Shown here: one piece after another, positions 1-64,000 of the stretch
How the letters are laid out: each line of letters begins with the position of its first letter
Position numbering within the stretch: the first letter of the stretch is position 1
Virus record (IMG/VR): IMGVR_UViG_3300045988_126426
Direction: 5' to 3' (one strand)
Length of the DNA stretch: 64,000 bases
Origin: a virus
Program-made: the position numbers and the translations under genes
Notes under the pieces: model-generated
Database searches by the model: none
Told to the model about the DNA's origin: nothing
Seen by the model: the letters and a program-made list of their open reading frames with translations, nothing else

Positions 1-2279
1 GGTAGAATGTAATTTTCTTTATACTGGATTCTGTACATTTAGAAGAGCTTTTCGTGTGGAATTTCCATTCTATAGGTAAATTGGTATTGTTGGTAGGGGA
101 AAGGTGTAAAATTGATTTATGATCTCTCAGGTGCATTTTTTCGTAGGAAATATGCTTGTACTTTTTCACGTACAATATATACTGACGCAGATAATGATCT
201 TTTTAATGTGAAGTGTACCCCCCTATGTGATATGAGTGTGGTATGGGTCATGTGTAAAATTGCTTAGGGTACTTTTGCAATATTTAGATGAGAAATCGGG
301 TACTAATTTCAATTTTATATGTTCTTGCGATAACTTGTTAGGATACGATAGTAGAATTGAAATTTGCTCTTTCAGAGTACATTTTTTAAAGGGTATAATG
401 AAGAGATATTTTTGTCTTGGATCTAAGATGGGTTGTGGCAAATGTCTGACTAGGGAATCTGCTGCATAATGGTTGGTGTTGATTATATGTGATTCTCAAT
501 GTTTAGAAGAGTATATCCGTCAAATATGGATTTTGTGGTATGTTATGGAGAGTTGTTAAGGTAGACATGTAAAATGGATTTATGATTTGTAGAGTGCGAT
601 TTTTTATAGGGTTGAATGAGAGATAAATTTTTGCATAAAAATAATCCCTGCTTACAAGGTTAAATATCTGATTGATAGATTTCTTGTGTTCACTATCTGT
701 CACAAATCTGGTTGATAGTTCAAGGGATTCCATCTTATTAAAATGTTTTGCCTTGTGAGGGATTGTTTTTATTGATACATGGAATACATTGAATGTCTTG
801 TTCAATGCCATATATATGATTATATCATGTAAGATATTTTATTGCAATGAGAGATTGTTAGTTGTAAAAAATATGCCCAGAGAAATTTCCCTGAGCATAA
901 ATTCTGATAATGCATTTGCAGATACATTATCTGGGGTACCAACTTGAATACCTTAATATCATTTTTTATGTCTGTTTTGGCGTAGATGCCAAGGGTTGCC
1001 TAATCTCTCAATGGAAGTATAACATGATCTGCTAAGAAATGGAAGCGTGTAAGTGATATTACCTGCGGTAGCAATGTCGAGAAGGAACGCTGACGCTTAT
1101 CCTGTCTCTCCTAAACTGCGCAATAAATTGCTTGTTTACTTGGGATAAGAGAGAAGAGGTAATTGTTGTTTTCTTTAGTGTTTATATGTGGTTTCTTGTA
1201 ATTTATATATTTTTGTGCATGTCTTTGTTGAGAACCTTCGATATAGGGTGTCACCAATTTCGTAGGCAAAATGGTTAAAGGTATAGTGATTATAAAGAAA
1301 AAGTGACGATTATTTTGTGCGATTGATTGTGGAGATAAAATCGGTTTCGGGCATGATTGATCGAATTTATACATTTTTCTGGGAGTAATTTTGTGCAAAG
1401 GTTGAGATGTGATTTGTGTAGGGATTTACTGGGATTTGTGAGGGTATTAATTGTCAAAATCGTGCTTCGAGAAGAGCCAAAAATCATGTTTCGATAAATT
1501 GTGTAAAACTGTGTAAAATCTGATGTGAAAAATATAAGGAATTACTTAGGTTTTTGAGGGCAAAACTTGCATGAAATGGCGCAAAACAAAAACGTGTCGT
1601 CGAGAGAATTGTGGAAAATAAAGGGGAAAATGGTGCTGATTTTTTGAAAAAGTGCGATTTTTGAAAGAAGGGGTTCTGGGAGCGTCGAAAAAAGAGTAAT
1701 AAAATAAACGATTCGCTCGAAGACGCCTCCGAAGACATGTTTTCAATTAGCAGAAAGTGTTTATCTAGGAAAGTGTAGGAAATTGCTTGGGAAAGTTAGG
1801 ATTTTGTTGCAAGGTCGAAAAATTTTTGTTGACACGGTGATTGAACACGTCTTGCAAGAATTACAGTTATTTCCAAAAATGTAAATGTAAACCTACCCCC
1901 GTTTTTTGATCTGGTGGTATAAAAATTACATGGTTAAAATTGTAAAAATCTATTTGAAATACTATAATTTTATCAAATAGATTTTGTAAATGATTGTAAA
2001 TAATTTATAGACAGATCAGGATCATGAGTACAGATAATTTCCAACTATTCCCACATAGTATAGGATACTACATGATATGGTATAGTGGCGGTTGTTCGGT
2101 ATAGTGTACAAACTGTACAATATTCTGTACGTGTCGTTATAGTCCGATATCGGACTACTAGCAAACGACTATTTACACAACAGTTGTTGTTTATCATACA
2201 CTTGTCTATTATCCAACACTTTTACATAATGTGTTGGATAGTCTATCTACGCCATCAATACAAAATAAAACTTCACGCC

Positions 2280-2900
2280 ACATAGCACCAGCAAAACAAT
2301 ATTTTCTCTATCACTCAATACAAACCACCACAAACCCAAACTATAACCACACTCTATACCAAACCATCCACCCATAGCTTTTATCTATATCACTTGACAG
2401 CACAGCCAAACCATGCTACACTACTAAGCAAACAAGTGTTCGATGTTTGGCAGACTTCCAGCACTTGCGATAACTACACAAATTAAAATATAAACTAAAC
2501 AAATTAATATATAACAATCATACAAGATCAAGCTATCATACATAAACAAATACATATATAAACATAATACGATAGTATATCTCATACTACCACGCAAAAC
2601 TAGCTCCAAACTACAACAACTATATAAGTATATATAATAGTATAACACTACACTATATAACCACAATAAGCACAGTATAACATACAAGTATACTAATATA
2701 ACATAACACTATATAATAGTACACCTATGGCATACGCAAGCAATACACACAATACTATAATACATATACCAATACACTATATCCATAATGACGTGCTGTA
2801 TGAGTTCTTTCTATATAATACACGTTATACTTGCATACTCACGTTATAACACGTTTAAACGACTGTAAATACGTTGTAGAGTGCATACGGTAGGGCAAAC
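2280..2900. repeat. G-depleted, strand-asymmetric non-coding tract with degenerate ACACTATATAA-like short repeats
   Basis: Plus strand is almost devoid of G over ~600 nt (A/C/T only, many 'ataca'/'actatataa' units). It has no credible ORF and is preceded by perfect palindromes at 1945-1985, 2140-2157 and 2211-2239. Confidence 0.5.
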
Positions 2901-2904
2901 GATA

Positions 2905-3138
2905 CTATTGATCTTTGCTGGTATTGTCTGTGACTATATTTATATCTAAGGATAAACCACAAGCCTTTAAATATTTAAAAAGGGTGTCTAGTTGCATTGC
3001 ATTTTTACCGCCTAAGGCTTTTGTTACTTGCGGTCGTGCTATGTTTAATTTTTTGGCAATGTCATTTTGAGATATGCCATTATTCTTCATCTGCATTTTT
3101 AATATAGTTAATATATCATTTTGATTTTTTACGATCAT
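2905..3138 (-). CDS. XRE/Cro-CI family helix-turn-helix transcriptional regulator
   Basis: 77 aa; HTH segment 'ISQNDIAKKLNIARPQVTKALGGK'; sits divergent to plus-strand promoters, as at a lysogeny switch. Confidence 0.6.
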   Translation of the reverse strand: MIVKNQNDILTILKMQMKNNGISQNDIAKKLNIARPQVTKALGGKNAMQLDTLFKYLKACGLSLDINIVTDNTSKDQ

Positions 3139-3208
3139 ATTTTTTATTATTCCTTTTCTTTTATAATAAGGTAGTTTTCTTTTTTGTTATTATATCATAA
3201 AAAATCTA

Positions 3209-3237
3209 TTGACAAAAGGTAGGATATATGCTACTAT
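3209..3237 (+). promoter_or_regulatory. sigma70-type promoter (TTGACA-17-TACTAT)
   Basis: ttgaca at 3209-3214, 17-nt spacer, tactat at 3232-3237; near-duplicate of the promoter at 3311. Confidence 0.5.
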
Positions 3238-3310
3238 ATAAGTGTCTTAAAGATAAGGCAATAAAACAAAAGCCTTTGATTTAAACACAAAAAAGAGTTT
3301 AAAAAAACTC

Positions 3311-3339
3311 TTGACAATAAGTAGCAAATATGCTACAAT
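3311..3339 (+). promoter_or_regulatory. sigma70-type promoter (TTGACA-17-TACAAT)
   Basis: ttgaca at 3311-3316, 17-nt spacer 'ataagtagcaaatatgc', tacaat at 3334-3339. Shares the 'atatgctac(t/a)at' core with the promoter at 3209, a possible operator. Confidence 0.55.
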
Positions 3340-3890
3340 ATAAACAAGTTAAGAGAGAAGCACAAAAGAGTGGTGATAACAACCGATACTTGAAACACCA
3401 GCTTTCAAGCTAATCAATTAACAACAACTTATAAACAGTCTTAAAAAGGAGAGTCAAACAAAAGTAAATCTTAAAAATAAATAAAACGGTTGTACATGAT
3501 GAAATGTACATAAGGATAATGAAAAAGGCTTTCAAATGCTGGTAACATTCAAAAGCCCATAGATAAGTATAAATTATACTTAGCCCTAAACAATCTAAGT
3601 ATAACATATCTTAAAAAGTTTTGTCAATTCTGATAAAACAAAATTCATTTTTTGAACGGCAGACAACTAAATAGTTTGTCTTGCATGATGATATATGATA
3701 AACCCTAGATAATAGCAAGGTGGTGCTTGCAGGGTTTTGATAAGGCAATAGCCAACGTGGTAAGTAATAGACAAGTGTCAGAGTAGGGAATAAACCGTGA
3801 CCATAGGGAACACTTGCAAGGAACAACAAACAAAACTTATATATTTGTAATATATAAGGGATAACTTAACAATGAACGGATCTAAACTTA

Positions 3891-3921
3891 AGAGTATCAT
3901 TTTTTGATACTCTGTTTTTTT
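3891..3921 (+). terminator. Rho-independent terminator
   Basis: Hairpin agagtatc/gatactct (3891-3913) followed by G then T7. Confidence 0.6.
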
Positions 3922-4149
3922 GAATAAAACATCATAACCAAAGATTAACAATGAATCAATCAGTTATAACGCTGGTTAAGATTTCATAATTCTTTTATAG
4001 GTCGATGATGGGGTACAAATTAACGCCTTGCATGGTATGCACTCGAAAGACAAGCCACTGTCCATGACACTGTTATTTGTATCCATTCATGAACTTATAA
4101 AAAATCCAGCCTTGAAAAGCTGGTCGTAGTATTAAGGAGGTAAACAACT

Positions 4150-4332
4150 ATGAAAGAAGCAATTGAAAGATTAAAAGAAAAGATCCACAATCAGTTTTTA
4201 GCTGAATGTGAAGAAATTTCATATGAATGTATGGAAGAAGGATACCCTAGCACGGGTTATAACTACGACTTAAGAGTCGCAGATTTAGAAGAATGGTACG
4301 ATGGAGAATATGGATATATCGGGCTATTCTAA
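4150..4332 (+). CDS. small acidic hypothetical protein (possible DNA-mimic / anti-defence candidate)
   Basis: 60 aa, very acidic, RBS 'aaggagg' upstream; first gene of the plus-strand early block. Confidence 0.4.
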   Translation: MKEAIERLKEKIHNQFLAECEEISYECMEEGYPSTGYNYDLRVADLEEWYDGEYGYIGLF

Positions 4333-4413
4333 ACCATAAAGGCACGATCTAAAAAAGATTGTGTCTTTTTTATTGCAAGTAAACAAAATCCCGCTTTAGA
4401 AAGAAGGTATATT

Positions 4414-4956
4414 ATGAGTGAAATTATTATGAATGAAGTCAAAGTATGGGTTGGCAATTTAGGAAAGTACAATGAAGGAAATCTTGTAGGAAGATGGATC
4501 AAGCTTCCTATTGATGAAGATGATCTCGAAAAGGTGTTAGAATCAATCGGGATTGATAATGAAGAATATGAAGAAATCTTTATTGCTGATTATGATCTTC
4601 CTTTTGATTCTAAGGAATTAGGAGAATATACATCAATCGAAAGATTGAATGAAATCGCAGAACGCTATAACGATTTGACAGAAGATGGAAAAGAAGTATT
4701 CAACGAAATTAGTACTGATTTCAAATTAGATGAAGCTTTTGACATCGTAGAAGATGGCGATTATATGATTTATTCTAATTGTGATGACATGGGAGACGTA
4801 GCAATGCAATATGTGGAAGAAATTGGATTGTTAGACAATGTACCTGGTGATTTAGTTGATTATTTTGATTATCAATCATATGGTCGTGATATGGAAATCA
4901 ATGGTTATTATATCAGATCTAGTTACTGTGATGGCTATATTGAGATTATTAGATAA
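4414..4956 (+). CDS. ardA: ArdA antirestriction protein
   Basis: 180 aa with hallmark motifs 'VWVGNLGKYNEGNLVGRWIKLPID', 'YEEIFIADYDLPF', 'CDDMGDVAMQYVEEIG', 'LVDYFDYQSYGRD', as in Tn916 Orf18 ArdA. Confidence 0.85.
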   Translation: MSEIIMNEVKVWVGNLGKYNEGNLVGRWIKLPIDEDDLEKVLESIGIDNEEYEEIFIADYDLPFDSKELGEYTSIERLNEIAERYNDLTEDGKEVFNEISTDFKLDEAFDIVEDGDYMIYSNCDDMGDVAMQYVEEIGLLDNVPGDLVDYFDYQSYGRDMEINGYYIRSSYCDGYIEIIR

Positions 4957-4972
4957 AAGGAGTGTTTGAACT

Positions 4973-5335
4973 ATGGAACAATATTTATATGCTGATGAAT
5001 ATGATGACAATGAGATTAAAATTCTAACGGTTGGACAACTGTTAGAATTTTTTAATAAATCGGATGATAAAAAGAACGGTTCAAGTTTAGATGATTATAT
5101 TCAAGATAATATAAGAATGGATCTTATTGAAGCGTTCTGCCCACATAAAGAAGCAGAAACGGTTGTATGTGATTTACAACCGTTAGCAAAACAGTATATT
5201 TTACAAGAAGCCGAGAAGGTTTTTAATGGTATGCCGTGGGTAGATACTGAAGAAGAACTGGATAACGTGTATCATGAGAAAATCAAGAACTTATATGATA
5301 CGGTTGATTTTTCAGAGTTTGTAGCGTATTTATAG
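4973..5335 (+). CDS. hypothetical acidic protein
   Basis: 120 aa ORF with RBS 'aaaggag'; followed by a terminator hairpin at 5348-5380. Confidence 0.45.
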   Translation: MEQYLYADEYDDNEIKILTVGQLLEFFNKSDDKKNGSSLDDYIQDNIRMDLIEAFCPHKEAETVVCDLQPLAKQYILQEAEKVFNGMPWVDTEEELDNVYHEKIKNLYDTVDFSEFVAYL

Positions 5336-5347
5336 ATTGAATATTAT

Positions 5348-5380
5348 AGACAAGTCAAAACACGGCTTGTCTATTTTGTT
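5348..5380 (+). terminator. Rho-independent terminator
   Basis: Stem agacaag/cttgtct with a 12-nt loop, then 'attttgtt'. Confidence 0.5.
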
Positions 5381-5434
5381 GAACTTATAAAGAAAAATAA
5401 AGTCCCGTAAAGGGCAGAAAGAAGGAAAGATATT

Positions 5435-5686
5435 ATGACAAAATACAGAGTGATTTATAGTTATTTTAGCGAACTTGTAACAGTTGATGAACCTACAACG
5501 GACTACTGTGCAATCCTAGATCTTGCGATCGATCAACTAGAATCTGATGGAAATATGGGTGTATTCATTACAGATGAAGATATAGAACGTGATGGGATCA
5601 CTGATGATGCATATATCACTGGTGGAAATCACGGACTCAACTTATATCATGGTGGTAACTTCATGATAGAAAGAGTTGACGAGTAA
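5435..5686 (+). CDS. hypothetical protein
   Basis: 83 aa, RBS 'gaaggaaag'. Confidence 0.4.
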   Translation: MTKYRVIYSYFSELVTVDEPTTDYCAILDLAIDQLESDGNMGVFITDEDIERDGITDDAYITGGNHGLNLYHGGNFMIERVDE

Positions 5687-5707
5687 AGAAAGAAGGAAGG
5701 AAGAACA

Positions 5708-5896
5708 ATGGAAAATAAAGTACAATTACATAAACCAGCTATAACAGAAATAGCCGTTGCACTTATATGGATTGCAATGGCTATTATTGCATTTATCAAG
5801 ATCCCGCAAGCCTTCATTTTAGAAGCGTTATTATTAATGATTACCGCTGTCTATATGCTTGCTTGTATGGGATTTTTTGCAGATGATACAGAATAG
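5708..5896 (+). CDS. small membrane protein
   Basis: 62 aa, two hydrophobic helices, RBS 'gaaggaagg'. Confidence 0.4.
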   Translation: MENKVQLHKPAITEIAVALIWIAMAIIAFIKIPQAFILEALLLMITAVYMLACMGFFADDTE

Positions 5897-5915
5897 GAAA
5901 GATGGTAGAACGATT

Positions 5916-6134
5916 ATGAAGTATAGAAATTGTTTTGGAAAACTTGAACCGTCAATCGGTTTATATTTTGTGCAAAAGTCCAGCGGTGGAAAATACAAGA
6001 TATGTAAAAAGGAAGGATGGTACACGACAGACGCAATGTTATTATACGGATCTTTTTTATTTAGTATTGATCCTTTTGACAGCATGGTAAAAGCTTGTGC
6101 ATACATGAAAACAAATTTAGATAGATTGATTTAG
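5916..6134 (+). CDS. hypothetical protein
   Basis: Internal ATG of ORF 5859-6134 (MKYRNCFGK...) preceded by 'aggaaagatgg'. Confidence 0.35.
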   Translation: MKYRNCFGKLEPSIGLYFVQKSSGGKYKICKKEGWYTTDAMLLYGSFLFSIDPFDSMVKACAYMKTNLDRLI

Positions 6135-6151
6135 AAAGAAGGTAAGACACA

Positions 6152-6757
6152 ATGAAAACAAAAAACAAAACAATTAAGATCTTATTAACCGTAGTAATTA
6201 TGTTTACGGCTTTTTTAATGCTGGAAAATACAGTGTATGCAAAGACAAAAAGAAGCAAGTACAGAACAATTAAAGGTATTTATAACAGTGACGGCACAAT
6301 TGACACGGTTGACGGCTGTTGTTGGAAAGTTCGCAAGGAATCATATGCCTATCCAGGGACTACCGTTGTCACTGTAAAATTTAATACTCACGGAACTAGA
6401 AATAAGCTCGATGATTCGATCGTAAAAATCACGGCAAAGAATAGAAATATCCAGCTTGTAAACGATTATATACGACACGAATACGATCTAAACGCCTATA
6501 AGGTAAAGTATATCAGTACTGGAAAACTAACCGATAGAATGATCCGTGAACGTGCCACACGACATACAATTTATGTGGAAATTATTAAAAGTGTTTCTGC
6601 CGGTGGTAAGCATGGAACGTATGGAAAAAACTATTACATTGCCTATAACAAACGTGTACGCAAAGGAAAACACGTAACGAGTTATTGCATATGGAATCCT
6701 TGCAATAGCTACTGTGATGATGTAGAAGCGATCGCAGATAATGGAAAAATCAGATAG
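6152..6757 (+). CDS. secreted hypothetical protein (signal peptide)
   Basis: 201 aa; N-terminal 'KILLTVVIMFTAFLMLENTVYA' signal-like; Cys-rich C-terminus. Confidence 0.5.
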   Translation: MKTKNKTIKILLTVVIMFTAFLMLENTVYAKTKRSKYRTIKGIYNSDGTIDTVDGCCWKVRKESYAYPGTTVVTVKFNTHGTRNKLDDSIVKITAKNRNIQLVNDYIRHEYDLNAYKVKYISTGKLTDRMIRERATRHTIYVEIIKSVSAGGKHGTYGKNYYIAYNKRVRKGKHVTSYCIWNPCNSYCDDVEAIADNGKIR

Positions 6758-6775
6758 AAAGAAGGTATGGAAATT

Positions 6776-7084
6776 ATGAAAGATTATAGAACGATTATTG
6801 ATAATGATACAGTAGAAATGTTTTGCATGACTTTAGATGATTACTTAGCAGATAGTTTTGAAGGCTGTATGTTAGATAACTATTTCTTTGATGTTGGAAA
6901 TAATAACATGAGATGGGGCAGAATCAAGCTAAGAAAGTACGTGATGATCTTAGAAAAGGGCTTGAATGAATGGTCTAGTGTCAACGAACTGTACATGACA
7001 GACAGCGAAAAGAAGTATAGAGAACTGTTAGATATGTACTATAAGGATCGTGAAGAGTACGAAAAAGAAGAAGAAACGGCATAG
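6776..7084 (+). CDS. hypothetical protein
   Basis: ORF 6767-7084; true start likely the second ATG of the 'GGTATGGAAATTATG' cassette. Confidence 0.45.
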   Translation: MKDYRTIIDNDTVEMFCMTLDDYLADSFEGCMLDNYFFDVGNNNMRWGRIKLRKYVMILEKGLNEWSSVNELYMTDSEKKYRELLDMYYKDREEYEKEEETA

Positions 7085-7102
7085 AAAGGAAGTGTGGAAA
7101 TT

Positions 7103-7597
7103 ATGAAGATTGAAACGAAAGAAAGAATCATCAAAGACACTGTATATATCGCAGAAGATGGAAAACGATTTACGACAAAAAGTCATTGTTTGCAATACGA
7201 AGAACGATTGAAACGTGCAAAACAGTGGGAAGATAAGAAAAGCATTGTAAACAAAATGATAATAAATTTTGATCTTGTGCCAATGGTAGAAGATACGAGC
7301 AGTGATAGAACGTACACCTATTTTAAAGTAGAAAATAATGAAGATGTAGGATTATTGGTTGATGTTTTCAATATAGAAAATATGGCAATACCTTCTGTAA
7401 AATCATATCCCGATATTATTATTTGCGAATCATATGGTGTCATTCAAGATATAAACGATTATGCAGAAATTGTACCAGAATTGAACGATATGTGGTGGGA
7501 TAACTTAAATGATATTCGACAAAGAACAAAAGAATGGTGGAAAAAGTTAGGCTACGACATAACAATTACAAAAAAAGATAACCAGGAGGAACACTAG
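7103..7597 (+). CDS. hypothetical protein
   Basis: ORF 7094-7597; same 'GTGGAAATTATG' start cassette. Confidence 0.45.
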   Translation: MKIETKERIIKDTVYIAEDGKRFTTKSHCLQYEERLKRAKQWEDKKSIVNKMIINFDLVPMVEDTSSDRTYTYFKVENNEDVGLLVDVFNIENMAIPSVKSYPDIIICESYGVIQDINDYAEIVPELNDMWWDNLNDIRQRTKEWWKKLGYDITITKKDNQEEH

Positions 7598-7598
7598 A

Positions 7599-7871
7599 AT
7601 GGAAATTTTAAAGATGACAAGAACAAACATGGTAGTGATTCAAACAGTAGAAAAGGAAGAACGAAACACTTTTGACATTGGAAAAATTAGGGTCGCAGCC
7701 TTGCCACCGATCGCAAAGAAAGATCTTATCGCAGAACTTAAGTGTAAAGGTTTCTGCGATGGAATGATCCATACGGCTATGCAATGTAAGTTGGAAGATC
7801 TAAACGGATATGTGAACGTATGGAAGTATGTAGCATATATCTTAGCGGTAGAACTGATGGAAAGATTATAA
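7599..7871 (+). CDS. hypothetical protein
   Basis: 90 aa; RBS 'aggagg' immediately upstream. Confidence 0.4.
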   Translation: MEILKMTRTNMVVIQTVEKEERNTFDIGKIRVAALPPIAKKDLIAELKCKGFCDGMIHTAMQCKLEDLNGYVNVWKYVAYILAVELMERL

Positions 7872-8013
7872 GAAATGATTAGGTTTAAATTTAAGGATCG
7901 TAACGGAAAGATTTTGTTCTATACGTTTGATTCAGTTAGTGAAGCTAGACATTTTGCAAAAGAAAACTTCTTGCATTTCTTAGGAATATGGATACGACTG
8001 TTTTAGAAGGAAG

Positions 8014-8211
8014 GTGGAAATTATGATCGTAAAAAATACTTATTCCGATGGTAGAATAGAAATTTTTTGTAATACACCTGATGAATACAATGACTTATGC
8101 TGTGAGTACGATCTTGAAGATTGCGGTATGAGTGGAAAATACGTTGGATCTAGTTGGAGCCACGATGATAAGAACAACGTAGATGTTTATTTTAAATATA
8201 AAGAAGAATAG
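8014..8211 (+). CDS. hypothetical protein
   Basis: 65 aa; 'GGTGGAAATTATG' cassette. Confidence 0.4.
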   Translation: MEIMIVKNTYSDGRIEIFCNTPDEYNDLCCEYDLEDCGMSGKYVGSSWSHDDKNNVDVYFKYKEE

Positions 8212-8218
8212 AAAGTAG

Positions 8219-8482
8219 GTGGAAAGAATGAGTCGCAGAACAACTATGGAATCATTAGCGTGTCACGTAGAACGAAAGTATAACACGTTATGCTTTACAA
8301 AAAATCCTCCAAACGCTGGAATTGACGATGATTTGTTTGGCTACAAATATTTCTTGCTATTCAAGAACACGTTCGGAATTTTTCGGAAATACAGAACGCA
8401 AGAAGAAGCAGTCAACGACATGACGGAAATTTTAAAAGAAGATCCAGCTAATCTATTCAACTTCTCTGTATGCCGTACATAG
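8219..8482 (+). CDS. hypothetical protein
   Basis: 87 aa; RBS 'aggtggaaag'. Confidence 0.4.
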   Translation: MERMSRRTTMESLACHVERKYNTLCFTKNPPNAGIDDDLFGYKYFLLFKNTFGIFRKYRTQEEAVNDMTEILKEDPANLFNFSVCRT

Positions 8483-8608
8483 TTTATTACATAGCCAATT
8501 AAAGGCTTTTACTGTCTGTAATGAAGCAGACTACACCATAACGGAAAGACTCGACTATTGAAGCTAATAGTTACTTTATATGAACGGAAAGACTGTACTA
8601 CTGGTTGA

Positions 8609-8680
8609 TGGTAGTGACGTATTGGAACGGGAAAACGGTGGCGTATGGTAATTTGTGATAGGTTCGATTCCTATCCCGTC
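8609..8680 (+). other. tRNA-like element (acceptor-like stem plus canonical T-arm GGTTCGATTCC), not a foldable canonical tRNA
   Basis: 'agtgacg...gatagGTTCGATTCctatc c cgtcact': 7-bp acceptor-like pairing and a T stem-loop, but the body does not form D and anticodon arms. Confidence 0.3.
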
Positions 8681-8685
8681 ACTTT

Positions 8686-9390
8686 ATGGAAAATATAAAT
8701 CAAAAGAATAAAGAAAGAAGGTACTTAATTATGGGAAATCGTGCAATTATTAAAGGAAAGAACCAGGCGTTAGGCGTATATGTGCATTGGAATGGTGGTT
8801 ATGATTCTGTAAATGCTTTTTGTACATATTGTAAATTAAAAGGATACAGAAGTCCAGAAACTGATAGCTACGGAATTGCTAGGCTTGCACAAGTGATTGG
8901 AAATTTCTTTGGCGGTAATGTTTCAGTAGGAATTGAGATCGTTGACAATAATCCGACACCCAAACAAGTTGAGGAATTATGGCTTGATAATGGAATCTAT
9001 GAGATTGAAGGTTGGAAAATTGTTAACCATATGAATCCTGATATAGTTATCAAAGAAGATCATGAGGAATATGACTTAATGGAATTTTTAGAAACCATTG
9101 ACGAAAATATGCCGACTAAAGAACAGTTAGGAAAAGAATTCTTACATTCAGAAGAAATGAACGTCATGGATTTAAAAGTCGGTGACGTTGTTTATTATTG
9201 GAATGAATTGTATGGAAAATATGAAAGACATACCGTTATAGGAATTGCAGAAGGCGAAACCATTAGAAACGGACATAATATGGATGGAATTCCATATATT
9301 GATTTATACGAAAATAATGGATCATATGATGGAAATCCTAACAATTACTTAGCTTATCAGAAAACAATTAGAGTATGTAAAGAAAAGTAA
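8686..9390 (+). CDS. hypothetical protein
   Basis: 234 aa ORF flanked on both sides by tRNA-like elements. Confidence 0.5.
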   Translation: MENINQKNKERRYLIMGNRAIIKGKNQALGVYVHWNGGYDSVNAFCTYCKLKGYRSPETDSYGIARLAQVIGNFFGGNVSVGIEIVDNNPTPKQVEELWLDNGIYEIEGWKIVNHMNPDIVIKEDHEEYDLMEFLETIDENMPTKEQLGKEFLHSEEMNVMDLKVGDVVYYWNELYGKYERHTVIGIAEGETIRNGHNMDGIPYIDLYENNGSYDGNPNNYLAYQKTIRVCKEK

Positions 9391-9396
9391 TTTATA

Positions 9397-9457
9397 GTGG
9401 CGTATGGTAGATAAAAGAGTGCTTTTATCAGGCGGTTCAATTCCGCCCTCGCTACTT
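9397..9457 (+). other. tRNA-like element (acceptor stem, one hairpin, T-arm GGTTCAATTCC)
   Basis: 'agtggcg ta tggta gataaaag agtg cttttatc a ggcggTTCAATTccgcc ct cgctact'; 5' segment similar to the element at 8609. Confidence 0.3.
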
Positions 9458-9535
9458 TTCACGATGGAAATTATCGTGTATAATAAAGGAAAACTATTAA
9501 TATTTAAAGTCCTGATAGGCAGAAAGAAGGAAATT

Positions 9536-9997
9536 ATGTACGAGTTCAAAGAATTGATCTTACCTGAACACTTCAGACACGCCTCTTATGGTGGATTTTG
9601 TGTAAAACCTGGAATGTTTTATGGCGTAGAGAAAGAAACTGGAAAATTAGTTGCTACAACGGGCTGGAATGTAAATGGATTAACAAACATTTATATCCAA
9701 CACGAGCCAAAGTCACAATGGAACAACGACTTATGGGAAGATCTTTACGATGATTATGGAAAACCTTTAATCACGATTGAAGAGAATGACTTGCAACGGA
9801 TTAGTAATAAGGTTAAAGATTTTCAGAAAACGGCAATGGATTTTGAAACGTGGGCAGACGAAAATGGATATGATGACGAAAGCTGGGATGAAGATCAGAT
9901 AGAATCAGTATACGATAGTTATTATTTTATGGGATATCCTGAGTTTGCGATCCAGCTTTTAAAAGAACATTGGGATTTAGAAAATTATGAAGAATAG
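9536..9997 (+). CDS. hypothetical protein
   Basis: In-frame ATG of ORF 9404-9997 preceded by 'agaaagaaggaaattatg'; the upstream part overlaps the tRNA-like element. Confidence 0.45.
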   Translation: MYEFKELILPEHFRHASYGGFCVKPGMFYGVEKETGKLVATTGWNVNGLTNIYIQHEPKSQWNNDLWEDLYDDYGKPLITIEENDLQRISNKVKDFQKTAMDFETWADENGYDDESWDEDQIESVYDSYYFMGYPEFAIQLLKEHWDLENYEE

Positions 9998-10010
9998 GAT
10001 GGTGGAAATT

Positions 10011-10349
10011 ATGAAATCATATAAAGAATACGATAGAGAATTTATTGGGGATAGTGATATTGCAGCTTTAATTTTTGTAGGTACAACAAAAGATGGATTG
10101 AAGGCGAACATCTTAAATTTTGGCTCCGATGGAAGATATAATGCTTATATTGTGGATGAGAACGCAAAGATCGGAGATCACTATACCTTAGAGATGGAAT
10201 TTGAAACATCATCAGGATTCAGGGCATGGCTAAAAATCTATGACGATGTAGGATTGATGGCAGATTATAAGGCAGACAAAATTAGAGTATATCGTGCTGG
10301 AGATTTTGGTTGCATTATTCAGCTTATCGGAAAAAAAGAATGTGAATAA
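10011..10349 (+). CDS. hypothetical protein
   Basis: ORF 9987-10349; 'GGTGGAAATTATG' cassette. Confidence 0.45.
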   Translation: MKSYKEYDREFIGDSDIAALIFVGTTKDGLKANILNFGSDGRYNAYIVDENAKIGDHYTLEMEFETSSGFRAWLKIYDDVGLMADYKADKIRVYRAGDFGCIIQLIGKKECE

Positions 10350-10363
10350 GGATGGTGGAAAAT

Positions 10364-10807
10364 ATGCTTAGATATAAAGATTATTACCATGCAATTACAA
10401 AAACAGATCACGGATTAGATATTGACGTAAACAAATGTAATAATACTTGCAATCATCATTCTTATATAGATTGTAGTAGTTGCGATTGCAAAGATGGATG
10501 CTTTGGAAAATCGTTTGCCAAAGACACTTTAAATGAATTCAAGAAACATCATTTTACATGGAAAGATATCGTACAAGTCAATGGAAAATTATATGAAGAA
10601 GAGTTCATGATTAGTGGTTTGATGGATGATAAAAATACATATCAGATTGATGATTTTTTAGAAGCTGTAGCAAAGAAGTATGATGTTAGTCCGAAGGATA
10701 TTAAGACATATACAATGGATAATATACCATTAAATCCAACGGAAATTATTCTTGCCGGAGATTGTGGTTGCTATATTGACGGAACGCCTGAATGGTGTAT
10801 AGACTAG
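10364..10807 (+). CDS. Cys-rich hypothetical protein
   Basis: ORF 10352-10807; many Cys (CNNTCNHH...CSSCDCKDGC...GDCGC). Confidence 0.45.
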   Translation: MLRYKDYYHAITKTDHGLDIDVNKCNNTCNHHSYIDCSSCDCKDGCFGKSFAKDTLNEFKKHHFTWKDIVQVNGKLYEEEFMISGLMDDKNTYQIDDFLEAVAKKYDVSPKDIKTYTMDNIPLNPTEIILAGDCGCYIDGTPEWCID

Positions 10808-10837
10808 CGGAAAATTAAATAAGAACAAAGTAATCTA

Positions 10838-10867
10838 GGAAGATGCAGAAATGTATCTTCCTTTTTT
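10838..10867 (+). terminator. Rho-independent terminator
   Basis: Stem ggaagat/atcttcc followed by T6. Confidence 0.55.
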
Positions 10868-10893
10868 AATGGAAGGAAACGAGGTAAGAGCGA

Positions 10894-11181
10894 ATGAAAG
10901 TTAGTAAAGAAGAGTACGAAAGATTAGATTTTGAGGACTTTGTGGAAAAATTAAAACCACAATACAGTACATTATGTAGCCTTGAAGATATGAAAAATGC
11001 TTGCGTTGATGCAGTTAACGTGATGGAAGTTAGCCTTGCAATTCATATCCTGGAGCCGATTGAAGAGTACGGTGTATGGTATTACGACTACGATCGAGAA
11101 AAGGGTATGCAGTATGTACCGCAGCCATTATCACAAAAAGAGGATCTTGTAAAGGCTGGATACTTAGAATTAGTCGGATAA
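10894..11181 (+). CDS. hypothetical acidic protein
   Basis: 95 aa; RBS 'aggaaacgaggtaag'. Confidence 0.4.
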   Translation: MKVSKEEYERLDFEDFVEKLKPQYSTLCSLEDMKNACVDAVNVMEVSLAIHILEPIEEYGVWYYDYDREKGMQYVPQPLSQKEDLVKAGYLELVG

Positions 11182-11220
11182 TAAAATGCAGATTTAACGG
11201 AAAGATATGAGGTGGAAATT

Positions 11221-11553
11221 ATGAATAAATACAAATGGAAATATGGAGAAAATAGTTGCCAAAAATACTACGAGGCAAGTATTGGAGAAGATTATCTTTG
11301 TGTGTTTGCAAACAATTGGAACCCGAATGTATGGTTAGGATCGTACACTAAACAGGGCAAAGGCACTATAACTATTGGAGATAAGACATTTAATGATAGA
11401 CAGAAGAAGAAAGAGTCTAAAAATAAAACTACTATTTACAATAATCTCAATATACCAACTTCATTTATGGTTTTATCAAATGATAATCCTGAATATATGA
11501 AGAAAAAGGTTATTTGGGCATATGAACATAATTTGTTTGAAATTAGTCGATAA
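11221..11553 (+). CDS. hypothetical protein
   Basis: ORF 11212-11553; 'GGTGGAAATTATG' cassette. Confidence 0.4.
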   Translation: MNKYKWKYGENSCQKYYEASIGEDYLCVFANNWNPNVWLGSYTKQGKGTITIGDKTFNDRQKKKESKNKTTIYNNLNIPTSFMVLSNDNPEYMKKKVIWAYEHNLFEISR

Positions 11554-11588
11554 AAGAAAAGTTTTATGACAGAATAGGAGCGGAAATT

Positions 11589-11783
11589 ATGAATACAGAA
11601 ATAAGACAAGAAATTATCGGAATTGTTATGTGCCACGGAGAGAATGATTATGGATACTGGGAAGGCTTTTCCTTAACAGAGGAAGAGGAAGAACAGATTT
11701 ACGAGATCCTGATGAGACATGATACAGAAGGATGCTCTATTAGAGGCACAAGAAACGACATTGCAAACGAGATTAAGGAATAG
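11589..11783 (+). CDS. hypothetical protein
   Basis: 64 aa; 'GGAGCGGAAATTATG'. Confidence 0.4.
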   Translation: MNTEIRQEIIGIVMCHGENDYGYWEGFSLTEEEEEQIYEILMRHDTEGCSIRGTRNDIANEIKE

Positions 11784-11797
11784 GAGAGTGATTAGTT

Positions 11798-12028
11798 ATG
11801 GAAAATAATGAAGTAAAAAGAATCGCAAACATTTTATTTAATATGTCTTTAGGAATGGACTATGACACGTTTGCAGATGATTACAAAGACGATATGGAAA
11901 TGTTATCCGAAAGCGGTGGAAAATTAGCCAAAGAAGATGATTCACTGTTTTACGTGTTGCAGAATATCGCAGATAACAATACAGAAATGGAAAATAGATT
12001 AGTCAATGCAGATGGATCTATTAACTAA
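11798..12028 (+). CDS. hypothetical protein
   Basis: 76 aa; RBS 'aggagag'. Confidence 0.4.
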   Translation: MENNEVKRIANILFNMSLGMDYDTFADDYKDDMEMLSESGGKLAKEDDSLFYVLQNIADNNTEMENRLVNADGSIN

Positions 12029-12081
12029 TTAAATGTCAATTTTATTAAAATAATATTGTGTAAAAAGTGTGTAAAATATTA

Positions 12082-12109
12082 TTGACAGTGTGTAGATATT
12101 GTGTATAAT
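12082..12109 (+). promoter_or_regulatory. sigma70-type promoter for the hicAB operon
   Basis: ttgaca (12082-12087), 16-nt spacer, tataat (12104-12109). Confidence 0.5.
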
Positions 12110-12134
12110 ATAAGTAAGTAAAGGAGACAATACA

Positions 12135-12308
12135 ATGAAGCAGAAAGATTTAATCAAGAAGCTCAAAGCAGGCGGATTTGTCTTTGACAGACATGGCGGT
12201 AACCATGATATCTACATCAAAGGAAACAAAGTTGAATCAGTTCCACGGCACAAGGAAGTTGATGAAAGACTTGCTAAAGAGATTCTAAGAAGGAACGGGC
12301 TGTTATAA
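12135..12308 (+). CDS. hicA: HicA-family toxin (mRNA interferase, YcfA-like)
   Basis: 57-aa ORF missed by the track (<60 aa): 'MKQKDLIKKLKAGGFVFDRHGGNHDIYIKGNKVESVPRHKEVDERLAKEILRRNGLL'. Matches the HicA pattern (K.L..GF...R..GsH..Y...G....vP.H.e). Confidence 0.75.
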   Translation: MKQKDLIKKLKAGGFVFDRHGGNHDIYIKGNKVESVPRHKEVDERLAKEILRRNGLL

Positions 12309-12366
12309 TACAGCCTGCCCTTGGAAAATCTTGTTTGCAATCATATATAAGAATAGAGGTGAAAAT

Positions 12367-12801
12367 ATGAAAGCAGTATATCCTGTACTATTTACAAAAA
12401 CCGATGACGGAAAATATTTAATTGAGGCACCAGATTTAAATGTATTAACGGAAGGAAAAGATATGTCGGATGCTATTAAAATGGCACGAGACGCAATGGA
12501 ATTAATTTGTGTTTCTATGGAAGATAGAGAGGTGGAAATTCCTAAACCAACAAATATTACAGATATCGATATTGCGAAAAGCACATTTTTTGATGAAGGA
12601 GAAACTATTATTTCATTGGTTGATATTGATTCAACAGAATATCGAAGAAAAATTGATACAAAATCTGTAAGAAGAAATGTTGCATTACCTAGTTGGTTAA
12701 ATTATGAAGCAGAACATTCTGGAATTAATGTTTCTAAAGTGTTACAAGATGCACTTATTCAAGTATTGAATGTTACTGATAGACCAAATTATAATAAATA
12801 A
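12367..12801 (+). CDS. hicB: HicB-family antitoxin (RNase H-like fold plus C-terminal RHH)
   Basis: Within ORF 12331-12801: 'MKAVYPVLFTKTDDGKYLIEAPDL...' and C-terminal 'RRNVALPSWLNYEAEHSGINVSKVLQDALIQ'; directly downstream of hicA. Confidence 0.7.
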   Translation: MKAVYPVLFTKTDDGKYLIEAPDLNVLTEGKDMSDAIKMARDAMELICVSMEDREVEIPKPTNITDIDIAKSTFFDEGETIISLVDIDSTEYRRKIDTKSVRRNVALPSWLNYEAEHSGINVSKVLQDALIQVLNVTDRPNYNK

Positions 12802-12829
12802 TATATATAAAAACGATTAATTTATTGTC

Positions 12830-12858
12830 AATAGGCACTTTTAATAGTGCCTATTTTT
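12830..12858 (+). terminator. Rho-independent terminator
   Basis: Stem aataggcac/gtgcctatt followed by T6. Confidence 0.55.
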
Positions 12859-12878
12859 TAGCAAAGGAGAGTAAAATT

Positions 12879-13049
12879 ATGCCATTGGTTTTATTATTAA
12901 TAATTATATTTATCGTTCCAGAGGATAGTTTGGAATATATGTTAGGAGCTATCTTAGGTGGTGGCTATGGAATTTTAATGGTTATAGCATTTGTTGCTAT
13001 TCTGTATGGGATTTATAAGTTCTTTTCCGATCTTTGGAACGGAAGATAG
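12879..13049 (+). CDS. small membrane protein
   Basis: ATG with RBS 'aaaggagag'; two TM helices. The upstream part of ORF 12825-13049 overlaps the terminator. Confidence 0.4.
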   Translation: MPLVLLLIIIFIVPEDSLEYMLGAILGGGYGILMVIAFVAILYGIYKFFSDLWNGR

Positions 13050-13210
13050 AATGGAAAATATCATTTAATATGGATCATTCCGATACGCCAGAAATTGACG
13101 AACTAGAATTAGAATAAATACAAATAAATATAGGTAACTAAGACACTTATGGAAAATTCCAGAGTGTCTTTTTTAATACAATTTTTTACATAAGAAAGGT
13201 GGAATTTATT

Positions 13211-14572
13211 ATGAATCTAAACGAAATGGAAATCCCTTGCGATCCAATTTTGGACAAAGCAAAGAGAGATGATCTGGTGCAGAACACGGATCTTTTGAAA
13301 CAGGTAACAATCAAACCGATTCCGTGGCTTCCTGGACGAGATTATATCACTACGGAACAGGTTGCACGATTCTTTGATGGAGATGTAGATGAAGTCAAGA
13401 GGTTGTGTACGAAGTATCGTAAAGAATTTTTGGAAGATGGAATGGAAGTTAAGACAGTGCAAGAGATCATTGATGGTCAGAACGCAACAACGGAAAAACA
13501 GAAAGGAAGAATCATTGTAACGTATCCGAACGGATTGAATATCTCATTCGGTTATAAGGGTGCTAAGGTGTTTACTCTTAAATGTTTAATCAGATTGTCT
13601 TTACTGATGGAAACTTCAAGCCTTGCCGAAAGCGTTAGACATTATGTTTTTATCAATGATTATATTACGATGGAAGAACGAAGAGAACAAGAACAGATCG
13701 AGACAGGCGTACAGCTTGTAGATACAACGGAAATTTTAGGCAGAAGAATTTATCTGTATAGAAGCATTGAAGATCCATTATTCTTAGCTAGGGATGTAGC
13801 AGAATGGATTGATTACAACCAAACTGATGGAAAATACAATGTCAGTAAAATGCTGAAAACCATTGATTCTGATGAAAAATATAAGACCAAAATTTTAGGT
13901 GTGAATAATGTTCCTACCAAAAATTTAAGTCAAGAAACTATACCTACTGATTCAAATGGAAAGAGTCGTGATCCGTTCTGGTTCCTCACAGAAGATGGAC
14001 TCTATGAAGTGTGTATGCAGTCACGCAAGCCGATTGCAAAACAGATGAAGAAACAGATCAAAGAATATCTTAGAAACATCCGTAAGACAGGTGGTGCAGT
14101 TGACTTTGGGAAAGAGTCACAGTTCATCGAACACTACTTCCCATCATTTTCTGAGGATGTCAAGCTTGCTATGGTAACTGATTTACGAACACAGAACAAA
14201 GAACTCAAAGAAGAGAATCAGAAGTTACAGAATGATAATAAGCTATTAGCAGCGGAAATTTTAACATGGGATGATCGCAATAAGATGAACGCTGGGATTA
14301 GGAAGTTGGCTGCGGTTACAGGGACACAATTCTCTGTTATGTGGAACGAGTTGTATAAGAACTTACAGTATAAATATCAGATTGATGTTAAGAAGCGTGG
14401 AAAGAAACCATTTCTACAGTGGATTCAAGAGCATGAATGGGATAAGGTATTGAAAGTCTTTTGTGCAATGTGTGAAGCCAGAAACCTATCTCCAACAGAT
14501 ATGTTCCAACAGACAGCACCAGTGGAAAATTTATATGATAATGAAGATGAGGATGATGAAGTATGGAATTAG
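13211..14572 (+). CDS. Bro-N domain-containing phage antirepressor-like protein
   Basis: 453 aa; motif 'FLTEDGLYEVCMQSRKPIAKQMKKQIKEYLRNIRKTGGA' typical of the Bro-N C-terminal half. Confidence 0.45.
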   Translation: MNLNEMEIPCDPILDKAKRDDLVQNTDLLKQVTIKPIPWLPGRDYITTEQVARFFDGDVDEVKRLCTKYRKEFLEDGMEVKTVQEIIDGQNATTEKQKGRIIVTYPNGLNISFGYKGAKVFTLKCLIRLSLLMETSSLAESVRHYVFINDYITMEERREQEQIETGVQLVDTTEILGRRIYLYRSIEDPLFLARDVAEWIDYNQTDGKYNVSKMLKTIDSDEKYKTKILGVNNVPTKNLSQETIPTDSNGKSRDPFWFLTEDGLYEVCMQSRKPIAKQMKKQIKEYLRNIRKTGGAVDFGKESQFIEHYFPSFSEDVKLAMVTDLRTQNKELKEENQKLQNDNKLLAAEILTWDDRNKMNAGIRKLAAVTGTQFSVMWNELYKNLQYKYQIDVKKRGKKPFLQWIQEHEWDKVLKVFCAMCEARNLSPTDMFQQTAPVENLYDNEDEDDEVWN

Positions 14573-14808
14573 AACAGATTATTCATTTCTTTGAACAGTT
14601 CTGCGGAATATCTTTTGTGTTATATGTGATTGTTTTCCTAGCTTGGTTATCGCTAAGAAAAATTGATCGTGAACATAATAAGGTATATTTAAGCAAATAT
14701 ATAGACGTATTAGAGGAAATATTAGAAGCTATTATGAAGCCTATGAAAGTAATTACGACATTATGGGTTATCGTAGCTTTCGGAATGCTTATTTATCAGC
14801 TGATTTAA
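14563..14808 (+). CDS. small membrane protein
   Basis: 81 aa, two TM helices. Confidence 0.35.
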   Translation: MELEQIIHFFEQFCGISFVLYVIVFLAWLSLRKIDREHNKVYLSKYIDVLEEILEAIMKPMKVITTLWVIVAFGMLIYQLI

Positions 14809-14831
14809 TTCCATATAATAATTTTGGCAAA

Positions 14832-14859
14832 GAACCGAGTGGAAGGTTCTTTTTATTTT
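14832..14859 (+). terminator. Rho-independent terminator
   Basis: gaacc/ggttc stem followed by 'tttttatttt'. Confidence 0.5.
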
Positions 14860-14963
14860 GAAGGCGAGAACACTCGCCACTTCAGTGGTGAGATGAATCG
14901 CCGTTTAAACGGATAACATACATATTAAAATCAAAAACCAAAAAGAAAGTGAGGTGAGGGACG

Positions 14964-16067
14964 GTGGAAAAGGCTTATAAATACAGAATTTATCCAAACA
15001 AGAAGCAAAAAGAAATAATCGCAAAGACTTTTGGTTGTTGTAGATTTGTATACAATACATATCTTGCAAAGAGGATTGAAACATACGAAAAAGATAAAAC
15101 TACATTTACATATGTACAGTGTGCAAATGACATGAAGAATCTTAAAACCAAATTAGAATGGCTTAAAGAAGTTGACTCTACTGCCCTTCAATCCTCGCTT
15201 AAAGATTTGGATTCTGCTTATCGAAAGTTCTTCAAAGAACATACTGGATATCCAAAATTTAAGTCAAAGAAAACGCACAGATATTCATACAAATCAAAAT
15301 GTACTAATGGAAATATTCGTTATTGTGGCAAACATATTAAGCTGCCTAAGCTTGGAATTGTAAAAACAAAAAATAAGTTAATACCACAAGGCAGAATACT
15401 TAATGCGACTATATCGCAAACACCTAGTGGAAAATATTATGTATCGCTTTGTTGCACCGATGTGGATATTAAACCATTAAAAAAGACTGGAAATTCCATT
15501 GGTATTGATTTAGGAATTAAAGAGTTTTGTATTACTTCGGATGGAGAAATGATTGAAAATCCTCAGTATCTTAAAAAGTCTTCGGACAAACTTGCTAAAT
15601 TACAAAGAGAGTTGTCTCGAAAATCAAAAGGCAGTTCTAATCTTAATAAAGCAAGAATTAAAGTCGCAAGACTCCAAGAACATATTGCAAATCAGCGAAA
15701 GGATTTTCTACAAAAATTATCTACGGAGATTATCAGAAACAATGATGTAATTTGTTTAGAGGATTTACAGGTATCAAACATGATTAAAGATCATAAACTT
15801 GCTAGATCTATTGCGGATGTATCATGGTCTGAATTTATTAGAGAATTAGAGTATAAAGCTAATTGGTATAATAAAAAAGTGGTTAAGATAGATAAATTCT
15901 TTGCAAGTTCTCAGACTTGTAATGTGTGCGGATATGTCAATAAAGAAACTAAAGATCTCAGTGTTAGAGAATGGGATTGCCCTTGCTGTAATACTCATCA
16001 TGACAGAGATATAAATGCAGCAATTAACATTCTGAATGAAGGATTAAGGTTACTAAAAGTAGCCTAG
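14964..16067 (+). CDS. tnpB: TnpB (IS605 OrfB) RNA-guided endonuclease
   Basis: GTG start; '[11 protein letters not shown]' N-terminus; RuvC-I '[11 protein letters not shown]'; RuvC-II 'VICLEDLQV'; Zn finger 'CNVCGY...[11 protein letters not shown]'; RuvC-III 'DINAAINI'. Confidence 0.85.
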
Positions 16068-16240
16068 AAACAAAGAACGGTTGGAACAATCGAGATAGCT
16101 TGGTAAATATCTTTTCAGTGGAAAAGAGTTCCCAAGAATCATGTGGCTTTAACTATGTGAGGTTCAATTTACGGAAATATTTGACAGTAACCGATTTGGC
16201 AGGTCGGTTCTTTGTCAAATTTATTATACACAAACTAATG
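16068..16240 (+). ncRNA. candidate TnpB omega-RNA (reRNA) scaffold region
   Basis: Position 3' of tnpB and structured (nested hairpin tttgacag...aaccga/tcggtt...ctttgtcaaa); exact ends not determinable by eye. Confidence 0.3.
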
Positions 16241-16441
16241 ATTCACTAAGCATATAATTGTTAATGGAAAGGGTGTTGATTACATAGAGAGCTAATAGGA
16301 ATAGAATAGGTTTCTATTAGGATTGGCACACTAATAGTTGGAATTAAATGTTGATTTTATTTCTATTGGTTTACGGAATACAGTTATACAAAAATAATGA
16401 GTGTAGAGAAAAATAAGACAGTTTAGAAAGGAAGATGAAGA

Positions 16442-17536
16442 ATGAACCTACAGTTAGTAAAAACGGAAAATTTTAACGATATATCGTGTGATTTTTATAG
16501 TGCTGAGGACGATATTTGGATGACAAGAAAGCAGATCGGAGAGGCACTGGAATATGGAGATCCACAGAAAGCAATTGATAATTTGCACAATAGATATAGA
16601 GATAGACTGGATAAATATTCAGTTACCCTCAAACTGGGGGCTACTGATAACAAGAAGTATGACACTACACTCTATAATGAACGTGGCGTGATGGAAATTT
16701 GTAGATGGAGCAGACAGCCAAAGGCAAACGCCTTCATGGATTGGGTTTGGGACGTGATTTCCTCTTATCGTCATGGAAATTTAAAAACAGGAACTCCTGT
16801 AACAACAGTAGAACAGTTTCTTACAGAACAGACAGAACTTATGAAGCAGATGGAAAAGAATAATGAACGTCTGTATAAAGTTACTATTAAGGGTTTCAAT
16901 CAGTTAGCAGACATTGTGAAAGAGATGAAAGCCGAACGGAAAGAATTGTATAAGCAGATCAGCAAACCAACAAAAGATATTCCAGTAGTAGATACTGAAA
17001 GTGTTATCGCAGAATATAAGCTCAATGAATGGAAGTCCAATGTCTATTCAATCATTGATGATATTCTAAAAGAATCTGATGAATTAGGGACTACTACAAG
17101 AGATATTCTCAGAGAAGCATACAGGTATCTTACTAACACATATGGAATTGTGTGGGAGCAGGATCGGAAAGAATACAAAGAGAAATATAATATCGGGGAA
17201 AGAGGTAATGTACCAACGATTGATCTTTGCTATGACAAGTATCCTGATCTGCTAGTCAATTCATTGGAAAAACTTCTGCGACAGTTCAGGAAAGAAAATG
17301 CACAGCCTGATTGGGAAGAAATGAAGATCAAAATTACCAATTATGCCAATCATATTGGAAATAAATCTAAAGGTGGAACGTCTGTTTATCGGAAAATCTA
17401 CACTAAGATGACAGAGAATGGAGTTAACTGGGATGAATATGCTCATGGCTTGTCTAAATCTCAGCTTATTAAAACTAATGCAACTTTGTACAACAGATTT
17501 TACGAAGCAGCGGTGGAAATTATTTCAGAAGAATAG
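16442..17536 (+). CDS. Bro-N domain antirepressor-like protein
   Basis: 364 aa; N-terminus 'ENFNDISCDFYSAEDDIWMTRKQIGEALEY...ERGVMEICRWSRQPKANAFMDWVWDVI' fits Bro-N. Confidence 0.55.
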   Translation: MNLQLVKTENFNDISCDFYSAEDDIWMTRKQIGEALEYGDPQKAIDNLHNRYRDRLDKYSVTLKLGATDNKKYDTTLYNERGVMEICRWSRQPKANAFMDWVWDVISSYRHGNLKTGTPVTTVEQFLTEQTELMKQMEKNNERLYKVTIKGFNQLADIVKEMKAERKELYKQISKPTKDIPVVDTESVIAEYKLNEWKSNVYSIIDDILKESDELGTTTRDILREAYRYLTNTYGIVWEQDRKEYKEKYNIGERGNVPTIDLCYDKYPDLLVNSLEKLLRQFRKENAQPDWEEMKIKITNYANHIGNKSKGGTSVYRKIYTKMTENGVNWDEYAHGLSKSQLIKTNATLYNRFYEAAVEIISEE

Positions 17537-17553
17537 AGAGGTATGATATAATT

Positions 17554-17856
17554 ATGACACAAAACGAAAAAGGAGTTGTCTCAAAAATGAATAAATTGGA
17601 AAACCGAAAAGAAGAAGCTAAAGAATATAGGAAATTAGTTGATAAATGTTTAGCTTTAATGGATAAATACGTTGGAGTAACATTTGGAATTCCTGTATGG
17701 GTAGATCGTGGCTCTCATACACTAGAGTTTAAAAAGAATGGAACTGATGAATGGAGACTCCTAACAAAAGAAGAAGTGTCTAATATTATTGAAAAATATG
17801 AGATGTTAGATTCTGTAGCAGCAAAGATTACAAAAGAAACTAATATGGGATATTGA
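17554..17856 (+). CDS. hypothetical protein
   Basis: 100 aa ORF. Confidence 0.4.
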   Translation: MTQNEKGVVSKMNKLENRKEEAKEYRKLVDKCLALMDKYVGVTFGIPVWVDRGSHTLEFKKNGTDEWRLLTKEEVSNIIEKYEMLDSVAAKITKETNMGY

Positions 17857-17894
17857 AATGAAACAAATATTCGATCAGAAGGAGTGATGGAAAA

Positions 17895-18251
17895 ATGAAT
17901 ATATTAACATTAAAAGGGAACGGAAAATCTAAATTTCTCAGTGATTTTATTGATAGTTCTCGATCAGAAAAATGTTTTGTAATCATATTTGAAGATGAAA
18001 ATATTTCTCGCAGTCTGTTTTCAAGATGTGATAATTTTATTTTAGATGATTCGCAGAGCATTAAAGAGGAAATGGAAAAATATTTAGGAATTGTTGAGAA
18101 TTGGAGTGACAAACTGGAATATTTAATAATATATAGTATAGATAAATCCGAAAAAGATATGATCAATTTGGATGTATATTATTTATTAAATCAGGTTAAA
18201 GATCAACCGTTCTTTAAAGAGCTAACTTGCATTGTAGCTTGTAAGAAATAA
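17895..18251 (+). CDS. hypothetical protein
   Basis: 118 aa; RBS 'aaggagtgatgg'. Confidence 0.4.
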   Translation: MNILTLKGNGKSKFLSDFIDSSRSEKCFVIIFEDENISRSLFSRCDNFILDDSQSIKEEMEKYLGIVENWSDKLEYLIIYSIDKSEKDMINLDVYYLLNQVKDQPFFKELTCIVACKK

Positions 18252-18275
18252 AGGAATTAAAAAGGAGTGTTTAAA

Positions 18276-18770
18276 ATGGAAAAATCTAAAGCATATACAT
18301 CAGAAAAACCATATATGTGTGTTTATGAAACAAAAGAGGATGGAATTGGTTATGCGACATTTGACAACGAAGAGGCTTTAATGGAATTGTTAAATGAGTG
18401 CAGAGAAAACGGAGATAAGATTTTAGATGCCTGCAAGGTTGAGGATCGTTATGAATTCAAAGATGGAAAATTTGAGTCTAAATATCAAAGAATGTATGAA
18501 TATGCAGTCATTAAAGCGATCAAAGATAAGCATAAGGAATTATGTAATAAATTAAGAAAAGTAATTAATGAAAGGATCGCTATAGAAGAAAAACTAGCAG
18601 ATACAAACATGCCGTATCAAAAATATATGCATTTATTGCGTGAGAAAGAGGATATTGAAAAAAAAGAAGAAAAGTTAAGTCAGAGGAAACAAATCGTAAG
18701 AGATATGTTAGATGTCTGCTATGAAGCGGTATGGGAATGTGATGATCATATAGATAAAATGAAACTTTGA
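18276..18770 (+). CDS. hypothetical protein
   Basis: ORF 18267-18770; RBS 'aaaaggagtg'. Confidence 0.4.
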   Translation: MEKSKAYTSEKPYMCVYETKEDGIGYATFDNEEALMELLNECRENGDKILDACKVEDRYEFKDGKFESKYQRMYEYAVIKAIKDKHKELCNKLRKVINERIAIEEKLADTNMPYQKYMHLLREKEDIEKKEEKLSQRKQIVRDMLDVCYEAVWECDDHIDKMKL

Positions 18771-18790
18771 TAGAAAGGAAACGGAAATAA

Positions 18791-19519
18791 ATGGAAGAAA
18801 ATATCAAAAAAGAAGGAGATTATGAAATCTCAGAAAATGCACTTGGAACATCATATAAACACCCATCATTTGGCATGTTGTCATTTAGGCGTACTCATGG
18901 TGGGCATAGTAATTTATTTGGTAGTAGTATTCAGCATAATGATACAATTCATATGGTGTTGAGAGAAGGAAAGGTCATTAGAGGATTAAATGAGGACTGG
19001 TATGTTGGTGGACATGAAATTGTTGAAGTTGCAATGTCTCAGTCTCAATTTGCAGAAGTTATTACATCAATGAATACAGGAACTGGTGTGCCTTGTACTA
19101 TTAAATACATACAAGGCAAAGGACGTATTAACGAAGCGGATTTTATTAATAAAAGGCAGCAGATTACTAATGAATTTAAAGATTCTATGAACGAGCATAT
19201 GAACGATGCACAGGAATTTTACAATGAACTAAAGGAACTTTTTAGCACAAAGAAATCTATTAGTAAGGGCGATAAAGAAATGATTCTGGAAAAATTAGGA
19301 AGAATCACTAAATCAATGGAGTCTGAATCAAAATTTATTTTCGACCAGTTTCAAGAACAAATGGATAAAACAATCACAGAAGCAAAAGGCGAAATCGAAG
19401 CCTTTGCCCAGAATAAAATTAATGCAATTGCTCAACAGGCTTTAGTAGAACAGAAGGAAGATATTCTGAAATTAGAGAATCCTGTTGACGTAAATCATAT
19501 GGAACTTGATGAAGAATAA
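18791..19519 (+). CDS. hypothetical protein
   Basis: 242 aa; no recognisable motif. Confidence 0.45.
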   Translation: MEENIKKEGDYEISENALGTSYKHPSFGMLSFRRTHGGHSNLFGSSIQHNDTIHMVLREGKVIRGLNEDWYVGGHEIVEVAMSQSQFAEVITSMNTGTGVPCTIKYIQGKGRINEADFINKRQQITNEFKDSMNEHMNDAQEFYNELKELFSTKKSISKGDKEMILEKLGRITKSMESESKFIFDQFQEQMDKTITEAKGEIEAFAQNKINAIAQQALVEQKEDILKLENPVDVNHMELDEE

Positions 19520-19547
19520 AACGAAAATCTGATAGGTGGTGGAATGA

Positions 19548-19763
19548 ATGGTAATAACAAAATGCCCATATTGTGGGAGTTCTGATGGATTATATAATGA
19601 TTTTAATGTATCAGGAAGAGAATTCTACAAATTTAATGGAAAAGAAGATGGAGAAGACATTACAAGCCTTTATAAGCATAACAAATATATGGTTTGTGTC
19701 AATTGCAGGAAACATGTCATGACTTATGAAGAATTTAAACGTGATTATTGTGTTGAAGATTAA
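19548..19763 (+). CDS. zinc-ribbon protein
   Basis: 71 aa; CPYC...CVNC. Confidence 0.4.
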   Translation: MVITKCPYCGSSDGLYNDFNVSGREFYKFNGKEDGEDITSLYKHNKYMVCVNCRKHVMTYEEFKRDYCVED

Positions 19764-19822
19764 TAAATATATGCAGGTATTAAAGGAGAATTTTATCTCC
19801 GCATATAGATGGGAGTGATGCC

Positions 19823-20545
19823 ATGAGTAATACAGGATGGATTAAACTCCATCGGAAAATTACAGATCATTGGCTATGGGAAGACAAACCATTTGCCAGA
19901 GGACAAGCAATGATTGACTTGCTGATTCTCGCAGGTTATAATGATCAATCGAAATACATTGATGGAAACTTAGAAACAGTTGAACGAGGATCAGTAATTA
20001 CCTCGATCAGAAGATTGTGTGATCGATGGGGATGGAGTAATTCAAAGGTTGTCAAATTTTTAAAGACACTGGAAAACGACAGTATCATACATGTAAAAAG
20101 CGACACTAAAAAGACAGTCATAACCATAGTAAATTACGGTGTTTATCAAGGATTTGTGGATAAAAAAGCTACACAGAAACGACACCAAAACGACACAGAA
20201 GCGACACATAAAAAGAAAGTAAAAAATAATAATAAATATAATAATAATAATATAAAGCGATTCACACCGCCTGATTGCGAGCAAGTCTCCAGATATTGCC
20301 AGCAGAGACACAATGGAATTGATCCAGAAGAGTTTGTGGATTATTACACAGCCAAAGACTGGATGATGGGCAATAGCAAAATGCAAGACTGGAAGGCAGC
20401 AGTACGAAACTGGGAACGTAATCAGGCTAAGAAGAACGCTAAACAAAAGTCCAAGGTAACAAACCTTGCACGTTTGGAGTGTGATCGTGACTATGATTTC
20501 GGTGCGTTGGAAAGACAGCTTTTTGAAAAGCAGATGACGGGATAA
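19823..20545 (+). CDS. phage replication initiator / replisome organiser-like protein (N-terminal wHTH plus Phg_2220_C-like C-terminus)
   Basis: 'GWIKLHRKITDHWLWEDKPFARGQAMIDLLILA' N-terminus and 'FVDYYTAKDWMMGNSKMQDWKAAVRNWERN' C-terminal motif. Confidence 0.6.
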   Translation: MSNTGWIKLHRKITDHWLWEDKPFARGQAMIDLLILAGYNDQSKYIDGNLETVERGSVITSIRRLCDRWGWSNSKVVKFLKTLENDSIIHVKSDTKKTVITIVNYGVYQGFVDKKATQKRHQNDTEATHKKKVKNNNKYNNNNIKRFTPPDCEQVSRYCQQRHNGIDPEEFVDYYTAKDWMMGNSKMQDWKAAVRNWERNQAKKNAKQKSKVTNLARLECDRDYDFGALERQLFEKQMTG

Positions 20546-20566
20546 GTTTGACGAAAGGATGGAAAA

Positions 20567-21031
20567 ATGTCAGAAAATATTTATATTCACTACGGCAGTG
20601 ATAAGTTTGAGAAAGAGTTGTTTATGTCAATTGTGAACAGAAACATGATTAACAAACCATTTGGCGGTTTATGGGCATCGGATATAAAGGCGGATCAGCC
20701 GTGGGAGAAATGGTGTATTGATAATGATTTTAGAATTGATAAACTGGACAAAAACTTTAAATTTACATTGGATGATTCGGCAAATATTGTTGAATGGACA
20801 GAGAAAGCCGATTTAAAGCAGGTTCCAACTCAAGATCTATCGGGTTATCTCCCAGAATATTTATTTGATACAATGGGCGTTGTGCCAGATTTTGAGAAGA
20901 TGGTCGAAGATGGAGTTGATGCAATTAAGCTTAATTTATCCAAAGGTGATTATGAGTTATATTATGAGCTTTACGGTTGGGATTGTGATAGTATTCTGAT
21001 CATGAATCCTGATATTATTAGACCATTGTAG
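20567..21031 (+). CDS. hypothetical protein
   Basis: 154 aa. Confidence 0.4.
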   Translation: MSENIYIHYGSDKFEKELFMSIVNRNMINKPFGGLWASDIKADQPWEKWCIDNDFRIDKLDKNFKFTLDDSANIVEWTEKADLKQVPTQDLSGYLPEYLFDTMGVVPDFEKMVEDGVDAIKLNLSKGDYELYYELYGWDCDSILIMNPDIIRPL

Positions 21032-21056
21032 AAATTGAATAACAGAATGAGATTGA

Positions 21057-21082
21057 GAAGCTTATGGGCTTCTTTTTGTTTT
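21057..21082 (+). terminator. Rho-independent terminator
   Basis: gaagc/gcttc stem followed by 'tttttgtttt'. Confidence 0.5.
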
Positions 21083-21185
21083 GCCTAAATTTAGAGAATA
21101 GGAGTGAGAATTATGAAATTAATCGAAGTAGAAATTAGACCAGAAGTACGTGAACAGTGCAATAATTAGAGAGGAGATTGGAACA

Positions 21186-21482
21186 ATGAAATTATACGGA
21201 ACAGTGAATACAGAGGTTGATGTGAGTAAATATAATATATTAATAGCTGCGGCTCAAATACTATACGATGGACATCTATATGATAGTTGGGGAATTCATA
21301 CAGAGTTATTGGAGTCAGATCATAGAGAAAATAACACTGGTAAAAGAGGATTATTTAAGGTTGAAGATATATCATATCATGGTTCCCCAGTATGGAAATA
21401 TACATTGATTACTGACGATGAAAATGCAATAAATGATTTTCTGCTGGCACAGGAAATAGAAAAAGTAATTAAGAGAGTGTAA
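21186..21482 (+). CDS. hypothetical protein
   Basis: Internal ATG of ORF 21150-21482 with RBS 'gagaggag'. Confidence 0.4.
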   Translation: MKLYGTVNTEVDVSKYNILIAAAQILYDGHLYDSWGIHTELLESDHRENNTGKRGLFKVEDISYHGSPVWKYTLITDDENAINDFLLAQEIEKVIKRV

Positions 21483-21508
21483 GAATAACTAAGAGAGGTG
21501 AGATTATT

Positions 21509-22459
21509 ATGGCAGCAACACAGTTTGAAGTTATTGAAACAGCAAACAATAATAACGCAGAAGAACCTGAAGCAAAGATCAACAGACGTAAGGACGGAAA
21601 TCCTAAATGGACTCGATCTAATAAACAAAAAGGCGTATCATCTTTAGTGTATCCAATTAAGAACAAAGAAAAATTTGCAGCCTTTAATGCATATTTTAGA
21701 GATCAGATTGATAAATCCTATACAGAGTACAAACGATATGTAGCTGCCAGAAATAATCTTTTGGTTGCAGTTGGGAACAATACCGCATATCGTATCTCTG
21801 ATATTGTTAGACTTAAATGGAGCGACTTATTGGGAGACAAGACTCGTAAACAGGAAAAGAAAACAAAGAAATTCAGAACGGTATACTTTAACGATTTGGT
21901 AACCGAAGCAGTGGATATTTTCTTTGAAGCTGTCGCAGGAACTAAATATGATGTCAAGATTGATGGCGAAGTGCCAATGGATGATTATGTTTTCGGAACA
22001 TGTAAATCTGGATCAGGGCACATGACAGAAGCAAATGCTTTAGACTTTGTTAAAAAAGGTGCTAAAGCAGTTGGAATTGAGGATAACATTGGTACACATA
22101 CACTACGAAAGAACTTTGTGTATTGGACACTTGTTGATCATAAAGATGATCAGAACGTATTGTATACACTTATGAGATTATTGAATCATAGTAGCCCTGC
22201 AATGACGTTTTTATATGCTACAATTACAGAGGAGGAAACTCATGTATTGTTTGATGATATCGCTCAGACATACAAGGATATTATCAGCGGAGTATTTAAT
22301 GGACTGAGGGAAAATGTTATTAACGTGAGCTATGATAGAGTAATGGAGATTATCAAGTGTGCTTATGATACAGGGAAAGATGATGCAGATAAAGATAATG
22401 GAGTGCATGAGGATAATATGCAAGCATTAAAAGAATTACTGGAAGGAGTTATTATATGA
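21509..22459 (+). CDS. tyrosine site-specific recombinase (phage integrase family)
   Basis: Catalytic motifs: 'YRISDIVRLKWSDL' (R), 'GTHTLRKNF' (HxxR), 'LLNHSSPAMTFLYA' (H...Y). Confidence 0.65.
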   Translation: MAATQFEVIETANNNNAEEPEAKINRRKDGNPKWTRSNKQKGVSSLVYPIKNKEKFAAFNAYFRDQIDKSYTEYKRYVAARNNLLVAVGNNTAYRISDIVRLKWSDLLGDKTRKQEKKTKKFRTVYFNDLVTEAVDIFFEAVAGTKYDVKIDGEVPMDDYVFGTCKSGSGHMTEANALDFVKKGAKAVGIEDNIGTHTLRKNFVYWTLVDHKDDQNVLYTLMRLLNHSSPAMTFLYATITEEETHVLFDDIAQTYKDIISGVFNGLRENVINVSYDRVMEIIKCAYDTGKDDADKDNGVHEDNMQALKELLEGVII

Positions 22460-23202
22460 TATTTGTAACAGGAGACACACATGGGGATTGGATGACTCGA
22501 TTAAACAGTCATTCTTTCCCAGAAGGAGTAGAGTTAACTAAAGATGATTACGTGATCATTTGCGGAGATTTTGGATTGTGGCATGACACAAAAGAAGAAC
22601 GACATAATCTGGAATGGTTGGACAACAAACCATTTACTACTTTGTTTGTATGTGGGAACCATGAAAATTATGATCGGCTGTACGAATATCCTGTAGAAGA
22701 ATGGAATGGAGGAAAGATTCATAAGATTCGTGATTCTATTTTTCATCTCATGCGAGGGCAGGTATTTGATATCCAGGGAAAGAGATTCTTCACATTTGGT
22801 GGAGCTAGTTCTCATGACGTTCAGGATGGGATTTTAGAGCCAGACGATCCAAGAATTAATGAATGGTACAGAGATTACGACAAAATGTTTAGGATCAATC
22901 ATACGTCATGGTGGAAAGAAGAGCTTCCTTCAGAGGAAGAAATGACAGAAGGTATGATGAATCTGAAGCAGAATGGATCGCAAGTGGATTATATAATTAC
23001 ACATAGTCCATACGCATCTGTATTATGTCAAATGGATCAAGGATTAGGAGTGTATAAAACAGATATATTGACGGATTATTTGCAAGAGATTAAAGAATCT
23101 GTTGAATATAAAAAGTGGTTCTTTGGACATATGCATGTGAACCAGAACTTTCCAGGAGATAATGCGATTGCAATTTACGAACAAATTATTAGGATTTTAT
23201 AG
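22456..23202 (+). CDS. calcineurin-like metallophosphoesterase
   Basis: 'GDTHGD', 'ICGDFGLW', 'VCGNHENYD' motifs. Confidence 0.7.
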   Translation: MIFVTGDTHGDWMTRLNSHSFPEGVELTKDDYVIICGDFGLWHDTKEERHNLEWLDNKPFTTLFVCGNHENYDRLYEYPVEEWNGGKIHKIRDSIFHLMRGQVFDIQGKRFFTFGGASSHDVQDGILEPDDPRINEWYRDYDKMFRINHTSWWKEELPSEEEMTEGMMNLKQNGSQVDYIITHSPYASVLCQMDQGLGVYKTDILTDYLQEIKESVEYKKWFFGHMHVNQNFPGDNAIAIYEQIIRIL

Positions 23203-23213
23203 GAGAATTTTGT

Positions 23214-23534
23214 ATGAAGATAAATACGATTAGACAAAATAAGGAAGAAAAGAAAGCAAACCAGAATCTTATGTGGATTTCAGCAGAGATTCCACCATTA
23301 AAACCAGATAATGCATCACGTTACATGAGGTATAAAACATATCCTGTTATTGTGGATTACAAATATAATGATGGATGTGTGGACGAAGTGCTTGATTTTT
23401 GTGACTATGATTTTGAAGAAAAGAAATGGAAACTGAGTAAGCCTCATAAAGTTAGACAGTATTTCCCCCTTCCAAGTAAGCACAAAGTAAAGTGTTCGAA
23501 CAAAAAGAGAACATCTGTTCGAAAAATATCTTGA
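23214..23534 (+). CDS. hypothetical basic protein
   Basis: 106 aa; start of an AT-rich island. Confidence 0.4.
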   Translation: MKINTIRQNKEEKKANQNLMWISAEIPPLKPDNASRYMRYKTYPVIVDYKYNDGCVDEVLDFCDYDFEEKKWKLSKPHKVRQYFPLPSKHKVKCSNKKRTSVRKIS

Positions 23535-23615
23535 TTTTGTTCTATGGTAGCATTATAATAAGAAATGTAGAGATTCTTTGTTCACAACAAAAATTAACTT
23601 TCTTTCTTGCACCTA

Positions 23616-23644
23616 TTGACAGGGTGCAAAAAGTATGGTATATT
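23616..23644 (+). promoter_or_regulatory. sigma70-type promoter (TTGACA-17-TATATT)
   Basis: ttgaca 23616-23621, 17-nt spacer, tatatt 23639-23644. Confidence 0.5.
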
Positions 23645-23694
23645 TAATTCATGAAAACAAAAAATGCAACTGGGGAAAGTTGAGGGACGTAAAA

Positions 23695-24144
23695 ATGAAC
23701 GGATATACTAACAAAGAAAGAAAAGGAAACGATAACAGAAAAAGAAAAGAATATGTATATGGCAAATATCAAAATCCTCAAGTTTGGGGAATATATTTTG
23801 CAGATTTGCCGAAAATTGAAGGTAGTCATATCTTGCATGGGAAAAGACCAGTCATCGTATATTCTAATAATATTTGTAATAATACGAGCACAGAGATTAA
23901 CGTGTATCCAATTACAAAAAAATTAAGGAACTGGATACCGACACATGTAACCATTTATCCAAATACCAGTAATGGATTAAAAATGGTATCACAGGTGTAT
24001 TTAGAGCAAGGAAGAACAATTCCAAAGAATAATCTTTTAGAGTATTGGGGAAGAATATCTGATCTATCTTTAATGTTAAAAATAGGACATGGCATTTTAA
24101 TACAAAACGGCATGTTATCGTACATGAATGCAATGGCATCCTAG
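23695..24144 (+). CDS. MazF/PemK-family endoribonuclease toxin-like protein, no obvious cognate antitoxin
   Basis: Core 'WGIYFADLPKIEGSHILHGKRPVIVYSN...VYPITKKL...PTHVTIYPNTSNGLKMVSQVYLEQGRTIPKNNLLEYWGRISD' follows the PemK pattern. Upstream ORF start 23635 lies inside the promoter, so a later ATG was chosen. Confidence 0.5.
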   Translation: MNGYTNKERKGNDNRKRKEYVYGKYQNPQVWGIYFADLPKIEGSHILHGKRPVIVYSNNICNNTSTEINVYPITKKLRNWIPTHVTIYPNTSNGLKMVSQVYLEQGRTIPKNNLLEYWGRISDLSLMLKIGHGILIQNGMLSYMNAMAS

Positions 24145-24158
24145 AAATGGAGAATATT

Positions 24159-25175
24159 ATGAATAATAAAGAATTGATACAAAATTATATAGATTCTCAC
24201 GTATCAGAATCACGTCGCCCAACATGGAATTGGTTGTTAGATTCTGATATTGCGGACGACAATGAATCTGGGTTAACGTATGCACCAGGTACAATCCAAG
24301 AGGCTATATTATCAGATACTAGAGGTAAAAAAACCAAAAGTATGAATTCTATTAAAAAAAGATATGACCAGCTCGTTAAACTATATACTTATGCATATGA
24401 ACAAAATTACATTAAATATAATCCATTTGTTAATGATAAATTTATAAACTTGCAATTAGCAGTTGATATATATTTTTCAAATAGAGTTAATGTTAATTAT
24501 GTTACACCAGATAAAATAAATGCGTTTATTTCGAATCTGATGTCGTGCAATGCATCAGCCGATACCAAATTGAATACTAGATTTCATATTGTGAGTTTAT
24601 ATAACGGGATAAATGGAAAGGAGTTAAGAAATCTAAAATTCTCAGATATTAATCAAAATGATTTAACAATTTTTGGGAAACCAGTCTCCAAAGATTTTAT
24701 CGATACATTGAATGAATATAAATTGAAAATGGGAGATACGAATATATATGATGATTTTGTATTAATACCACGAAAAAAATGTAATAATATAGAAGAATAT
24801 CAAGCAGAGCAAAAGAGGATATATAATAATGTGCAGTCTCAATTAGAATTAACTGGTAACACTTTATCTTATGAGAAATTGACAACCATTGATGTTATTA
24901 ATTCTGGTTTTATACAATATTTAAAATCTAAAATGGATATCAAGGCAATTGCAGATTTATATTATATTAAATCAAAAGAAGGAATAGCACGATCTATAAT
25001 CGCACGTCAATTTAGTGAAATTGCAATTGAATTTTATTATAATTATTATATATCATATAGATTAAAAAAGAAACAATTTAGTGATCGTCAAACTGTAATT
25101 GGTAAAACTATTGGTTATTTATATAAAGATGAGGACTATAAGAATTATCGTGTACATCAAATTATGACAGAATAA
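24159..25175 (+). CDS. degenerate tyrosine-recombinase-like protein (core-binding-like N-terminus, catalytic residues not evident)
   Basis: 'TYAYEQNYIKYNPF' SAM-like and 'GKELRNLKFSDI' box-I-like segments; very AT-rich codon usage. Confidence 0.3.
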   Translation: MNNKELIQNYIDSHVSESRRPTWNWLLDSDIADDNESGLTYAPGTIQEAILSDTRGKKTKSMNSIKKRYDQLVKLYTYAYEQNYIKYNPFVNDKFINLQLAVDIYFSNRVNVNYVTPDKINAFISNLMSCNASADTKLNTRFHIVSLYNGINGKELRNLKFSDINQNDLTIFGKPVSKDFIDTLNEYKLKMGDTNIYDDFVLIPRKKCNNIEEYQAEQKRIYNNVQSQLELTGNTLSYEKLTTIDVINSGFIQYLKSKMDIKAIADLYYIKSKEGIARSIIARQFSEIAIEFYYNYYISYRLKKKQFSDRQTVIGKTIGYLYKDEDYKNYRVHQIMTE

Positions 25176-25189
25176 AGGAAGGTATATGT

Positions 25190-25555
25190 ATGGACAATCA
25201 AATATTAAAAACATTGGTAGCGAATCAATCAAATCAAATGCATATTGATGTACTTGATTTACACTCATCAGAAATGTCATCGTGGTTTCTGAGTGAATAT
25301 AAGATTCGAGCAGATGATAGAAAGATGAAGATCTATGGCAAAGATAAAGATCTTTCATATCATTGGATCGAATTTATTCAAGATGAGAATTTGTTCTCTC
25401 ATATTAGGCAGGACGACATATTTGACATAATCAAATGCCTGCAATTTACATACAAAGAGAGATACAATGTTGGAATAAAAATACAGACAATAAAAAAGAA
25501 AGCAGAAGTCTTTGGTAAAACTTCTACTTTCACACAAACTAAAAATTTCAACTAA
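25190..25555 (+). CDS. hypothetical protein
   Basis: 121 aa, AT-rich island. Confidence 0.4.
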   Translation: MDNQILKTLVANQSNQMHIDVLDLHSSEMSSWFLSEYKIRADDRKMKIYGKDKDLSYHWIEFIQDENLFSHIRQDDIFDIIKCLQFTYKERYNVGIKIQTIKKKAEVFGKTSTFTQTKNFN

Positions 25556-25748
25556 ACAAATCATAGATAACAAAAAAAGATTTTTTGAATCTACCGTGTT
25601 GGCAGCACGATAGAAAATCGAATTTGATATTTAGAATTGTTTAAGAGATAAGGATATTATTATCCTTAAAATCATTATAACAATTCTAAATATGTTCGTC
25701 AACATGAAAATTTTTCCAAAAAACTACAATTAAATACAGGAGTGATGT

Positions 25749-26399
25749 ATGAAATACATAATTACGAATGGAGAGTTCTATGTGAAAAGAGATTATGCAA
25801 GAAATAAATACGTTCGTGATAATCGTAAGTCTGAAGCTACTCAATTTACCTCTAAGCAAGCAAAGCACATTTTAGGTTTGAAGCATAAATATACGTGGAT
25901 GAAAGACGGATTTTATGCCAGAGAAATTGAGCTAGGTAAAATTGGCAAACCCATGGAATCTAGTGAAATAATGCGTAAGGGTAATGGAAATTGCTTTATG
26001 GATTGGGAATGTGATAATACATTGATCGACAATATAGAGACTGAGGAAAGAGCCATAGTAGGACTTCTAGCATATGACTCAGATCAATTAGGAGAAAAGA
26101 AGTTTGAATTAGAGCAGGCATTATCATATGCCGATTCTGCCAGAAGTGATATTCTTCATGCGATTGAGTTTAAAAAGATTGATGCTGCGAAACGTGCAGT
26201 GATTGTTGGATATCTTAAAACCTTACAGGAATTACACAGAAAGATCAAGAATTGTATTCGGTACATAGAAGTGATGCAGAATTGCATGGATAATCAGAAA
26301 GATATATGTACTTTGAAGAAAGAATTAAAAGATTCAGAACATAAGTCGTATGTCGGTAGAACAAAGTATTATGAGCTGATCCAGAATATAATCGGGTAG
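25749..26399 (+). CDS. hypothetical protein
   Basis: 216 aa. Confidence 0.45.
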   Translation: MKYIITNGEFYVKRDYARNKYVRDNRKSEATQFTSKQAKHILGLKHKYTWMKDGFYAREIELGKIGKPMESSEIMRKGNGNCFMDWECDNTLIDNIETEERAIVGLLAYDSDQLGEKKFELEQALSYADSARSDILHAIEFKKIDAAKRAVIVGYLKTLQELHRKIKNCIRYIEVMQNCMDNQKDICTLKKELKDSEHKSYVGRTKYYELIQNIIG

Positions 26400-26482
26400 A
26401 GTTTCTTCCTTATTATATATGATGACTCGCACAGGCATTTGTGCAAAATTAAAATGTAAAATTATAACTTAGGAGGTATTTA

Positions 26483-27307
26483 ATGACAGAAGAAAAGGAT
26501 ATTGTAAATGAAGGATTAAACACATTAGTATTTAGCAATGATAAATTTGGGAATATCCGCACAGCGGTCTTAGATAATAATCCGTGGTTTGTTGGCAAAG
26601 ATGTTGCTGAATGTTTAGAGTACAAAAATACAAAAGACGCTCTTGCAAGACATGTAGATGCCGAAGACAAACAATTAATCCTAAGGTCGCAAATCACGAC
26701 CTTAGAAAATGTACCAAACAGAGGACTCACATTTATTAATGAGTCAGGACTTTATGCATTAATCTTTGGAAGTAAGCTTGATAAGGCAAAAGAATTCAAG
26801 CATTGGGTAACATCAGAAGTTCTTCCGCAGATTCGTAAGACGGGCGGATATATTCCAATTGAAAAAGATGATGATGATTTAACTATCATGGCGAAAGCAT
26901 TGAATATTATGCAAAACACTTTGGAGCAAAAGGATGAACTATTAGCCCAGAAAGAAGAAGTTATCAGTAAACAGAAGCCACTTGTTGATTTTGCTAATAC
27001 GGTCAGTGCCACACCAACAATGGTTGATATGAAAACAATGGCAAAGCTTCTTGAGAAAGAAAATCAAGATATTCATATGGGCAGAAACAAATTATTTGCG
27101 TGGTTAAGAAAAGAAGGGTATCTCATGTCAGATAATACCCCATATGAAAGATATGTTAAGCAGGGCATTTTCAAATTAACAGAAAGTGAAGTTGAAACTA
27201 AGAATGGAAACAAGTTGATTACCAAAACATATGTGACTGGCAAAGGGCAATTATACTTGGCAAAGAAATTAGCACAATACTTTGCCTCACAGAGTGCATC
27301 AGCTTAG
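26483..27307 (+). CDS. phage antirepressor (Bro-N N-terminal domain plus KilAC/ORF6C C-terminal domain)
   Basis: 'NPWFVGKDVAECLEY...GLYALIFGSKLDKAKEFKHWVTSEVLPQIRKTGGY' and C-terminal 'TMVDMKTMAKLL...LFAWLRKEGYLM'. Confidence 0.75.
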   Translation: MTEEKDIVNEGLNTLVFSNDKFGNIRTAVLDNNPWFVGKDVAECLEYKNTKDALARHVDAEDKQLILRSQITTLENVPNRGLTFINESGLYALIFGSKLDKAKEFKHWVTSEVLPQIRKTGGYIPIEKDDDDLTIMAKALNIMQNTLEQKDELLAQKEEVISKQKPLVDFANTVSATPTMVDMKTMAKLLEKENQDIHMGRNKLFAWLRKEGYLMSDNTPYERYVKQGIFKLTESEVETKNGNKLITKTYVTGKGQLYLAKKLAQYFASQSASA

Positions 27308-27321
27308 AGAGGAGACAAAGA

Positions 27322-28317
27322 ATGGAAGAAAATAAAACGGGCGTTTGGATGCAGACTAAAGGCAGACACAGGAAGAGACTTGATAGTGATGATGAAATTC
27401 GTTTGAGCATTGGAGATTATATACAAGTATTTTCCGATGTTAATGCTGACGAAATAAAAATTGGAACATTAGCCCCACCACCACTTTCAGAAAGAAGAGT
27501 GTCTACTCTGCCACACTATCAGCAAAAACCAATTACTGCAACGTCAGAAGCAGAAAAGAATTGGTGGAAAGAATGTTGTGGAGGATCCGAAACTGAACGT
27601 GGATTACGAGCAGACGCACCAACACATATTGATTGGAATGGTGAAATGAGTGCAACTTTAACATTTGCGTCAGAAAAATTGGATGAAATCATGAGTGAAC
27701 TTACAGGAAACGAAGAGGAGAAAGATATGAATACGAAGAATTTAAAAGAAATGATCAAAAAACCAATCTATGTTGATAAGGAAATTACAATAAAAGAACC
27801 GATGTTAGATGGTAATGGTAAACAGATTGAAAAAGATGGTAAACCAGTGTTTAAAATTAAACATTATCATGGAATGGTTAAAGTATTATGGAATTGCGGA
27901 GCAGAAACTGTTGCGTATGTAGAAGGAAATGATGTGTATGACAGAGAAAATGGCTTCAAAACCTGTGTATTAAAATACCTTTGCGGCAACGCAGGTGCTC
28001 ATGATGCAGTTGACTTCTGGACAAACAAATATGTGAAATATCCAAGCAGCTGCATTGAAGTGACAGAAAACTTATGTAAATTAGAAAAAATTCTTGAGAA
28101 GGATGAATATAGAAAAGATGATCAGAAAGGTTTGCCTCATGCGAAGTTCTTTAGGGAAATCAAAGATGAAATGTTGTTTGACACATATGATGACGAAAGT
28201 CTTAAAAATATTAATGAATTCAAGAAACTTGCAAAAAAATATTTTCCAAAGCTTAAAGGTAAAGAAATTTACATTAATGACAACAAACAGGATGAAAAAT
28301 TCGTAGCAATTAAATAA
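27322..28317 (+). CDS. hypothetical protein
   Basis: 331 aa. Confidence 0.45.
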   Translation: MEENKTGVWMQTKGRHRKRLDSDDEIRLSIGDYIQVFSDVNADEIKIGTLAPPPLSERRVSTLPHYQQKPITATSEAEKNWWKECCGGSETERGLRADAPTHIDWNGEMSATLTFASEKLDEIMSELTGNEEEKDMNTKNLKEMIKKPIYVDKEITIKEPMLDGNGKQIEKDGKPVFKIKHYHGMVKVLWNCGAETVAYVEGNDVYDRENGFKTCVLKYLCGNAGAHDAVDFWTNKYVKYPSSCIEVTENLCKLEKILEKDEYRKDDQKGLPHAKFFREIKDEMLFDTYDDESLKNINEFKKLAKKYFPKLKGKEIYINDNKQDEKFVAIK

Positions 28318-28350
28318 TACATAAAAAGGAGATAAATTATGTGCACACCA

Positions 28351-30408
28351 ATGAATGAAAACTGGAGCAATTTTTTAAACAAATTATCAGAGCGTTTAAA
28401 TAAAATGCTCGACTATGTGGAGAAAAACAACTCTACATTGTATGAAACTGATATTGATAAAGATGTGCTGTGGGAAGTATATCTGAGCAGTTTTCCTGAA
28501 GGAACTAATAAGATGTATCGCAAGCGAAGAGAATATGACTGTGGTCATTGCCGAAACTTTATTAAAACAATCGGTGGAGCTGTGGCAATTGTTGACGGCA
28601 AGATTCATACGATCTGGGAGATTGATACCGATGATGTAGTATTTCAGCCAGTAGTTGATGCTTTACGGACATACGTAGAATCAAAGCCAATTAAAGATAT
28701 TTGGAGACATTTTACAAATACAGTTGGAGTAAAAAGTACAAATGAGTATACAGAAGATAAGCAGATTATCAAATGGACTCATATGTATACACCGATTCCA
28801 GAGAGATTACTAGAAAGAAAATCCGATATTCCTACAGCAAAAGCAAAAGTTAGAGATCGAAAGAATGTGTTCAAAAGATCGCTTGATGAAATCACAGAAG
28901 AAGCTGTTGATACAGTATTAGAACTGATTGCTTCAAATACTCTTTATAGAGGACAGGAATGGGAAAGAGTATTAAAAGATTTTAGAAAATATCAGCGAGA
29001 ATACAACGGTTTGTCAGATGAAGAAAAAGATACATACACATGGACAAAAGCCATGACGATCGGAGATGTAATTGGTCGTATTAGAAACCATAGTATCGGT
29101 ACATTACTTGTGAATATCAGCGAAGGTATGGATTTAGATAATGCAGTAAAAGCTTATGAAAATGTTGTAGCTCCTGCGAATTACAAACGACCAAAGGCAA
29201 TTTTTACGAAGAAAATGCTTGAGGATGCAAAGAAAACTGTAACCGATTTAGGATATATGGATTCATTGCAGCGTAGATTTGCAAGACTTGACGATATTAC
29301 GGTAAACAATATTCTGTTTTGTAATCGTGATGCAGCACCACGTATCCAGGGCGGCTTAGATATTTTTGATGAGATGAGTAAGGAAGTCGCTGTAAATCCT
29401 AAGAAATTCTCTAAAGTAGAAGAGATCAGTGCAGAGAAATTTGTATCAGATGTTCTTCCAACCGCAAAAGAATTAGAAGTCTTGTTTGAAAATCGACATA
29501 AGAAGAACATGGTTTCACTGATCGCACCTGTAAACAAAGATGCCAAGAACATGATGAAGTGGAGCAATCCTTTCAGTTGGGCATATTCAGGAAATATGAC
29601 AGATAGCGAGATGAAAGAACGAGTTAAGAACGCAGGCGGAGCAGTTGATGGTGTCTTAAGATTTTCAATCCAGTGGAACGCAGGAAAAGATTGGAACAGA
29701 GATGACTTTGACGCACATTGTAAAACACCTTGTCAGCATATTTTCTTTAGTCATATGTTTGATTCTGGAACACGAGGCAGACTTGATGTTGATGTGATTA
29801 ATCCAGTAAAGGGGAAACCTGCTGTAGAAAATATTACATGGGCGGATAAATCCAAGATGGTTGATGGAGATTATGAATTTTTCGTACACAATTATTGCCA
29901 TAGCAACGGTACATCAGGATTTACAGCAGAGATTGAATTTGATGGTCAGATTTATGAATTTGAATACGATCAGCCTTTGCGACAGGGACAAAACGTGCCA
30001 GTGGCTACAGTTACATTAAAAGATGGAGTATTCACAATCAAAGAGAAACTTCCATCTACAACATCTTCAAGAGAAATCTGGGGTGTCAATACAAATCAGT
30101 TTGTGCCAGTAACAGTAATGTGTTATTCGCCTAACTATTGGGATGAACAGACAGGTATTGGACACAAACATTATCTGTTCATGTTAAACGGATGTGTAAA
30201 TGAAGATACTCCAAATGGATTCTTCAATGAGTTCTTGAAACAGGAATTAGTACAGCACAAGAGAGTATTCGAGGCTTTAGGAAGTAAGATGCATGTCGCA
30301 GATGATCAAAACCAGTTATCAGGAATTGGTTTTAGTTCTACAAAACGAGATGATGTGATCGTCAAAGTCAAGGGCGCTACTGAAAGAGTTCTTAAAATTA
30401 AATTTTAA
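28351..30408 (+). CDS. large hypothetical protein
   Basis: ORF 28339-30408 (685-689 aa); CGHC motif near the N-terminus; no family assignable by eye. Confidence 0.5.
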   Translation: MNENWSNFLNKLSERLNKMLDYVEKNNSTLYETDIDKDVLWEVYLSSFPEGTNKMYRKRREYDCGHCRNFIKTIGGAVAIVDGKIHTIWEIDTDDVVFQPVVDALRTYVESKPIKDIWRHFTNTVGVKSTNEYTEDKQIIKWTHMYTPIPERLLERKSDIPTAKAKVRDRKNVFKRSLDEITEEAVDTVLELIASNTLYRGQEWERVLKDFRKYQREYNGLSDEEKDTYTWTKAMTIGDVIGRIRNHSIGTLLVNISEGMDLDNAVKAYENVVAPANYKRPKAIFTKKMLEDAKKTVTDLGYMDSLQRRFARLDDITVNNILFCNRDAAPRIQGGLDIFDEMSKEVAVNPKKFSKVEEISAEKFVSDVLPTAKELEVLFENRHKKNMVSLIAPVNKDAKNMMKWSNPFSWAYSGNMTDSEMKERVKNAGGAVDGVLRFSIQWNAGKDWNRDDFDAHCKTPCQHIFFSHMFDSGTRGRLDVDVINPVKGKPAVENITWADKSKMVDGDYEFFVHNYCHSNGTSGFTAEIEFDGQIYEFEYDQPLRQGQNVPVATVTLKDGVFTIKEKLPSTTSSREIWGVNTNQFVPVTVMCYSPNYWDEQTGIGHKHYLFMLNGCVNEDTPNGFFNEFLKQELVQHKRVFEALGSKMHVADDQNQLSGIGFSSTKRDDVIVKVKGATERVLKIKF

Positions 30409-30428
30409 TATAAAAAGGAGATTGAATT

Positions 30429-39136: not shown

Positions 39137-40765
39137 ATGGCTAAGAAACAAAATAAAAATACGATGCAGATCAATAGAAAAATTACTTTAATTCCAGTTG
39201 CAAGTGACAATGATAGTTGGAAGAAGAAGATGAATACATATCTTGAAAAATTTTATTTTGACAAGAAGATTAAAGCCAAAGAAAGACAGATTAAAAATAC
39301 AAGTAAACCAGAAAGAAAAGACGAATATAAACAACAACTTGCAGAATATAAAAAGCAGCAAGAACAGTTCTTAAATGGTGAACTTGAAGATTATACAAAG
39401 CAGATGGTTATGAGTTATACATATGATTTGGTAAGAGACTGTATGGAAAGTGAAGCAAGACAGAAGAATTTCATCATGTCTTATATGTTCTCAGAGATGA
39501 TCAGAGAAAAGGTCTGCTACTTAAAAAACAAAAAAGAAAAGGAAAAATGGGTAAATGACAATATCAATGTTGCATTTAGAGTTAAAGGATCACCAAAGGG
39601 AAGTATCTTTGACGATGTTGAGATTTATAGTCCATTAAGAGCATTGAGTATTCAGGGATATACTCAGGAATTAAAGGGGAGAGTTAAGAAATTCGCCACT
39701 GATGGTGGTTTAGATGGGAAGTTGGCGGTTGATAATTATAAATTAGATTCGCCATTTCATATGTCAAAACAAGGATTTGATATTGTTCATGAATATGAAG
39801 ACTTGACAGAGCTTAAAAAGAACATTGGTAAATCAAGTTGTGAAATATATGTGAATCTTGGCAACGGTGGCGTTCCTACATTTGCAAGATTCCAATTAGA
39901 TTTTGGTCATAAAGGAAATCGAGAAGAGTTAATTTCTACAATTACAAAAGTGTTTACTGGTGAATATAAAGTATGCGGAAGTTCAATTCAGATTAATAAA
40001 AAGAATAAGATTATATTAAATCTTGGACTTGAAATTCCAAAAAGACTTACTGAATTAGATGAAAACACGGTAGTTGGAGTCGATCTTGGGTTAGCAGTTC
40101 CAGCTGTATGCTCTTTAAATAATAATCAGTATAAGAAAGAGTATATTGGGGACGGAGAAGCTTTTGTAAAACAGCGAGGCAAAATTCAAAAAGAAAAACA
40201 GAGATTATAAAAAGCATTAAAACTTTCAAAGGGTGGACATGGAAGAAAGAGAAAAATGTTAGCCTTAGAAAGGTTCAAAGAAAGAGAAGCAAATTTTGTA
40301 AATACTTATTGTCATAGAATCAGTAAAAAAGTTGTTGAATATGCACTTAAGAATAATGCCAAGTATATCAATATTGAGAATTTAAAAGGATATGATTCTA
40401 GTAAATTTATTCTGAGAAATTGGAGTTTCTACCAGCTTCAGCAAGATATTACATATAAAGCAGAAAGATATGGTATTGAAGTAAGAAAAGTCAATCCTGC
40501 GTTTACTTCTCAGGTATGTAGCTTTTGTGGTCATTGGGAATCTGGGCAGAGAATAAATCAGAAAACTTTTAAATGTGGAAATCCAAATTGCAAGAGTCAT
40601 AATCTTAAATTTTTCAATGCTGATTATAATGCTGCAAGAAATATTTCAATGTCAACATTATTTACAAGTGACAAATATAAGTTTGGGAAAGAATCTTTAC
40701 AAAAGGCAGCAGACTATTACGGAATTGACTTAGAAATTGATTCTGATGATCAAGAAATTGCTTAA
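39137..40765 (+). CDS. Cas12f (Cas14)/TnpB-like compact type V CRISPR effector, interrupted by a single in-frame TAA (40208-40210)
   Basis: ORFs 39137-40210 and 40256-40765 are in the same frame and bridge through 'KEKQRL*KALKLSKGGHGRKRKML'. RuvC-I 'VVGVDLGLAVPAVCS'; RuvC-II 'KYINIENLKG'; Zn finger 'CSFCGH...CGNPNC'; RuvC-III 'NADYNAARNIS'. 'KQYGIEVRKVNPAFTSQVCSFCGH' is Cas12f-like. A CRISPR array follows. Confidence 0.65.
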
Positions 40766-40842
40766 ATTATCGACTGTATATGGCATGTTTTGGATGAGGT
40801 GCCGAACTTCATCGATCATAGAATATATGATTATGCCAAAAG

Positions 40843-41176
40843 TGAGGTTTAGATAACACTCACTAAAATCTATGTGATTAGGTAACAAAGCTATACAAAA
40901 GAATTTGAGGTTTTATACCTATAAAAAATTACATAGGTACAAAACTGATGCTAATTTTGTCTTACATTTTTGGTAGATTGACACCTATAAAAAATCACAT
41001 AGGTACAAAACCAACTGAATTATTGAAGAAAGTAGAGGGATGATTGATACCTATAAAAATTGTATTTTAATACATGGCGTGTTCTGGAGAATTTATCTCG
41101 CTTATTTATTTGATAAGTACGCCAAAAGTGAGACCGAGTGGTACTCACTAAAATCTATGTTAATTGAATATTTGAG
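40843..41176 (+). other. array-proximal region: 3-4 degenerate repeat units at 66-bp phase plus two copies of a hairpin module; candidate tracrRNA/leader or trailer
   Basis: Degenerate units 'ACCTATAAAAAAT(T/C)ACATAGGTACAAAAC' at 40917, 40983 and 41049. Duplicated 'GCCAAAAGTGAG...CTCACTAAAATCTATGT' hairpins at 40843-40885 and 41119-41160. Confidence 0.4.
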
Positions 41177-41662
41177 GTACAAGACCTATCAAATTTAACA
41201 TAGGTACAGAACTTTTTCATGTTTTGTTCCTCTTTTCTTTTAGTACAAGACCTATCAAATTTAACATAGGTACAGAACTTTTTCATGTTTTGTTCCTCTT
41301 TTCTTTTAGTACAAGACCTATCAAATTTAACATAGGTACAGAACATGTTCTTCTGCATAGCATATAAATGACATGTACAAGACCTATCAAATTTAACATA
41401 GGTACAGAACATTTTCATGTTTTGTTCCTCTTTTCTTTTAGTACAAGACCTATCAAATTTAACATAGGTACAGAACTTTTTCATGTTTTGTTCCTCTTTT
41501 CTTTTAGTACAAGACCTATCAAATTTAACATAGGTACAGAACATGTTCTTCTGCATAGCATATAAATGACATGTACAAGACCTATCAAATTTAACATAGG
41601 TACAGAACATTGTTTGTGGTAGTCGCTAAACGCTTTCCGTTTAAGACCTATCAAATTTAACA
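41177..41662 (+). CRISPR. CRISPR array: 7 perfect 36-bp repeats (GTACAAGACCTATCAAATTTAACATAGGTACAGAAC) plus a truncated terminal repeat; 30-32-nt spacers
   Basis: Repeats start at 41177, 41243, 41309, 41375, 41441, 41507 and 41573. Spacer order is A,A,B,A',A,B,C, i.e. only 3 distinct spacers. The repeat has an internal hairpin ACCTAT/ATAGGT. Confidence 0.8.
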
Positions 41663-41857
41663 AAAACTAAAGGAATTTAAACAAAAAAAATAAAAACAAG
41701 ACAACAACGTAAACAAGAAATAAAACGATTTTTTGGTCAGTTGAGTCCTGAAGAATTGGACACGCTATTAGAAAGAAATGGAATTAATGACAAAGAGTCT
41801 GATGAGGCTCTTGCATATAGAATTATAAAAGAAGAAATTGAGAAAGGAGAGATATAA

Positions 41858-42184
41858 ATGGGAAAGAGATTGGTTGTAGCATTACTTGCAGGTAAACAAT
41901 CAGAATCGTTTACTGAAATACATGGTCAGTATGCAACTTCATTAACAGAATCTGAATGTAAAAATATAAGAACCTCTTTGGGCAATAGGCGTCCAAGTCA
42001 GCAGGATGTTAACAACGCAATTTGTGTGTTAATAGCAGATTTTTACGCATCTGGGGGATATGCATTAAATGTAGATATTACAAAATTTGATTGGACATTT
42101 GCACCGCCAAAAGAAATGACGGTTGCAGAAATCGAAAAAGAACTCGGTCATAAAGTAAAAATTGTAGAGGAGAAAGAAGAATGA
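41858..42184 (+). CDS. hypothetical protein
   Basis: 108 aa; RBS 'aaaggagag'. Confidence 0.4.
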   Translation: MGKRLVVALLAGKQSESFTEIHGQYATSLTESECKNIRTSLGNRRPSQQDVNNAICVLIADFYASGGYALNVDITKFDWTFAPPKEMTVAEIEKELGHKVKIVEEKEE

Positions 42185-43128
42185 AATGTTTTTATCACGT
42201 TGATCAAGACGGAATTGTATCTGGTTTTTACGTTAGAAAAGCTTGTGAACAGCGAGGTTTAGCATTTGAACCAGAGGACTTCCGAAAAATTAATTACGGC
42301 ATGAAATTCCCGTTTCATGACATTAAACAGGATGAATTTGTATTCATTGTAGACTACAGCATTGAGCCAGAAGAGATGTGGCAGTTGCTTAGTATCACAA
42401 AGAATGTATTCTGGATCGACCATCATCAATCTACGATTGAAACGTATAAAGATTTTAAGTGTGATGTGAAAGGAATTCGAATTACTGGAGAAGGTATTTC
42501 GGGAGCTAATCTGACATGGTTGTATTTTAAATATATGTGTGACGAAGATTGGGAGCAAATTGAGAGAGCGGATGAGAAATATGTGATGTCTTTATTACGA
42601 GAATTCTCTAAAAATACTCCTCAGTTGGCAAAATATACAGCTCTGTGGGATACGTTCTCGTGGAGTAAAAAATCGGAAGAATATGTCAAGGCGTTCCATT
42701 ATGCGTTTGAGTCATATGATTTTGATGCGTTAAGTCCACTGCTAAATACATTAAATGGAGATGAAGGAATTTATGAAGCAGTAAAATTCATTGACGATAT
42801 GATAAAAGATGGATTATCAATTATTGAGTATTTAGCAGCAAATGCAGAACAGTATCTCAGAGCATATGGTTTTGAAACCACATTTGAGAGATATAAAGTC
42901 TATGCGATTAACCGAGCATTAATAAATTCTGATTTCTTTGAATCTATTGATGGTTCTAAATACGATATGTTTATTGGTTTCTCGTTCAATGGAAATATGT
43001 GGGAATATCAGTTACGATCCGCAGAACAGGATAAGGTAAATGTATGTGAACTTGCCGTGAAATATGGTGGTGGCGGTCATCCGAATGCAGCTGGATTTAG
43101 AAGTGAGAAATATGTGTTAGGAGTGTGA
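42181..43128 (+). CDS. DHH/DHHA1 phosphoesterase (NrnA-like nanoRNase / pAp phosphatase family)
   Basis: 'HVDQDGIVSG', 'VFIVDYS', 'WIDHHQS' (DHH), and C-terminal 'GGGGHPNAAGF' (DHHA1). Confidence 0.65.
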   Translation: MKCFYHVDQDGIVSGFYVRKACEQRGLAFEPEDFRKINYGMKFPFHDIKQDEFVFIVDYSIEPEEMWQLLSITKNVFWIDHHQSTIETYKDFKCDVKGIRITGEGISGANLTWLYFKYMCDEDWEQIERADEKYVMSLLREFSKNTPQLAKYTALWDTFSWSKKSEEYVKAFHYAFESYDFDALSPLLNTLNGDEGIYEAVKFIDDMIKDGLSIIEYLAANAEQYLRAYGFETTFERYKVYAINRALINSDFFESIDGSKYDMFIGFSFNGNMWEYQLRSAEQDKVNVCELAVKYGGGGHPNAAGFRSEKYVLGV

Positions 43129-43131
43129 TGT

Positions 43132-43659
43132 ATGGATAATTGCAAAGTGAATTTTGTACATAAACAGCAGTATAAAGTATACAATCATTTTGAAAATCTC
43201 GAAAAGAAAATTGGATATGTTGAATTAAATAAGCTATATTATATCGCCCAGAATTACCACATGCCTGTTAATTTGTTGGAAGCTATGTTAAATCAAAATA
43301 TTGATACTATTGATTTATGTTTAAATAAAATTACACACCAATATAGAATCAAAGAAGTTGTTCCAGGAATAAATTTTGGCAATGAAATTATTTATAACAT
43401 ATTTGTCGAAGATGTTAATAGAGAAAATGCTTTATATGTGTCGAATGAATATTTAGAAATTACATCAAAAGAATGTGATGAATATCTGAGAAGAGTAAGA
43501 AATGAGTGTATTGCTAAATATAGTCATACTTTGGATGGGATGGCATGTCTGGATACTTATATTAAAAGAAAGTTGATTTGTACACATATTCAATTTGTAC
43601 AACATATGAACAACTTCATTAAAGAACAGGAGGATAAAAAATGTGAAGAAATTAAATGA
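43132..43659 (+). CDS. hypothetical protein
   Basis: 175 aa. Confidence 0.4.
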   Translation: MDNCKVNFVHKQQYKVYNHFENLEKKIGYVELNKLYYIAQNYHMPVNLLEAMLNQNIDTIDLCLNKITHQYRIKEVVPGINFGNEIIYNIFVEDVNRENALYVSNEYLEITSKECDEYLRRVRNECIAKYSHTLDGMACLDTYIKRKLICTHIQFVQHMNNFIKEQEDKKCEEIK

Positions 43660-44194
43660 TGAACAGCGAAAGCTGATTGAAGATAACTATTCTTTGATTT
43701 GGCATTTACATGAAAAATATTTTACAAAGTTTAAAGATTTTGATACATATATGGATCTTGGTCGTATGGCAATTTGCAAAGCAGCATTAAAATGGGATGA
43801 GTCTAAAGGTAATTTTGGGACGTATTTTAGATGGGTATTACAGTCAGAAATTAATAAATATTATATAAAATGGCATAGCCCAACAGAGAAAATGAACAGA
43901 AATGCGGAATCATTGGATACACCTGTTGACAAAAGAGTTGACGCAGAAGAATTAACAATTGGTAGTTTGCTTGTGAGTAACGATGACGTAGAGAGTCAAG
44001 CACTAACAACAGTATATTATCAAGGAGAATTTAACAAATTGTCAGACAAGCAGAAGAAAATTATATATATGTTACTTGATGATATTGAACATAAATACAT
44101 AGCCAAAGAATTTGGAAAGAGTATTCAATGGGTAAGTTGGCAACTTGGTAATATTAAAAAATTAATGCATAGGGCAAAGGCGGTGAGACCATGA
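43643..44194 (+). CDS. sigma-70 family RNA polymerase sigma factor (compact, ECF/phage-type)
   Basis: GTG start after 'aggagg'; region-2-like 'YMDLGRMAICKAALKWDESKGNFGTYFRWVLQSEI'; region-4 HTH 'KYIAKEFGKSIQWVSWQLGNIKKL'. Confidence 0.65.
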   Translation: MKKLNDEQRKLIEDNYSLIWHLHEKYFTKFKDFDTYMDLGRMAICKAALKWDESKGNFGTYFRWVLQSEINKYYIKWHSPTEKMNRNAESLDTPVDKRVDAEELTIGSLLVSNDDVESQALTTVYYQGEFNKLSDKQKKIIYMLLDDIEHKYIAKEFGKSIQWVSWQLGNIKKLMHRAKAVRP

Positions 44195-45021
44195 CAATTG
44201 AAGAAGTAAAGGATTACATCAACTCGTCTACAGAGTATGACTTTTTGCGAGATTATCCGCATAAAATTGCTTTTCTAACATTAGGTGGAAGTTATGCCTA
44301 TGGAACAAATACAGAGGATTCTGACATTGATTTGCGTGGCGTTTTCCTTAGTGATAAAAGAGAGATTTTGTTGAATAATAGTATGAAATCGGTAGACGCC
44401 AGCAAAGACACTGATACTGTAATGTATGCATTAAAAAAATATATTGACTTATGTGCCAAAGGGAATCCTACAGCATTAGAGTTGTTGTATAATCGTCCAG
44501 AATGCTATTTATATGTATCCGATATTGGTATGGAGTTGATTAAAAATCGAGACATGTTTTTATCAAAGAAAATTTGGTATGCATTTAACGGATATTCACA
44601 GGCTTTAGAAGAACAAACAATCAGATTGTATGACGAAACTATCTTAACAGAAGATCAGATTAATTTAGTAAAGAAGAAGGTTTGTAAGGCGATGATGCAT
44701 GTAATTAGAGTAATACACAATGGAACAGCGTTATTGACAACATCTACAATGCAAACTTACAACTTCGAGCTTCTCAGGCAAAGTTTATTATTACTGAGAG
44801 ACGGAGCTTATTGTAGTAGTATGGTGATCAAAGGAAGAGCGACTGATGATATAATCAAACGATTTGTTCCATCTAATGATTTTGGGGAGCTATTTGATTG
44901 CTTTTATCAAGCTTTTGAAAACGCATTTAAAACTACAACTTTGCCAGACGAACCAGACTGGGATCGTATCAATAACTTCTTGATGACAACAAATGAACGA
45001 ATTGTGAGAGGAATGGTGTAA
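44191..45021 (+). CDS. nucleotidyltransferase (Pol-beta superfamily, GS...D.D motif)
   Basis: 'LTLGGSYAYGTNTEDSDIDLRGVF'. Confidence 0.55.
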   Translation: MTIEEVKDYINSSTEYDFLRDYPHKIAFLTLGGSYAYGTNTEDSDIDLRGVFLSDKREILLNNSMKSVDASKDTDTVMYALKKYIDLCAKGNPTALELLYNRPECYLYVSDIGMELIKNRDMFLSKKIWYAFNGYSQALEEQTIRLYDETILTEDQINLVKKKVCKAMMHVIRVIHNGTALLTTSTMQTYNFELLRQSLLLLRDGAYCSSMVIKGRATDDIIKRFVPSNDFGELFDCFYQAFENAFKTTTLPDEPDWDRINNFLMTTNERIVRGMV

Positions 45022-45023
45022 AA

Positions 45024-45293
45024 ATGTATGTAAAGATTGGAGACGAAATTGCTTTTCATCCTGGCGAATGCTTAGAAGAATTTGTTGAATCTTGCAGGAT
45101 GACTCCTTATCAGATTGCGAGTAAAATTGGCATAGATGTTGATTATGTGCAAGGGCTGATTAACGGATCACAAAGTGTTACAAAAGAATTTGCGAAAACA
45201 ATGGCAGACCATTATGGGTTTGTTAATGATGGACAGTTCTGGTTAAATTTGCAAGAAACATTTGATAAGAAAGTAGGTGATAGAGATGTTTAA
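45024..45293 (+). CDS. HigA/VapI-like HTH antitoxin-type regulator
   Basis: 'FHPGECLEEF...MTPYQIASKIGIDVDYVQGLINGSQSVTKEFAKTMADHYG'. Confidence 0.5.
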   Translation: MYVKIGDEIAFHPGECLEEFVESCRMTPYQIASKIGIDVDYVQGLINGSQSVTKEFAKTMADHYGFVNDGQFWLNLQETFDKKVGDRDV

Positions 45294-45792
45294 TTTGTTG
45301 AAAAGTGATGTAAAATTTGACAAGGAATATACCGTTAAAGAATTTATTGAAGAAATGATGCAAACAAGAGTTGGGGATTGGGGATGTATCAATATTTATG
45401 ATAATGCGAAGCGTATTGAACAATTAGAATATGATACGGCAGGATATTATGTTGCATCAGACAATGAAGATCATAAGATTAAAAAGGCATATGCAGTCCG
45501 TAGAGGCTCAAGAACGGATTATAATATCTGTATTGAATATCAAAAACAGAAGCCGAATAAAGCAGCAAAAGGTTCACTTCGATTCATTGTCAAAAAACCA
45601 AATGAGGAAGAATCAGTGGTGGTTATTTTTAAGAACAAATTCGATGGCACATATTCATTTGTTAATTTGACAAAAGAGCATATTTGTTCATGTAAATTTA
45701 AAACAATTGAGGAAGCCATTCAGGATATGAATGACCGACTAAGGAAAGGATTGATTGAATCATATGTTGTGAAAGGAGAAATGAAGCAGTGA
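45277..45792 (+). CDS. hypothetical protein
   Basis: 171 aa. Confidence 0.4.
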   Translation: MIEMFNLLKSDVKFDKEYTVKEFIEEMMQTRVGDWGCINIYDNAKRIEQLEYDTAGYYVASDNEDHKIKKAYAVRRGSRTDYNICIEYQKQKPNKAAKGSLRFIVKKPNEEESVVVIFKNKFDGTYSFVNLTKEHICSCKFKTIEEAIQDMNDRLRKGLIESYVVKGEMKQ

Positions 45793-46268
45793 GTGACGTA
45801 TTTCAGATTTATCTTGCAGGTGGTATGCAAAATTTATCTTTTGAGGAACAGAATGAGTGGCGAGAAAAACTCTGCGATAATATCATGATACAATGTTATA
45901 AAATTAATGTAGACACCAAAGCAGTTAATATTATCAATCCTGTAGATTATTATAATTTTGATAAAAAATTACATAAGACAGAAAAAGAAGTTATGAATTT
46001 TGATACCAATTTTGTACGAAACAGCGATTTAATTATTGTTAATGCAAACGACCCTAAAAGTATTGGAACTTCTATGGAGATTGCAATTGCCCATGAGCAT
46101 CGGATTCCTATATTGATTTTAAATGATGGAACCAGGAAATTGCATCCTTGGTGGACTGAAATGGCAGATAGGGTATTTGATGATTTTGAAACATTATGCA
46201 CATATGTAGTGGATTTTTATATCAAAATGGAACATTATAGTGTGATACATAACGTGCTGATAAAATAG
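45789..46268 (+). CDS. nucleoside 2-deoxyribosyltransferase-like protein
   Basis: 'IYLAGGM' N-terminus and 'SDLIIVNANDPKSIGTSMEIAIAHEHRIPILIL'. Confidence 0.55.
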   Translation: MSDVFQIYLAGGMQNLSFEEQNEWREKLCDNIMIQCYKINVDTKAVNIINPVDYYNFDKKLHKTEKEVMNFDTNFVRNSDLIIVNANDPKSIGTSMEIAIAHEHRIPILILNDGTRKLHPWWTEMADRVFDDFETLCTYVVDFYIKMEHYSVIHNVLIK

Positions 46269-46410
46269 GAATTTGAGACAAAATGAAAGGAGTTGAAGCA
46301 CTATCACAGCAGAAAAACAAGGCAAGTTTATTATTTTCCATCTGGATGATGGTAAAACTTGCAAATATGATTTATCAAATGGTGATTGCTATGGCAAAAG
46401 TGGTAAGAAA

Positions 46411-47442
46411 GTGAAAGCTTTAAATAATATTCTGTCTGGACATTCAGCTGATGAATTGGATAAATTGTTTGTATCCAATCCACATTATGCAGAGTTTCTA
46501 AAATATGTAAACTGGCGAAGAAATTGCGAATGTGGTAGAACTACGTGGGGCTTTATTGATTATAATTTGGGAACATTATTCAAATATGCAAGTCAATATT
46601 CTATGTGCGAGCAGTTCTTTGCTATAGGGTTTACACACAAACAAGTCACAGAAGATTTTAAATATTCAATTAATGAAGTACCAAAATGGTTGAGAAATTA
46701 TTGTCTTGGTGTGAAGAATAGACGATTGTTAAGTAATGATTTTGTTGATTTTTACAAAAAATATCCAGATTATGTTCAAACAATTCTTCAGACACAATAT
46801 ATGACCTTGATTCAATCCGACTTGATGTTCTTTTTTGCTAATCGTAACACAAATTATTATATGGATATATTAACGTCTTTGAATAAGGATTATGAATATA
46901 ATCTCGCAGATGTATTTGTTTATATGGATAAGATAATGACGTTTGAAGCAATTGATGCTATGAATTGGTTACTCAAAGAATTATATGATTATGCTCGTAT
47001 GATGGACGCAATCAGTCATAAATTTGATAGATATCCAAGGCATTTCAAAACAACAATGGATATTGTTACAAGAAATTATAAGAGATTGAAAAAGGAATTT
47101 TCGGAAGAAGTCTTCAAGAAACGTATTAATAAAGAATACGAATTTACATATAAAGGTTTGAGATTCTTTTATCCAGATTCCACTCAAGACATTAAAGACG
47201 AAGCGGTGCAGCAAAATAATTGTGTGGCAAGTTACATAGATCGAGTCATTGATGGCGAATGCCATATTATGTTCTTGAGAAGAGTAAAAGAACCAAACAA
47301 ATCGTTAGTGACGATTGAAATACAAAATGGACGAATCGTACAAGCGCTGCAAAGATTCAATGATCCTCTAACCGCTGATCAGCAAGAAGCGGTCGATGCA
47401 TGGAATGAACATTTTAGCAAGAAAGGTAAGGTGGCAGCATGA
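46411..47442 (+). CDS. hypothetical protein (possibly PcfJ-like)
   Basis: 343 aa; 'QNNCVASYIDRVIDGECHIMFLRR' segment; weak recollection only. Confidence 0.3.
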   Translation: MKALNNILSGHSADELDKLFVSNPHYAEFLKYVNWRRNCECGRTTWGFIDYNLGTLFKYASQYSMCEQFFAIGFTHKQVTEDFKYSINEVPKWLRNYCLGVKNRRLLSNDFVDFYKKYPDYVQTILQTQYMTLIQSDLMFFFANRNTNYYMDILTSLNKDYEYNLADVFVYMDKIMTFEAIDAMNWLLKELYDYARMMDAISHKFDRYPRHFKTTMDIVTRNYKRLKKEFSEEVFKKRINKEYEFTYKGLRFFYPDSTQDIKDEAVQQNNCVASYIDRVIDGECHIMFLRRVKEPNKSLVTIEIQNGRIVQALQRFNDPLTADQQEAVDAWNEHFSKKGKVAA

Positions 47443-47981
47443 TTAATATTAATGAATTAACTACAGACCATAAGATTAAATTAAAGAAACCAATGGGATG
47501 TTTCGATAATCTTGGTGAGGTATGTGAGATTGTTAAGATTGATACAGATGAAAATGTTATCAATTTTAGATTTGGAGCAAATGGAGTGCATATTGGCGTG
47601 ATGTCGGGAGATGAATTAGAAAAATATTTTGATGTCATTGAACCTGCTGTTGTACCAGATGATTATGAGTGGCATCCATATGGGTTTATTGACGGATATC
47701 AGGTTGAATATCGGGCGCTTAAGAACGGTAGTATTTTGATGGAGACTGCATACGATGGAGATGATGGAACAATTTCTGTGGAGTATTGTCATCCTGAAAA
47801 TCCTTATCGGCAAATTAAAAATGGGCAAAGAGGTAAGTTTTATGAAGATGATTTAAAGGTTGCTTTTTTCAAATTACAGAAATCATATTATGGTCAATTA
47901 TATGAAGATATACAAGAAGAAGTCATGTTGGATTTTGTTAAAAATAAAGACAAATTAGAGCCAGTTGAAGTCAATGAATAG
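47439..47981 (+). CDS. hypothetical protein
   Basis: 180 aa. Confidence 0.4.
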   Translation: MININELTTDHKIKLKKPMGCFDNLGEVCEIVKIDTDENVINFRFGANGVHIGVMSGDELEKYFDVIEPAVVPDDYEWHPYGFIDGYQVEYRALKNGSILMETAYDGDDGTISVEYCHPENPYRQIKNGQRGKFYEDDLKVAFFKLQKSYYGQLYEDIQEEVMLDFVKNKDKLEPVEVNE

Positions 47982-47990
47982 TAGGATGCA

Positions 47991-48194
47991 ATGATAGATA
48001 ATGTTAAATTAACAATCAGAATATTTTCAATTGCTGTGTGCGTATTGTTGTATGTAGTTGCTTGGGTTTGGTTCATAATTACTGGTTGTGATGATTCATA
48101 TAATTGGGATTTAACTGAATGTAGGATATTTTTCTTATGGGTTATGTTCCATGTATCATGCTTAATTGGAATAATTTTGTGGACTTGGTGCTAG
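47991..48194 (+). CDS. small membrane protein
   Basis: 67 aa, two TM helices. Confidence 0.35.
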   Translation: MIDNVKLTIRIFSIAVCVLLYVVAWVWFIITGCDDSYNWDLTECRIFFLWVMFHVSCLIGIILWTWC

Positions 48195-48210
48195 AAAGAG
48201 GTGATGTAAA

Positions 48211-48609
48211 ATGTGCGATTTTAAGGTTGGAGACAAGATGTATTTTGCTTGGTATGATGAACCATATACTGTTAAGTCTGGAATCATTACGGAGATTAAA
48301 TGTCTTGGCGATCTAATATATATAATGATACAAGACAGTATAACGCATGGTTTATATATGGTTCTTTTAGATGAGATATATCGCACTGAATCAGAAATAA
48401 AAGCGGTTCTAAAACGAGAGTTTTATGGAAAGGTGAATGAAGTTAAGAAAGATATTCATAGCTTAGAAGATTTGCTGAAATTTATGTATAACAATGATCT
48501 TACAGATTGGTCGTCGCCACATATAAATGGTTGGCAGACAGATTGGGTAAGTCGTGTTACTGCAAGAGAATTGGCGAAAGAAATTTGCGGTATTGAGTTA
48601 GGAGAGTGA
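48211..48609 (+). CDS. hypothetical protein
   Basis: 132 aa. Confidence 0.4.
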   Translation: MCDFKVGDKMYFAWYDEPYTVKSGIITEIKCLGDLIYIMIQDSITHGLYMVLLDEIYRTESEIKAVLKREFYGKVNEVKKDIHSLEDLLKFMYNNDLTDWSSPHINGWQTDWVSRVTARELAKEICGIELGE

Positions 48610-48616
48610 TTGAAAT

Positions 48617-48970
48617 ATGAATGAAAGTAAAGATTATAAAAGTGAAAAATACTTGGTAGTAACTGTTGGCGATAACGATTTTTATGACGATATATATGGA
48701 GTTTGTAATTTGTTATATTATCATTTTCAAAGTAGAGAAGAGTATCCAGAATCGAAAGAGGACTTAGAACTACTGAAGCCAATTATTCAGCATCTAATAT
48801 ATCAGAGCACAGAATTACGCAGATATAATAATAAAGATTATCCGTCTAGCAAATTAGAATATTTTGTGCCCGACTTATGGTTTTCTGATAAATCTGGATT
48901 AAAATGGCTTGATGATACTGAGTTTGGTGTTATTCCAATGTTCAGTGGGTCAAAAGTTTTTATGAAATAA
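48617..48970 (+). CDS. hypothetical protein
   Basis: 117 aa. Confidence 0.4.
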   Translation: MNESKDYKSEKYLVVTVGDNDFYDDIYGVCNLLYYHFQSREEYPESKEDLELLKPIIQHLIYQSTELRRYNNKDYPSSKLEYFVPDLWFSDKSGLKWLDDTEFGVIPMFSGSKVFMK

Positions 48971-49022
48971 AAGGAGAAACATAATGAAGAAAGAAATCTG
49001 TGGGATTGAATTAGGGAAGTGA

Positions 49023-49433
49023 TTGAAAATGAACAAGCTTTATCAAGACAATGGAATGTATTGTCGGGCACAAAACCAATGTGATAATAAATGGTTTGTC
49101 GGAACATATATCGGCAATAAGTGGTTGTTATTCCCAAGAAAAGATAATGCTACTGTATACGGATGTCAAATTAAGCCAGAGTCTATCTGTAGATCAACAG
49201 GCAGAGAAAATGAGTTTGAATATGATGTAGTACAATTGATTGATAACGACGAAGATACTTACTTGATTATTTATAGTGATGAAGATTTGGCGTGGCAGAT
49301 GTTATCTGTTTATGGTTCTGATATGATTGACTTAGGGGAAATCAAGCCCAGTCAATATGTTAAACTTGGCAATATCAAAGAAGATGATTATTGGAGAAAG
49401 GAATGGGAAAGACAGAGTGAAAAAAGAAAATAA
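49023..49433 (+). CDS. hypothetical protein
   Basis: 136 aa. Confidence 0.4.
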   Translation: MKMNKLYQDNGMYCRAQNQCDNKWFVGTYIGNKWLLFPRKDNATVYGCQIKPESICRSTGRENEFEYDVVQLIDNDEDTYLIIYSDEDLAWQMLSVYGSDMIDLGEIKPSQYVKLGNIKEDDYWRKEWERQSEKRK

Positions 49434-49872
49434 TAAAGTATTTACATACGGGCAGTTAGAAGAATTAAGAGATAGTTTAGTAGTTCCAATGGGTGAGGTT
49501 GGATCAAATAGGCAAGATCATATACTTCGAAAATATTATAATATATGTAGTTTACTTGATACGTTTCAACTGACGAAACCACTAGTTGATGAACTAAAAT
49601 GTCAACCGATTGCAGCGAGATATTTTGTTTTTTCGCTATGGAACGAATTGGTGAATTCGTGTATTAATGCGTGCGATACATTGACTGTGAACGACATAGA
49701 GAATCGAGATTCTGAAAAGCTACTATCTACCAAAACCAATGCGGCACAGTACATCCATGTATTAAATGATATGATTTCCGTAAATGATTATACAACAATT
49801 CAAGATGAGGCGTTGCAGTTTGCAATTGATGCAATCAAGGAGAAATATAATGGAGAAAGAAAAGAAAAGTAA
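49357..49872 (+). CDS. hypothetical protein (start uncertain; overlaps previous gene in another frame)
   Basis: ORF 49357-49872; possible internal start at 49489. Confidence 0.3.
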   Translation: MLNLAISKKMIIGERNGKDRVKKENNKVFTYGQLEELRDSLVVPMGEVGSNRQDHILRKYYNICSLLDTFQLTKPLVDELKCQPIAARYFVFSLWNELVNSCINACDTLTVNDIENRDSEKLLSTKTNAAQYIHVLNDMISVNDYTTIQDEALQFAIDAIKEKYNGERKEK

Positions 49873-50083
49873 ATTACATACGCCTGAAGAGATTCTAAAT
49901 GCATTGCATGTAATTCAGGATACATGTGAGTATTATCTTCATGGCAATGATGAAGATTGCAAAAAATGCCCATTATGTACAATGACAGGGAGGGCGCCAA
50001 GTTGCACGATTAGAGATTCTGATCCTTATATTTGGGAGATTGATGATGATCCAGATACTACGTGGCGAGCATTTGGAAAGTAG
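49850..50083 (+). CDS. small Cys-rich protein, paralogue of 50095-50334
   Basis: RBS 'aaggagaaatata'; 'ALHVIQDTCEYYLHGNDEDCKKCPLC' vs 'ALKTIQDICILNKRVCGCKVECPF'. Confidence 0.4.
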   Translation: MEKEKKSKLHTPEEILNALHVIQDTCEYYLHGNDEDCKKCPLCTMTGRAPSCTIRDSDPYIWEIDDDPDTTWRAFGK

Positions 50084-50094
50084 GAGGTGTTTAT

Positions 50095-50334
50095 ATGGAT
50101 GAGAAAAATTATGGAGAGTATACAGATGAAGCGGTTGCAGTTGCATTAAAAACAATTCAAGATATTTGTATACTTAACAAAAGAGTTTGTGGGTGTAAAG
50201 TAGAATGTCCATTTTTAGAATTACAAGATGGAGGAGCAAAACAAATATGTCGAATTGTATCATGCGGTTGTCCTGGAAAATGGGCATTAAATCCACTTCC
50301 ACCTAAACAATGGGAACCTTTTTACAAAGGATAA
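50095..50334 (+). CDS. small Cys-rich protein, paralogue of 49850-50083
   Basis: RBS 'gtaggaggtg'. Confidence 0.4.
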   Translation: MDEKNYGEYTDEAVAVALKTIQDICILNKRVCGCKVECPFLELQDGGAKQICRIVSCGCPGKWALNPLPPKQWEPFYKG

Positions 50335-50365
50335 ATTACATAAACACAAGTAAATAAAGGAGAAA

Positions 50366-50911
50366 ATGTCGTTGAAATTAAATGACGAACAGAGAAAATT
50401 AGTGGAACAAAATCATAATTTGATTTACTCTGCTATGCGGAAATTTGGTATCCGCAACGAGAAATTTGATGACTATTACGACGTGGCAGCAATTGGACTA
50501 TGTAAGGCTGCCATATATTATGATGAAAGTAAAAATACTACACTATCTACATTGGTTTATTCGTGCATCCAAAACGAATTATATAAACAATTTAGATCCG
50601 AAAAATCTGCGTCTAATCAATTTAACAAACATGTTTTATCTTATAATATTTTGTGTAATACAGACACAAATTTCAAAAGTACAATGGAAGATGTTTTATT
50701 GGTTGATAAAAATTTTGAAAAAAATTTAATTACAATGTTGCTTTTTAAAGATCGAATGGATACACTAAAGAACAAAGATAAGCAAATGATTGATTTAAGA
50801 ATGTCTGGCTATACATATGATGAAATTGCAAAAAGGTTTGGAGTTACTAGACAAGCAGTACAACAAAAAATGAACAGACTTAAAGCAAAATTACTTCCAG
50901 ATATTAATTAA
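50366..50911 (+). CDS. sigma-70 family RNA polymerase sigma factor (second paralogue)
   Basis: Same N-terminus as 43643 ('LNDEQRKL(I/V)E(D/Q)N'); region 2 'YYDVAAIGLCKAAIYYDESKNTTLSTLVYSCIQNEL'; region 4 'YTYDEIAKRFGVTRQAVQQKMNRLKAKL'. Confidence 0.7.
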   Translation: MSLKLNDEQRKLVEQNHNLIYSAMRKFGIRNEKFDDYYDVAAIGLCKAAIYYDESKNTTLSTLVYSCIQNELYKQFRSEKSASNQFNKHVLSYNILCNTDTNFKSTMEDVLLVDKNFEKNLITMLLFKDRMDTLKNKDKQMIDLRMSGYTYDEIAKRFGVTRQAVQQKMNRLKAKLLPDIN

Positions 50912-51110
50912 GCTTTTTGCTTTTATTATTTTTTTGACGCATTTGTTATAAACGTACTAGAACGATTATAACAATATAAGACGATCAGATACAATTATTT
51001 TTTGTTCCTGTTAGCTTTGGCAGAGTTGACAGTGGATATAAATTGATGACTTATTTACAAACTAAAAACTAACTAAACAAATTTAATAACAAGAGGAGGA
51101 ATTCTATTTA

Positions 51111-52355
51111 ATGAATTTTGAAATGACAGGAAAACTCAGCATCAGCAAGGACACAGAAAAATTTCACCCTTACAGCGAGACAAAATATGAGAAGTCAGGC
51201 TGGGTACGAAGAAGACTGTTATTTAATGTGACGTGCGGTGACAATAGACATATGTTAACTGTTGACGCAGGAAGTTTCGAAGATGGACACGGTGATGTCT
51301 ATACATATTCCAAACCAGAATACGACTCAAGTGGTAAGAAAATCAAAGATGGAGAAAAAATTCAGATTCCTTTTAAAGACAGATTAACATCTCCAAAATT
51401 GGAAGAAGTATCAGATTTCAGAAAATTTGTTTTTGACCTAGAAAAACCAGGAAGAAGATACAAATTAAAAAATGCCTTAGAAAAAATCAAAGAAGGTAAA
51501 GATATTACGGATAAAGATCTTGCCGAAGTTGGATTAACGTCCATAGATGAGCTTGAAAAAGAGTACGAAAAGAGCAAAAAGAGACATCATGAGTTTATCT
51601 CTGAATGGGATTACGCAGAATTTATCAAAAAAGTCATTGATAGTGGCAAATATGATGATTGCAATTTCCATATCAGAGGACGTGGAGATTATTCATATTC
51701 TGATGACAAAGAAAGATTTTATGAGAATCTAATTCCTAACAGAATTTATCTCGCAGCAGATGATGATGAACCATATTTTACAGCAACAATGAGTTTTGTA
51801 TTTGGAGCTGAGAGCTTAGACGAAACAAGTGTTGAGGAAGACGGTAAATATTACGTTAATGGATTTGTCTTTGAATACATCCAGAGCAGAAAGAAAAAAT
51901 TAGCCGTTCCAACAACAGTTGTTATTCCAGTTCCTGATAAAGAAAAAGACGAAAGCGGATACAAGAAGGCTAATGGCTTAAAGAGAAAATTCATTGTCGA
52001 CGATGAAGACAAATACATGGAATACGGCATTGTCGTAGATATGATCAATGGTTCTCAGCGTGTAGAACTTACAGAGGACATGCTCTCAGAAGAACAGAGA
52101 GATGACCTTGAATATGGAATCATTACTATGGAGGAGATTCAAAAGGCGATTGGCGGAAGTGCTTATGGGGATAAAGTCAAAGAGTATCAGTTAATTAAGC
52201 CATCACGCAACGGTATTAAAGAGGGCGTTCAGGACACGGTTTATACAGCAGAAGATATGGAAGTACCTGCATTAGAGATTGACGAGAACGAAGATTTATT
52301 CTCAGAAGAATCAATCGATAATGATAATGATGACGATGATGACTTATTCGATTAG
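51111..52355 (+). CDS. phage ssDNA-binding-like protein with long acidic C-terminal tail ending in Phe-Asp
   Basis: N-terminus 'MNFEMTGKLSISKDTEKF' is SSB-like; C-terminus 'DNDNDDDDDLFD' is a gp2.5/SSB-like acidic tail; sits upstream of the Sak4-like gene. Confidence 0.4.
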   Translation: MNFEMTGKLSISKDTEKFHPYSETKYEKSGWVRRRLLFNVTCGDNRHMLTVDAGSFEDGHGDVYTYSKPEYDSSGKKIKDGEKIQIPFKDRLTSPKLEEVSDFRKFVFDLEKPGRRYKLKNALEKIKEGKDITDKDLAEVGLTSIDELEKEYEKSKKRHHEFISEWDYAEFIKKVIDSGKYDDCNFHIRGRGDYSYSDDKERFYENLIPNRIYLAADDDEPYFTATMSFVFGAESLDETSVEEDGKYYVNGFVFEYIQSRKKKLAVPTTVVIPVPDKEKDESGYKKANGLKRKFIVDDEDKYMEYGIVVDMINGSQRVELTEDMLSEEQRDDLEYGIITMEEIQKAIGGSAYGDKVKEYQLIKPSRNGIKEGVQDTVYTAEDMEVPALEIDENEDLFSEESIDNDNDDDDDLFD

Positions 52356-52433
52356 AGTTTAGAGCTTTTAGGTCTTTACTCGCTTGATGATTTATAAAAC
52401 AAAATACTGTCTTTAAAAGGAGAAATTATACAT

Positions 52434-53633
52434 ATGGAATTACCAGTAATTAACGAAATTAAACCAGATATTAAAAACCTGTCAATCTATCTTAGATCAA
52501 TTAAAAAGTTTGGAAAGACTACATTATTCAGAGATGTAATTATTGCAAAATATGGAGATCCGTCATGTGGACTTCTCGTACAGTGTGGATTTGAAAAAGG
52601 AACAAAGATGTTAGATAACATCAACACTCTACGTATTACATCTTATGAAGATGCGATCGAACTTAAAGAATACTTAATTAACAAAAGGGTATTTAAAAGA
52701 GATAAATCTGGCAAGATTGTTCGCAATGAAAAGAGAAAACCAGAATACATCCCAGTAAAACACAATATTCAGATGGTTTGCTTTGATACAGTTGATGAAA
52801 TTTGCCCACTGTTTGAAGAAGAAACAATCAGAATCAGCAATAAAGAAGGACAGAAAAAATGCAAAACTATCAATGCTGCAATGGGTGGTTATCAGGCAGG
52901 ACAGAGATACACAGCTGATATGATCAAAGCTTATATGGGTGATATTGAAGATGCTGGCATCGGTGTTTGGGGAATTGCTCATACAAAATTCAAAACTATC
53001 AGAGAAAAAGGTGGCTTAGAAGAAGACGGATACCAGCAGTTAACATCCAATCTTGTAAGTGCTTATGAATCTGCTTTTGGTGATATCTTTGATGTAACTT
53101 TCACTGGTGTCATTGACAGAAATGTTGAAGTTAGAGGCGAAGGAGATAAGGCTAAAAGATATGCTACAGATGAAATTAGAAAACTTTATTTCCGTGGAAC
53201 AACATTAATTGATGCTGGTGGTAGATTTGCTTCTGATGCAGTTCCTGAATATATGGTATTTGACAAAGGAAACATGGGAGAAGATTTCATTGAAGTGGTA
53301 GAAGATGGAATGGAGAAATCTAAAACAGTTCTTTCTAAAAAAACTAAAAAGCCAACTTCTCAGCCAGAGCCAGAAGATGAGATCGAGGAAGACATCGATG
53401 ATGTTATCGAAGATGATGTCGTAGAAGCTGACGAAGATTTAATGGAAGATGTCATTGATGAAGACGTATTAGATGACTACCCAGAAGATTTAAGAGAGTG
53501 TGTAAAAGAATTATGCAAAACTTGTAAAGACGCAGAATTAAAAACAAAAGTTAAAGGCATCATTAAGCAGTATGGAAAACTTAGCGAAGTTGATGATGAT
53601 GGATTAAAAGAAATGTATGATCTGCTGAAATAG
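52434..53633 (+). CDS. Sak4/AAA_24-like recombination ATPase with deviant Walker A (KKFGKTT) and acidic C-terminal region
   Basis: 'IKKFGKTTLF' and Walker-B-like 'QMVCFDTVDE'; position between SSB-like and helicase genes. Confidence 0.4.
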   Translation: MELPVINEIKPDIKNLSIYLRSIKKFGKTTLFRDVIIAKYGDPSCGLLVQCGFEKGTKMLDNINTLRITSYEDAIELKEYLINKRVFKRDKSGKIVRNEKRKPEYIPVKHNIQMVCFDTVDEICPLFEEETIRISNKEGQKKCKTINAAMGGYQAGQRYTADMIKAYMGDIEDAGIGVWGIAHTKFKTIREKGGLEEDGYQQLTSNLVSAYESAFGDIFDVTFTGVIDRNVEVRGEGDKAKRYATDEIRKLYFRGTTLIDAGGRFASDAVPEYMVFDKGNMGEDFIEVVEDGMEKSKTVLSKKTKKPTSQPEPEDEIEEDIDDVIEDDVVEADEDLMEDVIDEDVLDDYPEDLRECVKELCKTCKDAELKTKVKGIIKQYGKLSEVDDDGLKEMYDLLK

Positions 53634-53644
53634 GAGTCTGAACA

Positions 53645-54181
53645 ATGCTTGTAAAATGTAGAATTTGCGGCAAAAAAGTAGATAGAAACGAAGCTTTTAA
53701 AGTAGCAGTAGAAGGCAAACCAAATGCCTACTACTGCTCAGAAGCTGAGTATAACAAAATGATGGAAAACCGCAAAAATAGGAATGATACATATTATTGT
53801 ATTTATGATATTTTCGGATATACGGTGACGAATACTGTATTAAATAAGGAAGTAAATGCCCTCGGCAAAATCTACGGATTTAAATTGATATTAGAATACT
53901 TGCATGACAATCAAGAATATTTAACAAGAATTGTTGGGAGAGAATATAACAGCGAGTTTGCTAAGATTAAATACTTTTCAGCAATTTTAAAAAATAGTCT
54001 GGTTGATTATATGGATTCTGACGAAAAGATTCCGCAGAGAAAACAAGCTACAGTTAAGCATCATGATGTAAGCAAACAGATCAATGAAAATATTGGAGCC
54101 GAAAAAACTAAATACAAAAAGAAAAAGAAATCTCGTAGATGTATTGACGATATTTTGACGGAAGTTGGTGAGAAAGAATAG
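53645..54181 (+). CDS. zinc-finger protein
   Basis: 'CRICGKK...YYCSEAEY'. Confidence 0.4.
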   Translation: MLVKCRICGKKVDRNEAFKVAVEGKPNAYYCSEAEYNKMMENRKNRNDTYYCIYDIFGYTVTNTVLNKEVNALGKIYGFKLILEYLHDNQEYLTRIVGREYNSEFAKIKYFSAILKNSLVDYMDSDEKIPQRKQATVKHHDVSKQINENIGAEKTKYKKKKKSRRCIDDILTEVGEKE

Positions 54182-54237
54182 CAGATTTTGTTGCAGGAGT
54201 TAAAGACAAATATCCGTCAAAATTATTAAAAGGCCGC

Positions 54238-55728
54238 ATGGAGGCAGAGGGAAATGTAATCAGTTGTTTCTTTAAAGATATGTTGCTTTTGGATGACACG
54301 ATATTCGAACAGCACGATTTCATTACAAAAGATGGACTTTTTTACTTTTCTATGCTCAAAAAATTACGTGAACAGGGATTCTATTCTCTGGATGAAATCA
54401 CGATTTTATCCAATCTGTCTGAGAACGCTATAAAAAGATACACTGACATGGGAGGATGGGATTCTATTCAACATCAGATAGATATTATCAACACACAGAA
54501 TTTTGATGTGTATATCGACATTCTGTATAGAGAAAACACTATGCTGAAGATGTATGATGATGGATTTAACCTGTTCAAAGAGATAGACATTGACGGCAAG
54601 AAAATCGTACCAGTAACACTTTTCAGAAGAATGACTGCCGAGGAAGTTACGGATTGGTATGATGCAAGACTAAGTACATATGGTACGGGATATTCCAGTA
54701 AGATTCTGGAAGAAGAAGAAATTGATTTTGATGATGATTTTATTGATTCTTGCGTTGAGGGGGAAGAAAATGGAGTTCCTTTCGATGTAGCAGGGATTGA
54801 TATTAATGGCGAAGAAATGAATTGCTTTCCGTTTCTATCCAGACAGATCATGGGTATTCTTGAGGGAACACTCACTATGATGGGCGGATTCAGTAGTGCA
54901 GGTAAGTCAACATGGTTTATTACTTTGCTTATGGCGTTACTGAATTATGATAGGAAAGTGCTAATTATTTCAAATGAAGAAAAAGTAAAGAAATTTAAAG
55001 TCAAGTTTATGATCTGGCTTTTAGCGAAGCATAATCGTTATTTTAAGCTGACAAAGAAGAAAATGATGTCTGGGCAGATTGATGATGCAAGCCGAAGAGA
55101 ACTAAAAGACGTGCAACAGTTATGGCGAGAACAGTATAAGGGTAGAGTGAAATTCTTACTTATCAATGATGCTGATATGACTGTTGTCAAGAAGAAAATC
55201 AGAGAGCATGTACTTCGCTATGGATATGACACAGTGTTGTATGACACTTTTAAGATTCAAGAAGGAGATTTTAAAGGCAATCGTACTGACTTATCTTTGG
55301 TTCATGACAGTCGAGAGTTAGATAAACTTGCGAAAAAATATAACATTATCATGCTGGCATCTGTGCAGTTAGCAGAGTATATGAGAGGAAGGCTATTTCT
55401 TGATAGTTCTGTTCTTTCAAACTCTAAACAGATCAAAGAAGTATTAGAGAATCTTTTCTTGATGAGGACTGTATATGACGAAGAACTTGATGAAAAGAGT
55501 AAATTCTATTGTCGTCCATTTAGGCTAAAAAAAGTTAATGATAAATGGATTGAGGAGGAATATCATCCTGACCGCACTGCGGTATGGAGAGCTTTATTTG
55601 TTGAGAAATGTCGAAGCGGTTCAAACTCATCAGATACAGGAGTTGGTTATCTACTTAAATTCGATGGTGATCATTGTATCTTTAGAGAGGTTGCGCAGGC
55701 AAGATTTAAACATGGAGAGATCAAATAA
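54238..55728 (+). CDS. DnaB-family replicative DNA helicase
   Basis: Walker A 'MMGGFSSAGKSTWFITL'; 'VLIISNEEK'; 'IIMLASVQLAEYMRGR' (RecA-like DnaB C-domain); 496 aa. Confidence 0.65.
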   Translation: MEAEGNVISCFFKDMLLLDDTIFEQHDFITKDGLFYFSMLKKLREQGFYSLDEITILSNLSENAIKRYTDMGGWDSIQHQIDIINTQNFDVYIDILYRENTMLKMYDDGFNLFKEIDIDGKKIVPVTLFRRMTAEEVTDWYDARLSTYGTGYSSKILEEEEIDFDDDFIDSCVEGEENGVPFDVAGIDINGEEMNCFPFLSRQIMGILEGTLTMMGGFSSAGKSTWFITLLMALLNYDRKVLIISNEEKVKKFKVKFMIWLLAKHNRYFKLTKKKMMSGQIDDASRRELKDVQQLWREQYKGRVKFLLINDADMTVVKKKIREHVLRYGYDTVLYDTFKIQEGDFKGNRTDLSLVHDSRELDKLAKKYNIIMLASVQLAEYMRGRLFLDSSVLSNSKQIKEVLENLFLMRTVYDEELDEKSKFYCRPFRLKKVNDKWIEEEYHPDRTAVWRALFVEKCRSGSNSSDTGVGYLLKFDGDHCIFREVAQARFKHGEIK

Positions 55729-55749
55729 TTAAAATGTGCGGTGTGATAT

Positions 55750-56778
55750 ATGTTAGACAATATAAAAAAAGAACTATTGTCTAATCCTGAAAAAATAAGA
55801 GAAGTCTTGGAGCATTTTGATTATTGTCATGTAGTGATCAGAAACACATATATGTCATTTGGTCGAGATGAAACTTCTTCAAAGAAGTCTATAGTAATCA
55901 ATCTGAAAAATAACAAAGCGTTGTTTGTGCATGATTATGCTAGAGCAATCCAAAAAGATTTGTTCTCATATATTATGCAGCAACGTGGAGTTGATTTTGC
56001 AGAGGTTTTAGGAGTTGTTAAAAACATCTTAGGGATTACTGATTACTATGATTTCTTTGATAGACAAGGTATTTTTGGCGGATTTTATGAAAGGATTAGA
56101 AATCACAATGTAGTTCGAATCCAAACTTATGATGAATCTATATTAGATAAATACAATAATGTAGGGAATTTAAGATTCCTTAAAGATAATATATCACTTG
56201 AAGCACAAAGAATTTTTGGCATTCGGTTTGATACATCATCTCAAGGGATCGCAATTCCGATTAGAAATCAATTAGGACAATTAATTGGTGTAAAAGAAAG
56301 ATTTAACTATGACGTTGAAGATGGTGAAATGAAATATTTCTACGATGTTCCGTGTCAAATGTCTCAAACATTATATGGATATTCTCAGAATTATCAGTAT
56401 TTAGCCAACGGTGTTGTGTTAATATTTGAGGCAGAGAAATCTGTAATGCAGTGTTTTACATATGGAATTAGAAACTGTGTGGCACTTGGCAGTGGAACAA
56501 TCAGCAAGAAACAGGTGCAATTATTATTGGAATTAAATCCTAAAAAAGTAATATTTATGCATGACGTTGGCTATGATATTAAGAATATCATGAGAAATAT
56601 TGACATGGTAAAAGGATATTCAAGATTTGCTGAGATTGAGTTAGGATACTGGGACTTTAAATTAAGTGAGTATTCCAATAAGGCATCACCGTCCGATATG
56701 GGAAAAGAAAAGTTAAATTACATATTAGAAAACGAAATAAAAATGATAGGGGATGAAGACGTCGAAGAAGAAATATAA
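55750..56778 (+). CDS. TOPRIM-domain DNA primase-like protein
   Basis: TOPRIM-like 'VVLIFEAEKSVMQC...ALGSGTISKKQVQLL...VIFMHDVGYD'; located between helicase and RecJ. Confidence 0.45.
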   Translation: MLDNIKKELLSNPEKIREVLEHFDYCHVVIRNTYMSFGRDETSSKKSIVINLKNNKALFVHDYARAIQKDLFSYIMQQRGVDFAEVLGVVKNILGITDYYDFFDRQGIFGGFYERIRNHNVVRIQTYDESILDKYNNVGNLRFLKDNISLEAQRIFGIRFDTSSQGIAIPIRNQLGQLIGVKERFNYDVEDGEMKYFYDVPCQMSQTLYGYSQNYQYLANGVVLIFEAEKSVMQCFTYGIRNCVALGSGTISKKQVQLLLELNPKKVIFMHDVGYDIKNIMRNIDMVKGYSRFAEIELGYWDFKLSEYSNKASPSDMGKEKLNYILENEIKMIGDEDVEEEI

Positions 56779-58372
56779 CATTTTGAACGATTGCAGAGGA
56801 CTTTTTGAAGATGAGGTATTTGAAATTATCATGCAGGAGCGTGGTATTGACGATCCAGAGCATTTTCTAAATCCTACGGAAGATGATTTACTTCCTCTTG
56901 ATGACTTAAAAAATATTGATAAAGCATATAAGCTTCTGGTAGATGCAGTATACAAAGATAAACGTATTGCAGTACATTTTGACACAGATACTGACGGAGT
57001 TGCAGCGGGAACTATTATGACACGACATTTAAAAAATATGACAGAAAATCCAGTAGATGTATACATTAACCGAGGCAAACAGCATGGATTAGCAAATCAG
57101 GACATTGCTAAGTTTTATGGGTATGATTTACTGATTGTCGTTGATAGTTTGGATAAAGACGAGACTCAGTATAAGGATTTAAAAGAAACAGGAGTTGATG
57201 TGATTGTGTTAGACCACCATGCCATCGATCCAGATGTTCCTTATGACAACTATTGCACATTAGTTTCTTCTCAGAGAGAATATGAAAATCCACAGCTATC
57301 TGGCGCAGGTGTTGTTTGGAAGTTTTGCAAGTATATTGATGAGCAGAATGGTACAGATTATGCAGATGATTTGGTCGATCTAGCAGGTGTTGGGCTGATT
57401 GCAGATATGATGGATATGAGAGTAATGGAGAATCGTTACATTGTATCCGAAGCTTTGAAAGAAATTAGAAATCCTGCGATTAAGAAGATTATTGGTGGAT
57501 TTGAATTCAACAGCACAGCAGTTGCTTTTAGTATTGCACCGTTGGTTAATGCTGCAAACAGAATGGATCAGAATGAAATTGCTCTAAATGCTTTCCTTGA
57601 AGATGACAATAAAAAGTTACGAGGATATATTAAACAGTTAAAGCAATGCAAAGAAGACCAAAATGAAGAGGTCGCACAGCTGATGCCAATGATTGCGGAA
57701 CAGTGTGAAGCTCAGAGTGATAAAAAGATGATCACAACTTTTATCGACACTGATTATGGTATTTCTGGGTTAATTGGAAACAAATTGCTTGAAAAATACC
57801 AGAAGCCGATTCTTGTGCTAAAGAAAAATGAAGATACATATGCAGGATCTATGCGAGCAGTTGGTGTAAAAGACTTCCGACAGATGTGTAATAACAGTCA
57901 GTTGGCTGAAGCAAATGGACATGAACTTGCCAGTGGTATTGAAATTCCTAGAAAGAACTTTGCTGAGTTCACCTCTTATATAGAAGAAACTCTTCCAGAT
58001 AAGCCAGAAGATACAACAGTTGATGTTGATATTATGCTTGATATTTCAGACATCACAAGAAAAATGGTTGACATGATTAAGAAAATTGATCGTATTTCTG
58101 GACAAGGATTTAAACCTGTAAGAGTTTATATTGAAGAGATTGACGACTATGACATTGGTCAAATGAGCAATTATAAACATCTTGTCCTGAAACCATGTAA
58201 CAATGATAAATTGTGGATTATCAAATGGAACTATGATGGATCGTTTGAGGATATGGAAGACCATTCTATGATGAATGATGAGTTTTGTGCAGTTACTACA
58301 CTTGATTGCGGATTTTTTGGAAGAAAGTTTGTGCTGAAAGCTGTGTGTGATTCACTTGAAGAGGTGGGATGA
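56753..58372 (+). CDS. RecJ-like DHH-family ssDNA exonuclease
   Basis: 'IAVHFDTDTDGVAAG', 'LLIVVDSLD', 'VIVLDHHA' motifs; 539 aa. Confidence 0.65.
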   Translation: MKTSKKKYNILNDCRGLFEDEVFEIIMQERGIDDPEHFLNPTEDDLLPLDDLKNIDKAYKLLVDAVYKDKRIAVHFDTDTDGVAAGTIMTRHLKNMTENPVDVYINRGKQHGLANQDIAKFYGYDLLIVVDSLDKDETQYKDLKETGVDVIVLDHHAIDPDVPYDNYCTLVSSQREYENPQLSGAGVVWKFCKYIDEQNGTDYADDLVDLAGVGLIADMMDMRVMENRYIVSEALKEIRNPAIKKIIGGFEFNSTAVAFSIAPLVNAANRMDQNEIALNAFLEDDNKKLRGYIKQLKQCKEDQNEEVAQLMPMIAEQCEAQSDKKMITTFIDTDYGISGLIGNKLLEKYQKPILVLKKNEDTYAGSMRAVGVKDFRQMCNNSQLAEANGHELASGIEIPRKNFAEFTSYIEETLPDKPEDTTVDVDIMLDISDITRKMVDMIKKIDRISGQGFKPVRVYIEEIDDYDIGQMSNYKHLVLKPCNNDKLWIIKWNYDGSFEDMEDHSMMNDEFCAVTTLDCGFFGRKFVLKAVCDSLEEVG

Positions 58373-59634
58373 TTATGGCAGGAAAAGAAGTATTTTGTTC
58401 AGTCTGCGGTTTATCATCTACTTTGGACGGACATTTTTGGAAAGAAAAGAAGTTGTGCAACAGACACAATATGCAGTTAGAAAAACATGGAAAACTGTTA
58501 GATAAAGATATAGTGATCCCTAAAAAGAGGCATAGATGGACTCCAGAAGAAGAAGTCAGATTAGAAGAGTTGTATAAACAAGGAGTTTCTTTTGAAAAAA
58601 TTAGTAAACAAATGAATCTATCCGTGGCAGCCATAGCGGCTCGAAGTCGTCATTTGAATCTTGGCAATAAGTATATGAGGTCTAATAATCCTAATTTTAA
58701 AGCCACATATCAGGATTATGATTGGTGTTATGAAAGATATGTTGTTAAGGGAATGACTCATCAAGAAATGGCAGATGAATGTGGTGCCTCGTTAAGAGTT
58801 ATTCAGAAATGGTGTTCTGAAGTTCATAAATTAAATTGTTGGACTTTCAAAAACAATAAGACATTAACCGATAAACAGTATCAAATTATTTTATTTGGCA
58901 CATTAGGAGATGGGCATATTGATAAGAGAGAGACGCAACCTTTGTATATTGAATGTCATTCTATAGCAGAAAAGGATTACGTGTTTTGGAAATATGAAGA
59001 ATTAAAAGATTTATGTAACTCTGAGCCAAAGTATTATGAAGGTGGCTATAAAGATTTTGGTTCTGGTACAAAGTATTGGTGTAAACCACATTACAGATTT
59101 GAGACAAGAATTATTAATCAATTGAAGGACATTCGAGACATGCCAAGAATCAATAAGATTTGGCAATTGAATGAATTTGGATTATCTCTTCATTGCTTAG
59201 ACGATGGATGCAGAGGTAAATCAGCGTGGGAATTATGTTTGGCAGAATATACTCAGCAAGAAATTGATTTATATATCAAGCTGTGTAAAAAGAGATTTGG
59301 GTTATATGCTAAACAGCAGACAGATAAAAGATATATAAGATTTGATTCAGATTCAAGTAGAATTATTGATCAAATTATTTTAAACAATATTCCTAATTCG
59401 CTTGACATTATCAAAAAGAAGATATTAGAAAACGATAAAATTTCTAAAAAAGTAAGATACATTTATGTTGTCATGCAGAACGGAGAACAGATTGGTTTAT
59501 CTACATATTGTAGATCTCATGGTATTCCATATGAAAAGACAAGAAAATATGTCATTGAGCACAATATCTCTCGAATTCAAGAAGCTGATCTACTAAATAG
59601 ATTAAAAGCTGGAGGATTAATGAATGCGGTATAA
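58369..59634 (+). CDS. putative LAGLIDADG-type homing endonuclease with N-terminal zinc finger and HTH repeats
   Basis: Two dodecapeptide-like motifs, 'ILFGTLGDGHID' and 'LHCLDDGCRGK', about 100 aa apart; inserted between recJ and the Pol III alpha gene. Confidence 0.4.
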   Translation: MIMAGKEVFCSVCGLSSTLDGHFWKEKKLCNRHNMQLEKHGKLLDKDIVIPKKRHRWTPEEEVRLEELYKQGVSFEKISKQMNLSVAAIAARSRHLNLGNKYMRSNNPNFKATYQDYDWCYERYVVKGMTHQEMADECGASLRVIQKWCSEVHKLNCWTFKNNKTLTDKQYQIILFGTLGDGHIDKRETQPLYIECHSIAEKDYVFWKYEELKDLCNSEPKYYEGGYKDFGSGTKYWCKPHYRFETRIINQLKDIRDMPRINKIWQLNEFGLSLHCLDDGCRGKSAWELCLAEYTQQEIDLYIKLCKKRFGLYAKQQTDKRYIRFDSDSSRIIDQIILNNIPNSLDIIKKKILENDKISKKVRYIYVVMQNGEQIGLSTYCRSHGIPYEKTRKYVIEHNISRIQEADLLNRLKAGGLMNAV

Positions 59635-62600
59635 CAATTATCATAAACACGATCATGTGTCAAATATCTTTACCCCAGATACAAATACTAAACAAGAAGA
59701 GTATATTCTTAAAGCATTGGAGTATGGGCATACAAGTTATTATAGTACGAATCATGGCAGTTTTGGAGATATCTTTGAAGCCAGAACATTGTGTAATAAG
59801 TATGGATTGCGTTGTATTGCAGGCATCGAAGGATATATTGTCCCAAATGCGTCGCAAAAAGACAAAAGGAATTATCATATTATAGTGATACCTAAAACCG
59901 ATGAAGCCAGAAAGAAGATGAATTATGTATCAAGTATGGCAAACATCAAAGGGTTTTATTATAAACCAAGATTTTTTTTATCTGATTTATTAAAACTTGA
60001 TCCCAATGATGTTTATATTACAACTGCATGTGTAGCAGGATTATTACGAGATGAGGATTCAATTAATGAGATTTTTATGCCTCTATATAAGCATTTTAAA
60101 GAAAATGTAATGCTAGAAGTTCAGACTCATGATGATCCGTTGCAAATTGAAATCAATAAAAAGGCAATATATCTGTCTGATCAATATGGGTTAAGCTTAA
60201 TTGCTGCAAATGATTCACATTATATTGATGAATCAGGCAAAGAAGAACGTTTGGAATTATTGCGAGGCAAACATATCAATTACGGCAGTGAAGACGATTT
60301 TATATTAGATTATCCTACTGCTGAAACAATGATTGAAAGATTCAAGAAACAAGGCGTTTTGACGGATAGACAAATCTCAAATGCATTAAATAATACGTTA
60401 TTGTTTGATGAATGTGAAGAAATACAACTCGATTATTCAATTAAAATGCCTACGATTTATCCTAACTTGACTCCAGAACAAAGAGTGGGTCTTCTAAAAA
60501 AGGAAGTAAATAAACGATTCAAAGAAATTCGAAAAGAAGAACATATTGAAGGGGAAGAGTTTAAAAAATATAAAGATGGAATTCGATATGAGATGAAAAT
60601 CATTGAGGATACTAATGATGAAATACATACAGCGGACTATTTTTTGTTTAATGAGAAAAATGTAGATCTTGCAGTTAATAAATATGGTGGTGTATTGACT
60701 CGTGGTGGAAGAGGTAGTTGCGGTTCCTTCTATATAAATAGGATATTGGGAATGACACAACTAGATAGATTTAAAATTAATCTTCCGCTTTTCCCAGACA
60801 GATTTGCTTCTACTGCCAGATTGCTAGAGAATCGCTCATTGCCCGATATAGATTTTAACGTAAAATCCCAAGAACCATTTATTAAAGCTTCAAGGGAATT
60901 GCTTGGTGAACACGGATGTTATCCAATGTATGCACCAGGAACCATGCAAATATCTGAAGCATTTAGAAATGTATGTAGGTCTAAGAATATGTCATTTGAC
61001 GAATTTAATCATGTGGCAAAAAATCTGGAAGAATATCAAGATGATCCGAAATGGAAACCGATTATCGAAGAGGCAAATCGCTATGTTGGAACAATTATAT
61101 CTGGTTCTGTACATCCTTGCGCCCATATTTTAAGCAACACTAATTTGCTTTATGAGTACGGTGTTACTCGTTTAGGTGAAAACGTATGTGTTTTAATTAC
61201 TTCATCTGAAGCAGATGAATATAAGGTACTTAAAAACGATTATCTTATCGTCACGGTCTGGAAGCTTATTGATGAAACATTTAAAGAGATTGGAATTCCG
61301 ATTATTAAGGCAAATGAATTATTGGATAAAATTAAAGATGATCAGCGAATATGGGATTTATTTAAAAATGGTATTACATGTACTTTAAATCAGGTTGATA
61401 GCGACAATGGATGTAGACAAGCAAAACAGTATGGTATTTCGTCATTTGAGGATGGCGCCCATATTGCAGCAGCCATAAGACCGTCTTTTGATTCATGGAG
61501 AGAACAGTTTTTAGATAGAAAACCATATACAACTGGTTCAGATCAGCTAGACGATGTTTTGAAAGATACTCATGGATACATTTTATTTCAAGAATCATTA
61601 ATGCAATATTTTGACTGGTTAGGGGTTAGCCCAGCTGAATCTATTGGTTTAATTAAGAAAATTTCCAAGAAAAAAATTAAACAATCGGATTTTGATAATC
61701 TTGAGGAAAGAATCAAAAAGCAATGGATTATTAATACTGGCTCAGAAGAAATGTTTTCCGAAACATGGCATTTGGTACAAAGTTGTATGAGCTACGGATT
61801 TTGTTCAGCCCATGCAGCAGCAACCTCATTGGACATGTGTTATGGAGCATATCTAAAGGTCAATTATCCTTACGAATACTACAGTGTTTGCTTCAATAAT
61901 TACGTTGGAGACAAAGAACGAACGAATAAACTGACAAATGAGTTAGAGTATTTTGGTATTAAATTAAGTGATATTAAGTTTAGGCACTCTAACTCAAAAT
62001 ATTCTTATGATAAAGAAACCCATACAATATTCAAAGGCATGTCTTCTATAAAATTTGTTGGGGACAATGTTGGAGAAGAATTATATGAATTGCGAGACAA
62101 TCAATATGATTCTTTTATAGATTTGTTGCAAGATATCTCTAATACATCTGTCAATTCTAAACAGTTGGATATTTTAATTAAATTAGATTTCTTTTCTGAG
62201 TTTGGGGATATTAATTATTTGCTCAAACAAGTTGAATGTTATGACAAATTCTATGGCAGAAAACAGTTTACAATTTCGAAGCTCCAAAAAGAAGGCGAAG
62301 ATATTGAATTAATCAAAAAGTATTGTCAGAAACAGACAGAAAAAACATTGAAAGAATTTGATTATATTGGATTTTTGAAAGATATGACATCAAGTATGTC
62401 ATATTCACCAGTTTCAATAACTGAACGGATGGATTATCAGAAAGAATATATTGGTTACATCAGTTACATTAACCCTAACATTGGCAAGCGATATTACTAT
62501 GTCAAAGATTTATCTGTAACAAAATCCATCGTCAACATTCAGTTATATGAAATTTACTCTGGAAAAACACAGAAAGTAAAAATGTGGACAACCCAATATA

Positions 62601-62788
62601 AGAAGAATCCATTCGATGAAGGAGATATTCTATATCTGAAATCAGTTGAAAAGAAACATAAAAAAGAACCAACTGGGGAGATCAATACAAAAACAGGAAA
62701 GAAAATCTACAAAGATGTACCAGATAAATTTGAGTTTTGGCTTAAGAATTTCACTATTAAAAATGACGCAAAGGAGGAATTAGTATAA
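59624..62788 (+). CDS. DNA polymerase III alpha subunit (DnaE/PHP-domain replicative polymerase)
   Basis: 1054 aa; PHP N-terminus 'YHKHDHVSNIF...HTSYYSTNHGSFGDIFEA...GLRCIAGIEGYIV'. Confidence 0.75.
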   Translation: MRYNNYHKHDHVSNIFTPDTNTKQEEYILKALEYGHTSYYSTNHGSFGDIFEARTLCNKYGLRCIAGIEGYIVPNASQKDKRNYHIIVIPKTDEARKKMNYVSSMANIKGFYYKPRFFLSDLLKLDPNDVYITTACVAGLLRDEDSINEIFMPLYKHFKENVMLEVQTHDDPLQIEINKKAIYLSDQYGLSLIAANDSHYIDESGKEERLELLRGKHINYGSEDDFILDYPTAETMIERFKKQGVLTDRQISNALNNTLLFDECEEIQLDYSIKMPTIYPNLTPEQRVGLLKKEVNKRFKEIRKEEHIEGEEFKKYKDGIRYEMKIIEDTNDEIHTADYFLFNEKNVDLAVNKYGGVLTRGGRGSCGSFYINRILGMTQLDRFKINLPLFPDRFASTARLLENRSLPDIDFNVKSQEPFIKASRELLGEHGCYPMYAPGTMQISEAFRNVCRSKNMSFDEFNHVAKNLEEYQDDPKWKPIIEEANRYVGTIISGSVHPCAHILSNTNLLYEYGVTRLGENVCVLITSSEADEYKVLKNDYLIVTVWKLIDETFKEIGIPIIKANELLDKIKDDQRIWDLFKNGITCTLNQVDSDNGCRQAKQYGISSFEDGAHIAAAIRPSFDSWREQFLDRKPYTTGSDQLDDVLKDTHGYILFQESLMQYFDWLGVSPAESIGLIKKISKKKIKQSDFDNLEERIKKQWIINTGSEEMFSETWHLVQSCMSYGFCSAHAAATSLDMCYGAYLKVNYPYEYYSVCFNNYVGDKERTNKLTNELEYFGIKLSDIKFRHSNSKYSYDKETHTIFKGMSSIKFVGDNVGEELYELRDNQYDSFIDLLQDISNTSVNSKQLDILIKLDFFSEFGDINYLLKQVECYDKFYGRKQFTISKLQKEGEDIELIKKYCQKQTEKTLKEFDYIGFLKDMTSSMSYSPVSITERMDYQKEYIGYISYINPNIGKRYYYVKDLSVTKSIVNIQLYEIYSGKTQKVKMWTTQYKKNPFDEGDILYLKSVEKKHKKEPTGEINTKTGKKIYKDVPDKFEFWLKNFTIKNDAKEELV

Positions 62789-62838
62789 TTCAATTTTACA
62801 AATATACCGACAAGGAAATCAAAGAACTCATCAGCTCG

Positions 62839-63321
62839 ATGACAATCCTGGTCGACACAAGGGAGCAAAAGGCTGATCATATCATAGGTTACTTCGATAG
62901 AAAAAGCGTAAATCATAAAAAGAAAGCATTGAATTATGGGGACTACAGCTTCATGATTCCTGCAAATGAGAAGCTTGGTATTCAGAGAGATATGTATTTT
63001 GACAGCAAAGTATGTGTTGAGCGAAAAGGAAGTCTTGAAGAAATCAGTGGCAATTTATCAAAAGATCGTGCCAGATTTGAAAAAGAGTTAAGTCTTGCAC
63101 CAGAGACAAAAGTTATTCTGCTTGAAAACGCCAATTACTCAGATATTGCAGATGGCAATTACAACACGCAGTATAACAAGAAATCATTCATTGGATCATT
63201 GCACAGCTTTTGGTTTAAATACAATGTGCCGATATTCTTCATGCCAGATAATAAATATTCTGGGCTGTTTATTAGATTATATTTTGAGTATTACTTTAAA
63301 AATTATTTAAAAGGGAAATGA
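62839..63321 (+). CDS. ERCC4-type (XPF/Hef-like) nuclease
   Basis: 'ILVDTREQ', 'YGDYSF', 'VERKGSLEEISGNLSKDRARFEKEL'. Confidence 0.7.
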   Translation: MTILVDTREQKADHIIGYFDRKSVNHKKKALNYGDYSFMIPANEKLGIQRDMYFDSKVCVERKGSLEEISGNLSKDRARFEKELSLAPETKVILLENANYSDIADGNYNTQYNKKSFIGSLHSFWFKYNVPIFFMPDNKYSGLFIRLYFEYYFKNYLKGK

Positions 63322-63336
63322 GGTGCTGCCTAAACA

Positions 63337-64000
63337 ATGGAGAGTCAGACATGCGGAAAGGTATGCGAGTTTGAAATGATTCCTACATATCAGATATTTT
63401 ATAATGAAGAATCAATGTTTGGTATCTATGCGTTTTGTACAAAAGACCAGATACCACAATTCAGTCCATACAATGATAATAAATTTGATGACTCAGGAGA
63501 TAAAGAATATGTTGCAAGTAAACTTGTTGGAGAAGTTCAACAGTTATATATTGGGACAAAGTATAATGTAAAAGCGACATGTATTTATTCTCAAAAATAT
63601 CATGAATATCAATATAAACCGATTTCGGTTGTTGCAGATGTTCCAAAAACACAGACTGATCAGCTAATGTTCTTAAAAACACAAGCGAAAGAATCAATTG
63701 CTGAAGGTTTACTTGCTGAATATCCAAATATCATTGAAGATGTTATGGCAGGCAAATGCAAGACGATTGATACATCTATGATTAAAGGACTTGGCAATAA
63801 GACATGGGCGAAGCTCAGAGAGAAGATCATTAATAATTATGTGATTTCCGAGGTTGTAGTTATGCTACAGCCTCATGGCATTACTTTTAATATGATTAAG
63901 AAATTGGTAGAAGCTGAGCCAGATCCAGAAAAGTTAAAGTATAAAATCAACACAAATCCTTACATTTTAACTAAGATCAGAGGTCTTGGATTTAAGAAAG
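63337..64000 (+). CDS. hypothetical protein, 5' partial at window end (HhH motif; possibly RecD-like helicase N-terminus)
   Basis: Open frame from ATG 63337 to window end; RBS 'gaggtg'; 'NPYILTKIRGLGFKK'. Confidence 0.35.
   Translation, partial: MESQTCGKVCEFEMIPTYQIFYNEESMFGIYAFCTKDQIPQFSPYNDNKFDDSGDKEYVASKLVGEVQQLYIGTKYNVKATCIYSQKYHEYQYKPISVVADVPKTQTDQLMFLKTQAKESIAEGLLAEYPNIIEDVMAGKCKTIDTSMIKGLGNKTWAKLREKIINNYVISEVVVMLQPHGITFNMIKKLVEAEPDPEKLKYKINTNPYILTKIRGLGFKK

What the first reader, a model, noticed from the sequence alone, without database searches (positions are those of the whole stretch)
40190..40270. Single in-frame TAA splits the Cas12f-like gene between RuvC-I and RuvC-II
ORFs 39137-40210 and 40256-40765 share a frame. 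The 45 nt between them translate cleanly (KALKLSKGGHGRKRK) and continue the conserved Lys/Arg-rich segment that precedes RuvC-II in TnpB/Cas12f. So the gene was recently intact. This is either a premature stop (an inactivated effector kept as a crRNA/array carrier), programmed read-through, or an assembly error. Other genes use TAA as a normal stop, so a recoded genetic code is unlikely.
Basis: seen in the sequence. Interest (0 to 1): 0.7.

Follow-up and report, generated by a model that had tools for sequence, protein, structure and literature searches.

The report
Nonsense mutation in phage Cas12f gene
A gut jumbo phage carries a miniature CRISPR nuclease gene (Cas12f) that a single C-to-T change has cut short with a stop codon; this is a real but rare and recent knock-out allele, not a sequencing error or an unusual genetic code, so it is essentially an ordinary fresh pseudogene.

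Summary
ORFs 39137-40210 and 40256-40765 are one Cas12f gene interrupted by a single TAA at 40208-40210.

- **Ancestral state.** All twelve 542-aa alleles read from the same 90% cluster have Gln here. It is CAA in every intact allele whose DNA I read, three of which share the window's exact flanking 24 nt. Among more distant homologues, 111 of 119 have Gln and none ends at this position. The change is therefore Q358* by one C>T transition.
- **Not an assembly error.** The identical 357-aa fragment sits on 4-5 contigs, including a MEGAHIT and a SPAdes assembly.
- **Not recoding.** TAA is the commonest normal stop in the window (42 of 86 long open frames). No tRNA is found in the window or in about 10 kb beyond its right end.
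- **Recent.** Window-specific changes in the gene are 19 synonymous, 3 missense and the nonsense. Downstream of the stop there are 4 synonymous and no missense changes.
- **Effect.** The product keeps WED/REC and RuvC-I (D316). It loses E414, D496 and the zinc finger, so it is most likely nuclease-dead.

The RNA part of the locus looks intact: two tracrRNA-like scaffolds, each followed by a mini-array. A sister lineage deleted 1.36 kb of the same gene but kept its arrays.

Interest is low for the stop itself and moderate for the locus.

The parts
39137..40765 (+). Cas12f (type V-F) effector gene, 542 codons, interrupted at codon 358.
   Evidence: PDB sequence search: Al3Cas12f 9NZO/9NZR and CnCas12f1 8HR5, E about 1e-64. 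Foldseek of the AF2 model of intact allele P0001 gives Cas12f structures as the top 22 hits. More than 1000 full-length homologues were found.
40208..40210 (+). TAA nonsense codon (Q358*), derived from CAA by one C>T transition at 40208.
   Evidence: All seven intact alleles with DNA at this site have CAA. L009, L024 and L030 share the window's flanking context AGATTA-CAA-AAAGCATTAAAAC exactly. Gln is found in 111 of 119 homologues.
39137..40210 (+). Truncated product, 357 aa: WED/REC, RuvC strands beta1-3 and most of the following helix. It contains D316 (40082-40084).
   Evidence: ORF list. Secondary structure of the model: strands 308-316, 323-327 and 334-337, then helix 340-363. The exact protein is on 4-5 contigs.
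40211..40255 (+). 45 nt now untranslated. They encode KALKLSKGGHGRKRK, including the near-invariant GGHGRxxK motif.
40256..40765 (+). Downstream ORF, 169 aa: RuvC-II E414 (40376-40378), zinc finger C461/C464/C480/C485 (40517-40591) and RuvC-III D496 (40622-40624). It begins at an internal Met that is Leu in most homologues and has only a weak Shine-Dalgarno-like match.
   Evidence: Pfam Cas12f1-like_TNB, E = 5e-20. Column 374 is Leu in 106 of 119 and Met in 11. Duplex energy with the anti-SD is -3.3 kcal/mol against a median of -7.7 for gene starts.
40775..40875 (+). tracrRNA-like scaffold 1: closing stem, two inner hairpins, GTGAG/CTCAC hairpin, then an AAAAT + CTATGT anti-repeat tail.
   Evidence: The same minimum-free-energy architecture appears in 13 scaffolds. 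RNAalifold gives 23 pairs, 10 with compensatory changes. The tail pairs best with its own repeat. No Rfam family matches.
40910..41062 (+). Mini CRISPR array 1: 36-nt repeats at 40910-40945 and 40976-41011, a degenerate third repeat from 41042, and spacers at 40946-40975 and 41012-41041.
41068..41160 (+). tracrRNA-like scaffold 2, with anti-repeat CTATGTTAA complementary to TTAACATAG in the repeat of array 2.
41177..41662 (+). Mini CRISPR array 2: seven 36-nt repeats (GTACAAGACCTATCAAATTTAACATAGGTACAGAAC) plus a degenerate terminal repeat. Spacer order is A, A, B, A', A, B, C.
   Evidence: The otherwise identical 205-kb contig L001 has only A, B, C.

Best explanation
The window is part of a human-gut jumbo phage of about 200-250 kb. 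The phage carries a compact type V-F CRISPR system: one Cas12f gene followed by two tracrRNA-plus-mini-array modules, with no adaptation genes nearby.

In this lineage a single C>T transition changed codon 358 from CAA (Gln) to TAA. Translation should therefore stop inside the first long helix of the RuvC domain. The resulting 357-aa protein keeps WED/REC and RuvC-I (D316). It lacks RuvC-II (E414), RuvC-III (D496) and the zinc-finger TNB domain, so it cannot cut DNA.

The mutation is real, recent and rare. It is a segregating loss-of-function allele, that is, a fresh pseudogene. The guide-RNA part of the locus has not yet decayed.

**Shown:** the stop, its ancestral state, its reproducibility, its rarity, purifying selection on the gene until recently, and which domains are lost.

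**Inferred:** that the truncated protein is inactive, and that the allele is neutral or mildly advantageous to the phage.
For: 1. **One gene.** Pfam and NCBIfam profiles run continuously over the stop.
2. **Ancestral Gln/CAA.** All twelve 542-aa members read from the same 90% cluster have Q358. The codon is CAA in L003, L008, L009, L010, L024, L027 and L028. Gln is found in 111 of 119 homologues and none ends there.
3. **Not an artefact.** The exact 357-aa and 169-aa products are on 4-5 contigs from JGI, ENA and Logan. These include ERZ27229420 k117_2958 (205 kb) and ERZ1742750 NODE_198 (coverage 77), whose gene DNA is 100% identical to the window.
4. **Rare.** Listed intact alleles are on more than 80 contigs. 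Pattern scans of JGI metagenomes and IMG/VR found only CAA.
5. **Recent.** Window-specific substitutions are 19 synonymous, 3 missense and 1 nonsense. All three missense states are also present in the intact allele P0134. Downstream of the stop there are 4 synonymous and no missense changes.
6. **Standard code.** TAA ends 42 of 86 long open frames. Large genes such as the 1054-aa DNA polymerase are uninterrupted. No tRNA is found in the window or in related loci.
7. **Lost parts.** E414, D496 and the four zinc-binding Cys residues are all downstream. Q358 sits in helix 340-363 of a confident model, pLDDT 87.7.
8. **No dedicated restart.** The Shine-Dalgarno-like match before ATG 40256 is weak, and that residue is Leu in most homologues.
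9. **Loss of this effector happens in this phage group.** A sister lineage on at least 24 contigs has a 1.36-kb internal deletion of the same gene.
Against: - I could not look at reads, so the allele frequency within a sample is unknown.
- The contigs carrying TAA are identical over the 13 kb compared. They differ only in repeat copy number, so they may all represent one clone sampled several times.
- Only about 74 kb of a 205-250 kb genome could be scanned for tRNAs. A phage-encoded ochre suppressor elsewhere is not excluded.
- The absence of missense changes downstream of the stop (0 against 4 synonymous) is equally what continued selection under read-through would give. The numbers are too small to tell the two apart.
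- The closest intact allele I found is still about 3% different in DNA, so the immediate intact ancestor was not recovered.
Confidence: 0.85

Rival explanations
1. Programmed or tolerated read-through. UAA-358 is decoded at a useful rate, by a phage or host ochre suppressor tRNA or by near-cognate tRNA-Gln, so full-length Cas12f is still made. Insertion of Gln would restore the wild-type protein. The stop would then act as an expression throttle for a potentially toxic nuclease.
For: The ancestral residue is Gln, which is what near-cognate or glnV-type suppression of UAA inserts (established knowledge). The downstream 184 codons are still open and show 4 synonymous and no missense lineage-specific changes. 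The tracrRNA-like scaffolds and arrays are intact.
Against: - UAA is read by both release factors and is the main stop codon of this genome, 42 of 86. An efficient ochre suppressor would extend about half of the proteins.
- No tRNA is found in 64 kb plus about 10 kb of flank, or in related loci.
- The allele is rare and shallow. All other alleles, and every more distant homologue, carry a sense codon.
- No terminator-like stem-loop was found anywhere in 38800-41950. I did not fold the stretch just after the stop.
Confidence: 0.05
2. Assembly or sequencing error: the true sequence has CAA.
For: A single-base difference is the smallest possible error, and no reads were available to me.
Against: The identical TAA is found in contigs built by different assemblers from different ENA analyses (MEGAHIT k117_2958 and SPAdes NODE_198 at coverage 77), and in JGI and Logan records.
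Confidence: 0.02
3. Functional split or repurposed locus. The 357-aa fragment, with or without the 169-aa fragment restarted at ATG 40256, is retained for a nuclease-independent role. It could bind guide RNA or DNA as a repressor or decoy. Alternatively, the tracrRNA/crRNA modules could be kept to work with Cas12f supplied in trans by co-infecting relatives.
For: A sister lineage on at least 24 contigs lost 1.36 kb of the gene yet keeps four well-formed tracrRNA-plus-array modules. Huge phages with arrays but no effector, and with a catalytically dead Cas14, have been described (PMC7162821). Nuclease-dead TnpB relatives act as RNA-guided repressors (PMC10705468).
Against: - The cut falls inside the RuvC fold, after beta3 and within helix 1, not at a domain boundary.
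- The near-invariant GGHGRKRK motif is lost from both fragments.
- There is no real ribosome-binding site for the second fragment.
- The allele is rare and young, so there has been no time for selection to show.
- No target was found for any spacer.
Confidence: 0.07
4. Genuine two-gene architecture, or a recoded genetic code in which TAA is a sense codon.
For: Two clean ORFs lie in the same frame.
Against: None of 119 homologues ends at this column. The Met at 374 is not conserved. TAA terminates 42 of 86 long open frames, and the other same-frame neighbouring ORFs I inspected are separate, tightly packed genes.
Confidence: 0.01

Closest known systems
Cas12f1 / type V-F1 CRISPR effectors with solved structures: Al3Cas12f (9NZO, 9NZR; PMC13186708), CnCas12f1 (8HR5), AsCas12f (8J12, 7WJU), Un1Cas12f1/Cas14a1 (7C7L, 7L48)
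   Same: - Domain order and fold. Foldseek E = 2.5e-27 to 1e-16, and Cas12f structures outrank Cas12p, TnpB and every other Cas12 type.
- Sequence. phmmer E about 1e-64 over residues 249-512.
- The D/E/D RuvC triad and a CxxC...CxxxxC zinc finger.
- Size, 542 aa.
- A structured tracrRNA encoded between the gene and the array, with an anti-repeat, and 36-nt repeats with 30-nt spacers.
   Different: - This copy has a nonsense codon at residue 358.
- It is encoded by a jumbo phage rather than a cell.
- Identity is only 26-30% over the whole length.
- The N-terminal REC region is longer and largely helical.
- The locus has two to four tandem tracrRNA-plus-mini-array modules, each with its own repeat variant, instead of one tracrRNA and one array.
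Phage-encoded CRISPR-Cas systems of huge phages, including type V-F/Cas14 variants (Al-Shayeb et al. 2020, PMC7162821)
   Same: The effector is phage-borne, the arrays are compact and there are no Cas1/Cas2/Cas4 genes nearby. Effector-less or catalytically dead versions occur in related phages.
   Different: Here the inactive state is a single fresh nonsense codon in an otherwise intact gene, seen alongside many intact alleles of the same phage species. I did not check whether this particular protein cluster was among those reported.
TnpB (IS200/IS605 RNA-guided nuclease) and its omega-RNA
   Same: It is the evolutionary parent family. The NCBIfam guided_TnpB profile hits both fragments, 124 bits on the C-terminal part. 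The fold is related (ranks 24, 25 and 34).
   Different: There is no TnpA and no transposon ends. The locus has CRISPR arrays with variable spacers and a separate tracrRNA. Solved Cas12f proteins score far better than solved TnpB (E about 1e-64 against 4e-06).
Cas12p ('Cas12 hacker'), a phage-encoded miniature Cas12 (bioRxiv 10.1101/2025.01.20.633832; 9JFS)
   Same: Phage-encoded, 500-700 aa, dependent on a tracrRNA.
   Different: The structural match is much weaker (E = 3e-11, 12% identity, rank 23). It is not the same family.

Membership tests
Cas12f (type V-F CRISPR effector) | Miniature (about 400-700 aa) TnpB-derived protein with the WED-REC-RuvC-TNB(zinc finger) fold, closest to known Cas12f proteins. 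| tested here: met
   Intact alleles are 542 aa. The AF2 model has pLDDT 87.7. The top 22 Foldseek PDB hits are all Cas12f. phmmer against Al3Cas12f and CnCas12f1 gives E about 1e-64.
Cas12f (type V-F CRISPR effector) | Complete RuvC catalytic triad (D, E, D) and zinc-finger cysteines in a single polypeptide. | tested here: not met
   All residues are encoded: D316, E414, D496, C461, C464, C480 and C485. In this window, however, the TAA at codon 358 separates D316 from the rest. Intact alleles such as P0001 and P0123-P0134 meet the criterion. This copy is therefore a Cas12f pseudogene or nonsense allele, not a functional member.
Cas12f (type V-F CRISPR effector) | Adjacent CRISPR array. | tested here: met
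   Two arrays with a 66-nt period (36-nt repeat plus 30-nt spacer) start about 145 nt and about 410 nt downstream of the gene. Spacers differ between closely related phages.
Cas12f (type V-F CRISPR effector) | tracrRNA with an anti-repeat that pairs with the repeat. | tested here: met
   A scaffold of about 95-110 nt lies upstream of each array. 13 copies fold alike. 10 of 23 consensus pairs show compensatory changes. The single-stranded tail is complementary to the cognate repeat: it ranks first in 8 of 13 and in the top three in 12 of 13. Expression was not tested.
Cas12f (type V-F CRISPR effector) | RNA-guided, PAM-dependent cleavage of double-stranded DNA. | not testable with these tools
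   This needs a biochemical or interference assay. No protospacers were found from which a PAM could be inferred.
TnpB of IS200/IS605 transposons | Located in a transposon with TnpA and/or LE/RE ends, and guided by an omega-RNA overlapping its 3' end, with no CRISPR array. | tested here: not met
   No TnpA is present among the neighbours. CRISPR arrays and a separate tracrRNA are present instead.
Stop-codon-recoded phage (alternative genetic code) | The reassigned stop occurs in frame in many genes, is avoided as a terminator, and a suppressor tRNA is present. | tested here: not met
   TAA terminates 42 of 86 long open frames. Large genes are uninterrupted. No tRNA is found in the window or its flank. 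The rest of the genome could not be scanned.

The most novel reading that the evidence does not exclude
Loss of the Cas12f effector is recurrent, and possibly selected, in this gut jumbo-phage species. There is a nonsense allele here and an independent 1.36-kb deletion in a widespread sister lineage. In both, the tandem tracrRNA-plus-mini-array modules are retained. They might still be useful without a resident nuclease, for example by being loaded onto Cas12f supplied by co-infecting relatives, or by acting as RNA decoys against related systems.
Probability: 0.1. Interest if true: 0.6.

Novelty: new member of a known kind. Interest (0 to 1): 0.25.

Why it matters
- **For annotation.** The two ORFs should be joined and flagged as one Cas12f pseudogene or nonsense allele, not as a 'hypothetical protein' plus an 'IS605 OrfB transposase'.
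- **For biology.** It is a small data point that phage-borne CRISPR effectors are dispensable and are lost repeatedly within a single phage species, while their guide-RNA modules persist for a time.
- **For tool developers.** The intact alleles (P0001, P0123-P0134) with their tracrRNA-like scaffolds are ready-made candidates for a 542-aa Cas12f related to Al3Cas12f and CnCas12f1. The copy in this window would need a T>C repair at 40208.
- **In general.** The stop codon itself teaches nothing new about translation or genetic codes.

Tried and rejected
**Searches that led nowhere**
- **Spacer targets.** I looked for protospacers of the window's five spacers, and of 14 spacers from relatives. I searched the window with up to 3 mismatches, all fetched loci, INPHARED phages, IMG/VR and GTDB genomes. 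Every match was to an array itself, so the targets and the PAM remain unknown.
- **Suppressor tRNA.** I tried to walk along the 205-235 kb contigs to scan the whole genome. Only the window plus about 10 kb of right flank and the related loci were scanned, and all were negative.
- **Closest relatives in phage GenBank records.** Megablast of the locus found nothing. tblastn found only distant TnpB-like hits of 38% identity or less.
- **Rfam.** Only sub-threshold chance hits over the scaffold and array region.
- **Promoters and terminators** around the locus were not above the shuffled expectation.

**Ideas considered and rejected**
- A dedicated restart site for the C-terminal fragment.
- A two-gene architecture.
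- TAA recoding.
- Membership in Cas12p ('hacker') or CasLambda.

Full report
**1. The observation**

ORF 39137-40210 (357 aa) ends in TAA at 40208-40210. ORF 40256-40765 (169 aa) is in the same frame. The 45 nt between them read KALKLSKGGHGRKRK.

This is not a chance pair of ORFs. The Pfam OrfB_IS605 profile matches positions 5-58 at the end of the first ORF and 64-117 at the start of the extended second one. The NCBIfam TnpB profile covers 129-239 and then 246-386. A single domain model therefore runs straight through the stop.

**2. What the codon used to be**

A search with the joined protein returned more than 1000 relatives, nearly all 510-580 aa. The best hit, P0001, is 99% identical, 542 aa long and has Gln at position 358.

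The 90%-identity cluster has 64 members. It contains the window's two fragments and many 542-aa alleles. All twelve of those that I read have Q358.

At the DNA level the codon is CAA in every intact allele with DNA at this site: L003, L008, L009, L010, L024, L027 and L028. L009, L024 and L030 carry the window's flanking 24 nt exactly, with C where the window has T. The change is therefore one C>T transition, CAA to TAA.

In an alignment of 119 more distant homologues the column is Gln in 111, Ser in 6 and Asn in 2. None ends there. The following GGHGRxxK motif is almost invariant. The Met that starts the second ORF is Leu in 106 of 119. The shorter 439-aa relatives in other phage contigs are also single genes with Gln at this site.

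**3. Is it real?**

The exact 357-aa product is recorded on 4-5 contigs in JGI, ENA and Logan. Two were read:
- a 205-kb MEGAHIT contig from ERZ27229420;
- a 64.8-kb SPAdes contig from ERZ1742750, at coverage 77.

Both have gene DNA 100% identical to the window. An assembly error is therefore very unlikely.

One caution applies. These contigs are identical to the window over all 13 kb compared, apart from the repeat number in array 2. They may represent one clone seen several times. I could not inspect reads.

**4. Recoding or read-through?**

- TAA terminates 42 of the 86 long + strand open frames, against 27 for TAG and 17 for TGA.
- The other same-frame neighbouring ORFs I inspected are packed genes whose next ATG follows the stop directly, and they were called as separate genes in the database contigs.
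- Large genes, such as the 1054-aa DNA polymerase, are uninterrupted.
- ARAGORN finds no tRNA in the window, in about 10 kb beyond its right end, or in related loci.
A distant suppressor tRNA is not formally excluded.
- An ochre suppressor would extend about half of the phage's proteins. UAA is read by both release factors (established knowledge).
- The internal ATG at 40256 has only a weak Shine-Dalgarno-like match: -3.3 kcal/mol, against a median of -7.7 for 57 gene starts, and ordinary among 291 internal ATGs. Nothing suggests a designed restart.

**5. Age of the mutation**

Against seven intact alleles, the changes specific to the window lineage are 19 synonymous, 3 missense (G27S, E62D, T69A) and the nonsense change. 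Downstream of the stop there are 4 synonymous and no missense changes. The S27, D62 and A69 states are also present in the intact allele P0134.

A gene drifting without selection should collect roughly two to three missense changes per synonymous one. The gene was therefore under purifying selection for almost all of this branch, and the stop is young.

The allele is also rare. The intact alleles listed sit on more than 80 contigs. Pattern scans of JGI metagenomes and IMG/VR returned only CAA copies.

**6. What is lost**

An AlphaFold2 model of the intact allele P0001 is confident (pLDDT 87.7, pTM 0.71). Its best structural matches are all Cas12f: CnCas12f1 8HR5, Al3Cas12f 9NZR and 9NZO, AsCas12f, SpCas12f1 and Un1Cas12f1. 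These rank ahead of Cas12p, TnpB, Fanzor and the other Cas12 types. Sequence search of the PDB agrees, with E about 1e-64 (9NZO and 9NZR are Al3Cas12f, PMC13186708).

In the model, residue 358 lies in helix 340-363. That helix follows the first three RuvC strands (308-316, 323-327, 334-337). Everything after it is missing from the 357-aa product: the second long helix, strand 408-414 carrying E414, the zinc finger (C461, C464, C480, C485) and D496. The cut is inside a fold, not at a domain border. I infer that the product is nuclease-dead and probably poorly folded in its RuvC part.

**7. The surroundings**

The window is the early/replication region of a phage. It encodes a DNA pol III alpha-like polymerase, a DnaB-like helicase, a RecJ-like exonuclease, a Sak4-like protein and Ant-like proteins. 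Contigs carrying the same genes are 205-310 kb and come from human gut metagenomes.

Downstream of the gene there are two modules. Each consists of a conserved structured element of about 95-101 nt (40775-40875 and 41068-41160), followed by a mini-array with a 66-nt period (40910-41062 and 41177-41662).

Evidence that these elements are tracrRNA-like:
- Thirteen such elements, from the window, close relatives and relatives about 50% identical, fold into the same architecture. It has a closing stem, either no inner hairpin or two, a GTGAG/CTCAC hairpin and a single-stranded tail.
- RNAalifold finds 23 consensus pairs, 10 with compensatory changes.
- The tail is complementary to the 3' half of the cognate repeat. 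One example is CTATGTTAA against TTAACATAG. It is the best partner among 13 repeats in 8 cases and in the top three in 12.

This is the anatomy expected of a type V-F tracrRNA. Expression was not tested, and no Rfam family matches.

Relatives with intact genes have two to four such modules, with different spacers. No cas1, cas2 or cas4 genes are nearby. No target was found for any spacer.

**8. A second, independent loss**

The cluster also holds a 73-aa stub (P0126) found on at least 24 contigs. In those phages the gene has an internal deletion corresponding to window 39336-40698. Four tracrRNA-plus-array modules remain downstream. The effector has therefore been lost at least twice in this phage group, while the RNA modules were retained.

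This fits a dispensable accessory system. It also leaves open a role for the arrays without the effector, which I rate at about 10%.

**9. Comparison and verdict**

The intact gene is a member of Cas12f. Fold, sequence, triad, zinc finger, array and tracrRNA-like element are all met. The copy in this window fails the criterion of a complete catalytic polypeptide, so it is a Cas12f nonsense allele or pseudogene.

Phage-borne type V-F systems, compact arrays without adaptation genes, and dead or effector-less versions were already described for huge phages (PMC7162821).

The stop codon itself is an ordinary, recent loss-of-function mutation. It is not an assembly error, not recoding and, most likely, not programmed read-through. 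I give 0.85 confidence to this reading.

Interest is low for the finding as posed. It is somewhat higher for the tandem tracrRNA-array architecture and the repeated loss of the effector.

Noticed in passing
window 40775-41662; also L004 5264-6400, L009 5139-6250, L010 5139-6250, L012 5170-5745: The Cas12f locus carries tandem modules, each made of a structured tracrRNA-like scaffold (about 95-110 nt) and its own mini-array with its own repeat variant. There are two modules in the window and up to four in relatives. The anti-repeat tail co-varies with the cognate repeat. The window's first scaffold looks like a recombinant of the relatives' scaffold I (5' part) and scaffold III (3' part), which would have removed two modules.
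   Followed up: partly
window 41177-41662 versus L001 8041-8300: Array 2 has spacer order A, A, B, A', A, B, C (a 198-nt duplication, with one spacer copy differing by 1 nt). The otherwise identical 205-kb contig has A, B, C, and a SPAdes contig ends inside the A-A version. This is either real copy-number variation or an assembler artefact in the repeats.
   Followed up: partly
L004-L007 5001-6400 (corresponds to window 39137-41700): A sister phage lineage on at least 24 contigs has a 1.36-kb internal deletion of the cas12f gene, leaving a 73-aa stub (P0126). It keeps four tracrRNA-plus-array modules. This is an independent loss of the effector.
   Followed up: partly
window 58369-62788 versus L031 6657-9950: The DNA pol III alpha-like gene (59624-62788, 1054 aa) is only 40% identical in protein to the polymerase at the same place in related contigs, although the flanks are 97% identical in DNA. 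It is preceded by an extra 421-aa ORF (58369-59634) with HNH/LAGLIDADG homing-endonuclease-like matches. This looks like a cassette replacement.
   Followed up: partly
window 38636-38956: A 106-aa protein with a hydrophobic N-terminus and a C-terminal 'KYAMKKSHPDNGGSADDFRKFRELYEEM' stretch that resembles a J-domain HPD motif. Pfam gave no hit at E <= 0.01.
   Followed up: no
window 3198-3241 and 3300-3343: Two copies of a strong sigma-70-like promoter (TTGACA, 17 nt, TACTAT or TACAAT). They lie in the about 2.7-kb AT-rich, repeat-rich region without long ORFs that separates the minus-strand genes (503-2687) from the long plus-strand gene block starting near 4414.
   Followed up: no
L031/L032 10499-12750 versus L033 10499-12751 (just beyond the window's right end): A RecD-like helicase is a single 750-aa gene in one related contig but two overlapping ORFs (413 and 353 aa) in two others, which suggests a frameshift. 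In L032 the anaerobic ribonucleotide reductase NrdD carries a LAGLIDADG insertion (1115 aa against 745 aa).
   Followed up: no
window 40205-40210: Besides the nonsense change, the preceding Leu codon is TTA in the window and in some intact alleles, but CTA in others. The TTA-CAA context therefore existed before the C>T hit and was not created together with it.
   Followed up: yes

Follow-up and report, generated by a model that had tools for sequence, protein, structure and literature searches.

A cas12f gene and two guide-RNA cassettes in a gut phage

The window analysed here, a 64,000-nt stretch of viral DNA, belongs to a phage of ~205 kb and gave no match to known phages or plasmids by megablast. 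On its plus strand lie a type V-F effector gene, cas12f, and two cassettes, each with a tracrRNA-like scaffold and a short CRISPR array (Table 1). The cas12f product matched Pfam family PF07282 (Cas12f1-like TNB; 5.3e-20), and its best PDB matches were the Cas12f chains 9nzo/9nzr (E 6e-64), with 8hr5 also among Cas12f chains that spanned 6e-64 to 1e-26. When read through the in-frame TAA, the protein has 542 aa and a TNB/zinc-finger region, within the 400–700 aa expected of type V-F effectors. The RuvC triad (D316, E414, D496) is invariant in an alignment of 31 homologues and the zinc-finger cysteines are invariant or nearly so; the RuvC motifs GVDLG, IENL and NADYNAARN are still encoded in the window. 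We found 1127 homologues of ~540 aa, many from contigs of 90–230 kb, and 185 confirmed loci of the family in IMG/VR viral contigs. A separate ordinary TnpB is encoded elsewhere in the window (14964–16067).

Table 1. Features of the cas12f locus and their coordinates in the window
Feature	Position	Strand	Remarks
cas12f (type V-F effector)	39137–40765	+	542 codons; in-frame TAA at 40208–40210; upstream of array
tracrRNA-like scaffold, cassette 1	40780–40909	+	conserved in related phages; covariation counts on alignment A2
Mini-array, cassette 1	40910–41059	+	repeat variant R' at 40910–40945 and 40976–41011; truncated repeat from 41042
Spacer D	40946–40975		cassette 1
Spacer E	41012–41041		cassette 1
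tracrRNA-like scaffold, cassette 2	41074–41176	+	stem GGCGT/ACGCC; pseudoknot hexamer GTTCTG; anti-repeat CTATGTTAAT
CRISPR array of cassette 2	41177–41662	+	spacer order A-A-B-A'-A-B-C between 7 repeats; ends in a truncated repeat
Repeat starts, cassette 2	41177, 41243, 41309, 41375, 41441, 41507, 41573		36-nt repeat GTACAAGACCTATCAAATTTAACATAGGTACAGAAC, 7 copies
Spacer A starts	41213, 41279, 41477		TTTTTCATGTTTTGTTCCTCTTTTCTTTTA
Spacer A' start	41411		A with T>A at the first base
Spacer B starts	41345, 41543		
Spacer C start	41609		single copy
Truncated last repeat	41639–41662		
Tandem duplication of the 198-bp unit R-A-R-A-R-B	41177–41572	+	41177–41374 and 41375–41572; one substitution at 41411
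Lys/Arg/Gln-rich ORF, 55 codons	41690–41857	+	conserved; compared with L005, L006, L018 and L013

The TAA within cas12f is codon 358 and falls between RuvC-I and RuvC-II. Relatives have a nearly invariant Gln at this position (CAA>TAA), as does an intact 542-aa protein (P0001) that is 99% identical to the window Cas12f. The truncated ORF of 357 aa is on record on five contigs. A recoded genetic code or ochre suppression was rejected as the cause: since TAA is the commonest stop codon of the genome (41 of 82 ORFs), the code is standard, and an odd intron-bearing tRNA (33626–33766) is also kept in relatives with an intact cas12f, which counts against suppression. A split, two-piece Cas12f is unlikely, as the stretch of 15 residues lost from the TAA to the following ATG contains the invariant G367-H368-G369-R370. 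Because the stop codon precedes RuvC-II/III and the zinc finger and recurs on five contigs, the Cas12f system may be dead in this phage, and the nonsense mutation means that interference is probably now impaired in this lineage.

The first-pass annotation had noted that an adaptation module is missing, and this agrees with the 28 ORFs scanned in the window, which left aside about 20 ORFs of at least 150 aa and covered only 64 kb of the phage: none gave a Cas1, Cas2 or Cas4 hit, and no adjacent module of the V-F1 type (cas1, cas2, cas4) was seen among them. The lack of such a module is usual for phage-borne systems (PMC7162821).

In the array of cassette 2, repeats start every 66 nt and enclose 30-nt spacers. 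The copies of A, A', B and C in the window would not arise by chance: 100 shuffles yielded no match. The duplicated 198-bp block with its single substitution and the truncated repeat, both described previously, were confirmed: the two blocks are 99% identical, and TRF gave a score of 863 for a period of 198 with 2.2 copies and 99% matches. With a span of ~508 nt, it is the longest array detected in a comparison with 80 IMG/VR relatives (next ~380 nt; most 100–250 nt). A 151-aa minus-strand ORF across the array (41155–41610) was dismissed as a repeat artefact; the collection holds no matching gene record. What had been taken for degenerate repeats at 40910–41059 belongs to a cassette of its own, which has a distinct repeat variant (repeat family D2/D3). 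One relative (L018) carries the same D spacer and an E spacer with three mismatches, and the cassette architecture is kept in related phages.

Covariation of scaffold and repeat

The scaffold of cassette 1 comprises a closing stem (GGCAT/ATGCC), the pseudoknot hexamer GTTTTG, two hairpins, a GTGAG/CTCAC hairpin, the anti-repeat CTATGTGATT and a linker ending in ATTTGAG. In cassette 2, GTTCTG pairs with CAGAAC at the 3' end of its own repeats, and the scaffold segment CTATGTTAA is predicted to pair with TTAACATAG of the repeat, as expected of a type V-F anti-repeat. Across 49 cassettes, a mean of 5.94 of the six hexamer positions pair with the repeat end, a value that none of 10,000 permutations reached, and the two sides covary (GTTTTG/CAAAAC, GTTCTG/CAGAAC, GTTTCG/CGAAAC). 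In alignment A2, pairing is complete (100%) in the four scaffold helices and reaches 99% in the pseudoknot. In total, both partners have changed in 16 pairs, and the covariation score is 0.412; shuffles scored 0.197 and slid controls no more than 0.11. Three compensatory pairs fall in the anti-repeat helix. The same check found none in the internal hairpin of the repeat, which breaks where the anti-repeat helix compensates. No Rfam family covers the scaffold, and a simple sigma-70 scan of 40600–42000 detected no plus-strand promoter.

Protospacers on small plasmids

A search with the spacers, which the first-pass annotation had proposed together with reading the PAM from the flanks of the matches, located protospacers of the cassette 2 array on six plasmid contigs (L085–L087 and L105–L107). 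Spacer B matches five of them (L085, L086, L105, L106, L107) at 30/30 positions with a TTTG flank; its protospacer comprises the codons for HEGCHLYAMQKN, with an HExxH motif, within a 216-aa SprT-like gene. Spacer C matches at 28/30, with a TTTA flank; the match falls within the SprT-like gene's 5' UTR and lies 14 nt downstream from a promoter-like TTGCAA-17-TATAAT. From cassette 1, spacer E matches the sense strand of the 3' end of the plasmid parA at 29/30, again with TTTA. For spacer A no exact protospacer was found, and for D and F none at all; on L105, A is identical over 19 + 8 nt around a 3/4-nt indel, next to a TTTA PAM. A 134-aa ORF followed by a radical-SAM gene has its RBS and ATG at this site, in line with the earlier view that the reverse complement of A resembles a translation-initiation region. 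The same had been claimed for B, but the ATG there is internal and out of frame in the SprT-like gene. The suggestion that the protospacers are gene starts in a competing element therefore holds for the plasmid family and for A, but not for B, C and E. Relative to the mRNAs that they target, A, B and C all run antisense.

Of the 106 spacers of related phages, 11 match 14 plasmid loci at 24/30 or better, whereas none of 106 shuffled spacers did. They include a second 30/30 plasmid match (a spacer from L014). A spacer of a distant relative (L065) matches the same SprT-like 5' UTR region as C; spacers of L013 and L014 have targets well inside coding sequence or at 3' ends. Elsewhere the searches were negative. 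Within the window, A, B and C occur nowhere else when up to three mismatches are allowed; IMG/VR yielded nothing for their exact 24-mers or for the degenerate pattern CHLYAMQKNI; BLAST of five spacers against 50,697 phage records returned chance-level matches only (E at least 0.6); the spacers of 80 related loci have no protospacers in each other's 20-kb flanks; and a 24-mer of A is absent from 185,579 species genomes in which a host chromosomal target was sought.

The target contigs are 10–13 kb long and carry Rep_3, ParA, SprT-like, resolvase or integrase, and YoeB/Phd genes. Six of eight have k-mer-sized overlaps at their ends and are therefore circular, and one contig falls in a Clostridia MAG. 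On these matches, the spacers are assigned to one family of small circular Rep_3/ParA/SprT-like plasmids of gut Clostridia. The target plasmid is absent from PLSDB, and its sole phage match is a weak one of 126 nt to Enterocloster phages. Compared with defence systems, the plasmid cargo gave a weak pVip (viperin) match confined to the radical-SAM core, which is too little for a defence-system label.

As read from the four protospacers, the 5' PAM would be TTTR, T-rich as in other type V-F systems. With plus-strand guides the flanks are uniform (TTTG, TTTA, TTTA, TTTA), whereas minus-strand guides give the inconsistent AGGG, TAAA and TCTT. The orientation had been called ambiguous; given the consistent PAM, the covariation of scaffold and repeat, and the truncated repeat conserved at the 41639 end in all relatives, we regard the plus strand as settled at the level of sequence.

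Array history and function of the system

Sister assemblies read C, B-F-C, A-B-C and A'-A'-A-B-C. In all of them C adjoins the truncated repeat, and this constancy across samples argues for a polarised gain of spacers. A 205-kb contig with the same broken cas12f (L088, k = 117) has A-B-C only, an independent human-gut assembly (L092) has A'-A'-A-B-C, and the array of another phage (L057) also contains a duplicated spacer. Together these variants point to spacer gain at the scaffold end combined with duplication and deletion. The previous proposal of duplication rather than acquisition is thus half right: the single A of L088 and the A'-A'-A of L092 speak for duplication, but the C-anchored variants indicate gain as well. 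The repeated spacers themselves are best explained by repeat-mediated duplication.

On the evidence of the locus anatomy, the RNA covariation, the protospacers with their PAM flank, the array variants and the nonsense codon, we consider it likely that the array is cassette 2 of a two-cassette phage Cas12f system that guides against a plasmid family, and that gain and recombination have reshaped the array. According to this model, a gut phage of ~200–205 kb would carry a type V-F system in which each cassette consists of a tracrRNA-like scaffold of ~100–130 nt followed by a mini-array on the same strand. The anti-repeat would pair with the 3' half of the repeat, and a pseudoknot would join the scaffold hexamer to the final six bases of the repeat, immediately 5' of the spacer. 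Because of this pairing, the first repeat-spacer, joined to the scaffold, would resemble a natural single guide, and later units would pair in trans. Guide-loaded Cas12f would recognise 5'-TTTR-flanked protospacers on 10–13 kb circular plasmids in the same Clostridia-type hosts and, as we infer, cut these plasmids, with A directed at the RBS and ATG of the 134-aa ORF heading a radical-SAM operon. Spacers would have been gained at the scaffold-proximal end, with C first, F and B next and A last, presumably because Cas1-Cas2 of the host served in trans. Repeats would afterwards have recombined unequally, which removed F and gave rise to the additional copies of A and of the R-A-R-A-R-B block. 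We also infer that phage and plasmid share one host.

A bolder proposal can be made, which we regard as unlikely. It holds that jumbo phages of the human gut, forming a widespread clade, keep an adaptation-free Cas12f with exchangeable cassettes, each with its own co-evolving tracrRNA in cis to a mini-array and thus intermediate between omega-RNA and a tracr/crRNA pair. All of them would be dedicated to destroying one small Rep_3 plasmid family because of its anti-phage cargo, the 134-aa ORF and a viperin-like radical-SAM operon, at whose start site the amplified spacer A is directed, and recombination would raise spacer copy number so that more of the key guide is made. This would parallel ICP1 versus PLE, with a class 2 system. 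The ICP1 phage reportedly directs CRISPR-Cas of type I-F, which is class 1, complete and equipped with an adaptation module, at the PLE of Vibrio cholerae (Seed et al. 2013, cited in PMC7162821), which is said to be a proven anti-phage satellite. Both are phage-encoded CRISPR systems aimed at another resident mobile element of the host, but the one in the window is a class 2 Cas12f system without adaptation genes, and the anti-phage role of the plasmid is a guess from weak viperin-like radical-SAM matches.

With type V-F (Cas12f/Cas14; nearest solved relatives: Al3Cas12f, 9NZO/9NZR, PMC13186708, and a 497-aa chain, 8HR5) the locus shares a miniature TnpB-derived effector whose RuvC D-E-D and zinc finger are intact across the family, a long tracrRNA-type scaffold with anti-repeat and guide-adjacent pseudoknot, a 5' T-rich PAM and 36-nt repeats. 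It differs in being phage-borne, in lacking nearby cas1/cas2/cas4 among the scanned ORFs, in its nonsense-truncated effector, and in its tandem scaffold-plus-mini-array cassettes, each scaffold lying in cis upstream and co-varying with its own repeat variant. The CRISPR-Cas systems of huge phages include new V-F subtypes and CasPhi, mostly without adaptation genes and with compact arrays (Al-Shayeb et al. 2020, PMC7162821). Like them, the window has a large phage as carrier, a type V effector with conserved catalytic residues, no adaptation module seen, very short arrays and a use against other mobile elements; its mapped spacers, however, match small plasmids and not competing phages or host transcription/translation genes, and PMC7162821 does not describe a tandem tracr-array organisation. 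Types IV-A and V-M (Cas12m) are carried by plasmids and silence without cutting, and for IV-A3 the use of host Cas1-Cas2 in trans has been demonstrated (PMC11656645). These are likewise borne by mobile elements, aimed at plasmids and devoid of an adaptation module, but here the carrier is a phage and the RuvC site is conserved in the family. With the TnpB omega-RNA/TranC intermediates (Jin et al. 2025), as far as they are presented in PMC13639567, which cites them, the locus shares a scaffold contiguous with the first repeat-guide on one strand and a guide-adjacent pseudoknot; unlike them, it has true arrays of up to seven units and is not within an IS element.

Several other identities were rejected. 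A TldR or other nuclease-dead TnpB-like repressor does not fit the conserved RuvC triad, the true arrays and the coding targets on both strands. A virus-borne orphan mini-CRISPR array would not have its own Cas12f gene and scaffolds, and the matches lie on plasmids, with none in viral collections. The Cas12 'hacker' of phages (Cas12p) has a GTN PAM and ~12 proteins (bioRxiv 10.1101/2025.01.20.633832), whereas the PAM flank here is TTTR, the family exceeds 1000 members and the RNA requirements differ; PAM and RNA requirements also set Cas-delta apart.

The two-cassette system presents a concrete conflict between phage and plasmid, tying a phage CRISPR to small circular Rep_3 plasmids of gut Clostridia, and it is directly testable because exact protospacers and the PAM are in hand. 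Even where adaptation genes are absent, arrays differ from one human sample to the next through the gain, loss and duplication of spacers. Tandem cassettes with matched pseudoknot and anti-repeat variants provide one miniature Cas12f with guide scaffolds that are naturally orthogonal, which makes them interesting for the design of multiplexed guides; they also bear on the split of omega-RNA into tracrRNA and crRNA, for which they suggest a possible route. With the nonsense allele, nature provides a comparison of array evolution before and after loss of the effector.

How far the array is still in use is less certain. It could be a decaying relic in which the nonsense codon has killed Cas12f, the guides go unused and neutral slippage or unequal crossing-over has multiplied A and the 198-bp block, an account that we rate a little short of even. 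The stop codon at a nearly invariant Gln, the standard code with TAA as its commonest stop and the truncated ORF on five contigs all favour decay, as does the length of the array, beyond any in the 80 relatives, since expansion would be unconstrained in an unused array. The small ORF directly 3' of the array has also lost its ATG, which relatives retain (ATA in the window). On the other hand, scaffolds, repeats and pseudoknot pairing are intact, B still matches its target perfectly, and the A-containing arrays are the youngest array state, which implies that the cas12f mutation is very recent or tolerated.

It is rather doubtful that the seven-unit array is an assembly artefact, that is, that the phage really has A-B-C or A'-A-B-C and that identical repeats were looped, or the strain variants A and A' joined, during assembly. 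Repeats of this kind are badly handled in short-read assembly, and contigs from relatives stop within arrays, at the cas gene or shortly after it; the pseudo-ORF spanning the seven units has no gene record, and L088, with the same broken cas12f, has the shorter array A-B-C. The exact seven-unit arrangement is found in the window assembly alone and lacks independent replication, as copy numbers vary among the other short-read assemblies. However, L092 demonstrates that tandem A-type units and the A'-A-B-C suffix exist elsewhere, L057 has a duplicated spacer too, the one-base difference between the blocks suits a real, slightly aged duplication, and a collapse of repeats in L088 is as likely as an expansion in the window.

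We think it improbable that the guides bind without cutting, in a CRISPRi-like silencing as in Cas12m, type IV-A or TldR. The positions of A over an RBS and ATG, of C just downstream of a promoter-like element and of the L065 spacer in the same 5' UTR region would suit silencing at promoter-proximal and translation-start sites, and so would the antisense direction of A, B and C. Against it stand the invariant RuvC triad, the targets of B, E and the L013 and L014 spacers, which are well inside coding sequence or at 3' ends (that of E on the sense strand), and the nearest solved relatives, which are active nucleases (PMC13186708).

Minus-strand transcription without a tracrRNA, with the internal repeat hairpin (a 6-bp palindrome, ACCTAT...ATAGGT) as crRNA handle and the A-rich stretch at 41663–41740 as leader, is barely credible in view of the disparate minus-strand flanks, the hairpin that shows no compensatory change and the truncated repeat kept at the 41639 end, as in every relative. 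The supposed leader, called leader-like in the first-pass annotation, is the RBS and N-terminus of the conserved 55-codon ORF.

Array, cassettes and guide scaffold

The 36-nt repeat GTACAAGACCTATCAAATTTAACATAGGTACAGAAC is present in seven identical copies at 66-nt spacing from 41177 to 41608, followed by a truncated one. The spacers, each 30 nt long, run in the order A, A, B, A', A, B, C (A three times, A' once with T>A at 41411, B twice, C once), and the unit 41177-41374 is repeated at 41375-41572 with 99% identity (TRF period 198, score 863). Shuffled controls contained no match to these spacers. The array flagged by the first-pass annotation was confirmed as a real feature: repeats, spacers and the duplicated 198-bp unit were all recovered, whereas its interpretation was only partly right. 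Of 185 confirmed loci of this Cas12f family in IMG/VR, 80 were retrieved for comparison, and in nearly all of these a very short array adjoins the cas12f gene. With a span of ~508 nt, the window array is the longest; those of relatives mostly measure 100-250 nt, the largest reaching ~380 nt (phage locus L065).

Upstream of each array, on the same strand, lies a conserved element of ~100-160 nt. Its parts are, in order, a closing stem whose arms read GGCAT/ATGCC or GGCGT/ACGCC, a hexamer, a pair of hairpins, a further hairpin of the form GTGAG-loop-CTCAC, the motif AAAATCTATGT and a variable linker ending in ATTTGAG, immediately after which the repeat begins. The hexamer complements the final six bases of the repeat, and the two vary together (GTTTTG/CAAAAC; GTTCTG/CAGAAC or CGGAAC; GTTTCG/CGAAAC). 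This pseudoknot was paired at a mean of 5.94 of six positions in 49 cassettes, a value reached in 0 of 10,000 permutations, although kinship among the sequences inflates the test. In a 17-sequence alignment, the four scaffold helices were 100% and the pseudoknot 99% paired, 16 pairs had changed on both sides, and the covariation score was 0.412 (shuffles, 0.197; slid controls, 0.11 at most). An anti-repeat helix between CTATGTTAA of the scaffold and TTAACATAG of the repeat contains three compensatory pairs, while a competing hairpin within the repeat shows no compensatory change and is broken exactly where the anti-repeat compensates. Judged by these pairings, the element is a predicted tracrRNA-type scaffold, lying in cis ahead of each array; it matched no Rfam family.

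The window holds two such cassettes, and close relatives up to four. The window shares spacer D with the L018 phage and has a near-identical E; its arrangement looks like a deletion between L018 cassettes 1 and 3. Cassette 1 ends in a truncated repeat, GATTGATACCTATAAAAATTGTATTTTAATAC, which directly adjoins the following scaffold and is the same in related loci L006 and L018 and in the sister assembly L090. This truncated repeat contains a weak promoter-like TTGATA-17 nt-TTAATA, at which a consensus scan made no call and which could drive scaffold 2.

Coordinates of features in the window and in related contigs
Feature	Sequence	Position	Strand	Remark
TnpB gene	window	14964-16067	+	
Interrupted tRNA-like gene	window	33626-33766	+	
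Effector gene, piece 1	window	39137-40210	+	
Effector gene, piece 2	window	40256-40765	+	
Cassette 1 scaffold	window	40780-40909	+	then repeats R' (variant) with spacers D, E
Cassette 1 truncated last repeat	window	41042-41073		
Cassette 2 scaffold	window	41074-41176	+	then flagged array
Flagged array	window	41177-41662		
Truncated terminal repeat	window	41639-41662	+	
55-codon ORF	window	41690-41857	+	
Leader motif	L086	78-150		
Leader motif	L103	1690-1740		
Leader motif	L097	4985-5040		
Leader motif	L087	2676-2716	-	
SprT-like/MATE-like junction	L085	1215-1472		as stored
Replaced CRISPR region	L089	1-2700		

The Cas12f effector and its phage

All window genes lie on the + strand (GC ~33%); their products include a DnaE-type polymerase, a DnaB-like helicase, a RecJ-like nuclease, a sigma factor, antirepressors and integrases, and one protein matches PHROG 1735 at 5e-263. 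Directly upstream of the array, the effector gene is split by a TAA into two pieces in the same frame. Read through this codon, it encodes 542 aa with a Cas12f1-like TNB domain, and its best solved relatives are the Cas12f chains 9nzo/9nzr (E 6e-64) and 8hr5. The protein database contains 1127 homologues of ~540 aa, many from 90-230 kb contigs. Across 31 homologues, RuvC residues D316, E414 and D496 and zinc-finger residues C461, C464 and C480 are invariant, and C485 and Q358 nearly so. The intact homologue P0001, 99% identical, has Gln at the position of the TAA. TAA ends 41 of the 82 window ORFs, more than any other stop codon, so the genetic code is standard, and the record of the truncated 357-aa ORF on five contigs, one of 205 kb, indicates that the nonsense mutation is real. 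Because CAA>TAA removes RuvC-II/III and the zinc finger, the CRISPR system of this phage lineage is probably impaired.

Readthrough of the TAA as a rescue is unsupported; the interrupted tRNA-like gene is also found in relatives with intact genes. This gene (Rfam tRNA, 40.7 bits, with a ~70-nt insertion in the anticodon loop) is labelled 'tRNA-Tyr(ata)' by ARAGORN with introns on, the intron being at position 32/33. At least 15 related phage loci have this interrupted gene at the corresponding position, so it is not a one-off pseudogene. The TnpB is an ordinary IS605 OrfB-type protein (367 aa, PHROG 506 at 1e-139), distinct from the Cas12f gene; the phage has a transposon-type RNA-guided nuclease as well as a CRISPR-associated relative of it.

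As the first-pass annotation had noted, an adaptation module appears to be missing: a scan of 28 window ORFs detected no adaptation gene (~20 further ORFs of at least 150 aa lay outside the scan). Huge phages are already known to carry V-F systems that have compact arrays and lack adaptation genes (PMC7162821), and the window locus is a member of that kind; by its sequence, predicted RNA and apparent PAM, it passes as type V-F.

Plasmid protospacers and reading direction

The database search proposed by the first-pass annotation gave no significant match for the spacers in viral collections and phage records, but a metagenome scan with spacer B yielded two contigs, L085 and L086. Within a 216-aa SprT-like gene, the codons for HEGCHLYAMQKN provide a 30/30 match to spacer B (crRNA-sense 5' flank TTTG). 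The match to spacer C, 28/30, falls upstream of the RBS of this gene and downstream of a TTGCAA-17-TATAAT promoter-like site (flank TTTA), and that to E, 29/30, is on the sense strand at the 3' end of the adjoining parA (flank TTTA). Spacer A, in which an RBS and ATG had been recognized at first pass, indeed aligns with those of a 134-aa ORF ahead of a radical-SAM gene: its reverse complement reads TAAAAGAAAAGAGGAACAA-AAC-ATGAAAAA, the target TAAAAGAAAAGAGGAACAA-GCCA-ATGAAAAA, and the TAAA that follows reads as a TTTA PAM on the opposite strand. The proposal that protospacers are gene starts thus holds for A and fails for B, C and E. A further contig, L105 (10,217 bp), matches B, C and E to the same extent and also has the A site. 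Over the family, 11 of 106 unique spacers have matches of at least 24/30 among 14 plasmid loci (shuffled, 0/106); the second 30/30 match belongs to an L014 spacer, and the distant relative L065 has a spacer in the same SprT-like 5' UTR as C.

Homologues of the SprT-like protein were found on 10-17 kb contigs encoding a Rep_3 initiator, ParA, a small partner protein, a resolvase or integrase, YoeB/Phd and variable cargo. Six of eight target contigs have k-mer-sized terminal overlaps and are therefore circular. Together with the Rep_3/ParA gene content, this identifies the target as a family of small plasmids, in line with the competing element suggested at first pass. A Hadza gut sample yielded a Clostridia MAG that contains one variant; the radical-SAM cargo gives weak, partial matches to viperin models.

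The array reads on the + strand, on which four lines of evidence agree: flanks, scaffold pairing, truncated repeat and downstream sequence. Read as + strand crRNAs, the flanks are TTTG, TTTA, TTTA and TTTA, and the opposite reading gives unrelated ones. The truncated repeat marks the same array end in all relatives. Directly after it lies a conserved, Lys/Arg/Gln-rich ORF of 55 codons, whose RBS and N-terminus account for the supposed A-rich leader; the orientation, called ambiguous at first pass, is thereby assigned. This ORF starts with ATG in relatives and ATA in the window lineage, including L088-L094. Potentially disabling changes affect both the effector and the 55-codon gene in that lineage.

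Most likely, scaffold and array would be transcribed on the + strand, each repeat would be paired by the scaffold via anti-repeat and pseudoknot, and guide-loaded Cas12f would cut plasmid DNA flanked by TTTR. Among characterised relatives, the nearest have nuclease activity, T-rich PAMs and guide RNAs of 129-156 nt (PMC13186708). Silencing of plasmid genes instead of cutting would suit the positions of A at a start site and C in a 5' UTR, but two findings weigh against it: the catalytic triad is conserved, and coding regions are targeted on both strands.

Phages L011, L013, L014 and L017, whose Cas12f is ~60% identical to that of the window, target L085-L087 and L105 at flanks unlike TTTR (TTCAA, TTCAT, ATTAT, ATAAT), which suggests a shifted PAM preference in this orthologue group. 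A leader motif, ACTACCACAA(A)CAAT followed by TAAA..GAGG, is common to the 5' UTRs of plasmid SprT-like and 92-aa genes. It overlaps protospacer C and varies strongly between plasmid variants, promoter and RBS being conserved; this variation could represent escape from targeting. In L085, the plasmid-type SprT-like region abuts the 3' end of a MATE-efflux-like gene of higher GC content, as either an integrated copy or a chimeric assembly.

Array states across assemblies

The literature searched (open-access) yielded no tandem cassettes each with its own co-varying cis scaffold, no consistent targeting of one plasmid family and no sample-to-sample record of gain, loss and duplication. Independent assemblies of the window's locus from other samples carry C (L094), B-F-C (L090, L091, L093), A-B-C (L088, a 205-kb contig with the same broken cas12f) and A'-A'-A-B-C (L092, which begins within the array). 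C, invariably found beside the truncated repeat, has diverged most from its target (28/30); B matches exactly. These states fit a history in which the array gained spacers next to the scaffold, F was lost, and A and the R-A-R-A-R-B block were subsequently multiplied. Unequal recombination between repeats would produce the extra copies of A and of the block, in keeping with the recombination or duplication proposed by the first-pass annotation; its exclusion of acquisition does not follow, as scaffold-proximal gain also fits. The window's exact copy number was seen in one assembly, such repeats being hard for short-read assemblers; a duplicated spacer also occurs in phage L057. Given the lack of adaptation genes in the scanned ORFs, acquisition would need host Cas1-Cas2 in trans, a use shown for type IV-A3 (PMC11656645). 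In contig L089, the same downstream phage genes are present and an autotransporter gene and unrelated sequence take the place of the arrays and cas12f; this contig would be a recombinant without the whole CRISPR locus or else a chimera.
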